Source: Penicillus capitatus
Taxonomy: Eukaryota > Plantae > Chlorophyta
Assembly: GCA_965649825.1 (NCBI GenBank)
Contig: OZ287700.1
Span: 124,001 to 188,000 of the forward strand
Length of the DNA: 64,000 nucleotides
Direction of reading: 5' to 3'
Below are positions 1 to 64,000 of the stretch, piece by piece. Both the position numbers and the translations under genes were made by a program. How positions within the stretch are numbered: position 1 is the stretch's first letter; every line of letters starts with the position of its first letter. The notes below the pieces were generated by a model, which saw only the letters and a program-made list of their open reading frames with translations, was not told the origin of the DNA and did no database searches.

Positions 1-1059
1 ATTCTTGCTGATTCCCCTCGTATTGCTGTAGGACGAACCGCAAACCGAACCGGGGACTGGTCCACTGCGGCAGTTTGTGCGTGTCATATTCCGAACCAGA
101 TCCGTCTGAGTCAGTAGACCCACGTCCTGACCAGTCGCTGTATCCCTTCCCTGAACGAAGTGCGGCGTGTAGACTGGATCACGGATGCTTTCGGCGAGGT
201 CCATCAGAATGTCCGCGTCTTCCACTTCCTGCAGCGCCAGAATATCAGGCGCGTTGCGTCGAATGACGCCAGCAATGTCTTCCATATGATCTTCTGCCGC
301 TTGGGCATTCTGCCATATATTTTGAGGACGAGGATCGTTGACACCATCGAAGAGGAACTCTGTATTATAGGTTCCGATAATGACGGTGTCTTTTTCCACA
401 GGTTCTGGACACGTATCCAACGAGAATTCTTCCAGTCGACTGCGAATGCTCCAGCAGCTGTCGTCGAATACCGTTTCAGGGCTGGAGGATGTCGTTGGTT
501 CCCTCTCCTGATATTCGACCCGCCATTCCGATTGAGCCGCGTCTATCCAATCGGCATTGCCCCGTGTGACATTCTCATGTCGAATCAGCGCAAAATAACG
601 TGCAGCAATGCTCCTACCTCCAACGGTCCATCGGCCGCCGACCACACCGTCTTCGTCTTCCACTCCGATGGCATCGACGACGACGCCGTTGTCGAGGAGA
701 GCGACATAGTCGTCGTCCGTATAGCGAAGCCCTCCCCACATGACATCGCACGATTCGGAGCTGCGGGGATGGCAGATGGTGTACGTGCTGTTCGGTTCCA
801 AAAGGGCGTCGGTGTGTATCGGCTCGAGTTCGTAGCGTGGTGCCCTTTCGGTGTTGACGCGAACCACCAGTGTGTATTGCGACAAATCCTCAGACGTCTC
901 TCCCGTATTGCGCAGAGTGATACGCTTGCGATAAGAAGAATCGTAGAGCAGCTCTCCAATGATAACATCGCCCAACGAGAGACGACAATGCGAGAGGAAA
1001 AACACAAAGACGTGAAGAGAAAGGAAAACTAAATGTCGAATCCCTCTCGTCGCAGGCAT
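1..1059 (-). CDS. Secreted lamin-tail domain (LTD) + endonuclease/exonuclease/phosphatase (EEP) protein, 3'-truncated by the window edge; absent from the ORF track
   Basis: Manual translation is open from ATG 1059 to base 1. Signal-like MPATRGIRHLVFLSLHVFVFFLSHCRLSLG; LTD-like DVIIGELLY..RITLRNTG..DLSQYTL and DDYVALLDNGVVVDAIG; EEP motifs IIGTYNTEFLFDG, PDILALQEVE, GRDTATGQDVGLLT. No intron needed. Confidence 0.8.
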   Translation of the reverse strand, partial: MPATRGIRHLVFLSLHVFVFFLSHCRLSLGDVIIGELLYDSSYRKRITLRNTGETSEDLSQYTLVVRVNTERAPRYELEPIHTDALLEPNSTYTICHPRSSESCDVMWGGLRYTDDDYVALLDNGVVVDAIGVEDEDGVVGGRWTVGGRSIAARYFALIRHENVTRGNADWIDAAQSEWRVEYQEREPTTSSSPETVFDDSCWSIRSRLEEFSLDTCPEPVEKDTVIIGTYNTEFLFDGVNDPRPQNIWQNAQAAEDHMEDIAGVIRRNAPDILALQEVEDADILMDLAESIRDPVYTPHFVQGRDTATGQDVGLLTQTDLVRNMTRTNCRSGPVPGSVCGSSYSNTRGISKN

Positions 1060-1350
1060 GCTTTGTGAGCTTCAATCAGTTGACGACAGGCTTCTTCACC
1101 TACACACATATATTAGACATATGCATCTCTCCTCTTTCATCGAGGCATCGTTATCCGTCGAACCTTTTTCGGCAATGCAGAGGTCGCGCTTTTCCTGTTG
1201 ACCAAAAGGACGGTCAGAGGTTGTGGTGTTAGGAAGGAGAAGGACTTTTGTTTCAGGACAGGCGCAGCAGATTTTCTTCGGTTTTTTCTCTTGCGGTTCT
1301 GTGTTTTCCAATGATGTTCCTTCGTTGCTCTGCCAAAAAAGGAAACCCAT
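1029..1350 (-). CDS. COX17: Mitochondrial copper chaperone COX17 (3 exons: 1350-1246, 1194-1164, 1099-1029)
   Basis: Spliced product ...KKPKKICCACPETK|EKRDLCIAEK|GEEACRQLIEAHKACLRREGFDI* has the CCxC and twin Cx9C pattern. GT-AG introns of 51 and 64 nt. Confidence 0.9.
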
Positions 1351-1432
1351 CGCTGCACCGCGTCGCGCGTCTCAATAATGGATGGAATGAAGCATTTGGC
1401 AATAAGGAGTGGCATCTTGACAAGCACCTGAC

Positions 1433-4400
1433 ATGCCGGGAACAACCGCGATGATGGCGTCTACAGAAGACGCACAAGCCAATGAGCTACCACAGGAAGG
1501 CGCTATGACGTCCATGCCTCCAGACCATGCTCTGCTCCAACGCGCACAGCTCGCTTTGAAAGCACAGTTGCTTGAAATTCAGCAGGATCTCGCCGATCGC
1601 GTACGAGAAAAGCAAAAAGCGCTGAAGGCAGTCATTCTTAGTGTCGGCCGACGGTCTTGAGTTTGTGGGCATTGCCCATAGGATGCTCAATCGTCTAGAC
1701 AAGAGCACGGCCTCGAGTTGTACGAATTTCAGCAACGCCTTGTCGGCACTCGTAAGGAATTGGACGCGACAGAAATCAATGCCACAAAGGCAGGACAGCA
1801 ACGAAACGAAGTTCGACACCGACGCTTTCTCCGCATGCGTCCTGGATCTCTCGCAGGCCGAGGAGAAACTGAAACACATTCGAAGCGCCGTCCGCGAGGA
1901 ACAAGAAGAAACAACCTGCCAAAAGAAGAAGGCACATTTTCGATCATATAAAAGGCGGCGCATCTGTGACCCGATGTTCTTAGGCCAATGCAGTGCAAAG
2001 CGAATTGGACAGCTTAAATGCCGCCGTCAAGCAGATCGAGGGACATCGAGATGCGTCCAAAGATGAACTGGGCGTAGCACGACGCGAAGCGCAGGCGACG
2101 GCCTCTGCGTCACGTCAACTGGGGAAAGAAAAGGAGGAGCAAGATTTTCTTGTCATCGACTTGGAGCGAGATTTCAAAAGAAGACAGCACGCAAAGGAGG
2201 CACTCCAGGCGCAACTGAAGGCTCAAGCATCAGAGAAACAGATGGCCCATGTGCGAACAAATACATATCGATAAGAAACGCGACATGCGGCGGTAGGAAA
2301 CACTGGTCGAAGCGCAGAAAGATATGGAGAATGTGCACTATGAGAAGAAACAACTCGTTTCTGTCTGGAAATCGAGTCTCGTCTATCTGCAACAGAAGAA
2401 CGAAGCGCTGCAAAACGTTGAGCATAATCTGCAAAAGCGCGCGCAACGCGTCCTGGAACTTCAAAACGAAAACGGGGTGCTGTCCAAGCGCCTCCTAAAG
2501 GAGCAGGTCACGTGTCGACGATGGAAACGAGATAAGACGATTTCTGGCAGGAGACAAGGGAACAAGCAGAGTCGCTGTTGTCGAAGATCCGAAATGACAT
2601 CGACAGTGTCTCCAAGAGGACGACGGAGAGCACTGCTCAGAGAGAGGCATTCGAGAAGGAGTTGTCCAGTGCAAACGCTCAGGCAGATGACATCAACCAG
2701 CAACTCGAACGAGCTCAGCGCGAGGCAGAAGATATCGAACGTGCATCGGAAGCCTGTCGCAGAAACTACGTCAAAGTGAGAAGGCGTATTCCTTAAGCGT
2801 CATTGTGCCATATGCCGACGCGCGTAGATCTGCCAAGATACTCAACAGTTGCACGACGCCGCATTGACAGCGATGCACGAGCAGACAACGACAGAAAGAA
2901 GCGCAAACAAAGCTCTGGAGGATATCCGATCGGTGGTCAAGAAGAGGCAGGAAATAGAGATGCACGTGGTCGATCTGCGCAACGACCTTGCCAAACTCGA
3001 CGTGCGTGTTCGACGGAGATCGGCAACAGTGGAGAGATTGTGTGCGCATTGCTGCAGATGGATATCTTGAATACGCAAAGACACAACGTCGATCTGAAAG
3101 ACACGATGGACGCTTTGGAAGAAGAACTGGACGAACGCGTCGGGGCAATTGATCAGCTCGAACAGGAATCCAGAAAGGGAGAAGGGGCTATTGACAAACA
3201 AACACGAGAACTGGATGCTCTCAACCGACAGTACCAACAGCTGACGGAAAACATGGAGGTCGGGGCTGCGGTTCTCGAAAGTGCGATCGATCTCTTGATG
3301 TGACGTGCAAAGGATGAGACGACGGGTCCATTGGAAGCGACCATTAACAATCTAGAACGCGAGATTGAGAAGAAAGGGATAGAATCTGCTGAACTCCAGC
3401 GTCAGTGGATGCGGCATCAGGTGGATCTTGTGTCAGTAGAGAATCGCAACAACCAACTTGGCGAGAAGCTCTCCCTGATGCACTCCAAAACAACTGTCAT
3501 GACACAAAAGAAACGGAGGCTCGAAGCACAGTAGTCGCATTCCTTGACCTTACGACCCAGAGGTTCCTTGTGGTGGGTGTGCATGGATAGGCTGGAACAG
3601 AATGCCGTGTCACTGAAAGGACTGAAGAGTAACATGCATCATTTGCATCGAGACATCCAGAGCTTGAACGCTGTCATCGCTACGAATGCGGATGCTTCCA
3701 GACTGCTTGAAACACAGACGTTCTCCATCGAGAAAACGATCTCGGCTGAATTGCACGATATTGAAGCGGCTTCACGTGGAATTGAGGACTCCATTCAGCA
3801 AGCAACAGAAGAAAAGAGGTGTCGCATTTCTTCGATAAAGAGGCGATCACACTTTCCTCCCTAAAGGGACGTTGTGGCAGAGATGGTGCAGATAGAAAAG
3901 CACATCATGATCTGGGAAAGAAGACTGGAGCTCGAGCGTGAGATGCAAGCCACATTGTCATCCGATGCCGATCAAGAAGAGACAAACGCGCTGCGTCGTG
4001 ATCTCCACCGAATGGAACTGAAACTCTCCGACCTGCATCGACAACAGGAGATGCACATTCGAGTACGCTCATTCTTTCAGTTCAGATGATGGTCGATAAA
4101 AGAGTGAGATGACAGGAAATGGAGATGGCAATTCACAAGAGGCAGAACATTCGGTTCAGAAACGAGGCGACAAAAATGCGAGACACGACAGAATCTCAGT
4201 TGGAACGCGTCTGCCATGACTTGCGACGCAACATTCGGGCAACAAAGAAAGAGATCGAGGCCACAGATCTTCGAATTCAGGACCTCCAACGACAACGCGA
4301 GCAGCTAACGATCGAACTCACATCCTGTCGCCAGCTAAGGGATCAGGAGAAAGAACGACACGATGACATTCAGCAGAAACTCAACGAAGCACGTCACCAA

Positions 4401-4707
4401 TGCATCCAAATCACTCCTCTATAGCATATCTCACTCTTAGGCTTTCTCACACAAAACGATTGCCTTAATGAAGACGGTTGTCTACCAGAGACTGGTCAAA
4501 AAGCTAGAAGATGCGTCTAGTGGGAGCTTCCGCTCTCCTCTGCACAAACAGGACAGTCTATCTGCTGAGCTGCACAAGGCCGTGTCCAAATCGAGTGCCA
4601 TACGCGACATCTTTGAGCAAAAATGCCAAAACTGTCCTATTGACTGTTTTGCACAGGGTTTAGCCCAGCTGGATGCTTTGGATGTCATTTACGCGTGTCA
4701 AATGTAA
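1433..4707 (+). CDS. CCDC40: Axonemal coiled-coil ruler protein CCDC40/FAP172-like (~13 exons)
   Basis: Motifs GLELYEFQQ, ENVHYEKKQLVSVWKSSL, DETTGPLEATINNL, EKHIMIWERRLELEREMQ. Frames join through ~45-60 nt introns, three with GC donors (1628, 1932, 4389). Start could be 1433 or a nearby downstream ATG. Confidence 0.85.
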
Positions 4708-4770
4708 TCAGACGTGCGGTTCCATGTCTCTCGCTTTCTATGCGTCCCGTTGTTCTGTGGCGTTGCTGTT

Positions 4771-5554
4771 ATGTCCCATGCTCTTCTCACGGCCACTCGA
4801 TTAAATGTCCTTTCGCGAAGGATGGAAAGAGGATGGATCCAGCAGGGAGTACGACGTGCTGCATTGCCCCTTCACAAATGGCACCTGCAGCGGCGAAGGG
4901 TTCTGATGGCGGTGTTCGTGGCGGCCATCAAACGCAGAGAAGACCGCTTTCCTTTTGACAAACCTCTAAACGACCAAGTCTTTTCAACGTGCACCGCACT
5001 TGCCTTCCGACACGGAGAGCGTCATGGCATACCCCATAGATCCGAGGGACTCCAAGTCTCACTCTATACGCCTTTCAAAAACTTGCCTCCTGAGGGACGT
5101 GTACGTCTCTGTCTTCTCATTAAGTCACATCACTCATACATGGGCGAAACAGATTTTGAATGAAGCAGAGGAGAAGTGTGATCCAGAAGTACAATTTTGC
5201 AAAGTAATGCACCCATGGTCTGCAATGCGATCACCATAATGGCATGGTCTGTATGCCAGACACCGACATACGTATACGAAACCTTGTGTCCGTTTTGCAA
5301 CGGTACTGGAATGGTGGAGTCCAAATCTAAAGGTCGACGTATGCAGCACACCTGTCTCTCCTGCCATGGTTTGGGTCCGTCAACACCCATCCGGCCAATT
5401 CTCTTTTCTGAGAACAAAAGTGTGACTAGGTTATGTCAGGAGAGTGACATCCCGATTCGTGCCAGATGTGAATGACGATGGCATCGGTCCGAATTTTACG
5501 TTGCGGCCTGAACTCAGGAATGGAAAGAATCCACCTCCGGATGCCAAGAGATGA
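4771..5554 (+). CDS. DnaJ-type cysteine-rich (CxxCxGxG) zinc-finger protein, probably plastid-targeted
   Basis: CPFCNGTG...CLSCHGLG|YVRRVTSRFVPD after splicing; basic/Ser-rich N-terminus. Start uncertain. Confidence 0.65.
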
Positions 5555-5696
5555 GAGAGATATCTCTGTTGCATGCATGAGAATACATGACGTCACGTAT
5601 GACTGGCAGAACGTGCTCAGACATTCGTAGATGAGGTGTTTACAGAGACAGAATACCGGGCGTTCGAAATTGCTTGGGACGGTTGTCAAGAACCTG

Positions 5697-6283
5697 TTAG
5701 ATCTCTTGCGCCAAAACGGGATCCTGTACGACTATTAAATGAAACTCCGCATCTGCACAGCACCGTTCAGCACACGAGCAAGAGAGGACGGTGCGCGTAT
5801 ACATGCCGCCACCATAATCTCATGATCCTTGGAACGGATCCGATAGAACTCCAGATCATTCTACAGAAAACCAGGAGGCCAGTAACGTCATCCTTATGCA
5901 GCACAGGGTGTGTTCTGGACCTGAGGGTCGAGATCGCGAACGAGATGACGGGCTAGGTATGAGAGATCCGGAATGCGACTTCGATACTGCTCGCTGAGAT
6001 GCTCCTAGTCAAGTCACGATCGACGAGCGATTCGAGCAGAAAGGCAAGGGATATCGACGTCGAAGGTGGTCTTGACGACGGTGTCATCGCGATCGAGGAT
6101 CATGAGACCCAATACACCCTAGTTCGTGCAGTCCGTCTCTTTGACGGCGCCTTGCGCTTAAATTTTCATGCATGTTTTTTACTTTGTTGTTTTGAATTCG
6201 TGCGATCATTTGTTCGACGTCTGTCTAGAACACACTCATGAAAAGGTCAAAAAAGATGCCATCCGAAGTCCGTTCGCGACCAT
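5697..6283 (-). CDS. DYNLRB: Dynein light chain roadblock/LC7 family (multi-exon; absent from the ORF track)
   Basis: Spliced M|TDVEQMIARIQNNK|GVLGLMILDRDDTVVKTTFD|EHLSEQYRSRIPDLSYLARHLVRDLDPQ|NDLEFYRIRSKDHEIMVAA|YAEFHLIVVQDP matches the roadblock signature VRDxDPxNDLxFxRIRSKxHEIMVA. Confidence 0.85.
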
Positions 6284-6569
6284 GGGGACCGAAACGTTCG
6301 AGCTTCACCAGGAGTCGTGAGAAATCTATCACTACAGCGTCAACGCCTGTGACATGACGTGACGCGACATGTGTTATACATCTGTAGGTGCCGATCTTGG
6401 CAAGCAAGAAATTTCAGCAAAGCATCCCTTGGACGTCAGTGGAATCAGGATTGGCATGCCCGAACGTCAAGAAATAAACAGATGATGGGTTTTCTCTGCC
6501 AGGACTCTCTCAGTCTTTGAATGCCAAAAAAGCAAGAACAATAAAGAATTGACAGCATGATTGTCATAT

Positions 6570-7521
6570 TCAACAGTACCTGGCAACAAATTCCTTGACA
6601 AACCCGATTTGTTGACGGGTCTGCGGTGAACGATAAGCTACAGGTCAAGCGTCATGATGATCCCATCTGACAGATAAGAGTGCGACGTACTTCCATCCTT
6701 GCGTGTCAAGAAAGCACGACCGATTCGTTCCAGAGACTCTTCCGCTGAAATTCTGTACGACAGGAATGCGAAAAGAGTGAGAGATCGTTGAATGAGGTAT
6801 GCGTACCTATAGACTTTGGAGAGGAGGCAACATGCGACGAGTCCGGCACGTCCTCGACCTCCCCAGCAATGGATGTAGAGTTTCTCGCCTTTCCTCAATC
6901 GATCTTCGATCTCCATTAAGATGCCATACAATGCATCCATATCTGGAACGGATAGATCCCTGACGGGAAAGTGCAGTGCCGTGATCCTTTCGCCAGCGAG
7001 CTTCTCACATTGTGAGAGATAAGGGTGGAATCCGTCTATGGGACCATTATTGCGCATGAAGTTCTGTTCTGGCAGCTCTTCCTGCCAGACGGACATTTTC
7101 AAAAGAGTGAGATGATGTGACAGATGAGTGACTTGAAGACAGACAAAGGTCCGGATGCCTGTCTTAAGAATTGATTTCAGCTGTTTCATGCCTTTTTCAC
7201 GAGTGTGGCAACGTCCGGGTTCAATGAATGGGTAGCGCCCAACCATCAACCTCCCAGGAATGACCCAGTTGGAAAATTGTGAGAAGGCATGCGTTGTTTC
7301 GTAGTCTTCAGAATCTGGATCACGAATGGCAACGTTATGTGTGAGACGCGTTCGTCCGTGTGAGAAAAGAGACCATCAATGGGACACAGAGATGGCAAGG
7401 TCCTGACGACGCTATGGTCATGTGAAGCGCCGCTGACGCGGGGGAGCATTCGGGTTTTAGTGCCCTTCGCATCCTGCGTCCACGGTAACGCCTTCAGAAA
7501 CACAGAGGCCATGCCGATCAT
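6570..7521 (-). CDS. Cys-based protein tyrosine/dual-specificity phosphatase
   Basis: FSNWVIPGRLMVGRYP; catalytic HCWGGRGRAG (CX5R); C-terminal SPQTRQQIGFV after splicing. Confidence 0.8.
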
Positions 7522-7899
7522 CCGACTCTCTTTGTTCTGTTCCAGTCAAAAACGTCTTGTCCGGCAGCGATGGGCAGTATCTGATCTGTGGCCCTTTGGA
7601 CGCCCAAATAACGTATCCTCGACAAATCGTATATACAACACATCGGGCAGGCGGACAGGCACGTTTGTCTACGGTTCACATACGGTCACCAGGCAACCGA
7701 GACTCCATCCACGACACGGACAGCGCGCCGAGAGCGGCGAATAGAGTTGGACGCGTAGGGTGTGTGGCAGAAAGGCACGATAGGAAGTGTATATAGGGGT
7801 GCTTGCTGTTCAAGACGTCGCTGCCTTGTGGCTAATGACGCATGTCTATAATGATTCTGTCATCCGTCATCGATCGTATGTGCAACGCGTCGTGACGCT

Positions 7900-8910
7900 A
7901 TGGTACTCGAGCGTCATCGTTCTCCAGAAATTCGTCATGTGCTTCTTGACCTGGACGAGACGCTTTACTCCAATCCTGCCGTCGTGGCTTCCATGATACA
8001 CGAAATCGAACGTACACACATGCTGCACAGCCAATCACCAATCACCGATGCATGTCCCACAACCGACATCTCGCTTTCAGGCTTCATGCAGAAGAAGCTG
8101 GGTTTATCTCCCGAAGAAGCCACACGTTTGCGGTCCGAGTATCACGACAAGTATGGAACGACCATCACTGGCTTGGTGGTAAGTGACCCACACAATGCCA
8201 TCGTATGGGTATCTTAGTCTGCGACAGGCTGAGGGGCATGCATTTGATCGGGATGAGTACCAGAGGGATGTTCATGCCATGGACTACAATGTCATGATTC
8301 GTCCACATCCAGCACTGAAAACGCTGCTGCTGCAGATCGACCCGCCAGTGTACATCTTCACAAACGGCGATCGAGAACACGCAGAAAAGTGCCTGCAATG
8401 TATGGACATGGAGAATATCTTTCAAGTGATGCTCGAGCACTCTGCTGGTCACTTAAGAGAGAGGATTGGACAGGGAATCATCTGCTACAATTCCTTGCAG
8501 GAGAATGCCAGAGATGCAGGAATGGATATGTCGAGCAGAGTTGTATGTAAACCGCACCCAGAAGTGATGCCGTCTGGTGCCTGAGATGATGTGACTGGAG
8601 GCTGTCTAGGCTTTTCACCTTGCCATGCGTTCCGTCGATGCCAGCCCCGAGACCACGCTCTTCATTGATGACAGTCTGAGAAACTGTTTTGCAGCCAAGG
8701 AACTAGGCATGCAGACACTACTGGTCTTCAATGTGTTCACAAACGATGCGTGTGCTAATGGGGAGAGATGTGTAGGTTCATCCCACGCGTTATGAGACAT
8801 CTCTGCCATCGGCGTCCTCTTTGATGGAACTCCCTCAGTTTTATCCACAACTATTTCGTGACAGGACAGCATCTGCAGAGCCAACACAGATCGTCTTTGG
8901 ACACTCCTAG
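7900..8910 (+). CDS. HAD-superfamily pyrimidine 5'-nucleotidase (SDT1-like)
   Basis: LLDLDETLY (motif I), YGTTITGL, IFTNGD, CKPHPE, LFIDDSLRN (motif IV). Confidence 0.85.
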
Positions 8911-8984
8911 CATTCTTTCTCGCAACATTATTGATTATCCTATCTATCCAGCCAGTCAGCTACGAGATCTATTTTCTGAAAGAA

Positions 8985-11670
8985 TCACAACTCGTCCTTT
9001 TTCCGATCTCCGCTCTCATCGACCTAAAGCACGTTTCGCAGTTGGTGTCATTGGCCTGTCACATCAAAGGGCCACCTCGATGTCTTTCAGCTCTTCCAAG
9101 TCGATCTCTTCCTCCAATTCCTCTGATGTCTCTTCCATCTGCAGTCCTGGAATCTCCTGCAGGAAAGGTGACATCTCAGATAGGTGGTGGAGAGAAGAGC
9201 CATCCAACTTCGCATGGGTATGTGTGTTCCCGGCCTTGCATGATTCCGTCAAGGAAGTCATTGACTTCACGAAGGTTGGTCTGTCTCTTCAGCGTGGCAT
9301 AACGCAGTTTCTTGGGGCTGAGCACAATCAGCGTCGGGGCATCGCCCTTTCCCACTCCAAATGTGGAAATGAAGTGCGTTGCATCGCCAGCATCCACCCA
9401 GGCAAAGCTGAAGGTACTCGATTCCTGTGTCTTCTGCAGCACAAGGTTTTCGAGCCATTCCATGTGACTCTGGTAGTTCGCCATTTCCCGATTCAGCACC
9501 GCAAACACACAGAGTGGCACAGAGGTATTGCAAGCAGCTGTCACATCAGCATCGGACACAATTCTGGGAACCTCCTTCTTCGCCTCAGGCACAAAGAAGG
9601 GATCCTGGACCTCTGAATGACACACAGACTGCTCCCTTGTGTCACTCTCTCTTGTCAAATCACACCTTTTCTGTCGGTCTTGAGCGTAATGAACAGTGCT
9701 TCGATCCATCCCTTCATGGCTTCAAAGCGCAGGGGGCCTGGATACTGTGGTGCCAAGACCTGCTTTCCCTCTTCAGCTGTTGGATCAAAATACACAACGG
9801 ACAACGCCGGAAGCTTCTTGATCTTAAAATCGTTCCTCAGCGTGGATTCTGTCGCGGGGATGAAAGCAAAATCCGCCTTCCAATGACGTAGGGACATCGC
9901 CAGAGCCGAGAAAACCGACGGACATGATTCAAAGGTCGAAAACAGCAACACCTGTCATCCATTGCGCCATAAGAGGCAGCATGCTTAGACGATGTGACAC
10001 TTTGGGTCTCGGTCTTGCTCCCTCAGGAACATTAACGAATCCTGCCATTGTCCGCGCGTCCACTTTGTCAGGAATGATCTCATTGGCTTCCAACGCAAAG
10101 GACTGGAGTTTCTTGGACTCGAATGCATCACTCGGGTAGGTTTCATACTCGTCCAGTGCATTCTTTTTCACTCCAAAAGGAAATCTCACTATCTATAACC
10201 ACATGGACGCATATCTCCCTTGCTGCAGATGGTATCTATCTGATGCACCGTCATCTGGCAAGGCCGGGTCGCCATGGCAGCGGGATCAATGTCCATGTCT
10301 TCCAGATCGGCATGCTCTGGATGGGCTGTCAGATTGTAGAAGCCGATTCGGATCATTTCCCTGAGTCGCTTGACTGCCTCGTCAAATTCCGTCACATTCT
10401 CAACACAGCGTGTCCCTGTTTCAGCGACAACCCCGATTCGATGAACGATGCCTGTGTTGTTTGGAGAAGACCTTTAGGGTCTGCAAAGAAGGCAACCAGC
10501 CAGATATTCTCATCCACATCGATCTTGTCCAGATCAGCTGCTTCGAGGAAACGCAGTTCGGTGGCGATCTCTGCTTCAGCTGGCGGCACTTCGAGCGCTT
10601 CGTCCAAGAAAGCCATCAGCGCAGTGGCCTTCAGAGGGTCAGAATAACGCAAAACAGCCTCTCCCTGCATCTCAGATCTGTCGCCGTTGTGCAGAATGCA
10701 AAAAAATGCAAAAACCTTCAAAACGAGCAGCGATGGAAATTGCTGTATGTTATAGGCCTCGATGAGTTCACGGTTTGTCCTTGAAGGGATTTCGAAGAAC
10801 GAAGCAAAATCATGATACTTCCACGAGAGGCTTTTGTACAGCCACGTCGTTTCCGTTTTCTCCGTGAACAGCACGACACGTATGGGGTGTTTGCTGCTCG
10901 ATGCCTGCTCCAATGTCTCTCCTTCCTTCATCTTGTAAATGTGTTCATCTGATAAGAGTGACCGAATGGCTCGAGCCATGGCTTTTGCCGAACGATATCC
11001 TGCGAGACATCTCTCGACGGTGCCCTTCGAAACTGAGTCGATCCGTGCGGTATACCTTTGTAGTCCTGTGGATGCGACATGCTTTGCGGGTTGCGCTGGA
11101 CATCTGGTGAAAACAGCTGCGCACAGGTCAACGTGGTATCGTATGTATGGGGACATGTCTGGGATCGTGCCTTGATGGTCGGGAAATCCTTGACTTCATA
11201 TCTTCGACAGATTTCGTGATTGGAAGAGTCGGAACAATCGACAGCAGCCAATCGAATGGCACCCTTCATCGCACTCATCTCCACACGCTCGTACAGAAAG
11301 GAGACACACATACTTCGTAATGCAGTGCCAGTTCTTGATAGGTCGATGAAAATTGCTCGCTCTGTTCACAGTATGGGACGTAGAATAGCACCTGCGAGTC
11401 ATCGATGGTATCATCGACGGTTGGGCAACCACTAATGGAAAGATACATACAACGGAGGCTGTGGCATTAGCCATGAGTGTCTTGTCAAAGGTCTTTATTG
11501 TGAGACTCTCTACTGCATCTCTCTTGGTGAAGAGCTCTTTTCCATCTAGAGTGGCGGCGAGACATGTCCATATCCAACACCCAACTGCGACAAGACGCGA
11601 GAAAAGTGATCCCGTGTCTTCTTTTGATAGACTCTGGGCGTCGAGGCGCACCTAGAAGTCTCCAACGCAT
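8985..11670 (-). CDS. ER-resident multi-thioredoxin-fold PDI-like protein ending in KDEL
   Basis: Several Trx-like segments (AAVDC..EICRRYEVKDFPTIK; FAWVDAG). Last exon reads VDESGDRKKDEL*. Hydrophobic N-terminal stretch; start model tentative. Confidence 0.75.
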
Positions 11671-11797
11671 GTTTGCTAAGTCGGGGTATTATGTTCTCGG
11701 GGTGACACCTACAGAGATAGGGCGGTGCGCGCACCGATGAATCGTCGTGGTCAGACAAGCGATTGACACATGTTGCTAAGTCAAAAACCGCAAGCGG

Positions 11798-12696
11798 TTG
11801 GGCAAACGCCCCCGTTGCCTTGGCGTCGAGGCAGATTTCACATCAACAACGTCTCCTGCCACGTTTAGCTTCGCAGAAACTCCCGCAACTGCTGAAACAG
11901 CATCTGCACAGGTTCTGCCTTTCGGACACGGTCTCGGGTTTGTACGTTCAGTCAGCCGGCGTCCACTTCCCCACGTCCGCCAACGGAGAAGGCGCCCCCT
12001 GTCACGTCACCATGCACTGCGGTGTCGAGCGATGGTGAATGTCGATGTCTTCTCCCCATCGTTGATTCTGGGAGTATCTGTGATCGGATCGGGTGTCTTC
12101 CTCTCTGCAGTAAGTACAGATCTGTCACATCATCCTTGTCGCTGAATGGATGATCACAGGTTCGATCATCGAATGCCACGATTTCGAAGGATTCCGATGT
12201 GTTCCTCTCTTCTCTGATCATCGTTGCTGGCGGTACCCTTGTCTTTCAGGGATGGAGATTGGATCCTCTCATGTTGCTCTCTCAGCTCATGATGTGCAGC
12301 GTCGCCGCCACGTTTGCATTAGAAGCGCTCAGTCTGAGAAAACGTTGCATGGATACGACAGACGCCATCGATTCGGCGTGGAGTCCACGCAATCGACCGT
12401 CCCCTCAAGAACCAGAAAGAAGAAAAGAAGACGACGACACGTTCTTTTACGATATGGATGACATCCCGTACGAAGGACGACCGTCAGGACTGCCTTCAGC
12501 CAGATCATCATCATCTCTCAACGATTACCTCTCTCGCGATGCCATGGACGCCGGATGGTCCGTCGAAGATTCAGAATCGGATCCCTATGATGCCGATGAT
12601 GAGGAAGGGCCTCCATGGGACGCAACATCGCGTCGAACAGGAGAGAATCCACGCAGAGGTGACGGTACTCTGCAGACCGTTGAAGATTGGGAATGA
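11798..12696 (+). CDS. Nuclear-encoded Ycf66-family membrane protein with transit-peptide-like N-terminus
   Basis: MVNVDVFSPSLILGV... and GGTLVFQGWRLDPLMLLSQL, the Ycf66 N-domain signature QGWRLDP; acidic tail. Confidence 0.8.
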
Positions 12697-12719
12697 TGTG
12701 ACTTTTCTATCATGTTCAG

Positions 12720-13979
12720 ATGGCGTCGAGTCTGATCACCACGCCGCCTCACGCGCGACGAACGCCATCGTCGGTTTGGGCTAAACGCTCGTCAATATGG
12801 CGCCGACCCGCACTCGAATCTTCTTCGCCGATGCCAATGCGTCGTCTGGGTCCGTTCGAGGTCTCGCCTCTGGGGCTTGGCACCTGGTCATGGGGCAATC
12901 GTTTCCTCTGGGGGTATTCTCCGGAGATGGATACAGAACTGCAACAGATGTTTAACTATGCCGTTTCCCATGGCATCAATCTCTTTGACACGGCGGACTC
13001 CTACGGTTCTCCGCCTGCTCATGTCTCTCCGAACGCAATGGGTGCCACAGGAACGGGACAATGGAACGGCAGGAGTGAGATTCTCCTTGGGCGTTTTCTC
13101 AAAGAGTTCCCCGACGATGCACGAATCCACATCGCAACAAAATTTGCAGCCTATCCCTGGAGGGTCTTCCCGGCGAACATCGTGGCAGCGTGCCGCGGTT
13201 CGTTGCGTCGGTTGGAAGCAGAGAGACTGTCCCTGGGTCAATTACATTGGTCGACAGCGAACTACGCTCCATTGCAGGTGCGATGATGGGTGGGCAGAAA
13301 TTCCTCATACCCTTCACGCAGCCTCTCGTTGCGACTGTCTTGTGTCGCGTACAGGAACGCGCGTTACAGAATGGCCTGGCACAGATTTACGAGAAGGGAT
13401 TGGTTGAGGCGGTCGGTGTCAGCAACTATGGACCCAAACAACTGGCCGTGATCCACAAGCGTCTCTCCAAGCGTGATGTTCCTCTGAGCTCAGCACAGAT
13501 TCAGTTCTCGCTTCTGAGCTACGGACCAGAGCAACGCGATCTGAAGGCCATGTGCGATGAGCTGGGCATCACGGTCATTGCCTACAGTCCATTGGCACTG
13601 GGATTGCTCACCGGTATACCATGGCATGGACGGAGACATGGAGACGCGTTTGCGCTTCGCAGGGAAGTTTGATGAGAACCATCTGCCTTCCGGTCCAAGG
13701 GCCGTCCTCTTCCGTCGTCTGCTTCCGCAAGTGAAAGAGCTCTTGGGGACACTCCATGCTGTTGGAAAAGAGAGGGGCAAGAGCATGGCCCAAGTGGCTA
13801 TCAACTGGTGTCTCTCCAAAGGCACCGTACCCATTCCGGGGGTCAAGAACATGAACCAGGCAATGGAGAATATGGACGCCCTCACTTGGCGATTGACGGA
13901 TAGTGAAGTGACCGTTCTCGAGGCAGCCGCCGAAAGAAGTGGTGGACAGATGTTGCAGAATGTCTTCCAGACAAAATAG
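12720..13979 (+). CDS. PLR1: Aldo-keto reductase, chloroplast pyridoxal reductase PLR1-like
   Basis: VSPLGLGTWSWGNRFLWGY, FDTADSYG, ATKFAAYPWR, QLHWSTANYAPLQ, AVGVSNYGPKQL, IAYSPLALGLLTG. Confidence 0.85.
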
Positions 13980-14337
13980 ACCATCATTATCATAACCGTC
14001 ATAGCGTTTCTTGATTGTTGTTGACGTTCTGCGACCTTCGGCAGAGGATCATAGGACTCAAAAAGCGAGTTGCCGTTAACAACCGAGATCATTCGAACGA
14101 CCGCTCAGTTACCACACAACAACAAGCGATAGGAGCAGCTCGGAGAACCGCAGGCGGCCTTGCAGTCTCCGCCCGTTTTATCAAGAGCATTATCTCTCAA
14201 GTCTTCGTCTCTTTCTTCCTTCCTCGCTGTCGCAGTGACGTTAAACATTCTCTCTCCCCACCCTGTTCACCATACTCCTACCCAGTAGACGGTGCGAGGT
14301 TCAAGAAAGTATTGAAACGCGGCGGGGTCCAGAGTCC

Positions 14338-17186
14338 ATGGAATCTGTTCGTCGTTCTTTATTCAGTGCCCTTGGGCACGTTTCGCAGTTAGAAAAGACT
14401 AACTGTGTCAATAAACAAGCAGAAGAGTATCGTCAAGAGGCGCACCGTCTGTGGGAAAGGAGAGAAGAAACTGAGATGCCTGCAGGCACGACCGTGGAAG
14501 ATCTCGTTGCGGTGATTACGTCACCAGCTCTGAAGCCGACATGGTTCAATATGACGCAACGTGGCTTGGCTTGCCTCGATTCCAGCGCATGCGCAGCGTT
14601 GCTCAAGGAGCTTTGTCGAAGAGGGCATTCGGCAGAGGCATTTCAGATATTTGATTGGCTAAGGTCGCTCGATGCGTCGCATGAACTCACGCGACTCCTC
14701 GATGTCTACACTTATACGACCATGATCGCTCAGTGCGGTACAGCCGAGAGGTTATCTCGCGCAGGAGAATTGATGCAAGAGATGCGACAGAGAGGGGTTC
14801 AGTGTAACGTGCATACGTATACGGCCCTGATGCATGTCTACGCCAAAACGGATCAGACGGATCTGGCATTGGGAGTGCCGGAGCTCATGAAGAAGGATGG
14901 GTGTACGCCAAATCTGGTCACGTTCAATACCTTGATCAATCTCTTTCGCAAGATGGGCGAATGGAAGCGGGCAGTTGATATCATTGATCTCATCGATGAC
15001 CTCGTAAGTCACTGTCTATGACGGAATCGTATGTGATGATGTGACATGTTGGGATGGTAGAATATCCAAGCGGAGGCAAAAACATACAACTCTGTGATTG
15101 GTGCCTGCAGCAGCAGCGGTGAACCTGCCCAGGCTCTCTATGTGTATCGAAGAATGCTGGCCAAGAATGTCAAGCCATCAGCTACGACTTATACAGCACT
15201 CATATCTGCCCACGGCAAGAAAGGCCTCATCGAAGAGGCGTTAGCAATTTTTTCAGACATGGTGCAACGGTGAGGCACATATGTCTTCTCACACTTTTTG
15301 ATGGGACACAACACTCTTTTGTGTTAGAGGCTGTGAGAGGAATGTCATCACCTACAGTTCCTTGATTGGCGCATGCGAAAAAACGGGGCAATGGGAGTTA
15401 GCTTTTGAATTGTTTCGTCGCATGAAATCGGAAGGGATTCAACCGAACATCATCACCTTCAATTCCATGATCACGACCTGTGCCAGTAGTGCGAAATGGG
15501 CACAGGCGTGCGAAGTGTACAACTACATGATTCAAGACGGCTGTCGACCCGATCCGACAACATACCTGACACTCCTCGGAGCATTGATGAAAGGACGAGG
15601 TCAATGGACAGCCGCTCTATCGATTGCCGAAGACATGCCTAGACACGGATACAGTCGTCCAGATCAGACAATCTACAACGCTCTCATGGAGATTCTTTGG
15701 ATCAGCGGTGACACATCTGCTCAGACGAAAGCATTGCAACTGTGGAGAACAGCTCAAGAGAATGGAATCATCAAGTGCAGACCGACGACCTCCATACAAA
15801 CCATCTATGCCATAATTGCTGTCTGCAGATTCGCTGTCCAGTTGCAAGGCAGAGAATTTACTGTTGAAGTTTTCACGTGTGCCGCAGCCGTGATTACCGT
15901 ACTCATGTGGCTCAAGAAGATAAAGTAAGGCCTGTTAAGATCCAGCGGAGGGACTGGCGCGAATGTGTGTCCTCTCAGAACGTATGGATTGGATGCGGAT
16001 GATATTTCATTGGCAATAAGATGCGGAAGACGTTCGGCTATCGAACAAAGCGTATCCGAAATACAGAGTGCTATTACTGGGGTGCTTACGGGGCTCAAGG
16101 CTCCATTTTCTGTTGTTTGGAATTCGGATCAGACGATCCACATCACGAGCACTGTTGGGGACAAGGTCCTGCCTAAGATCCCATAACAAACGCACATCCA
16201 CCTCTGACATCTCATGTGTCTACAGAAGCGGACAGAATGGTTTTGTGGAGAAGACTGTCGTGGAATGATGTGTATTCTCGAAGAGGCGACATCGCTGCCA
16301 CCGCTGACATCGGCCTTGCTTGTGGAACCCGCTCGAACAAGAGCGAATCGATGTGCCGCTGCCTATCGATCCGTCCTGTAAGGGAATGCCTTCCGCATGG
16401 GGCGCCATTGGAGGGTATGGTGGTGTTTAGGGATTTTGAAGTGCATCACAAGATCTACTACCCAGAGTTGTTGATAGATCTTCCGTTCGATCGCTCTTCG
16501 ATTGTACAGAGTGCTCTTTCGTATGCTAGAAGTCTCGGATTCAAACAGGAAACAGCGTTGGATGCCGTCTGGCTCTTCGATCGCATTGTGGCTTGTGGAG
16601 AATTCACGACACAGTATGTCCAAGAAAAACTGTCAATCATTGTCTGTGTCTGCGTTCTCTCCATTGGTACAGCGACAGAGAAACCTGCAGCCGCCACGGG
16701 GCTACAAGATCAGGGATTTGGCCTCGAGGTAGGCATGCATGCATGATGGGACAGGTGATCTCAGCGATGGTGTGTGTTTTCTAGGAGATGGTGTCCGTCA
16801 AAGCACAGATTCAACAAGCCCTACTTCACGATCTGTGTGCCTTGTCCCCATTGCGCATTCTCAGTTTGTTTGGGGAGCTTCTCGGAAGCTTCGCCCCTTT
16901 GGGCTTGTTTCTGAAGGATGAGCGAAATGTTATGAGTTCTGTGATTATCCGCGTCGCCCAGCATCCCATTTGTGTCCAGTTTCCTTCCAGTCTGTTGGCA
17001 TGTCTTGTCTTCTATGAGATTCGTCGCGTCTTGGACATCCATCCGTACTGGCCAACAGAAATGCAACGCTTAACCGGAAATACGTCCGAGTCGATTGAAT
17101 CCACATTGCAACACCACGCAGTCGTGACAGATATTATTTCCAAGCTTCTTCCTTGTCTAGTTCAAAAAACAATCTCATTTTCATGA
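14338..17186 (+). CDS. P-type PPR protein followed by an SMR-like segment and cyclin-fold region (probable PPR-cyclin fusion)
   Basis: About 9 PPR motifs (DVYTYTTMI, NVHTYTALM, NLVTFNTLI, NVITYSSLI, NIITFNSMI). Downstream cyclin-like ETALDAVWLFDR and QFPSSLLAC. Exons can be joined by short introns, but the 16.15-16.22 kb junction is ambiguous. Confidence 0.65.
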
Positions 17187-17738
17187 TCTGTTTACTAAGT
17201 GAGAAGTAGAACGTCAAAAAGTGTGTTTGGCTTGTTTAAGGCCAATAATCCGTGAGGCGCAGACAGTCGAGTCCATCAAATGAACAAGTCAATGTATTTG
17301 CGCGAGCACTGGTATTGTCAGCTGTTTTGAATTCTCTGGTTAGCTGATATTCTTTGATTGCTCAAGTTTTTTTGAACGTCAAGTTTTCGATGTAGATGAT
17401 GTTGAGCTTATTGTGTGGGCCTTAACTCATTCTTGTTATCTGACGAACATCGTGTGGGCTTATGTCTAGTTGCTCACACCTATACATGTCTGCTGACTGA
17501 CCGAACATTCGTAGCAGAAAGAGATCTGTGGGGCGATGATGCTAGTCTCGACTCTTTTCTGTTGATGACCTGTTTATTCTGAAAAGAAGGTTTCTGCTTT
17601 CAAGGCAATCTTAGGAAATCGAAATAAGGGCATGATAACGTTCTTTTCCTTGGCTTGTGGATAAGACGTCCGATCTGACCATTGGTTATTGACTGAGGAA
17701 AGAGATTTGATTAGACAACGCTAAAATCGTTTCACACT

Positions 17739-20700
17739 CTAAAGCTTTGAGTAAAAAAGTTCCAAGCTTCCAATCGTGGACAGATGGACTTCGTCTGGAC
17801 CGTCTGCAATTCGCAGAGATCGTGCCGCTCCGTACATCTGCGCCAAAGGAAAGTCATCACTCAATCCACTTCCACCGTGCATCTGCATGGCACGATCGAC
17901 GATCTCGGCGATCGTCTTGGGCACAAAGGCCTTGGCGGCTGCGATCTGTGCACGGGCATACTTCCCATGGTAACGATCCAATGCATCGGCTGCCGATAAG
18001 ACCAGTAGTCGTGCAGCTCTCCATTGCACAGCACATCGTCCGATGTCCATCCGAACCGAACCGTTCTTGGCCAAGGGCGTTCCGAACGCCACGCGACGAT
18101 GGACGCGATCCTTGGCCAACTCAAGCGCTCTCTTTCCGATACCGATCTACAGAACAGGTATCAAATGTGTGACGGGGTCGATGACGTGTGATAATGTGTG
18201 ACCAGTCGCATGCAATGGTGTAATCGGCCGGGACCGAGTCGACTCTGAGCCATCTCGAATCCCTGTCCCTCTTTCCCGAGAAGATGAGAAAGCGGCACAT
18301 GCACATTGTCGAAATGCACCTCTGCATGACCCACCGGTGCATCATCATAGCCAAACACAAGCATCTCCCTCTGAACATGGACACCTTCTCCACATGCCTC
18401 TATCAAAAACACTTGAATGCGATGGGCAATGCCTCGACCTGGATGATCCATGGGAATGAGAATCATAGACTGTTGTCGATGGGTGGGTTGTTGCACATCG
18501 GTCTTGCCCATGAAGATACAGAGCTGGACATTGGGATGCATAGCTCCACTGGTCCACCATTTCTTCCCGGATAATGTGTAGCCACTGCCCTGTCGTGTAA
18601 TTCTTGACTACCTCCACAACTGCCTTGCAGGTGACAGGGACAGCTGGATTCTTACTTGGATATTGGTCGCATCTGAAGAGGCCACGTGCTTTTCGGTCAT
18701 GGCAAAGCAGGAACGTATTTCTCCCCTCAGCAACGGCACAAGCCATGTCTTCTTTTGGACACCTGTCCCGTATCTGACGCCCATGAATCGGTGAGGCAGA
18801 GGAAAGGCAATGGATGGCTGACCGTGCCAGAATCTCCATGTTTCCTGTATCCGGAGCGCTACAGTTGAATACCTCGGACGCCCAAAGGCAACGACCCATG
18901 CGTTCTGCCACAAAGCTGTACTCCACATTTGTCAATCCAGGGCCACAAAGAGCGATTTTCTCTTCCTCGCTCAGATCGTCCAATTGTCGTATTTCTTTAG
19001 CCATGGCCGGAGGGATAAAGAGATTCCAGAGGCCTTCTCTCCGTGCCATGTCTTTGAGATGCTGCATCGGCGGGAAGACCTGCCACTTGTTGGGCGAATG
19101 CACATGTGCCTCCATCTGGGCCTCGAGCGGGAAAATGTGTGTGTCCATGAAATCGGTCACTCTCTTAACGAGATCACGGGCACGATCTCCGACGGAATAG
19201 TTGGCAAAATCGAACTCCGATAGCAACGACACGCCAGATGTTGGCATGGAAGGTGTGACAGACACTGATTTCGGCGTCTGGATGATCTGCAGAGCTCTCT
19301 CTGCGATCAACGTCACATTCCTTGGAGATCCAAGTCTTGATGCCAGTACCGAAGAAGCATTGCCCTAAGGGAGGAGAGTATTGGACGCAACCTTTGTAAC
19401 AGACGTGGGAATTTTTCGTTACTTGAGATGCCCTTGCACCCACTCCTTGACAAATGGATGCCCATCTGAAGAGAGCGAGCGCCTTGTAGAAGGCCCAATC
19501 GCGGGCATTAGGCGGTCGGGACTTCCGAACCAGACAGTAGTGTTCCACAAATGTTTCCTCTGATGGAATACCGAGTGTGGATGCATCGATCGTCTTTGGG
19601 AGATCTTTGCCAGGAGGTGCATAGAGAGGGAGACAGGCATAGGCCACATCCACCCATCCACTTCCCTGAGATGCAGTCCTCCTGAAGCGGATGAACAGAA
19701 AAGATACGGACATACCAACGTGGAGAGCTCCCAGTCTACGATCGCCCGAACGTTCCATTGGCCCCTTTCCTCGATAAAAATCAGATTTCCCAGCAAAAAA
19801 TCTCCTGTGCATCGCCGATCGGTTGTAAGGAAAGAAGGGACCAGGAAAAAAGTGTGACCATGTGTGATCACTGGGGCTGACGAAGAGGCGTCTGTTTGAG
19901 GGATGTTGTTCTCGAGCCAGGTCTTCAGTTCTGCCATGTGAGGATCGACATGCACTGTCGCCTGAGTGTACTGCCTCCACCATCGATGCACCTAATGCAC
20001 GGCTTACATCCAGTGAACACGATCTGTGGAAGACCTGTCGCCGGCAGTATCCAAAAGGCTTTCCAAAGTGATCCAGTCCGACTTCCGAAACATCAATGTT
20101 GTGCAATGCTCCCAATGTGGCTACACAGCAAAAGAGGATCGTAGTTTGTTCGTGCACTGTTATCAAATGACCGACTGGCAACGCTTCTGTAGACATGCTG
20201 TCTTTGATGAGGTAAGAGGGATGGAAGATTGGGGTCGGTAAACACTGTTCCCTGCAGAGCGCGTCCATATGGAGTGGCTCTTTGTGTGAGAGAGATGTGT
20301 GACCTTGACATGTTCCATGAGATAGAATGGCGTTCCGGTAATGGAGTTCTCCTCACAAAAGTGCAGAACATTGGGCACCTGTATCGTTCATGCATTAACA
20401 GATGTCGTGATCACACGGATCACTCTTCTTACAGGCAGCTGTGTTCGGGCCAACGCTTTGAGAACAGTAAACTCTCGTTCAATCTGATGCGCCGAAGGAA
20501 GGAGCTGTCCATTGGGCTTCTTTCGCAGGACCCATGATTCTTCTCCGCACTACCAAACGTACAAACAAACAGTGCGAGACGGACAATGACGGTCAGGTGT
20601 CACACTTTTAGGAGATAGGTGGGATTGGATTGACCATAAGTCAGTTGGAGAATGCGTAGATCGCGCTTTCCTTGAAAAACAGTAGGCAGCTGGTTCTGCA

Positions 20701-20760
20701 GGTAACAAAGGACCCTCTCCTGCAGCTTCGATTCAGCTTCTTTGTGTCATCGTGAGAGCA
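17739..20760 (-). CDS. IBR3: Peroxisomal acyl-CoA dehydrogenase with N-terminal phosphotransferase-like domain (ACAD10/11, IBR3-like)
   Basis: [72 protein letters not shown]; C-terminal SKL (PTS1). Start approximate. Confidence 0.85.
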
Positions 20761-20863
20761 TACCTACCTCGTCGAGTGCGAGGGACGGAATCGGCACCTT
20801 GCCGATGGTGTGCGTCTCGATCGCCATGCGTTGTCGTACAACGCCGACTCGCACCTGTCATCG

Positions 20864-22646
20864 ATGACCTCCACGATCGCACGGCCTCTCTCGATTGGCG
20901 GTGCACCACACAGAGTCAGCCATGTCCGGCGCCGGACTCAAGCCCCTAGCGCTTCTTCCTCTGTCTCTGCCGATTTCTGCGGTGCCGAAGGTGCCTTTCA
21001 AAGTCTGCTGATCTGATGTGACAGGCGTGTATGTACAGGCCATGTGCTGCAAAGGCCGTTTGTAGAAGGGAGAGGCAATGGGAAGAAGTATCACATCCAT
21101 ACTTTTGGCTGCCAAATGAATCTTGCAGATTCCGAGAGGATGGCTGGGTCATTAGATGCTGCTGGATACGAACACGTTGCCAATCCAGACATGGCAGATG
21201 TCTTAATCTACAATACCTGCTCGATTCGTGAAAAGGCAGAAGAGAAAGTTTACTCCGCCATGGGATCTCAAGTCGCATCCCTCAATGAAACAGAGCGGAA
21301 ATGAATGATGTGACAGGTCAAGAGAAAACGCCGTTCGATGCACGATCTCAAGATCGTTGTGGCAGGATGTATGGCAAAACAGACAGGGGAGACCCTTCTG
21401 CGTCGTGTCCCAGAAGTGGACATCATCATGGGTGCGTGTCGCCCACATACCATCATCCATTCTCCATTGGATCTGATAGATGACCCCTTTACCTTGCAGG
21501 GCCGCATTATGCCAATCGGATCGAGGATCTATTGGATCAAGCGGATCAAGGAAATCAGGTCGTCGCAACGGAGGAGATCGAGATCGAAGAGGACATCGCC
21601 AAACCACGCCGCAGTTCCGACATCACAGCCTGGGTCAATGTCATCTACGGATGCAACGAGCGCTGTACCTACTGCGTTGTGCCCAATGCTCGTGGACAGG
21701 AACAGAGTCGGACTCCAGACGCCATCAAGCGAGAGATGACCCTGCTTGGACAACAAGGTCGTCCATCGCCCTGTCCCATCACGCATCATCCATGCATGAT
21801 GTGACAGGATACAAAGAGGTGACACTTCTGGGGCAGAATATCGATGCGTATGGTAGAGATCTGCCAGGAATGGCATCCGATGGATCTGGACGCAGAGCAT
21901 GGTGTTTTACGGATCTGTTGAGGTACGTCCACGATGTCCCACACATCGAACGCATCCGTTTTGCCACATCGCATCCCAGATACTTCACCGAACGTCTCAT
22001 TCAAGCCTGCAGCGAACTGCCAAAGCTCTGCCAGTTTTTCCACATTCCTTTTCAAAGTGGCAACAACGCCATTCTCCGTGAGATGCGCCGAGGATATACC
22101 CACGAGCGATACCGAGACATCATTCACAACATTCGACGTCGTATGCCAGATGCCTCCATCAGCGGCGATGCGATCGTTGGCTTTCCGGGAGAGACAGAGG
22201 AGCAATTTCAGCAGACCATACAGCTGGTGTGTGATGTGGGATTCGATCGCGTGAATACAGCGGCCTACTCTCCGCGACCGCACACCCCAGCAGCGGCACG
22301 AGAAGACCAAGTGGCCGATCTGATCAAAATGGATCGACTCCATCGACTGAATCGGGTCGTCATGGACGTCGCCTCGCAACGCGCCCAGCGCTTCAGAGAC
22401 CAGACGCTTCAAGTCCTCGTCGAAGGTATGGACGATGATGACGCAGTCCTCCCTTTGGCAGCATTTGTGTGAGATATAGGGGTGAATCCCAAGAAGAGTG
22501 ATCAGGCCATGGGACGCACAGAGCATAACAAGATTGTGTTCTTTAAGGGAGATGGCCTTTCATTGAAAGGGAAGCTTGTGATGGTTCGCATCCAGGATGC
22601 CAAGGCATATACACTTTACGGTGCAATGACGTCCCATACTTCATGA
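20864..22646 (+). CDS. miaB: tRNA-2-methylthio-N6-dimethylallyladenosine synthase (organellar MiaB, radical SAM)
   Basis: [36 protein letters not shown] (CxxxCxxC), [25 protein letters not shown]; TRAM tail [11 protein letters not shown]. Confidence 0.92.
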
Positions 22647-24251
22647 CACTTCAGCAAGGACCGGCTCTTGAGATGCAATCTCTTTTAGAGACTCCCGTTC
22701 GATTTCGGACGCGATGCCGTCTTCGATATACAGAATCGTAAACTCCGGCTGCCGTAGTGTACGGACACTTCTCTTGAGCACATGAGGCCACCGGCCATAT
22801 CTAAACCACACAAAGATCACACATCCAGACACCCGCCTAGCACATCTGCATGCTGTCATGCGCTGACGCACCGAAAACTGTTCTGAAGTGTCTCGGAGCG
22901 CGTGGAGGGATCGAGGATGAGTAGACTGTACGTCACATCACCATGTCGTCCAGTCGTCACGAACCGTTCGATGCCAACAATGGTACGCGAGTGTCCGTCG
23001 TGCTGAAAGAAGAGTGGCGGCTTTCCCGTTGCCACAAAACGCTTCTTCAGATGGACGTCTTCGTCCTGTCGTTCATCGGTCGCATCGCTCTCGGCGAAGT
23101 AGTTCCACACCCACTGCATCAATCGTCCATGTCCTTGATCATCGGCCGTCTTCACTTTGGATTTCAGGCAGGGTCTATAGAGTGTCTGTTCCAGGAGTGA
23201 CTTCTGTTGATAGCAGTTCATACAGAGTCGCTCTCTCCAGTTTCCGGGCTTCTGGTATCGGACGCCACGGATGGGAGATACTTGACAGTTGAAGCATCTT
23301 GTGCCTCGATGAATTTCTTGCTGGCCACAGGGCAGAAAGGGAGCAAAGTCTTCGGCATTGCTGGTCTGGACACAATGCTCGCAGAGATCAAAATTATCAA
23401 CGTTCTGACTCGAGTAGCGCCTTCCCACAATGGGCTGCACTTTGCAAAAATCGCAGGAGATGCCTTCGTGTATCGTACCGCCATCATACAACGAATGATG
23501 TGACGAATGACGTCCGAGAAAATCCATAAAACGGACGCGGATGCCAAACTGCCTCAGTAGGGCAGCAATATCGATGGCACCGATCCATTTGGTCGTCCCT
23601 TGGACACTCCCTTCCAAACTGTGCTGCCCTGCCGGATCAAATCCTTGTTGCCAGGCACACTCTAACCACGCCTGTAGGGAGACAAGGTCTGGCACGTACT
23701 CCACTCCACCAAACAACGCCTCCCGAAACTGCGAACCCCTCAACAGGAGATGCGAAATTAACATCTGGCAGTTCTTGTAACCGCATCCCCAGCCTTTGTC
23801 CCCTGCCGATGTACAGAAATGCTGCATTGGACCTGCATCGCTCCATCATGGAGAAGGGCGTGGTGGTGTCTTGGAGCGAACCTGAGACGCAGAGAATGGA
23901 GTGGCCGTTCTCTGGAGGCCGTCCAGAGGTGTAGGCATGTTCCAGTGGGGCCAGAGAGTTGAGCCCGGCTTCGAATTGACCTTCCACTGTCTGCACTTCT
24001 TTGAGATGGGACGGCTCTGTTGGCAGGAATCCCATTTCCATTCGCCGTTTCTCCATCTCGGCAATCTTTTCCGTCCCATGCGGCGCGAACTCCGCAACGA
24101 GATCACCCAAAACGCTCGTCTCTGTCGGAAGCTGCACTGGAGAGGCCGTCCCCGATGCGAAGTGGCTATTGGCGTGGGTATTGAGTTCCTCAATACGAAA
24201 CGCTCGCCCACAGATGGGGCACAAATCCATGCCACTATCTACGTTGCTCAT
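22641..24251 (-). CDS. ZUP1: ZUP1/ZUFSP-type deubiquitinase (peptidase C78) with N-terminal UBZ finger and two internal ZZ-like fingers
   Basis: CPICG..LNTHANSHF; DKGWGCGYKNCQM (catalytic Cys); TTKWIG; FFQHDGHSRTIVG (His); LLILDP. Confidence 0.85.
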
Positions 24252-24889
24252 CGCCGTCGAACAATCGAGTCCGTGCTCTCCTCGTCCTGCCTGACAAGAC
24301 GTTTAAAGAAACCAACCGTCGTTCTTACAACAACCCCCAACGAACGGACGCACAATGAACGGGCTCAAGATGAGCACTTCTGCCTGCCATCAGGCTTTAT
24401 TCTTCTATTCTCTGTTAACACCTTGAAGAAGCTGTTAGACATTCTGACAATGGTGTATTGTCTCATGTTGTGTTTGGATGATGTTTGTGTTGTTGAAAGA
24501 CACAATTCTTGCTTTCTAACAGTCCAGAGAAAAATTCTCTTCTGCTCTTCTCCTACCGAGAACTTAAGCGTCTCAAAAAAGAGGGATTGTATATATTCCA
24601 TCCAACATAGGTCTCTGTGTCCGGTGCTTCGGAGGCATCTCCATCGCATGGGATTCTTGCCTGATGACGCACTGTTCGCTGCTTCTTTCCATCTCATATG
24701 TACATTCGTAGAAGGACACGGGATTACAAGAACAGCAGCTTGAAGTACCGAGAGGTGTCGAGATTTCATCATCATCATCATCTGAGGAGGAGGAATGATG
24801 ACGAGCATTCCGCTTCATCAGCACAGCCCCAAACTGCACAACCATGGAGAGCTCTTCAATGCAACGGGCACAAATTCCAGACGATAGCA

Positions 24890-25891
24890 TCAGTTGTGGT
24901 TCAGTTGGAGGAAATGGTAGGAACGCATGGTGCGTTTGAGAGGTCTCTGTGATGATGTGATCTCTACTGTTCTCTCCTTACGTTTGTTCTTCGATTTGTT
25001 CTTTTCATTCCAGACTTCCAGTAGCTGCATGGCAACTTCCTCCTCTTCTCCTCCGTGCTGCAGCCTCCGTCGACAATCCTCATGCTTCATGATCTGATAT
25101 GCGACCTGTTCTCCCACTTTCTGTCGCAGACAGTGTCGCACGAGCTTTGAGAGATCACGTTTCATGAATTCTCGATACACATCGGCCAATGGCGTGTCCA
25201 CCAGTTTAGATAGTTCATTTCGGGGGACTTTGCACAGGATGCGGTCACCCATGAGGCGAAAGACTTTCTGGACGCGTTCTTTGAGATCCAAAAATTCTTC
25301 GGTGCCTCCCTGAGGATAGGCAACGCAGAAGTCCAACGCTGTCAGCGGATCTGTGCGGCAGGTATCGACCAGTTGCGCAGCTCTTCGATGGGCTTTGAGG
25401 CGCGAGTGAACTGTGTTTCTCTGGATGCGTGTATTGCGATGCTTTCCCAGATAGTCTCCAAAAACGAAGGGGCGCAAATCTCGGCGCACACTCGTGACTT
25501 GAATGCCGGTTTGATGTTCAAGCCGTATGCGTTTTTGCACCAGCGCCTCTTGCGTTGCCTTTCGCTTCTGACGCGCTTCCCACATCTCTTTTCCACTACG
25601 TAGTCGCCCTAAATACTCCGCCTCGACGCGAATGTATTTACGGTATTTGAAGCGACGATTCGCAGAACGATCTCGCGAGTCAAGCACATCCAAGTCCTTC
25701 GCTGCGCATTTGAAACGCGACATCGCTTGTGAAATGCAGACTTCTTCGGGTTGGGTGGCTGAGCAACGGCGACAGCAGAACTGAAGACGGATGCCGTAGC
25801 GGGAACAGCCATCCACGATGCTTCCGCAATAAACACAGAAGTGGCAGCGCATGAAATCTTCCAAGACAGCTACCTTCGCTATCTCAGCCAT
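24890..25891 (-). CDS. XPA/Rad14-like zinc-finger family member A (uncharacterised expanded family)
   Basis: CVYC..CRRC finger; shared core FCVAYPQG..EFLDLKER..F.LMGDRI..DTPLADV..EFMKRD. A spliced tail (donor gtaagg near 24980) is possible. Confidence 0.7.
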   Translation of the reverse strand: MAEIAKVAVLEDFMRCHFCVYCGSIVDGCSRYGIRLQFCCRRCSATQPEEVCISQAMSRFKCAAKDLDVLDSRDRSANRRFKYRKYIRVEAEYLGRLRSGKEMWEARQKRKATQEALVQKRIRLEHQTGIQVTSVRRDLRPFVFGDYLGKHRNTRIQRNTVHSRLKAHRRAAQLVDTCRTDPLTALDFCVAYPQGGTEEFLDLKERVQKVFRLMGDRILCKVPRNELSKLVDTPLADVYREFMKRDLSKLVRHCLRQKVGEQVAYQIMKHEDCRRRLQHGGEEEEVAMQLLEVWNEKNKSKNKRKERTVEITSSQRPLKRTMRSYHFLQLNHN

Positions 25892-26374
25892 GTTCGCCAC
25901 AATACGACTCAGCAAAAGTGTTTAGAGGATGTATCCTCGACTCAACCAGCAGACAGTGTCGAAAACACAACAAAAACGCCAAGCGACGTAGCAAATGCGT
26001 AGGACGTGTCGGTGTGTTCGGGTCGATTCATAGACTGGTCATATGTCGCGCCGCTAAGTGCCGCGCTGTCAAGGTCGACGTGGACGTGGACGTTGGCGAT
26101 TCTTTTTCAGGCCTTCACATCGTACGCCTGTCCAATAAACGTCATGCTTACAAATTCATGCCATCGCGCATACGCATCCCGGTACTAACCGTCCGATACG
26201 ACGCCTTCTTTGTCCTCATGATCTTTACGTTTCGAGAGGAACGGATCTCGGCAAAATTGCTCGCTTGAGTGCGTAGTGAAAACAACCAAAAGCCTTCGCA
26301 AAAAACAACAAAGCGTCTAAATGCTGCTGCTGCATTATTTGAATTCACTACATTACATCCAAACCAAAAAGAGG

Positions 26375-27517
26375 TTAGGAAGTGTGAATCGTTATTTCCT
26401 TCCTCAGAATCATAACACTAAATGGCAAATAATGCGAGGGACGCAATGCATGGGCCAAAAGAGATGCGATTGTTGGTGTTCCCTGCACAGGTAAGCGATC
26501 GATGGGCCGAGTGGCCAACATGGCTTGTCTCACTGCATCCATCAACGATAGATCCTGATGGTGCAAACATTTTCTCAGGCTCTCTTCACAAGCAGGAAGG
26601 TATCTAAAGATGTCTTTGCGGCGTCCACGCAAACGGGAGGCCACCACAGAAATACCAATCACGTCATCTAGTTCTGCATCGACTTTGCCATCGACATACG
26701 CATTGCAGAACGGGCATTCGTCACGCAGCTGCATTCCATGTTTCTCAAAGGCCGCTTTCAATCGATCCTTTCTCACTGCTGTGTTCCCACGTTCCTTCCA
26801 GAAATCCAGCAGCTTCGTCGCGATACTGCATTCCTCGCCGCCAAGACTGATACGACCCTGTGTCGATGCATCCTGCAGAATCTCCATTCCCTCAGTCTCG
26901 CTGACATGACGTTTCAATTCTGTCAACACCATCAAACGGGTATCTCTCTTCCGATACTCGGCCAAGACGTCTGCCAAGGGCGTATCTGACAGTTTCTTCC
27001 TATCTTCTTCCGTCAGCATGTGCATAATGCGCATGCCTTCAAGGTGGAACGCCAGATTTGCACGACGTTTTAGATCCAGAAAATCGGCAGGTGTACCATC
27101 CGGATAGTCCACACAGTAATAGAAGGCCTGGACTGGCGATGCCTTGCATGCACGGACAATCACGGCCGCCCGGTCTGTGACGCTTCGCAGCGATTTGACG
27201 TCACGCAGCTCATCGAGCGAACGCGTTCCGTCGTCAAGATAACTGCGTATCACAGACGGCGGCAATTCGATTTTCAGACGCTTCACCTTGCCGCGCAGCT
27301 GTTTTGCGAGACGACCCCGCGTGACGCCGCGTTCTGGACTCGACAGCGGTGAAGGGTCAACGTCATATTCCGACAGGTCATCTTGCGAGAACGCGTCGTT
27401 GTCAGAGGCACCGCTCTTGTCTTCTTGTGCTTGTGCTTGTGCGGAGTAGCGGCTCTGAGGTGATGGGGACGAAGACGACGACGGTGAGTGAGAAGACGGA
27501 CTTCCTTGAAGCGACAT
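26375..27517 (-). CDS. Family member B (lacks the N-terminal finger; Ser/acidic low-complexity N-terminus)
   Basis: YCVDYPDG..DFLDLKRR..F.LEGMRI..DTPLADVLAEYRKRD aligns with member A; RKDRLKAAFEKHGMQLRDECPFCNAYVDG. Single 380-aa ORF. Confidence 0.75.
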   Translation of the reverse strand: MSLQGSPSSHSPSSSSSPSPQSRYSAQAQAQEDKSGASDNDAFSQDDLSEYDVDPSPLSSPERGVTRGRLAKQLRGKVKRLKIELPPSVIRSYLDDGTRSLDELRDVKSLRSVTDRAAVIVRACKASPVQAFYYCVDYPDGTPADFLDLKRRANLAFHLEGMRIMHMLTEEDRKKLSDTPLADVLAEYRKRDTRLMVLTELKRHVSETEGMEILQDASTQGRISLGGEECSIATKLLDFWKERGNTAVRKDRLKAAFEKHGMQLRDECPFCNAYVDGKVDAELDDVIGISVVASRLRGRRKDIFRYLPACEESLRKCLHHQDLSLMDAVRQAMLATRPIDRLPVQGTPTIASLLAHALRPSHYLPFSVMILRKEITIHTS

Positions 27518-27856
27518 AGTGAAGAAACGGAAACGACGCCGACGATGAAACGAAAAGCGATTCGATGCGAATGGAATATTGCAAGTTTAAAGTCGGAAAG
27601 ACAGACGCCGGACGTCCCATGAAAACGTCACATCAACAACCGGCATCCGTGACCCAGCCATCTGTCACAGCACTCCATCTCATCTCTGACAGCAGACCAA
27701 CACCCAAGGCAGCTGCGTTCATTCAGGTGCTAGAGAGATTTGACGTCATCGTGTGTCGACGGAAACGACGGCACATGTGTCGGACACCACTTTCGATGAT
27801 CATCATGAACGCAGGCACATAGGGCGGGGTCAAGTCGGTCACCTGTCCTATCGTTT

Positions 27857-28393
27857 CTAGAGGATGGCATTGGCAGCACTGGCGATACGTGGCCACAGAT
27901 CTGCACATTCCTTGGCGACGGGTCCCGTGATGGCCGAGCCTGTCGGGCACAGCAGTCATAGATGAGGGATGCTCTTATGTACTGCTGAAAAGACCTTTCA
28001 TTTCGCCTTTGGCATTGACAATGACACCTGCATTGTCTTCAAAGTAGATAAACACACCGTCCTTTCTCCTCCAAGGCTTGCGCTGACGGATCACCACTGC
28101 TGGCGTCACTGGACATGACAGCCAAGGTGAAGTGACGGGTCGTGGTGAACACGGTGCTCCATGCCTTTCTTGCGCAGTTCGGGTTTTCCTTTCTTGACAC
28201 TGGCCATGACCATATCGCCCGGTGCTGCAGCAGGCATACGGTTGAGACGCGATCCCCAGCCATGCACAGCAATGATATAGAGATTCTTGGCCCCTGAGTT
28301 GTCGGCGCAGTTGAGCAGAGCGGCAACGGGAAGACCGAGCGACATCCGAAACTTGTTACCCGACGATCCACCGCGACCACGTTTGGACGCCAT
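27857..28393 (-). CDS. RPL23: Cytosolic 60S ribosomal protein uL14 (L23)
   Basis: [35 protein letters not shown]|[38 protein letters not shown]|[27 protein letters not shown]. Intron 1 (28164-28109) is GC-AG. Confidence 0.97.
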
Positions 28394-28694
28394 TGAGAGA
28401 ACAGCCGCCGAAAATGGAGTGCAGCTTGGCCAATGGCGTTAATGATGACGACGATGAAATATTAAACGTCCTATCCGTCAGTACACAAAACATGAGAATG
28501 GGATGGTTCCCTAAATCTTCCCACCCATCCGTGCCGTGCCCTCCAAGAGAACGGAAAAACAGGTGGCGATAACAATGAACAAAATAATACACTGTGATGA
28601 CGAGGACGAAAGAATAACGTTATGGGCGATGGGGTCATCCAGCCCTCGATACATCCCGTTGACCTTGATTCAATGCTTCGAAGCTGTGGCTGCC

Positions 28695-29885
28695 CTAGCA
28701 TCGGTGCTCTAACGCTGCCCTTACGCCTCTCTTTACGGAACGTGCATGTCCCGCCTTGTGCGCATTCAATTGGCAGAGCATCGCTTGTGTGGCACTGTCG
28801 CCCTGAACGCTGTCTATATCGATGCCATGCTGCATCTCCAATTGATGACGCAGATCTGCGAGGGCGACGATTTCGCGTACACTATAGGTGCTCTCGCCAT
28901 TCACAAAACGGACGTACATATCTGAATCTTCAGCGAGAGTGACGCCGCGTTTGGTAAGAGCATAGGTCAGTAGGGCTCTTCTTCGTCGCGTCCGACCCTC
29001 CCAGAAATATTTCAGTACCAATGCGACGCGATCTTCGGGACCACGTGCCCATGATTGTGATCTCCAACCGGGTTCCTGCATGATACGCTCGACGATGTCT
29101 TTCCCAAACCAATGTGCCAGATATCCACGCAGCATCGCATCCGAGTCTCTCTTCTCGAAAGAGTCATAGACATCCGCCAGCGGTGTGTACTTCAATATCG
29201 GTCGAGCTCTCTCAGGGATGCCGTGGAGAATCCGTTCGCCTTCAATCTCAAAAACGGCCGCCATACTACGCTTCATATGTTCGAAATCATCAGGCCGAGC
29301 ATTTGGGCTCTCCAGGAAAAACTCAAAAACACTCTCCGAGTACTCCCACGGGCACCGCTGTAATGTCTCTTTTACGCGGTTGAGCACGCGGTAACGTGCG
29401 AGGACGCGATCGATGGACAAGTCGTTATGAGAGATTTCTGTCCGATAGCGACCCAACAGAAGATCGCACGTTTTCGAATCCATCTCCTTCAGATCGATGC
29501 CTTCGTCCCTCTTCAACTCCTCCACAAGTGCCAAGCTCCTCAGGTGACGCACCTCTCCCCTGAGATAAAATCGCGTTACGGCGGATCCCCCATCCCCCAG
29601 ACGGACAAGCTTCAAATGTCGTAGACTCTTTAACTCCTTCTCCCCAACATGCCATTCGGCAATCGCTTCGTGTTCAGAGACGATATAAAAGCACCCAAAA
29701 ATGTGACTTTTGCTTTGGCTCTGCTCTCGGCAGCAATGCAGGCAGAGAAGCGTGACACCGATAGAATCTAATTTGCCGATGGCGGGCGAACCACATCGAC
29801 AGCAGTTTCTGATACTCATTTTCCCCTTCCTAGAACGAAACCAACCCGAAAGAACGTTCAATGCGTGCTTAGAACGAAGTGGCAT
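28695..29885 (-). CDS. Family member C (XPA-like finger)
   Basis: CCRC..CLHC; FYLRGEVRHLR; EGERI..TPLADVY..FEKRD; GPEDRVA; RRRALLTYALTKRGVTLAEDSDMYVRFVNGES. Start 29885 or 29819. Confidence 0.75.
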   Translation of the reverse strand: MPLRSKHALNVLSGWFRSRKGKMSIRNCCRCGSPAIGKLDSIGVTLLCLHCCREQSQSKSHIFGCFYIVSEHEAIAEWHVGEKELKSLRHLKLVRLGDGGSAVTRFYLRGEVRHLRSLALVEELKRDEGIDLKEMDSKTCDLLLGRYRTEISHNDLSIDRVLARYRVLNRVKETLQRCPWEYSESVFEFFLESPNARPDDFEHMKRSMAAVFEIEGERILHGIPERARPILKYTPLADVYDSFEKRDSDAMLRGYLAHWFGKDIVERIMQEPGWRSQSWARGPEDRVALVLKYFWEGRTRRRRALLTYALTKRGVTLAEDSDMYVRFVNGESTYSVREIVALADLRHQLEMQHGIDIDSVQGDSATQAMLCQLNAHKAGHARSVKRGVRAALEHRC

Positions 29886-30348
29886 TTCTTTGAGTCGGTC
29901 AACTTTTTTATCTGACCGGTTTCCGTTTTTATTTCGACTGGCTGTCGGATGCCTCGCTGACGAAGGATTATTTAGTGTGAGTGTTATTGTCGTCAATGTG
30001 AGAAGAGACGCGACTCGAGAGAGACAGAAGGAAACTACGCGCTGGCGTCTCAAGTATAAAAAACCGTTGCAAAAGCCACTGTCCACTCCGCGGTTCCCTA
30101 GCGTCCGTCATATCCCCTGTCGCTTGTCAAAGAAATCACTGCCATGGCGATCGCCGAGAACAGTAGAGCGTGGTCAGTGCTTCTTGGAATAAGGAGAACA
30201 TTGCCGTCTCGCGTACATAACGCCGTCGTCACTGCAGAATTCTAACAGAGTGAGAGAGACGTCAAGAAATGTGTGACGCATTAGCATGCGAAACGAATAA
30301 GTCTGATGACAGATCACTCATAAAATATTCCGTACCCTATCGTCTCTC

Positions 30349-32178
<1,830 letters not shown>

Positions 32179-32812
32179 GGCTCGAACACGTCTTGTCGAT
32201 CCGACCTGAACGACGCCAATGATCGCATTACGAGCACATTCGCTTTGAAATGGACAGAAACTGATTCATCGCGACGTCACATCAGGACTCGACTCAGTTG
32301 CCGGTGACGAGAGCTTGGTCGGAAAGCGCACGAATTCGTCGTCGGCCTAATCAGAAGACAGCGTTGTATCAAGATCCGTCGGTCGAGCCTCATAGAGACG
32401 ATGGTAGCGTCCGCTTTCGTGGCCCCTTCGACGGATGGCAACTCCTGCAATCTGCAAATCCCTTCATTCCTTGCACAGAAGCCATTCTGGCAAAGAAGGG
32501 TGATCAAGGGCATAGTGATCATGACGTTGTTGCATCCCCCTGCTTCGTGGCAGCGCTTAACCAGAGCAATCAATTCTGTCATCAGACTTTCATCGAAGTC
32601 CTAAAGGGTCACATCCACCGGTTAAACAGCGCGATCGCTTTGCCGAATGGAACACAGTTGGGCATCGATGATCAGGTGTTTGTTTTAAAAGAGATGTGTC
32701 TGACAAACCTCTCTTGTTCTTTGCCCTTGATAATCTTTACCAGACCACATAAACAGACAATCGAACGGGATAGTTGAGTTTAAATAACGATCTACGGCAG
32801 AATGCTATCTGA

Positions 32813-34483
32813 TCAAAGATAGACGCGACAGGTCGGTTCCTTGCAGGCCAGCATCGCACAGACATACCCCAGCTTCAGTGCTGCTGACATGCGGGCGAAT
32901 TCCTGACAGAGACTGTCGAGTGTTGTCTCATCGACGACCTTCATCCCTTCCAGAAAGGCAACGGTCTCCAGTTTCGGCAGCTGCAACAGACACTCGATAT
33001 TTGCAAAGTCCAGAATTGGATTCTCAGTGAACTCCAGCGTCTGCAGACTCTTCCATGTCGACAGGCCTTTAGGAATGACCCGCAGCTTGTTTCCGGACAG
33101 ATTCAGCATCGAGATGCATTCGGAGAATGATGGGACGTTATCGGGAAAGCTTGAAATCTCGCATGAAATCATCTCCAATCGTTCCAGATTTGGCAAACGA
33201 AGGACAGGCTCTGGAAGCGTCTCGAATCGGATCTGAACGATGCACAGGAAGGTCAGATTATGATAGAGATCAAAAGATTCAGCCATGACGCCCAGACTGG
33301 AGAAGCACAGACTGAGGGACTGAAGATCCGTGAAGGGTGGATCCCTCAGCACTTCTTCGCCCAGCCACTCGAAGTATCCTCTCGGACCGGAGTCCATTCC
33401 CTGAATTGACAGTTCTTTGATATTTTCTAACGCACTAAGCTTGCGCAAATCGTCTGGCAAAAAATCTGTATTGGTGGCTTCGTTCTCGCTCCCTCCTTCC
33501 AAAACAGAATCGTCTGCCACCAACTTGGTCAGCTGACTGAGATATCCCAGATGCTGACAGAACTCTCCTGTCACCGCACAGGACATTAGCTTGAGACATT
33601 TTAGATTTGTGAGGTAGCTGCCTACTGTCACATCCATATCGATCAGCGCCTCACACAGTGCGACTTTCTCCAAGCTTAACGGAAAACTGTGAGACGACAG
33701 TTGCGTCTCGGGAAAGACTTGATTGTGTGCATAGCCTAGTTCCAGTACTCTGAGTTTGTTGAGATGTGTCAGGATCGAGATGTCGCTGACGAAGGATGGG
33801 GCAGCGCGATACACTTGCAGCTGGACGAGATTCGTCAGATAACGAATACTGAGTAAGACAGATCTTGAGGCGCCTTCATCAAAACAGTCTCCCAGACACA
33901 GCGCTTTCAACTGCTGCGTCGAGAGCAATGACAGAAGTCCGATGTTCATGACAGACAGATTGCCCAGACCATCTACGGAATGGCCATCTAGAAACAGGGT
34001 CTCCAGACGCGAGGCGTGCTCTCGCCACCAGGTCAGAGGGACGACAGATGATGGATCTCGAACGACGACGGAGGCACGAGCGCAGACAGCAGGAAAGTCC
34101 TTCATGATGTTCCTCCATCGGCGACAGACTCGTGGCAGAACAAAGACCATTGGGTATCCCGGATTCTGGGTCGGCAGGACGCCACGTCTGTCTCCGAAGA
34201 AGTCGTCGTATGGGTCTTGTGAGATGCCAGCGATCGTCTTGTAGCGAAAATGTGACGGTCGTCCGACCGTTGCTCGAAAGATGCGATAAAGGACGTCATC
34301 GTTCAGGGCGTCGAAGAAGGACGTCTTCTTGTCGTCGACTCCAAAGTCGACTGTTTCTGACGTGTCTTCTGAAGGCGCCTCAAGAGTGACGGTCGCCTTC
34401 GGTGATGAAGGTTCCGGCAGCGACGTTGACGCGACGTCGACAGCCGCGCAAGGTGTGATTTCGGCTTCGGTGGAATCGGCCAT
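32813..34483 (-). CDS. F-box/leucine-rich-repeat protein (intronless)
   Basis: F-box-like FDALNDDVLYRIF...LPRVCRRWRNI followed by LRRs (LTNLVQLQV, LPNLERLEM, LNLSGNKLRVIP); 556-aa ORF. Confidence 0.75.
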   Translation of the reverse strand: MADSTEAEITPCAAVDVASTSLPEPSSPKATVTLEAPSEDTSETVDFGVDDKKTSFFDALNDDVLYRIFRATVGRPSHFRYKTIAGISQDPYDDFFGDRRGVLPTQNPGYPMVFVLPRVCRRWRNIMKDFPAVCARASVVVRDPSSVVPLTWWREHASRLETLFLDGHSVDGLGNLSVMNIGLLSLLSTQQLKALCLGDCFDEGASRSVLLSIRYLTNLVQLQVYRAAPSFVSDISILTHLNKLRVLELGYAHNQVFPETQLSSHSFPLSLEKVALCEALIDMDVTVGSYLTNLKCLKLMSCAVTGEFCQHLGYLSQLTKLVADDSVLEGGSENEATNTDFLPDDLRKLSALENIKELSIQGMDSGPRGYFEWLGEEVLRDPPFTDLQSLSLCFSSLGVMAESFDLYHNLTFLCIVQIRFETLPEPVLRLPNLERLEMISCEISSFPDNVPSFSECISMLNLSGNKLRVIPKGLSTWKSLQTLEFTENPILDFANIECLLQLPKLETVAFLEGMKVVDETTLDSLCQEFARMSAALKLGYVCAMLACKEPTCRVYL

Positions 34484-35563
34484 CTTCTAGTGCTCAACAC
34501 GCTTTCTCGGCGAAAAGACTTCGTCCCGAAGTCGGCAAATCGGCAAGGTCCAGTGGACCAACTGTCAAAATGATGTAGAGTTGCGACGTCAAATCAAAAT
34601 CGTCAACACGACATGACGGGATGCACTCGATCGGTGCCCTTTCGCGTCCTTTATGCGTTATCGTCATTTTAACGTTGTTTTTGATGACAGCTACCTTGTT
34701 TTCGCTAATAGGAGTTCTTTTCTTTTGATTTTCAGCTTAGGGTGTCGTAGCATTCCATAGAAGACGACTTTTACAGAATCGTTCATCCATACTTAGAAGC
34801 GAGTCTTCATCGCACGCTGGAGTCGGAGGGCTCAAGATAAATACGTTTCCTTGACAATGTCAACAAGAGTGAGAATCCGATTCAAGGAACTGGTCACAAC
34901 AGATAAGGTCATAGGAAAGTTTTGGCTCTGAATTGTGCCGTGCCAAGACAGATCAGAATGACAGATTTTGTCGTCAATGACAGAGGAGACATGAAACGGA
35001 GGAAATCCAAAAATCAATTCTGCCGCTCGAATAAGAGCTCCGCCTAAAGATCTAACGCGTCTGGAGAACTCCGAAACGTTTTTTGGACGGTCTTTGAACT
35101 ACTTTTCTCGTACCCGACGTCCTGCCGAACTCGCACATGATCTCCTTGTGTCTGTGTTAACTTGTTTAGTAAGTTCTTTTTTGCTTTCCGCTGAGAATGC
35201 AGCTACTTAAACAAAATGATGGGCCGTAAGATAACTTTCTCGTCGTAGACGGGATCGGCTGTGCCTATAAGCTTGCCGTCCGTATCCATTGGTCTGTTGG
35301 CTTAGTGATAGTCGGCGAGTTCACGACGCGCGATGGAAGACATACATTCGTCATGTCATCAAACTTAAAAACGGCCTACGATGTAAGCACCTGGTCTTAT
35401 GCATACACGAATGACGTGTAATGCCGCTTGGAAAAAACAAAAAACGTCCGTCACAGATAACGCAGATATGAGTCGGGATTTATGCTATCCCGACCAACTT
35501 GAAACCGAAAAAACGTGTGGCAAACTGATACTTCAACGTTCAAGTCTCGTGTAAGAGATCCTC

Positions 35564-38500
35564 TTAATCTTGGTTCTGAGTGCGATCTCGCCTGAGCTTG
35601 TCGACTAAAGATTTCACTTTGGAACGGATCCAACAGGTAAACACGCCAATGACTCCCACGTGAGGACTCAAGCACTCACGTCGTTCGAACAGCTCATGCT
35701 TCAAATACTCAGACGTGAACTTCAAAAGGTACCATGCCAGGACGAAAAAAGTAACGATGTTAAACACGACACATGCAACAGTCAGCAACTCGCGAAAATA
35801 GTTATGCGGAAAGCCTTCATCCTTCAACATACTTGCTGCTAGCGTTGTCATTTGCGACACGAAGAGTGCTGCCACTTCGAACTTGTTCAGCTCATTGAAT
35901 CTTTCGCGGTAGGGCATTGCCAGAATGTGAGCCACGATGGCGAATGCAATAACGCACGCAATACCAGAAATGGGCGTCGCACTGTCGAAACGGTTTGCGC
36001 AGAACGCCAGAAAGGTGACTGCCACTTTTCGCAGCACGACGACGACCTCCCAATAGCGACAACGACCAAGCCTGTATCCCCGAAAGAGAAATCCCATTGT
36101 CTCGAATACCCAGTTACGCGTATCAGCAGGAGGACTGACATCGGCGTCACCATCGGCGCCTTGATCATTGCGTTCGTCGGCTGGGTTTCTGAGTGCACCG
36201 ACGAAGAAAGCAAGCAACCCCAGGTAGACCGGACACACGTAGGAGAGAACAAGAAAGGACTTCAGTCTGCTGTGAACTCCCTCGCCGCACTTGATACTCG
36301 TGTCGACTGCCCAGTAACTCGTCGTGCCATCCGAATCGAGCTCGAGAACGTCGTGCACGTCGACACAGAGGCCGACGCTCAGTGCCGCCTTCAAGACTGG
36401 TACGAATGTGATGTACCAGAGAACCATCACGGAAAGAAGGCATCTCTTTGCCAGATATTGAAAGCGTGCACCAGATTCACGGCGCAACGCATTTACCGTC
36501 CAGAATGCGACCCAGAAAAGGAGCGCAAGGCCAGGAATGACGCAAACGTTGACAATCAGTGCCAGTGCCGTCGAAGGCAAGGACGCGCTGCCCGAACTCA
36601 AGCAGACAATGGATCGGCGATTTCCTTCGGAAGCAAGGCCCCCGATGTACTCTACAAGGAATCAGCAATCGCTCAGTGTGACGCGCAGTTGTCTTAGGCA
36701 GACCTGCTGCCTCCGCCATGAACAGCAGAGGAAGTGCCCAGTCGACATCCAGAGAGACGATCAGAACGGTCATCTGAATGAAGTTTATCGCTATCTGCAA
36801 AGAGGATCGTTCTACAAAGCCGAAGGGAACAGAATCGGACCTTGAACATCTCGACGGCTTTCCACTTCGCAAGGACTTTTGCTGACAGTGCCACTTCTGC
36901 GTGGGTCGAACTCTGCAAAGAGCAACTGAAAATTAAGAGGAAAAAGATGGGTTTGTGCGAGATCACCTCTCCCGTTTCGACAGCTGAAGTATCGATATTC
37001 TTCCTTGCCAGCGAAAGTGTTCCTAGACGAGGTAAGCCGCCACCACTTAGAAGCGCCTCGGTAAGCGTTCCGCGAATCGTAATACCCATCAACATCCCCA
37101 GAAGGCATGCTGACGCCAGAATGAAGGCCACGTTGAGGAAGCTTGGTAAGCATCTCTTGCATCTCGACGATAAACCAGAACTGTAGTCGTCGGCGCAAGC
37201 TCCACACAGAGTACCCTTGTGGCCCTTGCAAAACAGACAATTGAGTGTTCACAGACAGTGTGGCACAGTACCTTTGTACACTGGGTCCGAGTGTAGTCTT
37301 CGATGAATGCTTGATCAAGAACGCAGCTCTTTACATCCTTGGTTAATTTCTTCAGGTTCTCAGATCGCTCTTCGAACTCGCAGGCGTACGTCGTCAGACA
37401 TCTCTGAATCTTCGATGAGCAAGGCGTTCTGTGCCAATAACCATCTTCTGGCAGTATGACAAGAGATTCGCAGTCAGCATTCTCGGGGCAAGGCTTGCAC
37501 GTGTCATCGTTCAGAAGAAGGTTGTAGCTCGTGGTGCTGCAATTAGCACAGAGACCGCCAGAGGACACTACTTGCCCAATGGAACAGTTCTCGACACTCA
37601 CGATGATTTCGATGTCCTCCACAACTGCCCCAATGAACGCAATGGACAACGAGTGATTCCCCGGAGGAACAAAGCCCCGAATACCCGAGAAGCTTGCTTT
37701 TCCTTTCTGGATTGGCTTGATGATTGACCCGATAAGAAAAGTCTCAGGAAACGACATCTTGGCTTCGACTCTCTGAACACCTTCAGGTGGTCCTTGGTCT
37801 AAATCATCGAACAACTGTACTTCCACTGGCGGAAGTTCTTCGCCACTGACATATCCTTTGATCATGACAGACGTCTTTCCAGGAATAGCGACAACTTTAT
37901 CTTTTATTTCTTCGACGATTGCCTTTGCTGCGCAAGTGCCCACGCTTGGACCATAGACCTGTGCAACGTTGTCCTTCCATGCCGGGCAGATGTCGTCGAG
38001 CATTTCCAGTTGGCTCAAGTTCCTCCATCCTGTATTTTGGCGAAGGGAGAATCCGACATCTTCTTCAGAAGTAGCAAAGCAACTGAACAACATAGAGCTC
38101 AAAGAGCCGGCGAAGATGGCCCCTCCGGCAACCGCAGCTTGGTTATATTGAAATGTCGTGTTGACAATGGCGCTGACGGAACAGTTGCCGCTATGCGATA
38201 AACACTTCATTCTCTCTTGGTCGCAAGTGAAATAGAGACCACCTGGTAAAACAAACGATAGTTGTTTGGAATGGAAAGGACACAAATGGTCACCTCCTAG
38301 GTTTGCTGTGTTGTTCAGTACGCTGCAACTGAGTAACTGGACCGTTTGCGATTGATTACGGACGGCTTCGAACGAGACAGCGCCGCCGTTCCCTGTTTTC
38401 GCCACGTTAGCACGTAAGGTGCAGTTGATGCATAGTAAGCTCGACGAATGGTCGCCCTTGATTCCGCCACCGTCGTCGTCTGCCTCGCATCGAACAATGG

Positions 38501-41500
38501 AGAGGCTCTTCCCGTCGAATCGAGTTTCATTCAACCACATGGCGCCGCCGTTCTTGGATCTTCCATACTTCAGCGTGGAGTACTTCATATAGACGGTGCT
38601 GTTTGCCGCTGCAAGCAAACCGCCAGAACTGGCAGCCCGTCCTTTGGATACTGTTGAACGTGAGACGTTCAACGTTGAGTTGTTCGCGAAAATGCAGCCA
38701 CCATACAGCCCGGCACTGTTGTCTGTCGCAGTCGTGTCGACGAAGACCGTCGACGAGTGATACGCGCGTATGAATCCTCCCGCATTCGTAGCGTTGTTCT
38801 TGACAGCCGTTGTCCGATTCAACGTCACACTGGAGATCCAGAGCGAAATTGCGCCGCCGTTAGCTGCTTCATTCCCCGTCGCCGTCGTTCTGTTAAGACT
38901 CGCCGTCGCCGTGTACATGTTCAAGAAACCTCCGTCATCTCCAGCACTGTTGTCTGTCGCCGTCGTTCTGTCAAGACTCGCTGTCGAATTGTCCATATTC
39001 ATGAAGCCTCCGTCTTCTCCGGCACTGTTGTTTCTCGCACTTGTCTCAGACAACGTCGCGCTTGAGTTCACCAGTCGAATGCAGCCACCATACAGCCCGG
39101 CACTGTTGTCTGTCGCAGTCGTGTCGACGAAGACCGTCGACGAGTGATACGCGCGTATGAATCCTCCCGCATTCGTAGCGTTGTTCTTGACAGCCGTTGT
39201 CCGATTCAACGTCACACTGGAGATCCAGAGCGAAATTGCGCCGCCGTTAGCTGCTTCATTCCCCGTCGCCGTCGTTCTGTTAAGACTCGCCGTCGCCGTG
39301 TACATGTTCAAGAAACCTCCGTCATCTCCAGCACTGTTGTCTGTCGCCGTCGTTCTGTCAAGACTCGCTGTCGAATTGTCCATATTCATGAAGCCTCCGT
39401 CTTCTCCGGCACTGTTGTTTCTCGCACTTGTCTCAGACAACGTCGCGCTTGAGTTCACCAGTCGAATGCAGCCACCATACAGCCCGGCACTGTTGTCTGT
39501 CGCAGTCGTGTCGACGAAGACCGTCGACGAGTGATACGCGCGTATGAATCCTCCCGCATTCGTAGCGTTGTTCTTGACAGCCGTTGTCCGATTCAACGTC
39601 ACACTGGAGATCCAGAGCGAAATTGCGCCGCCGTTAGCTGCTTCATTCCCCGTCGCCGTCGTTCTGTTAAGACTCGCCGTCGCCGTGTACATGTTCAAGA
39701 AACCTCCGTCATCTCCAGCACTGTTGTCTGTCGCCGTCGTTCTGTCAAGACTCGCTGTCGAATTGTCCATATTCATGAAGCCTCCGTCTTCTCCGGCACT
39801 GTTGTTTCTCGCACTTGTCTCAGACAACGTCGCGCTTGAGTTCACCAGTCGAATGCAGCCACCATACAGCCCGGCACTGTTGTCTGTCGCAGTCGTGTCG
39901 ACGAAGGCCGTCGACGAGTGATACGCGCGTATGAATCCTCCCGCATTCGTAGCGTTGTTCTTGACAGCCGTTGTCCGATTCAACGTCACACTGGAGATCC
40001 AGAGCGAAATTGCGCCGCCGTTAGCTGCTTCATTCCCCGTCGCCTTCGTTCTGTTAAGACTCGCCATCGACGCGTCCATACTCAAGAAGCCTCCGTCTTC
40101 TCCGGCACTGTTGTGGCTTGCGTTTGTTTCAGACAGTGTCACGTTCGACTTCACCAGTCGAATACAGCCACCATGTTTCTCGGCTCTGTTGTTGACGGCA
40201 ATAATCCGACTCGACGTAGCATTGGAGATCCAGAGCGAAATTGCGCCGCCGTTAGCTGCTTCATTCCCCGTCGCCTTCGTTCTGTTAAGACTCGCCATCG
40301 ACGCGTCCATATTCATGAAGCCTCCGTCTTCTCCGGCACTGTTGTTTCTCGCACTTGTCTCAGACAACGTCGCGTTTGAGTTCACCAGTCGAATGCAGCC
40401 ACCATACCTCTCAGCTCTGTTGCCCATTACAGTAGTCGTCGTGAATTCAAGTTCAGTGTTCACAGCGAAAACACAACCGCCATCCAGCTTGGCGATGTTG
40501 TTCCTAGCCTTCACTTGTTCGAACTTGGCTGTCGAGTCCGATACGCAGCTGAAGCCTCCACCCTGGTCAGCGGCATTTCCAACGAACTCTGAGCCGCTCA
40601 CTGTAAATTTCGACTCTTCGGCGTAAAGACAGGATCCCCAAGTGCCCTTGTTTTTTGCAAATTTGGACTCGGCGATCGCTGCCGATGACTGGACCAGGTG
40701 AATGCAAGTGCCGTTGCCAGCTTCTTTCTCAGTATTCAGTTGATTGTGGTCAAAGGACGCGTTGGACAACGAAAGGGCACCATCACGGATCTGGATAACA
40801 GTGAGGCTGTTATCGGCAGCCTCCAGACCTTCAATCGCTGTGTTGGACGACGTGGAAGCGAACAGGAGGCTCGGGAATCCATCAACGGAGTCGGCCAAAC
40901 GATTCCTCAGCAATCTGATGCCCTCTATTCGGTTCTTCGTTCTGAGTAGAACACCACAGGCTTCGCGCGAGCAGACGTTGTCTGAGATCTCGACGTCGCG
41001 CATCTTCAGCTCAGAGCAGGAAGGGCTCGTCACGCGGAGCGCGGATGCCCCGCTGAGTTCGTTGTTTCGAAAGGCGACGTGGTGCAGCGCCACGAGGCCA
41101 GGCTTTCTCTCGGAACCGCATGCCGAGACTTCGACGATTGCCTGAGCTCCGCGTTCCGACTTAAACGCGCATTCTTCGACAGCGATGTTGGCGAAGACCA
41201 CGTTGTCCGCTCTGAACACACGACGTTCCGCAGAGCGGCAGACTGAGAAATCCTTACCGTGAAAGGAAAAGGCCGTCGTCTTCTTGGGGACACGTGAATC
41301 TCGCTTTCGTCGCGGACAGTGGGAACGCAGAGTCGACGCGACGGGGGTTCTCGACGTATGCGCTGAGTGTAAGATTCCAGGGTAGGGTGACCCGCGACGA
41401 CGGTCGAATCATCTTTGTGGTGTTGAACAGGATGACGTCACCGTTATTCGTGCAGTTGACTATGGACTGCAAATCGTTGGCGACAGCCGCGAGGCCGTCG

Positions 41501-42022
41501 TCGTCTATCAACCATACCCCGCTGTCCGCGGACAAGTGAAGGGGTTTCACATCTTCGTCCTCCAAGGAGCACTTGAAATCTGCAGAGGGCAGAATGCCGC
41601 TACTCGTCACCTTCCGCGAAAAATAAGACGTACCAGAGAGTTGTTCTCTTTCGGTGAGCGCGTCGGTCTGCAACAAGACGCGCGTTTCTTTTGTTTCCTG
41701 TGAGTGAATGCGTTGGACAGTTCGTGCGTGTAGGGTGTCTTGACGCCGTACTGCAGCTGTGTCCGTTTTTCCGTCTTCGGCTTTCACGAAGATGCGAGCA
41801 GGATTCGTCGAGGGCGGCGTTTGTTTCGTGTTCCCGGAGCCTAAGATGCGATGAACTCGTCGACTAAAGTTGACAGAGGCGGATAGCGGTAACGTCACCA
41901 GAAGATGTTTCTACTAACGAGAGCCGACTGGATCGTTTCGAATGCTCTAAGAGACCGGGATGAACCGCACGCGTGCTAACACAGCCGCACAGCAGCAACA
42001 GTAGACGTACAAAGTTTCGCAT
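35564..42022 (-). CDS. Large secreted/membrane adhesin-like protein: signal peptide, Pmp-type beta-helix repeats, Cys-rich region, multi-TM C-terminus
   Basis: MRNFVRLLLLLCG signal; many GG(A/C/F)I...N.A repeats of 25-26 aa; CKPCPENADC..GYWH..C; several hydrophobic helices in 35564-37131; only ~5-6 introns. Confidence 0.8.
38692..40043. repeat. Intragenic tandem array, 387-bp period (129 aa = five beta-helix rungs), ~3.5 near-identical copies
   Basis: ATGCAGCCACCATACAGCCCGG recurs at 38692, 39079, 39466 and 39853; duplicated ORFs in the track recur every 387 bp. Confidence 0.97.
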
Positions 42023-43689
42023 CGTCGAACACTGGACGAACCACATGTGCATCGGCGAATTGTTCGCTTAAAACATGCGCGACAACCTACTAGGCAAGTC
42101 TGTGGCTGATGTGCTTTTCCAGCGCTTGGCATGGAGAATGTCAATTCTATTACTATCATTCAAATCTGAGGACATTCTTTGCTCTTATCTTTGAATGGAT
42201 GGTTTGTCTGTACACATCACGTGCTACCTCTTGGTTAAGTCATGTTTACACGTCAAGTTTGACAGCAGTGACCAAAGAGCAAACAGCTCTGTCATGCAGA
42301 GTGTGGACCTACCTTCGGAATAATGGTCTAAAACACAATAGAAATGGTTCGCTTGATCGACAGGATGCCGATATAAAGATGGTCTGTCCAGTACGATATG
42401 CGGCGGTACACTGGAGGGAGTGATAGGTTTGAAGGATCTGCATGACACGGGACCGTTTCAATATCAACAACCAGCTATTCAAGGGATGCCGTTTCTATTT
42501 GTGACAGACACCCTCGACGACTTTGATCGATAACGAAGGATACTGATTCCAGCCTGCTTTTTCCACAGATTGAGAAAATCGCTAAACTGCATGTTCGGTT
42601 CTTAAAGGCTCTGCTGAAAACCATCGATCACTGGAGTCCAATAATGCTGCGACTGTTGCCGAAACCGCACTGGATCTCACATCAACAGCGCGGAGCATAC
42701 TAAAGGTAGGAGAGTATGTGCTCACCCATCCCTAAACGCATCTCATTACGATCGCGACTACACAAGCATGCAGTTTACACGGTGACATACCTAGTCAGAT
42801 CGGTACACGACTGATTATTCATTGAATGCGACGTCATGAGCAAAGAGTAGTAGTCTGCGAGTCTTACCTGTTTGGACTACAGACATGCGTGATCTTTTCG
42901 GGCCTCTGTACGAGGAACGCCACCAGAGTTAATCCCAGATCGAGTCCACACGAGGCACCTGCTGTTGTTTGAGTCGAGTAATGGCGAATGGCAATTTTCG
43001 GCGTCAGCTTATCGGTCCGGAGTCTTCTCAAGGTATCGAATCCACGAATTCCGGCTCTAACGGACGCGTGGATGACGTCTGTATGATTACATTTCACACA
43101 TGACTCAGTAAATCACAAAGTACACTTCCTAGCGCGTAAAAAGTAGAGGGAGGGCCAACAATAGGCAGGCATGAACTCTTGGGAACCGAACTGTCTTTGG
43201 CATTTGACATCTCTCCTTAATGACCTCGAAATATCACACAAAAGACGACCCAGTTCAGATTCCGGGTAGCTTCTTTTTCGACGTGCTAGTATAGAGGATG
43301 TCGCATTCGTGATCTGCTGAACGTTTTCTTTTCCTCCGAAATCTGCGACGAAAACTCCTCCCTTCTTAAGAGCTCCCGCGACATCTGGACCCTCGTCATC
43401 AGATCGTCGCTAAAATGGTCGCCTCAAGAGTGCGTTGTGTGCTCTATAGACGAAGCGGCCGGGATCCTAGCTCATCCAATGCAGCGCTGCGTTGGAGAAC
43501 ACACCAAGGTAGCCCACTCGCGTAGCGACACATCCGGATCGTTCGTAAACGAAGGCCCACCTTTAAAGCCGGGAAATAGTAAAGACTCCTCCTTCCTAGT
43601 GTAACGGCGAGGCCCATCACGATATCGTAAAATCGGACGCCATCGGACGTCGGACCTTCAACGTCGATGTCAAACTCGGAACCCGACTA

Positions 43690-44264
43690 ATCATGAAAAA
43701 CGGAGAAACAGGTTGTCCGTATAATGCTCTCAATCTTTGCATGGAGACTCTCGAGGCTATGGGTCGATTCTTTATTATCGTTGGCGTGGATCGATTCCTT
43801 CTCGAGAACAGTCTTGTTGTTCTTCGTCTTCGACAACTTCAGAAAGTTTCCAAAGTGTCCCGTCCAGAGTATCTTCATCGAACCTGTAATCTGTTCGTTG
43901 CCTTTGGATGTAACTGTTGCCAATTGCATGCTCTCCGCAACCATGAATGCCTCACAGAAGTCCATTGGAGACAGTCCTTCTCCGAAACGAGATCCAGTGT
44001 ATAATAGAGAAGAGTGCTAAGAAGTATTGTACTAGAAGGATGGCAAGCTTCAGTGTCAGACTTACATATTGCTATGAAGGACCTGAGACTGATACCGACT
44101 GGAAAGACCCAAACGCTTTCGGTCCAGAAAGGTGCATACGGCGATCTCTAATGTGGGCAATCAACGGGTCTCAGAAACTGTGCGAGGAACAGAAATCGGC
44201 GATGCTCGAAATGTGCCTTTTCGTTATTCTGCTCCTGAAAAAATCAAAAGCACTTACTGGTTGA
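43690..44264 (+). pseudogene. Cytochrome P450 C-terminal pseudogene fragment
   Basis: K-helix C-METL[+1 nt]RLW at ~43738-43762; WKDPNAFGPER at 44100-44132; heme motif GLRNCA[frameshift]QKSAMLEM at 44167-44213. Canonical order, frameshifted. Confidence 0.65.
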
Positions 44265-44476
44265 TACATTTCAGAATTTGATTGACAACGTTGTTACGAG
44301 TGCGTTATTGAACGGCAAATGCGGTGTCTAGATCAACATGCTGCCGAGGGAAACATCCTGTTGACTCTTATTATCTCCGGATTTCGGCAACAGTTCGAGA
44401 TGTTTCCCATATCGAAGGCAGTCTAATTGGAAAGCGATCTCAGTAGTGGCCATCGAAACCTACATGATCACTGACG

Positions 44477-45064
44477 TCATAAACCTCTTCCGTCATCTTC
44501 ATCCGAAGTCGGGAAAACCGCTCCCGCTTCCACTCCTCTGCATACAGATAAGAAATGTTCAACTTTGAACACGTTCAGATTCCTGAGCATCACGTCGAGG
44601 GCGACCCGTTCCTTTCGAACTCCCCAGTTCAATTTCCCATTCCTGTTGCAAAGCGTTTTCCAGATCGATGACGACAACGACCTCTTTCACACTGTACCCA
44701 CTCTCTCCATAAATAAATGTCTCATAGAGATCGAATCCCTCCGCCAGAACGACGCTTCGGTGCTGAAGGCGCGATCGAATTGCTCTACTCGTCGTGTTCT
44801 TTCCTTCAAGAATCTCTGCAGATACGTGGGCGAGACGAGAAGGACATCAGGGTTGACGAACTTCCGTTCATTATACTCGCCACAAACAAACGTATCTAAC
44901 ACACATAGAACTTCAAGCAGGGATCGTAGTCCGTTAAGCGTCGATCTCTTTTTTTGACACACATGAGGTCTAACTGAGCGTCGTATCGAAGAAGACAGCC
45001 CCGGGATGTTTTTCCAGATTGCTTGTAGCTCAGGCGTAGGTCGCCTTTTGCCGAGAGCCTTCAT
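44477..45064 (-). pseudogene. Degenerate member D of the XPA-like family
   Basis: Three frames stitch to KERTRR..., RSVVLAEGFDLYETFIYGESGYSVKEVV and VFKVEHFLSVCRGVEAGAVFP, matching the C-termini of members C and E; at least 2 frameshifts. Confidence 0.7.
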
Positions 45065-45608
45065 ACGTGCCTCGCTGAATGGAGGAAACAGCTAAACCAA
45101 GTCAGCAAACTGTACGACAAGAATGTGGTCTGTCATTGAACTTACGATTCACCGAAAAATGATAGTGATTGACGGATTCATATCTGCGGTATGCGCAAGT
45201 CTGCTGTCCCATTACGACACGGTGTCTAGAGAAAGGAAATCTGCAACGTAAAAGCATGCATCCGGCCGATATTGACAGCGAGACATACTGATTCTGCTTT
45301 TACCGTTCCGACTGGACCGTAAGCCCAAGTAAACGAAACAGACGCCATTTAACAAAGAGCTCATCAGATGTGACTGTAGGTTTAAATGCAGAAATTGTGC
45401 TTTCCTTTTGAACGTATTGATAGCAACGACCAACTACAGAAGGAATGTCTTCCGCAAAATAACTTCCATCGTGTCTAGCAGATTAAGCAACAGACATCAA
45501 AAGAAACAAAAGTGCAATGCGACTCTTTCCAGCGTGTTTGACAGAATAAGCGGCAGATGAGTGACGAAAGACGAAACGAAATAATATGACTGACGTGACT
45601 TAATGCGT

Positions 45609-46575
45609 TCAGCGCTGCATTGACTGGACAGATGTCGCTTCGAGCAATCCATTGCGAATCTGAGCAGAGATATCTCCAATGGTTCCTGGCTGATGTGGCA
45701 CGAAAACTGTGCTGTTTCGAGAGGACATGCCAACATCTTTCAGTGTGTCGAAGTACTGTGTCATCAGCATCATGGACAGGATCTCCTGATTGTTGATGTT
45801 CTGAACTTGGGACGAAAACTCCACCACCGATTCTCGCAAACCGGCAACGATGGCCTGTCTCTGACGCGCAATACCCTGACCGGCTAAGAACTTCGCCTCC
45901 GCCTCTGCTTCGGCCGCCTTGACGACAGTGACCTTTTCAGCTTCTGCCTTTTCCACTGCTGCCGCTCGGAGACGGGTTGCTGCATTGATCTCATTCATGG
46001 CATCCTTGACTTTGCGTGCGGGTTCGATGTCTGTGACGAGTGTCTGGACGATGGCAAAGCCAAACGACCCCATGCTCTTCGTCAGTTCTTGCTTGATGTC
46101 TTGTGCAATCTCTTCTTTGCTCACGAAGACATCGTCTAGGTTCATTTTGGGCACCGTCGAACGCACCACATCGAACACGTAACTGCGAATCTGCGAGGTC
46201 GAATCTGTGAGTTTGTAAAACGCGTCGTAGACGTTCTCCTTCAACACCTGTCACGCACACGAAGGTCACAGAGGTTCTTATTCGTGTTTCCGTTGAGATG
46301 TGCCTGGTACTGGACGGACACCACGAGGTTAACGAAAACGTTATCTCGGGTCTTGGTCTCCACGGAGACGTCCAGTTGCTGGATGCGCATGTTCAGTCTT
46401 CCAGCCACAAGTTCCCCTGTGCGTATTCTTGTGACGTGGGCAAGAAGCTGTTAGGAATCTGACCGCATGGAAGCCATATGCAGTTGAAACCGGGATAGGC
46501 GACGCGGGCGAATTTGCCGAACTGTTCGATCACTTCGATGGAGCCTTGGTCAACGCAGGAAAAACAAGCGCCCAT
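45609..46575 (-). CDS. HIR: Band-7/SPFH hypersensitive-induced-reaction (HIR)-like protein, copy 1
   Basis: [22 protein letters not shown]; [11 protein letters not shown]; [22 protein letters not shown]; [11 protein letters not shown]; TQYFDTLK. 3 exons, intron 2 GC-AG. Confidence 0.92.
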
Positions 46576-48285
46576 GTCGACAAAATGTAAAGTCGCACCG
46601 GAAATCCGTCAAAGTCGCCTCGTACCATGCCATGCCTCGATGACGACGGGATGTCGTACGGATGGATAGCTTGCTGCCACCGTCGAAGACGTATTGATGG
46701 TTCTGAGGGTTTTATTGTTCCCTATTCGTTCTTCATTCGCCTTTCCATCTTGTTTCATCGGGACACTGGACTGACTTCGCAAATCATGCATGAGTTGCCA
46801 GTCATGCACTCTGTTCGATGTCATTTCTAGCGCACTCTCATCATCCGTCGACTATCAGCATTCTTGGTTGCCCTCACGATTCTGGAATGAACCAACATCA
46901 ATTGCAGCAGCTGCTGTTGGCGTTTTGCAATCTTTGAACCTGATGAATATTTAGGAGTTTCAATCTAGGTAGTCTCTTTTACTTCTCTGTGAATCTTTCG
47001 ACCAACAGAGTCAGGCAGTTTTCTGTACGAACAACACAAATGTTTAGCCAACTCTCGCTAACGTCCCTATGCTTGTTGGTTTTCTCAGTTAAAGTCGACA
47101 TTGAAGATCCGAGTTACCGTCTTGGCGTTACAGTATCTGTCTAAACAGTGAATTAACTCTTGATCTCGACAACGATCTGGTTATTCGAGCGAAATGGCTG
47201 TTTATTGCGAGTTCTGTAGTGAAAGATAATGTCTTGCTGTTTTATACAGTTAAACATGCCAATCTGTTTTTAGATTAATCATCTAGAATTAACGAGTTGT
47301 CAGCTAGTAGGCTTGAATTCTCTTCTTTGATTTCTTGAAACGAAGACACACCAATTTAGTGTAGACGCGTGGATGGACGTGTCGAGCAGCAAACAGAAAT
47401 GATTACAGGAAACCTACGGTACAAATTGGAAACTTTGAGAGTGCCCTCTAAGGTGATTGTGGTCATGGTGCTATTGACAGACATACAGACATCCAGGAAC
47501 ACTGTCTTTCGACAGAGGCTGTTTGGCTCTTGTGTGCCGAACACACCCCTTCTTACATGAGGAAATAGCTACAAAAGGGGGTTAAACAACCATGCACTGG
47601 TTCATTAGACAGCTAGCTCAAAACAATGCGTTAACGGAAAAGGCCGTTGCTTCTTATTAAGTATCTTTATCGGAGTAGTCGCCTTAAACACTAAGTCCCC
47701 GAAGGTTCTTCGCAATGAGCCAGCTTCACCTCAAAGTCGTCAACTGAGGCATCGACCCGTCGAACGTGTTTTGTTTTGTCCAACGTCTTCGTCGATACCT
47801 CCACAACTCGTATTAGTTAGAAAATAAGACAGGAAGCTCGTGATCCGCTTACTGTTGGAACATGGGTTCCAAATCACGAATGGTTTATTTTCTCACGAAG
47901 TTTGTCTTTAAAATAAGCAACGCGGACCGGTGCTTGGCACACTTCAGCATTAGAAAAAACCCGCAACGTGAGAGAAATAGGTGCTGAAGTATCTCGTCGA
48001 CGAACTTCGAATTTGCTAGTAACTTAAGGAAAGCTAGATATAGTAAGCTAGCTTTGAACCTCTTTCTGCGGAGTTTGTATATAGGTAAGATAGAAACATA
48101 CAATGCAGAGAAGCATGCAGATGCTGAAGTGGGTTGTGATACTACGCAAAACAGTCACTGTCGGCTAAAAAAAGAGTTAGATGTAGAGTACATACGTAGG
48201 TTAAAACGAGGCACCTTATGGAGCAGACAAAAATAAAGAAGCGTTATACAATGATAGTAAAAACTGTCTAGTGTACGAATGAAGT

Positions 48286-48719
48286 GCGATTGATGTTTGG
48301 TGATGGGCAAAAACATCACTCAGGTCGGATCGACAGGCGTCAAGAAGTCGTCGGCGAAGTCGTCACGGACGCGCGGTGGACGGCTGACAAAGTCGTCAAG
48401 AAGTCGTCGGCAGCCGTGGCCGGACGTGCGTGGGGCAGAGGACGCGGATACGGCGAATAGGGTGCGCATATGTTGGAGACAGCGTCTTCTCGACTGTGGG
48501 GATCGACCCGAAGCGGATGGTGCAGTTGGCCAGTTCGAGAAGTACGACCGCGGGGGTTCGATTCCTGCGCCGGACACAGAGGAGGGTAGTCCCATCAGAG
48601 TTGACCCGGATGTGTCTGGCGAGCCCGCGCCGAGTTGGATGGGTTACGGCGGGGAAAGGACAACGTCGAGCCAGTTCGGGGGCCGACGATGGAGTCACCA
48701 CCCGGACAAAAACTTTTGT
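48286..48719 (+). ncRNA. Candidate structured Pol III-like ncRNA / SINE-like element, copy 1 (293-nt conserved core 48427-48719)
   Basis: Inverted copy at 50584-51016; A-box-like TGGTGCAGTTGG 48518-48529; B-box GGTTCGATTCC 48555-48565; TTTT at 48714-48717; several hand-found helices. Confidence 0.5.
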
Positions 48720-50583
48720 TTTTTGGTTTCTAAGTATTCTTACATGCCGAAAATCGAATCAGACCTGTCGGTCTTTTTTCGCGAAATCGTCGAAGTGAAT
48801 GCATTGGAGTTTTCGAAACCTGGATTTACTACACGAGTTCAGATCCTTACAGTTATATTATCTGCGAAAACAAGGCCGGAAAGCAGCAATCTGCGCACAG
48901 AGACTCTAACTTCGACAAGTTCCGTAGCTTTCGTGCAAAGTATTCTTTAGGTTAACGGAAATAGCATGCCGACTCATTTCTTGAAAAGCGTCTCCGTACT
49001 CAGACGGCGTACAAAAAGAGCTAACTCAATGTTGATTACATGCTACTGTCCCTTTGAGTCCATTCTGTCTTTTCGCTATACTCACCTGTTGTCTTGCGAC
49101 GTCGCAGAAGCGGCAAAGCAAAACGCACATCGAATCAGCGAATGACGCAGGCTTTTGCCTACGAGCTCGTCTAGAATTGTGCTCTGTGGATCCCTCACTT
49201 CGCCAATTGGCGAGGCACCACCGACGGAAAGTGAGCACCCAAAAGAAGCCGCGGTAACTCGGTGGACGAGGCTGCCTCAACCGCCCTCCGTGCCAGTTTC
49301 GGGTTAAGGTTGTCCATCGACGTCACAGAAAAAGAGTTGCAGCATCTGATGCTTCTTCGCATTCAATATGTCGTCCAGCCGCAATCCAAATTACCAGGAA
49401 ACACCCGTCCTTCCGAATGCTCGTTTCGCCACGTTTGCTACCTTTTTGCTTTGCTTCGACTGTCCAAGCAATCGGCGTGTCTCTCGGAATAGTCAAGGAG
49501 AATGACCTTTCTGACGACACCCATCTGGACGACACGGCTGCCTTTCATGCGCATTCGACCGACATTTCGACGCGACAGCGTACTAAACGCCTGCGTGGCT
49601 TCATATGACTTCTTTGCGACACCATTCTCTCGCACAGTCGACTTCCTCGCCGATTCAGTTACCGGCATTATCCTATCGATCGTTGCGCACTCTATCTCCT
49701 TCAGATGAGATGACATCTGCCGTGGTTTCTAGAGATTGAACTGGCCGCGTGCTTCATGAGAAATCGCTATCTGCGCGCTAAACCTGTCGACGTCCGTGAC
49801 CAAGTGGATGTCTGCCTGTCCGCTTTAGGGAAAAGATCGTGTAACAGACACAATTCATTTACGAACGTGCTGGTAGTGGCAGTCGTGGCCTAAGGCAGCC
49901 GTGATTGATTGCATCATCGCCCATCCAAAGCATTTCTCTTCGTTCAGCGAAGGACCGAACCTCTTTCATTACTTTAACAAGTTTGCATTTCGCCGAACAC
50001 GCAATCGGTCAATTTTCTTGTGGCCTATTGTTTCCGTTGGCCGTTGCAATTAAGTTGCAGATGCCAAGGAGATCGACGCATTTAAGAGAGAAGGATTTCG
50101 AGAGGATCTTTACAGACACTTTAAGTCTTTAAAAACACAAGTTGCAGCAACACAACAGATGACTCAGGACAATTGGAAGCATGACATTGGTTTGTAAAAG
50201 ATTGTAATCGTATGAGTTCTCAGACACAACAAGAGTGTCGTTCGTCTGTTTTGTGTCATTCGTAATTTATAAAAAGAATAGGAAAAAGACAGGCAGTCTC
50301 GCGAGATGCTAAAAAAGAAAGCGCGAGGCGCATTTGAGTTAAACAAAGAGCTGCCGACATAGTGGAACAGTTCGAAATCACGTGAAACTTTTCAAGATGA
50401 GCAACCTATCATACGGACTCATGCAGCAGCTTAAAAATAGGTTAAACTGGTCAATAATACAGCGTAAAAACAGCATATGTGGTCACAGTGACCAAAAAAC
50501 CGGTCTGCCGAACCTGCAATTTCGTGAGATATGGTCGCGTTTTCCTCGGTTTTGGCCACCTAAAAGGGTCAAAGGAGAAGTGG

Positions 50584-51016
50584 ACAAAAGTTTTTGTCCG
50601 GGTGGTGACTCCATCGTCGGCCCCCGAACTGGCTCGACGTTGTCCTTTCCCCGACGTAACCCATCCAACTCGGCGCGGGCTCGCCAGACACATCCGGGTC
50701 AACTCTGATGGGACTACCCTCCTCTGTGTCCGGCACAGGAATCGAACCCCCGCGGTCGTACTTCTCGAACTGGCCAACTGCACCATCCGCTTCGGGTCGA
50801 TCCCCACAGTCGAGAAGACGCTGTCTCCAACATATGCGCACCCTATTCGCCGTATCCGCGTCCTCTGCCCCACGCAAGTCCGGTCACGGCTGCCGACGAC
50901 TTCTTGACGACTTTGTCGGCAGTTCACCGCACGTCCGTGACGACTTCGCCGACGACTTCTTGACGCCTGTCGATCCGACCTGCGTGATGTTTTGCCTACC
51001 GTCAAACATCAATCGC
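50584..51016 (-). ncRNA. Same element, copy 2 (inverted)
   Basis: Reverse complement differs from copy 1 by 2 substitutions over the 293-nt core and ~12 differences over the 5' ~140 nt. Confidence 0.5.
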
Positions 51017-52435
51017 GCGTCAACTCTTGTCTCGCGACGACCGATTTTCAAGGTCTTGTGTGTGCCAGCTCACGCGGAGAACGATTTTTGTGCTACTCAA
51101 GCGCCTCTTTGTGCTTCAACTAACTGGAGCCTTTTCATTAATTTCGCCGTCCTATTGAATCGTATAAAGTATGCGATTCTAGAGTGTGGAGCATTGAGAT
51201 TTGTTAGCACGAAAATACGGATTTCTCGTTCACAACTTCAAATAACGTAAGAAAGCTTGGTGTTAAAGACAAATTTAGCTTTCCTCTTTCTTCTTAATGC
51301 TGAGAGTCTATGAAGCTTTTCACCACAACATATATTGAGCGGTTTACCAAATTCAGTGACGACTGCAAGCTTTGAACAATTTATCTAGATCATTTACTCG
51401 AAAGAATCGCCACTGCGGTGTTTACGCGATCGACCAAAAAAGACAACGAACAAACTGATGCTGGAATGCCCTCTGCAATGCGAAGACTCGAGAATATCTT
51501 GTGTTTCGCACTCGGATGTCGCTGTCAGACAACATGACCTATAATGCGTTACATTTTTTTCTCACATCGACAAATGTATCCGACGCCGAAGGCAGCCCCA
51601 CAACGGAAGATCCAATCCTTTTCACAGAACCGGGGCCTTTTGCGAATGATTGTGGCAACTGAGAGTCCCATGTTCGTTGTCTTTGCGCACCAAACCTCTG
51701 CCGTTAGTTTGAGGACGATTCTTTCCATTCTCTGTATTCTTCGACGATACGAATATATTGCGAGTGACACCAAACAGAGTCAAAGTTTCTGTCGGCAAGT
51801 TTGAGGTGCCGATGTGACTGTCTTGTTTGGGAGGGGGCCACTTTGCTCTGGGACACTCGGGGTCGTGTCGTTTGAGGTGTTGGGCCGGAAAGAGGCCTTT
51901 TTCTCTGGTCCTGGAGCGGTGCTGAGTCACCTGCCTAGGCATGTCACGTCACAACGGGGGTATTTGAATGGACAATCCGAACCATGTTTACCTTGCTCCA
52001 AACAGTTGTAATTCAAGTCTTCCGCTGTGTCTTTCGTCCGGCCCGATCGCCGACAGTTTCGTCTTCGTGCACGACATGCAGATCCATCCAGTTTATAACC
52101 CGAACAAGGATACATTGTTCAACCGAAAGACGACGGATCAATCATTGAGTGGTAAAAATCCTGTGACGTTCTCGAAGCCAAAGTACTGGCGACTCAAACG
52201 ATGACGTCAAGATATCTGTATGACATCTTGCTGTCAGAAAAAAAACCGCCTGAAAATGCGAAGTCGTAGAGAATTAGAACACCTAGATCCAAGGAATTAT
52301 ATTCTTCATTTCTCTTTTACATGACTAACTACGGTCTTGACAAAACACTTGTTTTCATCAATCCATTTAATAAAAGATGGATCACAGCACTACACGACTT
52401 TGAAAAATCTCCGCTCGACTTTGCATTTCAACGGT

Positions 52436-53395
52436 ATGGGCGTCTTTTATTCTTGCGTCGAACAAGGCTCCATTGAAGTGATCGAACAGTTCGGCAAGTT
52501 CTCCCGTGTCGCCTATCCCGGTTTCAACTGCATATGGTTTCCATGCGGTGAGACTTTTAACAGCTTCTAACCCACGTCACGAGAATACGCACAGGAGAGC
52601 TGGTGGCTGGGAGACTGAACATGCGCATCCAGCAACTGGACGTCTCCGTGGAGACCAAGACCCGAGATAACGTTTTCGTTATCGTCGTCGTCTCCGTCCA
52701 GTACCAGGCACATCTCAACCGAGACGTAACCTCTGTGACGTACGTCTGCGCTGCAGGTGTTGAAGGAGAACGTCTACGACGCGTTTTACAAACTCACAGA
52801 TTCGACCTCGCAGATTCGCAGCTACGTGTTCGATGTGGTGCGTTCGACGGTGCCCAAAATGAACCTAGACGATGTCTTCGTGAGCAAAGAAGAGATTGCA
52901 CAAGACATCAAGCAAGAACTGACGAAGAGCATGGGGTCATTTGGCTTTGCCATCGTCCAGACACTCGTCACAGACATCGAACCCGCACGCAAAGTCAAGG
53001 ATGCCATGAATGAGATCAATGCAGCAACCCGTCTCCGAGCGGCGGCGGTGGAAAAGGCAGAAGCCAAGAAAGTTAGTGTCGTCAAGGCGGCCGAAGCAGA
53101 GGCGGAGGCAAAGTTCTTAGCCGGTCAGGGCATTGCGCGTCAGAGACAGGCCATCGTTGCCGGTTTGCGAGAATCGGTGGTGGAGTTTTCGTCCCAAGTT
53201 CAGAACATCAACAATCAGGAGATCCTGTCCATGATGCTGATGACACAGTACTTCGACACACTGAAAGATGTTGGCATGTCCTCTCGAAACAGCACAGTTT
53301 TCGTGCCACATCAGCCAGGAACCATTGGAGATATCTCTGCTCAGATTCGCAATGGATTGCTTGAAGCGACATCTGTCCAGTCAATGCAACGCTGA
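52436..53395 (+). CDS. HIR: HIR-like band-7 protein, copy 2 (inverted paralog)
   Basis: [22 protein letters not shown]...; same intron positions as copy 1; intron 2 (52708-52756) GC-AG. Confidence 0.92.
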
Positions 53396-53710
53396 ACGCA
53401 TTAAGTCACATCAGTCATATTTTTTCGTTTTGTCTTTCGTCACTCATCTGCCGCTTATTCTGTCAAACAAGCTGGAAAGAGTCACACGAGTTCTTCCTTT
53501 GGCTCATGACCTTATTTCTAAGCAGGATGGATAAAGGCACACATTTTTCTTTTGGCTCAGACGCCTTTGTTTCAAAACAAACAGGACAGTAACAGGCACG
53601 TATGTTATGGGAATGGTTTATACTAACTTTGGTTGCTGTTATCTCGTTGCTTAACACAATGACGCATTTTTTGCATTTACGGAATCGCGTTTGACAACAC
53701 TATCTGCTAA

Positions 53711-54190
53711 ATGGCGTCTGCGTTGTCCGCGTGGTTCTACGGTCCAGCTGGACCCGTCAAAGGCGGCGGTTGGTCTTGCAGTCGTGGTCCGCGGTATGAG
53801 CATGCGTTTGTGTCGCAGTCTTCTTCTGGGCACCCACGTGGAAATGGGGCATCAGTCTTGCAAACATCGCCGATATGAATCGACCCGTCGAAACACTTTC
53901 CTACCCACAGCAATGCGGTCCGTTATATCAACCTCTTTTTGCATACACTAGCTGAGAGAAATGCATCTGCTCTTAGCCATTGCCGCGACTGGGTTGATCT
54001 GGTCACGTTACAGTGTCGTCATCTATCCTGTCAACTACAATCTCTTGGCAGTCAACGCCTTCATGGCCTTTACAGGACTTTACCAGCTCTACAGAAAAGC
54101 CAAGTACTGTGAACGCCTGTCACATCGTTTGTCCCATGTGATGGTGGCAGGTCGGACTATGCCCCAACAACAAAAGCTCCGGCGCCATGA
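53711..54190 (+). CDS. MPC: Mitochondrial pyruvate carrier (MPC2-like)
   Basis: Spliced MASALSAWFYGPAGPVK|VFFWAPTWKWGISLANIADMNRPVETLSYPQQC|AIAATGLIWSRYSVVIYPVNYNLLAVN. Confidence 0.9.
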
Positions 54191-54309
54191 ATGCAGAGCT
54201 TCGTTAAAAAAGACGATCTCTGCGGCGAGACATGCAAAAGCCTGCCAGGGAGTGTTGTTCTGGAATTTCGTGTGTTATGCAAAGAATGTGTTAATCGTGC
54301 CGTTCATTG

Positions 54310-55087
54310 ATGCACGCCGTCGCGTCGTGGCGATCTGTCATGCGTTGCGTGGTTCTTGCCGACAATGCTGGGTCTTCATGGCGCACAGCACAGTACCGTC
54401 GACGCAGAGATGTTCCCTCGGCAGTTCTGTTCTCGCGGCGTCGCTGGATGGACGGCGCTGCGACGACGGTGATGGGATGGCTGCTCACCATAAGTGCCCC
54501 AGGCGATGCACGTGTCCCGACCGAGTCTCTTGTCCCACTGAATCGACTACCACCTTACTCAAGAGATCGTCTCAGCAAAGACCGAGAGAATTCCAGTGGT
54601 GGTTCAGACGTCCAATCAGCCGTCGCCAGCATTCAGCAATGGACAGCGGATGCCGAAAAGGCATCAGCATCTGGGCACTATGAACAGGTGTTGCATCCGA
54701 CCGAGCACTTATCATGATGTGACGTGTATGGCCTGTTAGGCTTTGGATCTGTACACGGACATCGTGCAGTCCTATCCCGATCTGGCAGTCACAGAGTATG
54801 CAAGACTGCATCGCGCTCTGCTGCTCTACGAAGTGGGCGACGTTCGTCGTAGTCTTTTGGAGTTGGACGATTTAGAGGTGTCGCTGCGAGGCTTTCCAGA
54901 GGTCCATGCTGCCCTGGCATCTCTCCTCTACATCGAAAGACCTTTGCAAATCAGTCGAGCCGAGTCCCAATGGGATCTCGCCACATCCTTCGATCGTCGC
55001 TATGCAGATCTCGCTTGGGTCCAGCGAACCAAAAAGTGGCCACCGAAAGTCCTCGATGCCTTGGAACGGTTCTTGGACCTGCGATAA
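54310..55087 (+). CDS. TPR-like protein, cyanobacterial/thylakoid-lumen type
   Basis: RR-rich targeting region, TPR-like helices, C-terminal KKWPPKVLDALERFL; one intron. Confidence 0.6.
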
Positions 55088-55155
55088 AGTGTCCCATCAG
55101 CATGACCCATCCATGACAGCGACAGGTGTACGATGCTTACGTTCGTGTTTTGAAC

Positions 55156-56194
55156 ATGGGACGTCGCTGGTCAGTTCGCGAAATCTCTTGCTTGACGCCG
55201 ACTGCGGAGCTTCAGCTAGTGGATGTGTTCTACTCGCCCGTCAATAAAAAACTGGCGGCGGATTTGATCACTCTGTTGAATGGTTCCCACCCACTGCCGT
55301 CGCTGCGTCACCTCCGACGCATACGTTCGATTCCGGGCGACAGGACGACGTGCGTCGAGATTCTGCTTTGTCTAGCGCCGACACCTCTGGACGGTCGAGC
55401 ACCGTCGCTGCCAGGCGACATGATCGACATCGTCGAACGATTTGACCTTAAACCTGTCATAACAAAAGTGTGACCTCACTCTTTTCGTGGCCATCTATGT
55501 GGAAGATGCGTGTGAAGGTACCGAGATTGCCGGCGCCGACATTGGCGCTGTGGTCGGAATGGCGTCATTACTGGGCCATGCCTTGGCGAATGAACGAAGA
55601 CACGACCTGCTCGCCCGACTTGTCGACTCAAATCGAACATCGAGCTGAAGACATTCTCACACGCGTTTTCGAATTGGCCCAGGTCTCTTCCGGCGACAAC
55701 GCAGCTCTTATCGTCGATCCCTCCACGAGCAGGTCACACCTCACACATACCCCACCCAGTTCATCGCTTGTCTGTCTTTCAGGATGATTGCGGCTGGATT
55801 GGATCACGCGACGGCTAAGTACCCTTTGCGTCATGCCGTGATGGAAGCGATCGCCGCCTTTGCACACCGTGATCTCGCCACGTGGCCAGACGACGTTACG
55901 GAGCCTGCCGGAAAACGCATCCGAACGATCGAAGCGTCATCGGGGGAAACAAAGCCATATCTCTGTACAGGATACGAAATCTACTGTCTCAAAGAACCTT
56001 GTCTGATGTGTGCCATGGCCATGGTACATTCACGCTTTCTCCGAGTGATCTACTGCGAACCTGATGTACACAACGGAGCGTTTACGGTACATGGACTCCA
56101 TGGAAAGAAAGGACTCAACCATCATTACACCGTCTATCATGCCACAGAAGACCACAAAGCGCCCGATCGAGAAACACCGACGGCATCTGTGTAA
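55156..56194 (+). CDS. TAD3: tRNA adenosine-34 deaminase non-catalytic subunit TAD3/ADAT3
   Basis: LRHLRRIR; HAVMEAI (His-Ala-Val in place of His-Ala-Glu); YLCTGY; EPCLMCAMAMVHSRF; GLNHHY. Confidence 0.88.
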
Positions 56195-56206
56195 TCACTC
56201 CAGCCG

Positions 56207-56631
56207 TCACTTCTTACGCTTACCCGTCTTGTTTGTCGCCCGTTTGCCCTGGCCCTTCGGCGGAGGGCTCTTCCCTCGTCGCGCTAGATTCTTCAAACGT
56301 TTCTGGTGCCTAGAGAACGACGCTCTGAGCGTGTGTGGTATGCAGAGTGGCGGCGAAGGTACCGTTCCATGTCGACACTTCGCAGGAGGGTATCGAAGAT
56401 GGGAAAGGGATAGTAGTTAGCGATCTCATCCACACGCCATGTCCGCTTCAGCGCCTTTCGTCCAGTTCGTTCCTGGCGTCGTTCGTGGTGACCAAAGATA
56501 CGTGCACGTATCTGCGTCAATGTCTCTGTCGCGTCGGTTGGCAGGACGTCGCTGAAGGGACGCCGACCCATCGTGCATTGAAAGGAAGACGTAAGATTGG
56601 GACAGAGACGGCGAAACATCGCTCGCGCCAT
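56207..56631 (-). CDS. MRPS33: Mitochondrial ribosomal protein mS33 (RSM27/MRPS33 family)
   Basis: Presequence-like start; LTQIRARIFG..RTGRKALK..ANYYP; spliced basic tail RGKSPPKGQGKR. Confidence 0.75.
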
Positions 56632-56650
56632 CTTCAAGTACGACAGAGAA

Positions 56651-57488
56651 ATGGAGCGTCGCGTAGAGTTATCGGAAACGTTGACCCGGGCAAAGACGCT
56701 AGCGCAACTCGGATGGAAACTTAACGACAAGATAGAGGTTAACAACGCCACATTCGTTGCCATGAGCGTCGCTTGAGTACATACAGGTTCGATGGCTCAT
56801 CGAGCGAGACAACCAGCCGGCGGCTGAGAAGAAAGTAAAGACCTTAAGTACTGAAGAACATCGTGAAGGTGTGAGTAGTGGTGGGGAGCGCGTCTCGTTG
56901 AAGAAGACAGCAAAGAGCCGAAGATCGTGACCCTGCTATACGATGCCGTTGATGAATTTGTGGAGAGCCGCAGTCAAGTGCTGTTCTTGAACGAAGGTCA
57001 GCGCTCTGATGCCATGACATGTATGCGATGCCATGGCCTGTAGTGACACTGTATGATATCGATGAAGATGCTGAGATGCCTTATCGACGCGAGGGCGATC
57101 TCATCGATACAACAGACTGTGAGAAACAACAGGAAGATGTGGTGACGTTTAGAGAGCTTGCTGAAGAGGGACCTGAGTTAGATGCCACTAGCATGCTCAC
57201 CTCTGCTGCAGCCGTGGTATTGTTAGGGAGGATGAATCGACCGAGGCCGAGATTCAGAAACTGCCTCATGCCATGCAGGTTCAAGTGGCCGAACGGTTTG
57301 AACAGTTCAAGAACGGATTCATGTATGCACCCCGATCAAAACCACTCCTTGGCCCAACGCTGCCTGCCGTCTTTAGTGATTTCTTGAGAGAGAAGGCGGC
57401 GGAACGTGGGTCAGATACGCTGATCGATGCCGATGACATTGCCGATTTCGTTTCGAGAATGAAGAATGAAGATCAGAAGCCACATTAA
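56651..57488 (+). CDS. Uncharacterised protein with a Tudor-like N-domain (multi-exon)
   Basis: Splices to MERRVELSE..NDKIE|VRWLIE..|WWGARL..VTLLYDA..VLFLNE|VTLYD..MPYRREGD... Confidence 0.6.
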
Positions 57489-57494
57489 ACGGGC

Positions 57495-60097
57495 CTACTC
57501 TCCAATCTGAGGCCAAGCTGGAAACACGCGTTTGTAAAGTGAGACACAGATGGTATCGTGATGTTGGATGTTTCCATCGAAGTAGCATTTCATGAGCCCC
57601 TTGGTGCCCAAACTCTCCTTTATGTATCCCCTTCTTCCACACTTTGTCCACAATTCCAGTGGCTTGAACCATCGAACGTCATCGGGATTGTGGAACATGC
57701 CTTTGACGACGGCACTCTTCTTCACAGCTTTGCTCACACGTCCCGTCAACACGATATGCTTCAGGATGATGCGATCGGGAGCGCAGGACTGAAGCGACCC
57801 AGTGAATGCCAGTTTAGGCGATACTGACCCATCGGCATGTGTCTTGAAAGCCAGCAATGGCATAGAGGGGAAGGTGATCTGACTATAGACGCTTGCTATA
57901 CTGTGATGCCCTGCATGCAAGAATCGCTCCATGTAATGTTTGTCACATCTAAGGGAATCACACGTTGTCCAGATCGAAAGCATGTGGCATGACTATCTAC
58001 CTGACGTTGTCTGATGAAAAGAGGGGTGCAGTGGAGAACCAACGAAAGCCAGAAACGAAGAGAAACTGTTCTTTGTTGGCAATCGGCATTGGATAGTCGA
58101 TGGACTTGATGACCCTATAGTGCACAACAGACATCTTTACTTCATGGCGCATCAGGCCGACAGCAAAGAGTGGCCCAGATGCTCCCTGTAGGAACTGTTC
58201 CACTTGGCTCTCGATCTCGTGAGCAGTAGATGTTGGCACATCCTTAATCACGAGACGGATTCTTGTGCAGGCAGGGACCGAATTCGGCAGCTGTTCTCTA
58301 AGAATCTCACTCTTTGCCGATTTCATGGCATGGGCAAAACTGTCGAACTCAAAAATGCGTGAGTAATCTCTTGGGAGATCCGATTTGGCATCCCAAGGAC
58401 TGGTGCGGAAACTCTTCAGCCCTCTGCAGACGTCGTGTCGGATGAGATCGGTAAAGCAGAGTGGATGGTGGGACCTGTAGTGTTGGAAGCGAACGCGAGC
58501 GGGTTCATCCGGAGGAACCTTCATCTCATTCGGAAACCGCTTCTCCTCCTCTTCCTTCTCCTCTTTCTCAGCCGCGTCCATTTCTTCATCCTGCCAGCTG
58601 AGATTATCGCTGTCGGCCATGGCGCTCGCAGCTAAAGCAGAGACGTCACATCAAGCTTTGCTCCGTCACGAACGCACCGGCACCCTCGCTGTGTGCTTCA
58701 CGAATGGCATCGAGGTCTTCTGTATCGTCTTCATCGGACACCGTTTGCATCTTTTCAGACGAGGCATCGTCGTCTGAACCGTAAGAGGAAACGTCATCTG
58801 GGATCCATGCAGCTTGATATGCCGAGGTTCCTTTCGGCACGTGACGGACGGTCTGCTGTACGGCATCTTCAAACCTTCCTTCATCCACAGGCACCATCTC
58901 CTCCTCCACTGCGCATGCATTCTCCCGAATTAAGCTCTCCTGAAGAGACGGATCTGGATAAACGGCAGTTCCTTCGGTGCAGGTCGTTGTCGACAGATGG
59001 CCTCGCGGAAATGCCAAAGGAGTGATGCTTTCGACGGCGTAGTCTCCATGGGTAGAGATCGAGATGATCTGGTTGGCCGAGAGGACAGCATGTCGAACGT
59101 AGCCTTCCAACGACAGACAACACGTATCGTTCGATGCATCTGCCGCTGAGCGTTGACAGGATTGAATAAAGAGTGAGGGTCTTTGCTGGCGCCAATGCGG
59201 TATGGTGAATGCATCTGGCTGAAGTCGCAGCAACATGGAGCGCGCATCTGCTTCGTTGGCCAGGAGAAAGGGCTTGGCACTCTCGCCGATCTACATAGCA
59301 GAATCTGTGTGAGCTCGCGGCGATCGGCATCAAGAGCTCGTACTTCTGTTGAGATCTGTTTTGGGATGACATGTCTGATTGCATAACTGCTCTTTGAGCA
59401 TTTCGAATCGGGGTTTTGGATGACAGTGACAAAAGACGTGATGCCGACGGACTTGAAGAGATTCAGAGTGCGGATGCCCATTTTATCGATGCCTTTCTCG
59501 ATGCGTTTGCCATCGATGACGAAAATAACCAGCTCTGCTGTCATGAAGAGCTTCGTCAGTTCTAACGGATCCTGCACAGACGACGCCATCTACAGCTTAC
59601 GGCAAAGCAGATGCCAAACGATTGGCGCACACCTGCGATGGGCTGAGGATCGGAAGCAATGTCCATTTGATCTTCCGTGCACCCGGAAGGACGATATCAC
59701 ACATCGAATGCAAATCTGTCACCCAAACAAAAAGAGTGAGAAATCATCGCCCGAGTCACAAAAGAATGCCTGAATCGGGTTTCGTTTCTGAACAGGCCTT
59801 GAGAATGCAGCTGCGAACATCGGCGCCATCCACCGTCTGCATACCATGTCTTGTGCATCGTATGGCTGAATCGGTCGCGACATAGGCAGACCTGAGAGAG
59901 AGGAACCAAGGCGACAATACGGGGAATAAGATTCGAGGAACTTCTCAGCGATGTCCGCCGTGCCGCCCTGTATCAAAAACTCTCCCCGTTGGCGGCACTT
60001 CTCTTGAGTACCATCACCTTTGGGCAGCCGCCTCTTTTCTCTTGGCCCGGCGTCCTCGATGATCCTGTTTTGCAATACCTCTCGTCACTATAGACAT
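57495..60097 (-). CDS. TSR1: Pre-40S assembly factor TSR1
   Basis: PRIVALVPLS; PARVRFQHYRGLKSFRTSPWD; RIILKHIVLTG; MFHNPDDVRWFKPLELWTKCGRRGYIKESLGTKGLMKC..YKRVFP. Start may lie further upstream. Confidence 0.9.
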
Positions 60098-60459
60098 CCA
60101 CGTTTTCCCTCGTCTGGAAAAAATCGGATGGATCACCCCTATGTATGGGTTCGTGGGTTTTCCAATACCGCCGGCCTCGCCGACCGCTGCTCTTGTGTGC
60201 CTGAACTCAACCGTCGTGTCTCTCTTACGTTCGACGCTGCACAAGGCGGCGCACCTTGTTCTTCATGATCGTACAGGAAAGGCGCCATGAACCGAAGTCA
60301 TTAACGCCGTTAACAACCTAGCGTCAACCAGTAGTTGCCCAGCAGCTATCCGTGGGCCAATGCGCATTTGTTGCAACTTTTTTCTCGCTTTATAAACATG
60401 TTCGCGCTAAGATCTGCACCGACTTCGTTGTTCTTCATACTTATTCCTCGTGCATCACA

Positions 60460-61890
60460 ATGGTTTTCATCGCCGACCTTCTCAAGCATATCGTCACATG
60501 CCTTTGGTGTGGGGCCGATATCCGGGGACGGCTAGATTTTGTCGAATTGTCTATTCTCTGTCCTCGCTGCTGCAAACGGGCAACACAGAGAGAAAAGCCC
60601 GTCATCACACGTTTCTACACCGTTCCTGAGTCCGACATACTGGAGCACGGCGCGCTGAGCACCGACGATTTGAAGCTGCTCAATTTTATGGTGCTGGAAA
60701 AAAAGAAACGCCGTGAATGGAATGGCATTCGATTCTATCTGCGAGGAGAGGTGCGTTACTTACGAAATCTCAGAAGGAAAATAGAACTGGAGAATGCCAT
60801 CGGCTTCGAAATCTCTGCAATAGACCCTTTGATTCGAAAACATATACTGGAGGATTATCTCACCGAGACCCTGTACTCTAGAGTGACGACGGAGCAGGTG
60901 ACGTCACGTTGTACTGTCAAGGATGCGGCGGTCGAAATTGTGAAGACCTACTCTTGGGCGTACCCTCCTGCAGCGATACAGTTTTGTATAGACTGTCCCA
61001 AAGCGCAGCCTCGTGATTTTGAAGCGTGGAGTGAGAAAATGACAGAGGCGTTGAGATTGGAAGGCGACAGGATTATGTCTCTCGTGCCCTCTGAATTCCG
61101 TGAAGATTTAGCAGAAGGGCCATTGAAGGATTGGTATGCAGCCTTTCAAAAGAGGGATCGGGATGCCATTCTGGGAACGTATCTCTCTGCTTGGTGCTGC
61201 CGAGAAACGGTGGAGGAGATTCTGAAGGACGGTGGGCAGAAAGACGCGTCGATATACAGCAGTTGTTGGAGATGGCGTTCATGGACAGCCGGTCCCGAAG
61301 ATCGCGTCGCTGCAAGACTCTCAGAATTTTGGAAACAGAGAACGAAAAGGAAAAAGCAGCTGCTGGAAGCACTGCACCAAAAGAGACTCAGTCTGCCTGA
61401 ATCGTGCGATTACTGTTCAAACTTTTTGGATGGAGAAAGCGAATACAATCTTAAAGAGATGGTCGGTATTGTTGATGTCAGAACACAGTTATGGAGGAAA
61501 CACCGAATACGGTTGGATAGCTCAAGAGGAGCGGCAGCTGTGATGTGTTTCCTCGACAATTTGAACGAAGTGAAGGTCGGACACTATGTTTCGGTAAAAA
61601 GAGGAGTGGAAACGGGAGCAGCTTATCCAGCCGATCTAAATGAGGAAGACGTGGAAGACGATCCACCTCCTCTAGAAGAAGACGTGGAAGAGTTGGTAAT
61701 TGAGCCTATGCCCCTTCCTCCAGACGCAGACGCTTGGGTAGATGGGCAGCCACCCGCTCCGAACGACGACGATGGTTGGGAAGATGCTATACTCGGTGTT
61801 GCAAACGATGGTTGGGGAGATGCTATACTCGGTGACGTAGAAGAGGAAAATTGGGCAGATGATCTTGCTGTTCTTTACGAGGAAGGTTAG
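60460..61890 (+). CDS. Family member E (XPA-like finger, acidic tail with GW motifs), intronless
   Basis: CLWC..CPRC; FYLRGEVRYLR; EGDRI..GPLKDWY..FQKRD; GPEDRVA; SVKRGV, all shared with member C. Confidence 0.78.
   Translation: MVFIADLLKHIVTCLWCGADIRGRLDFVELSILCPRCCKRATQREKPVITRFYTVPESDILEHGALSTDDLKLLNFMVLEKKKRREWNGIRFYLRGEVRYLRNLRRKIELENAIGFEISAIDPLIRKHILEDYLTETLYSRVTTEQVTSRCTVKDAAVEIVKTYSWAYPPAAIQFCIDCPKAQPRDFEAWSEKMTEALRLEGDRIMSLVPSEFREDLAEGPLKDWYAAFQKRDRDAILGTYLSAWCCRETVEEILKDGGQKDASIYSSCWRWRSWTAGPEDRVAARLSEFWKQRTKRKKQLLEALHQKRLSLPESCDYCSNFLDGESEYNLKEMVGIVDVRTQLWRKHRIRLDSSRGAAAVMCFLDNLNEVKVGHYVSVKRGVETGAAYPADLNEEDVEDDPPPLEEDVEELVIEPMPLPPDADAWVDGQPPAPNDDDGWEDAILGVANDGWGDAILGDVEEENWADDLAVLYEEG
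61771..61836 (+). repeat. 36-bp-period intragenic duplication encoding DGW(E/G)DAILG
   Basis: GATGGTTGGG(A/G)AGATGCTATACTCGGTG at 61771 and 61807. Confidence 0.9.
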
Positions 61891-62835
61891 TCATCACTCC
61901 TGGCGTTTGACGCCACTCCTCTGACACAGGCTCCGTAAAGATGGAGTCACGGGGGTGTCTGGTGAATGCAATCGAGGGGCTGCACCGGCGAAGACGCGTT
62001 AATCTAAGCGTCGTTGCTTGCTTGCTTGGATCGTGTATCGGAAGCGATGTCCGAACGTGACGTGCAAGAATCGAACCTCAGAAACTCGCACTTTATCGAA
62101 CTTGATCACCTCTATTCGTGCAGCAATGAACAATCCGTATTGTAACTTATATATAATGATGCTCTTCTTACTCTCGTGTCTTTGACTCCATTCTGCTTCC
62201 CGTTAGGTTCCGTTGCGATTCGTTTCAGGAAAAGCGTCATCCTTTGCAGAGAGTCGTTCGAACACATGTGCATCGACCATTCGCATCTCATTTTCGTGTA
62301 CGACACATCCGGTTCGCTACATGTCGTCTTTGAAGGTACCATCTGTGTCGAGAAGGCGGCGATTCATTTCGCACTGCGACAGAAAGAGATCTCGTGGTAT
62401 GAAAACCTATTCGAATGGTGCGCTGTTAATCCATTGACTGCCGTCGGTACACGATCTTCACTTCCGACGCTCGCATCGCAGCGCATGTGTGTGTCAAGGG
62501 AGCGCATGGGCAACAGTCCTTGGCGGATCCTTAGCATATCAGTGGTCACGTCCCATTCCTCTACAATTGAAGATCATACATTCGCGAATCTACGCTCAGG
62601 TTCGGCAGATGAGATGCAAGATGAAGGTATGAGTGTTGGATGGCGAAGGGATTTACTGTGGCGGCGCTCTGTGCCACCGGTATCATCAAAACCATGCAAA
62701 CGTCACATCAGAGCAAGCAACGAAGAGACTCATTGGAGAAACATTTGCCTTGAACAAGTGAATCTCGTTTCCGTACTAAAACACTTTTGTAAACTTTGGA
62801 TCCTCCCCGTCGACGGATTCCTCGAACACACGACT

Positions 62836-64000
62836 TTATTCTTCAGAATTGGACAGAAGAATCATATCTTCGTCGAGCTCAGGCGGCAGAGAACTGCCCG
62901 TTTCATTTTCTGTGTCGCTCTGAGGCGGCGGCGGGTCATGATCGACACGGACGTCGGTGGAGATCATACGTGATGGTGATGTGACAGCTGAGGAGATCGT
63001 GGCAGGAGGATGCTCAAACGGCGTTTCTGCTTCGCAGTTCTGCGGCATCTCTGCCCCGCCTCGAGGCAGAACGGATTCTCCTGATGCAAAGCGATCTTCC
63101 GTTGACGTGACAGGTTCCACTTGACTGGATGCTTCCGCATGCTCTATGTCCTCCTTTTCGCTCTCTACTTCGTCGAAATCGTCTTCATACGAGTCAGCGT
63201 GACTGGCAGTCGATGATTCGCCCTCGATATCGTCCATCGCTCTTCTTTCAGCCACGATGACGTTTGGATTCGGCAAGCACGGCGATGACATCCCTTCGGC
63301 TGATGGGATCCCGTTTTCAACAGCTGACGCCGAAAAGAGCTCAGCAAATTTGGGAGGCACTGGCAAGACAGGAACATTCGACAGCCACTCTCCGTTGCAC
63401 GGTATTGGCAGACACGGACTGCTAAGAGCATCCTTGGATCCCAAATCCACCGTCACAGGCACCGTGACAGAATCTAGCGAATGCGAAACGAAAGGACGAC
63501 ATTCCCACGGAATCGCAACGGGACTGGGTTGAGCGATCACTTGAGCCGATTCCCCAAGAACAGTCGCCAGTGCTGTGCTCAACGATGTTGATGCCTCAGC
63601 AACGCACGCACTCTTTGTCGTTGGACAAGAAACGGCGACGGCTGGCTGTTCGGGAGCCTCGGGCACATGAAGCAGCGTGAGAAGTCGCTGAGCGTTTTCT
63701 TGCATGCATGGGAGATTGGCTTTGGAGACAGCATCGTTTGGATCACCCGTAGCGTCTGACGGCTCAGAATCGCCCGTCTCCGAAACGCCATCGGTATCGT
63801 CCGACATCGACCCAGCAAAGATCCCCTCAATTCTGGAACGTATGGCGGTGTCTTCTACCAAAGACTGTCGCAAAGTGCTTCTGGGAAAGAATGTCGATCC
63901 TCCAATGTCCACAGGATCTCCTCCAGCCGCATCCCATGTCATCAGAGAGCGTTTCATCTCCTCCTTCAAGATCTCGATGCGATGCCTCAATGCATCCTCC
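62836..64000 (-). CDS. Hypothetical low-complexity Ser/Pro/Glu-rich protein, 5'-truncated by the window edge
   Basis: Frame open for >380 codons from the window end; short coiled-coil EDALRHRIEILKEEMKR; no recognisable domain. Confidence 0.5.
   Translation of the reverse strand, partial: EDALRHRIEILKEEMKRSLMTWDAAGGDPVDIGGSTFFPRSTLRQSLVEDTAIRSRIEGIFAGSMSDDTDGVSETGDSEPSDATGDPNDAVSKANLPCMQENAQRLLTLLHVPEAPEQPAVAVSCPTTKSACVAEASTSLSTALATVLGESAQVIAQPSPVAIPWECRPFVSHSLDSVTVPVTVDLGSKDALSSPCLPIPCNGEWLSNVPVLPVPPKFAELFSASAVENGIPSAEGMSSPCLPNPNVIVAERRAMDDIEGESSTASHADSYEDDFDEVESEKEDIEHAEASSQVEPVTSTEDRFASGESVLPRGGAEMPQNCEAETPFEHPPATISSAVTSPSRMISTDVRVDHDPPPPQSDTENETGSSLPPELDEDMILLSNSEE

Follow-up and report, generated by a model that had tools for sequence, protein, structure and literature searches.

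The 64-kb window, by which we mean the whole stretch of DNA analysed, contains a short element in two copies that form the convergent arms of a local inverted repeat. These arms are nested in a larger inverted duplication that includes both copies of an HIR/band-7 gene. The features on which the analysis draws, with positions counted within the window, are as follows.

45518–46617, minus strand: left HIR/band-7 gene segment (PF01145), the outer part of the larger inverted duplication
48284–48719, plus strand: left arm, by alignment one complete family copy with upstream motif region and core
48346–48408, plus strand: two degenerate modules (consensus ...TCGTCGGCGAAGTCGTCAC...) that together hold four AGTCGTC motifs and resemble a promoter or a subterminal repeat region
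48427–48719, plus strand: 293-nt block, with 2 substitutions relative to the right arm
48484–48719, plus strand: family core of ~235 nt, a putative transcribed small RNA, with 88–100% identity across 16 retrieved copies
48518–48529, plus strand: A-box-like TGGTGCAGTTGG, which fits the consensus TRGYNNARNNG
48555–48565, plus strand: B-box-like GGTTCGATTCC, a motif match
48570–48621, plus strand: long hairpin (helix 5), in which RNAalifold extends the stem 48570–78/48611–19 to 13 pairs
48714–48717, plus strand: T4 run where family homology stops sharply on the 3' side, a putative Pol III terminator
48720–50583, no strand: 1.86-kb spacer between the arms with no recognisable gene, in the opposite orientation in contig ctg339858
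50584–51020, minus strand: right arm, the second family copy, with its core at 50584–50819
52395–53486, plus strand: right HIR/band-7 gene segment, 93% identical to the left segment

The left arm measures 436 nt and is about 96–99% identical to the reverse complement of 50584–51020. MAFFT alignment of the two arms traces the homology from ~48280/51022 up to exactly 48719/50584, and a repeat search gives a length of 410 nt and an identity of 98% for the whole arm. A 436-nt inverted repeat of such identity is far beyond what chance would be expected to produce. The original prediction had singled out 48427–48719 as a block that differs from the reverse complement of 50584–50876 by two substitutions, and alignment confirmed this: within the block, the arms differ at 48568 (C versus T) and 48649 (G versus T) and nowhere else. 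The poorer conservation claimed for its 5' flank was likewise borne out, with about 11 mismatches and one 1-nt indel in the outer ~143 nt of the arm (48284–48426). On each side, 1.4–1.7 kb lie between the HIR gene and its arm; these spacers fail to align with one another, as had also been noted.

The A-box-like TGGTGCAGTTGG, the B-box-like GGTTCGATTCC and the TTTT run are found at 48518, 48555 and 48714, exactly where they had been placed. By motif matches, the element carries an A box, a B box and an oligo-T run, the three parts expected of a type-2 gene of Pol III. The gap between the two boxes is 25–26 nt, ~7 nt below tRNA spacing. In copies of the right-arm type, the T4 run doubles as half of a palindrome, GGACAAAAACTTTTGTCC.

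We compared the window with two contigs of the ENA metagenome assembly ERZ25074695. Window positions 35609–49504 are identical to ctg339842, which terminates at 49504, within the spacer between the arms. A break inside the spacer is of the kind expected if the reads hold both spacer orientations. The second contig, ctg339858, has coverage similar to that of ctg339842 and matches the window collinearly, at 88–99% identity on both sides; we take it to be the other haplotype or else a closely related strain. The outer flanks of its arms correspond to the left and right outer flanks in the window, and its inner flanks are swapped. Thus, the 1.86-kb spacer is inverted relative to the window. Four variants are common to both ctg339858 arms and absent from both window arms (at 48425–6, 48442 and 48460, together with an extra A after 48529). 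Because the arms are alike within each haplotype and the spacer is inverted, the two-substitution identity of the arms reflects gene conversion or recombination between them. The near-identity of the arms is therefore concerted evolution and not ultra-conservation. The two haplotypes are separated within the 293-nt block by 3 substitutions and 1 indel (~1.4%), which falls within the between-haplotype background of 0.7–3.6% in the flanking alignments nearest the arms. The argument from ultra-conservation that had been built on this pair consequently fails, given the variants shared within a haplotype, the inverted spacer and a between-haplotype divergence at background. The near-identity of two paralogous copies is no evidence here of selective constraint, and the pair is less exceptional than it looked because its ultra-conservation is recombinational.

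Inverted repeats are known to mediate inversions by non-allelic homologous recombination, as in the flip-flop of the plastid inverted repeat and in human inversions flanked by inverted duplications. The window pair has the same hallmarks: inverted arms of ~436 nt that are homogenised within each haplotype and more alike there than between haplotypes, an intervening segment that occurs in both orientations, and breakpoints inside the arms. Unlike in those examples, the arms here are short, and each belongs to a dispersed family. The locus illustrates cleanly how a short inverted repeat can undergo concerted evolution and give rise to structural polymorphism beside a duplicated HIR pair. The last exons of the two HIR/band-7 genes (45609–46247, minus strand, and 52757–53395, plus strand) differ by 2 amino acids and ctg339858 encodes exactly the same two HIR proteins, so the HIR copies are also kept alike. 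The HIR protein is nearest to that of Caulerpa lentillifera (86%), followed by those of Ostreobium (77%) and Bryopsis (73%), which places the host in the Bryopsidales, an order of siphonous green algae.

The ORFs of the window spacer gave no match to Pfam. The spacer of ctg339858 carries a 5.6-kb insertion at window ~50064–50068 (L001 1350–6990) that encodes reverse transcriptase (RT), RNase H and integrase and appears to be of Ty3/gypsy type. The alignments that flank this insertion overlap by 5 nt, which looks like a target-site duplication.

All reading frames are largely open across the GC-rich core, and gene callers therefore place spurious ORFs on the element. We used these ORFs as search proxies and then fetched their contigs for DNA copies. 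The sense-frame ORF returned 7 further ORFs and the antisense ORF returned 4. The description of the element as present twice holds for the 64-kb window, which has these two copies only, but not for the genome: at least 14 paralogous copies were recovered on about 10 contigs from the same alga (order Bryopsidales). DNA copies lie at loci L006 (two copies), L007, L008, L012, L013 and L015, at the allelic loci L009 and L011, and at the allelic loci L010 and L014 (two copies). Two additional copies are marked by the proxy ORFs P0126 and P0133. When the core proxy peptide was used in an exhaustive HMMER search, a further two close ORFs appeared, along with about 16 ORFs that form a diverged clade. 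The proxy ORFs also include a diverged subfamily that is homogeneous and has at least 9 members. The diverged clade (P0137, P0141, P0142 and P0144–P0155) lies on ENA contigs of 55 kb to 4.1 Mb and is represented by proxy ORFs alone. The presence of proxy ORFs on many large contigs suggests that there are dozens more copies, and the total copy number could be high enough for a transposable element. A profile of the family searched with nhmmer found no further diverged copies in the window and L001–L012.

The family units are ~270–440 nt long and lie at unrelated loci in a non-tandem arrangement, such that the sequence common to different loci is the element alone. The copies show subfamily structure, and two of them, L011 and L015, are decayed. 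Many copies are solitary within 20 kb, and local inverted pairs occur at three loci (the window, L006 and L010/L014), with the members 2–9 kb apart. The L006 pair (873–1157 and 10046–10387) is divergent with its members 9 kb apart, and the L010 pair (10125–10400 and 17374–17648, with its allele at L014) is convergent with its members 7 kb apart; one of the three pairs is thus divergent and two are convergent. Within-pair identity at L006 and L010, upstream regions included, is 94–97.5% and exceeds the identity between loci.

A scan of prokaryote genomes with a 26-mer from the core gave one match, in OZ245997.1 (L012, 4485–4829). This is a full copy that includes the upstream motif region, and it is the sole match outside the ERZ25074695 assembly. 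OZ245997.1 is a 6.9-Mb record labelled 'MAG: Putridiphycobacter sp.', in which local ORF density is low and GC content is 44–51%, values that look eukaryotic. It is probably mis-binned or chimeric algal sequence. Degenerate peptide seeds and a 20-mer retrieved no copy from JGI metagenome contigs, and viral contigs likewise gave none. As far as the searchable data show, the family appears to be specific to the Bryopsidales alga.

Every DNA copy that we read is preceded by a cluster of 3–5 AGTCGTC motifs in the sense orientation, and there are no such clusters elsewhere in 266 kb. The distance from these motifs to the core varies by ~45–95 nt between copies, which is unusual for a fixed-distance promoter element. 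An A box, a B box and a run of at least four T at or just after the end of the core are present in 15 of the 16 retrieved copies. The exception is L011, which has lost the B box and the terminator; in every other copy the B box reads GGTTCGA(T/A)TCC. The first T-run is broken in L008 and L012, and each of these copies has another run of at least four T within ~20 nt. In most comparisons, the 3' boundary of pairwise homology falls a few nucleotides from the T-run, and in some it lies 13–350 nt beyond. The 5' boundary is fuzzy: measured from ~48454, homology starts 0–95 nt farther upstream in comparisons between loci, and as much as 174 nt farther upstream for the window pair. The A box sits ~60 nt inside the conserved unit and not at its 5' end.

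Indels of 1 nt and 5 nt separate copies, and a 1-nt indel separates alleles; one 1-nt indel, directly 3' of the A box, recurs between subfamilies and between alleles. Because these indels shift the frame between copies and between alleles, the element is non-coding, and a protein-coding exon was rejected on the 1-nt indels, which fall at several columns. Both substitutions between the window arms are non-synonymous in each open frame checked. The original proposal of a discrete unit that is non-coding, carries A and B boxes of tRNA type and ends in oligo-T is supported.

We assessed constraint on the core in three pairs of copies whose flanks had been duplicated along with the copy. Core and flank identities are 96.7% and 83–84% for L008 versus L009, 96.2% and 66% for L006b versus L013, and 98.3% and 85% for L007 versus L013. 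The core has thus changed 4–9 times more slowly than the co-duplicated flanks, and the copies predate the segmental duplications. The slower change of the core points to constraint, but either selection or ectopic gene conversion could cause the contrast with the flanks. In the allelic comparison of L009 with L011, the core differs at least as much as the flanks (count on alignment A3). This result and the losses in L011 count against uniform constraint.

For the 293-nt block, the predicted folding energy of the sense strand is −120 kcal/mol (z = −2.2 relative to shuffles), whereas the antisense strand does not fold better than its shuffles (z = −0.6). The four helices originally proposed by hand are indeed complementary (48514–22/48696–704, 8 of 9 pairs; 48525–31/48681–87, 7 of 7; 48549–55/48563–69, 7 of 7; 48570–78/48611–19, 9 of 9), and the substitution at 48568, which had been said to keep its pair, is wobble-compatible. 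The RNAalifold consensus has 11 helices and no helix joining the 5' and 3' ends. In this model the B-box strand pairs with 48503–48510 in an 8-pair helix, and there is no T-arm or T-loop. Across the alignment, 98.5–98.9% of cells are paired and most stem substitutions are wobble-compatible. The DNA copies contain a single compensatory pair, in helix 5 (column 88/141), where the right arm has U-G, and L012 U-A, in place of C-G. Covariation, which the original prediction had proposed to examine in related algae, was not significant on the retrieved copies, with 82 of 500 and 79–209 of 500 shuffles reaching the observed values, because variation among the copies is too low. Conservation is uniform over predicted loops and stems.

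For the diverged clade, we back-translated unambiguous codon positions in the proxy ORFs, so that the following statements refer to deduced positions and not to DNA. Helix 5 would contain a second compensatory change, from A-U to U-A. The 3' end of the element would also be conserved, with the clade reading SPPEQKLLS where TCACCACCCGGACAAAAACTTTTGTCC gives SPPGQKLLS. In one diverged subclade, about 38 nt spanning the A-box hairpins appear to be deleted and the B box appears to be changed, and the boxes may therefore not be an essential part of the element.

Searched at gathering thresholds, Rfam gave no match in the window, L012 or six loci, with 131 kb of related sequence covered besides the window; two copies searched at E ≤ 10 gave chance fragments only. 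A divergent SRP- or MRP-class RNA, one of the identities first suggested, is accordingly unsupported. ARAGORN reported no tRNA or tmRNA in the window or L012, and no tRNA covariance model matched 48200–48900 at E ≤ 10, which upholds the claim that the element is not a tRNA. Among the fragments, a weak, gapped match to snoZ40 (snoRNA Z40) at 48291–48318, at the outer margin of the left arm (E = 0.19; 44 positions of the model absent), was judged to be chance, as was a tmRNA T-arm fragment at E ≤ 10. Hammerhead and other ribozymes, H/ACA and C/D snoRNAs and Sm-class snRNAs were rejected for lack of motifs and of Rfam matches, and a solo LTR was rejected on the inverted pairs, the lack of a TG...CA terminus and the fuzzy 5' end. 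A sigma-70 promoter and terminator scan is uninformative for a eukaryote.

The explanation that we consider best, and hold at slightly less than even confidence, is that the family is a lineage-specific, multicopy set of Pol III-type small-RNA genes. Each unit has three parts: an upstream region of ~100–150 nt, loosely conserved and built from repeated (A)AGTCGTC motifs; a highly conserved, GC-rich core of ~235 nt with good folding potential and tRNA-type A and B boxes; and an oligo-T run at which conservation stops. We infer that each unit is transcribed by RNA polymerase III, with a start ~15–25 nt upstream of the A box (~48495–48505) and an end at 48714–48717. The predicted RNA would be ~210–235 nt long, and its head is probably tRNA-derived. 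Transcription, the polymerase, the RNA ends and any cellular function are in this account deduced from sequence. The genes would have spread by DNA-level duplication, with selection, gene conversion or both keeping the core similar. The copies in the window are the arms of a local inverted repeat that recombination and gene conversion keep near-identical, and recombination between the arms has flipped the 1.86-kb spacer in the other haplotype.

We favour the small-RNA explanation because of the contrast between core and flanks, the stop of conservation at the T-run, the replacement terminators and the AGTCGTC clusters specific to the copies, and also because homology extends beyond the putative transcript and target-site duplications are missing. 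Homology beyond both sides of the putative transcript, together with the missing target-site duplications, fits DNA-level duplication rather than retroposition. Vault RNA and 7SL genes are multicopy Pol III small-RNA genes with internal boxes and upstream elements. The family resembles them in having a unit of a few hundred nucleotides, internal A- and B-like boxes, upstream motifs, an oligo-T run and members that are kept similar. It differs in that it has no sequence or structure match to them in Rfam and in that the spacing of its upstream motifs is not fixed. If transcribed, the family would provide a new abundant small RNA, absent from Rfam, in a poorly studied algal order. A fuller version, to which we give considerably less credence and which we regard as rather doubtful, describes undescribed structured Pol III small-RNA genes of Bryopsidales that are tRNA-derived, have a ~235-nt fold and form inverted pairs that drive polymorphic inversions among haplotypes or among the nuclei of the coenocytic thallus.

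A SINE-like repeat is a close rival of a small-RNA gene family, although we consider it on balance unlikely. The element would then be a tRNA-derived SINE or other non-autonomous retroposon, transcribed by Pol III from the internal boxes and copied by a partner reverse transcriptase. Its core and 3' hairpin would have been kept because active source copies need them, and the pair in the window would go back to an old insertion that became part of a local inverted duplication. Dispersal to unrelated loci, division into subfamilies, A and B boxes inside the unit together with a T-run, and the decayed copies L011 and L015 all agree with this, as do the proxy ORFs that suggest dozens of copies or more, including the diverged subfamily of at least 9 members. 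Some SINE/LINE pairs have reverse-transcriptase recognition hairpins at the 3' end, and the 3' terminal palindrome of the element resembles these.

Other properties are difficult to reconcile with retroposition. No target-site duplication of at least 8 nt was found at any of 11 copies, in that no flank k-mer of this length was shared beyond chance, and there is no A-rich or simple-repeat tail. Homology extends 50–170 nt upstream of the core and, in some pairs, up to 350 nt past the terminator; the A box lies ~60 nt inside the unit; and the core has changed 4–9 times more slowly than co-duplicated flanks. None of the three allelic pairs examined shows an insertion polymorphism. The suggestions of an undescribed Pol III RNA and of a tRNA-derived SINE, both offered in the original prediction, remain the leading ones, but the description of such a SINE as young is weakened by the missing target-site duplications, by homology beyond the start and the terminator, and by copies that predate segmental duplications.

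SINEs have been defined as interspersed, non-tandem repeats of <1 kb with at least 60% identity to tRNA, 5S or 7SL RNA over at least 60 nt (SINEBase, PMC3531059). The family is short, interspersed and non-tandem. Of a tRNA, it shows motifs resembling the D arm and the T arm only. No tRNA, 5S or SRP model matches it at E ≤ 10; these are covariance models and not pairwise identities, and the absence of a tRNA match indicates that the family probably lacks the 60% identity over 60 nt required by SINEBase (PMC3531059), which also weighs against a tRNA-derived SINE. At least 14 paralogues were retrieved, with about 20 further proxy ORFs. More generally, SINEs show target-site duplications and homology confined to the transcript, and the family shows neither. 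Green-algal tRNA-derived SINEs are present in SINEBase (PMC3531059). With tRNA-derived SINEs, the family shares the form of a short interspersed repeat, internal tRNA-type A and B boxes, a non-tRNA body, subfamilies and a 3' oligo-T. It differs from them in lacking target-site duplications and a tail, in a tRNA-like part that lies away from the 5' end and is not recognised as a tRNA, in homology outside the putative transcript, in a core more conserved than the flanks and in demonstrated copies numbering in the tens. If the family is a SINE, it becomes a matter of routine repeat annotation for Bryopsidales genomes. The family can credibly be proposed as a lineage-specific Pol III RNA or SINE family that has not been described before.

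We consider it improbable that the element is a low-copy DNA repeat with no stable RNA that ectopic or intrachromosomal gene conversion keeps similar, and that may act as a TFIIIC-binding (ETC-like) boundary or as a recombination substrate for inversions. Concerted evolution is directly visible at the window locus, the inversion breakpoints lie in the arms and inverted pairs recur at three loci; conservation that is uniform over loops and stems, with covariation that is not significant, is also as expected for such a repeat. However, conversion alone leaves unexplained why conservation stops at the T-run in nearly all pairwise comparisons, why broken T-runs have replacements and why only the sense strand folds better than its shuffles.

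Far less probable still is that the arms are the terminal inverted repeats of a MULE-, hAT- or CACTA-like DNA transposon, with AGTCGTC as the subterminal transposase-binding repeats. Such an element would account for inverted pairs 2–9 kb apart at three loci with greater identity within pairs than between loci, for repeated short subterminal motifs and for internal sequences that differ between loci, as in Pack-type elements. However, in two of the three pairs (the window and L010/L014) the sharply bounded ends are turned towards each other and the fuzzy ends lie on the outside, where terminal inverted repeats would show the reverse; no target-site duplications were found, no transposase gene was seen in any spacer and many copies are solitary within 20 kb. 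We rejected a terminal-inverted-repeat or MULE-like transposon on the orientation of the sharp ends and the missing target-site duplications.

Least probable of all is a divergent version of SRP RNA, RNase MRP or RNase P RNA, U3, telomerase RNA or 7SK, for which a size of ~230–290 nt, a T-run end and GC-rich helices are in the right range but which gave no Rfam family at E ≤ 10 beyond chance fragments, has a predicted topology without a 5'/3' terminal helix, and is a poor fit to at least 14 and possibly dozens of copies in the case of single-copy MRP, RNase P and telomerase RNA.

Several minor observations concern the surroundings of the copies. A gene block that is 95–97% alike is present at L007 (1–4626) and L013 (14759–20109). 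It lies on opposite sides of the family copy at the two loci (L007 10220–10491 and L013 10170–10439) and in opposite relative orientation, an arrangement that may represent a second rearrangement involving a family member. Segmental direct duplications are found near copies at L009 (5803–8524 and 17756–20457) and L010 (450–2833 and 18173–20567); they carry trypsin/ankyrin and RPE65-like genes, and the region is rich in local duplications. In the window itself, tandem repeats with a period of ~387 nt and 96–99% identity are found at 38691–40422, within a 1376-aa ORF at 37089–41219 on the minus strand.
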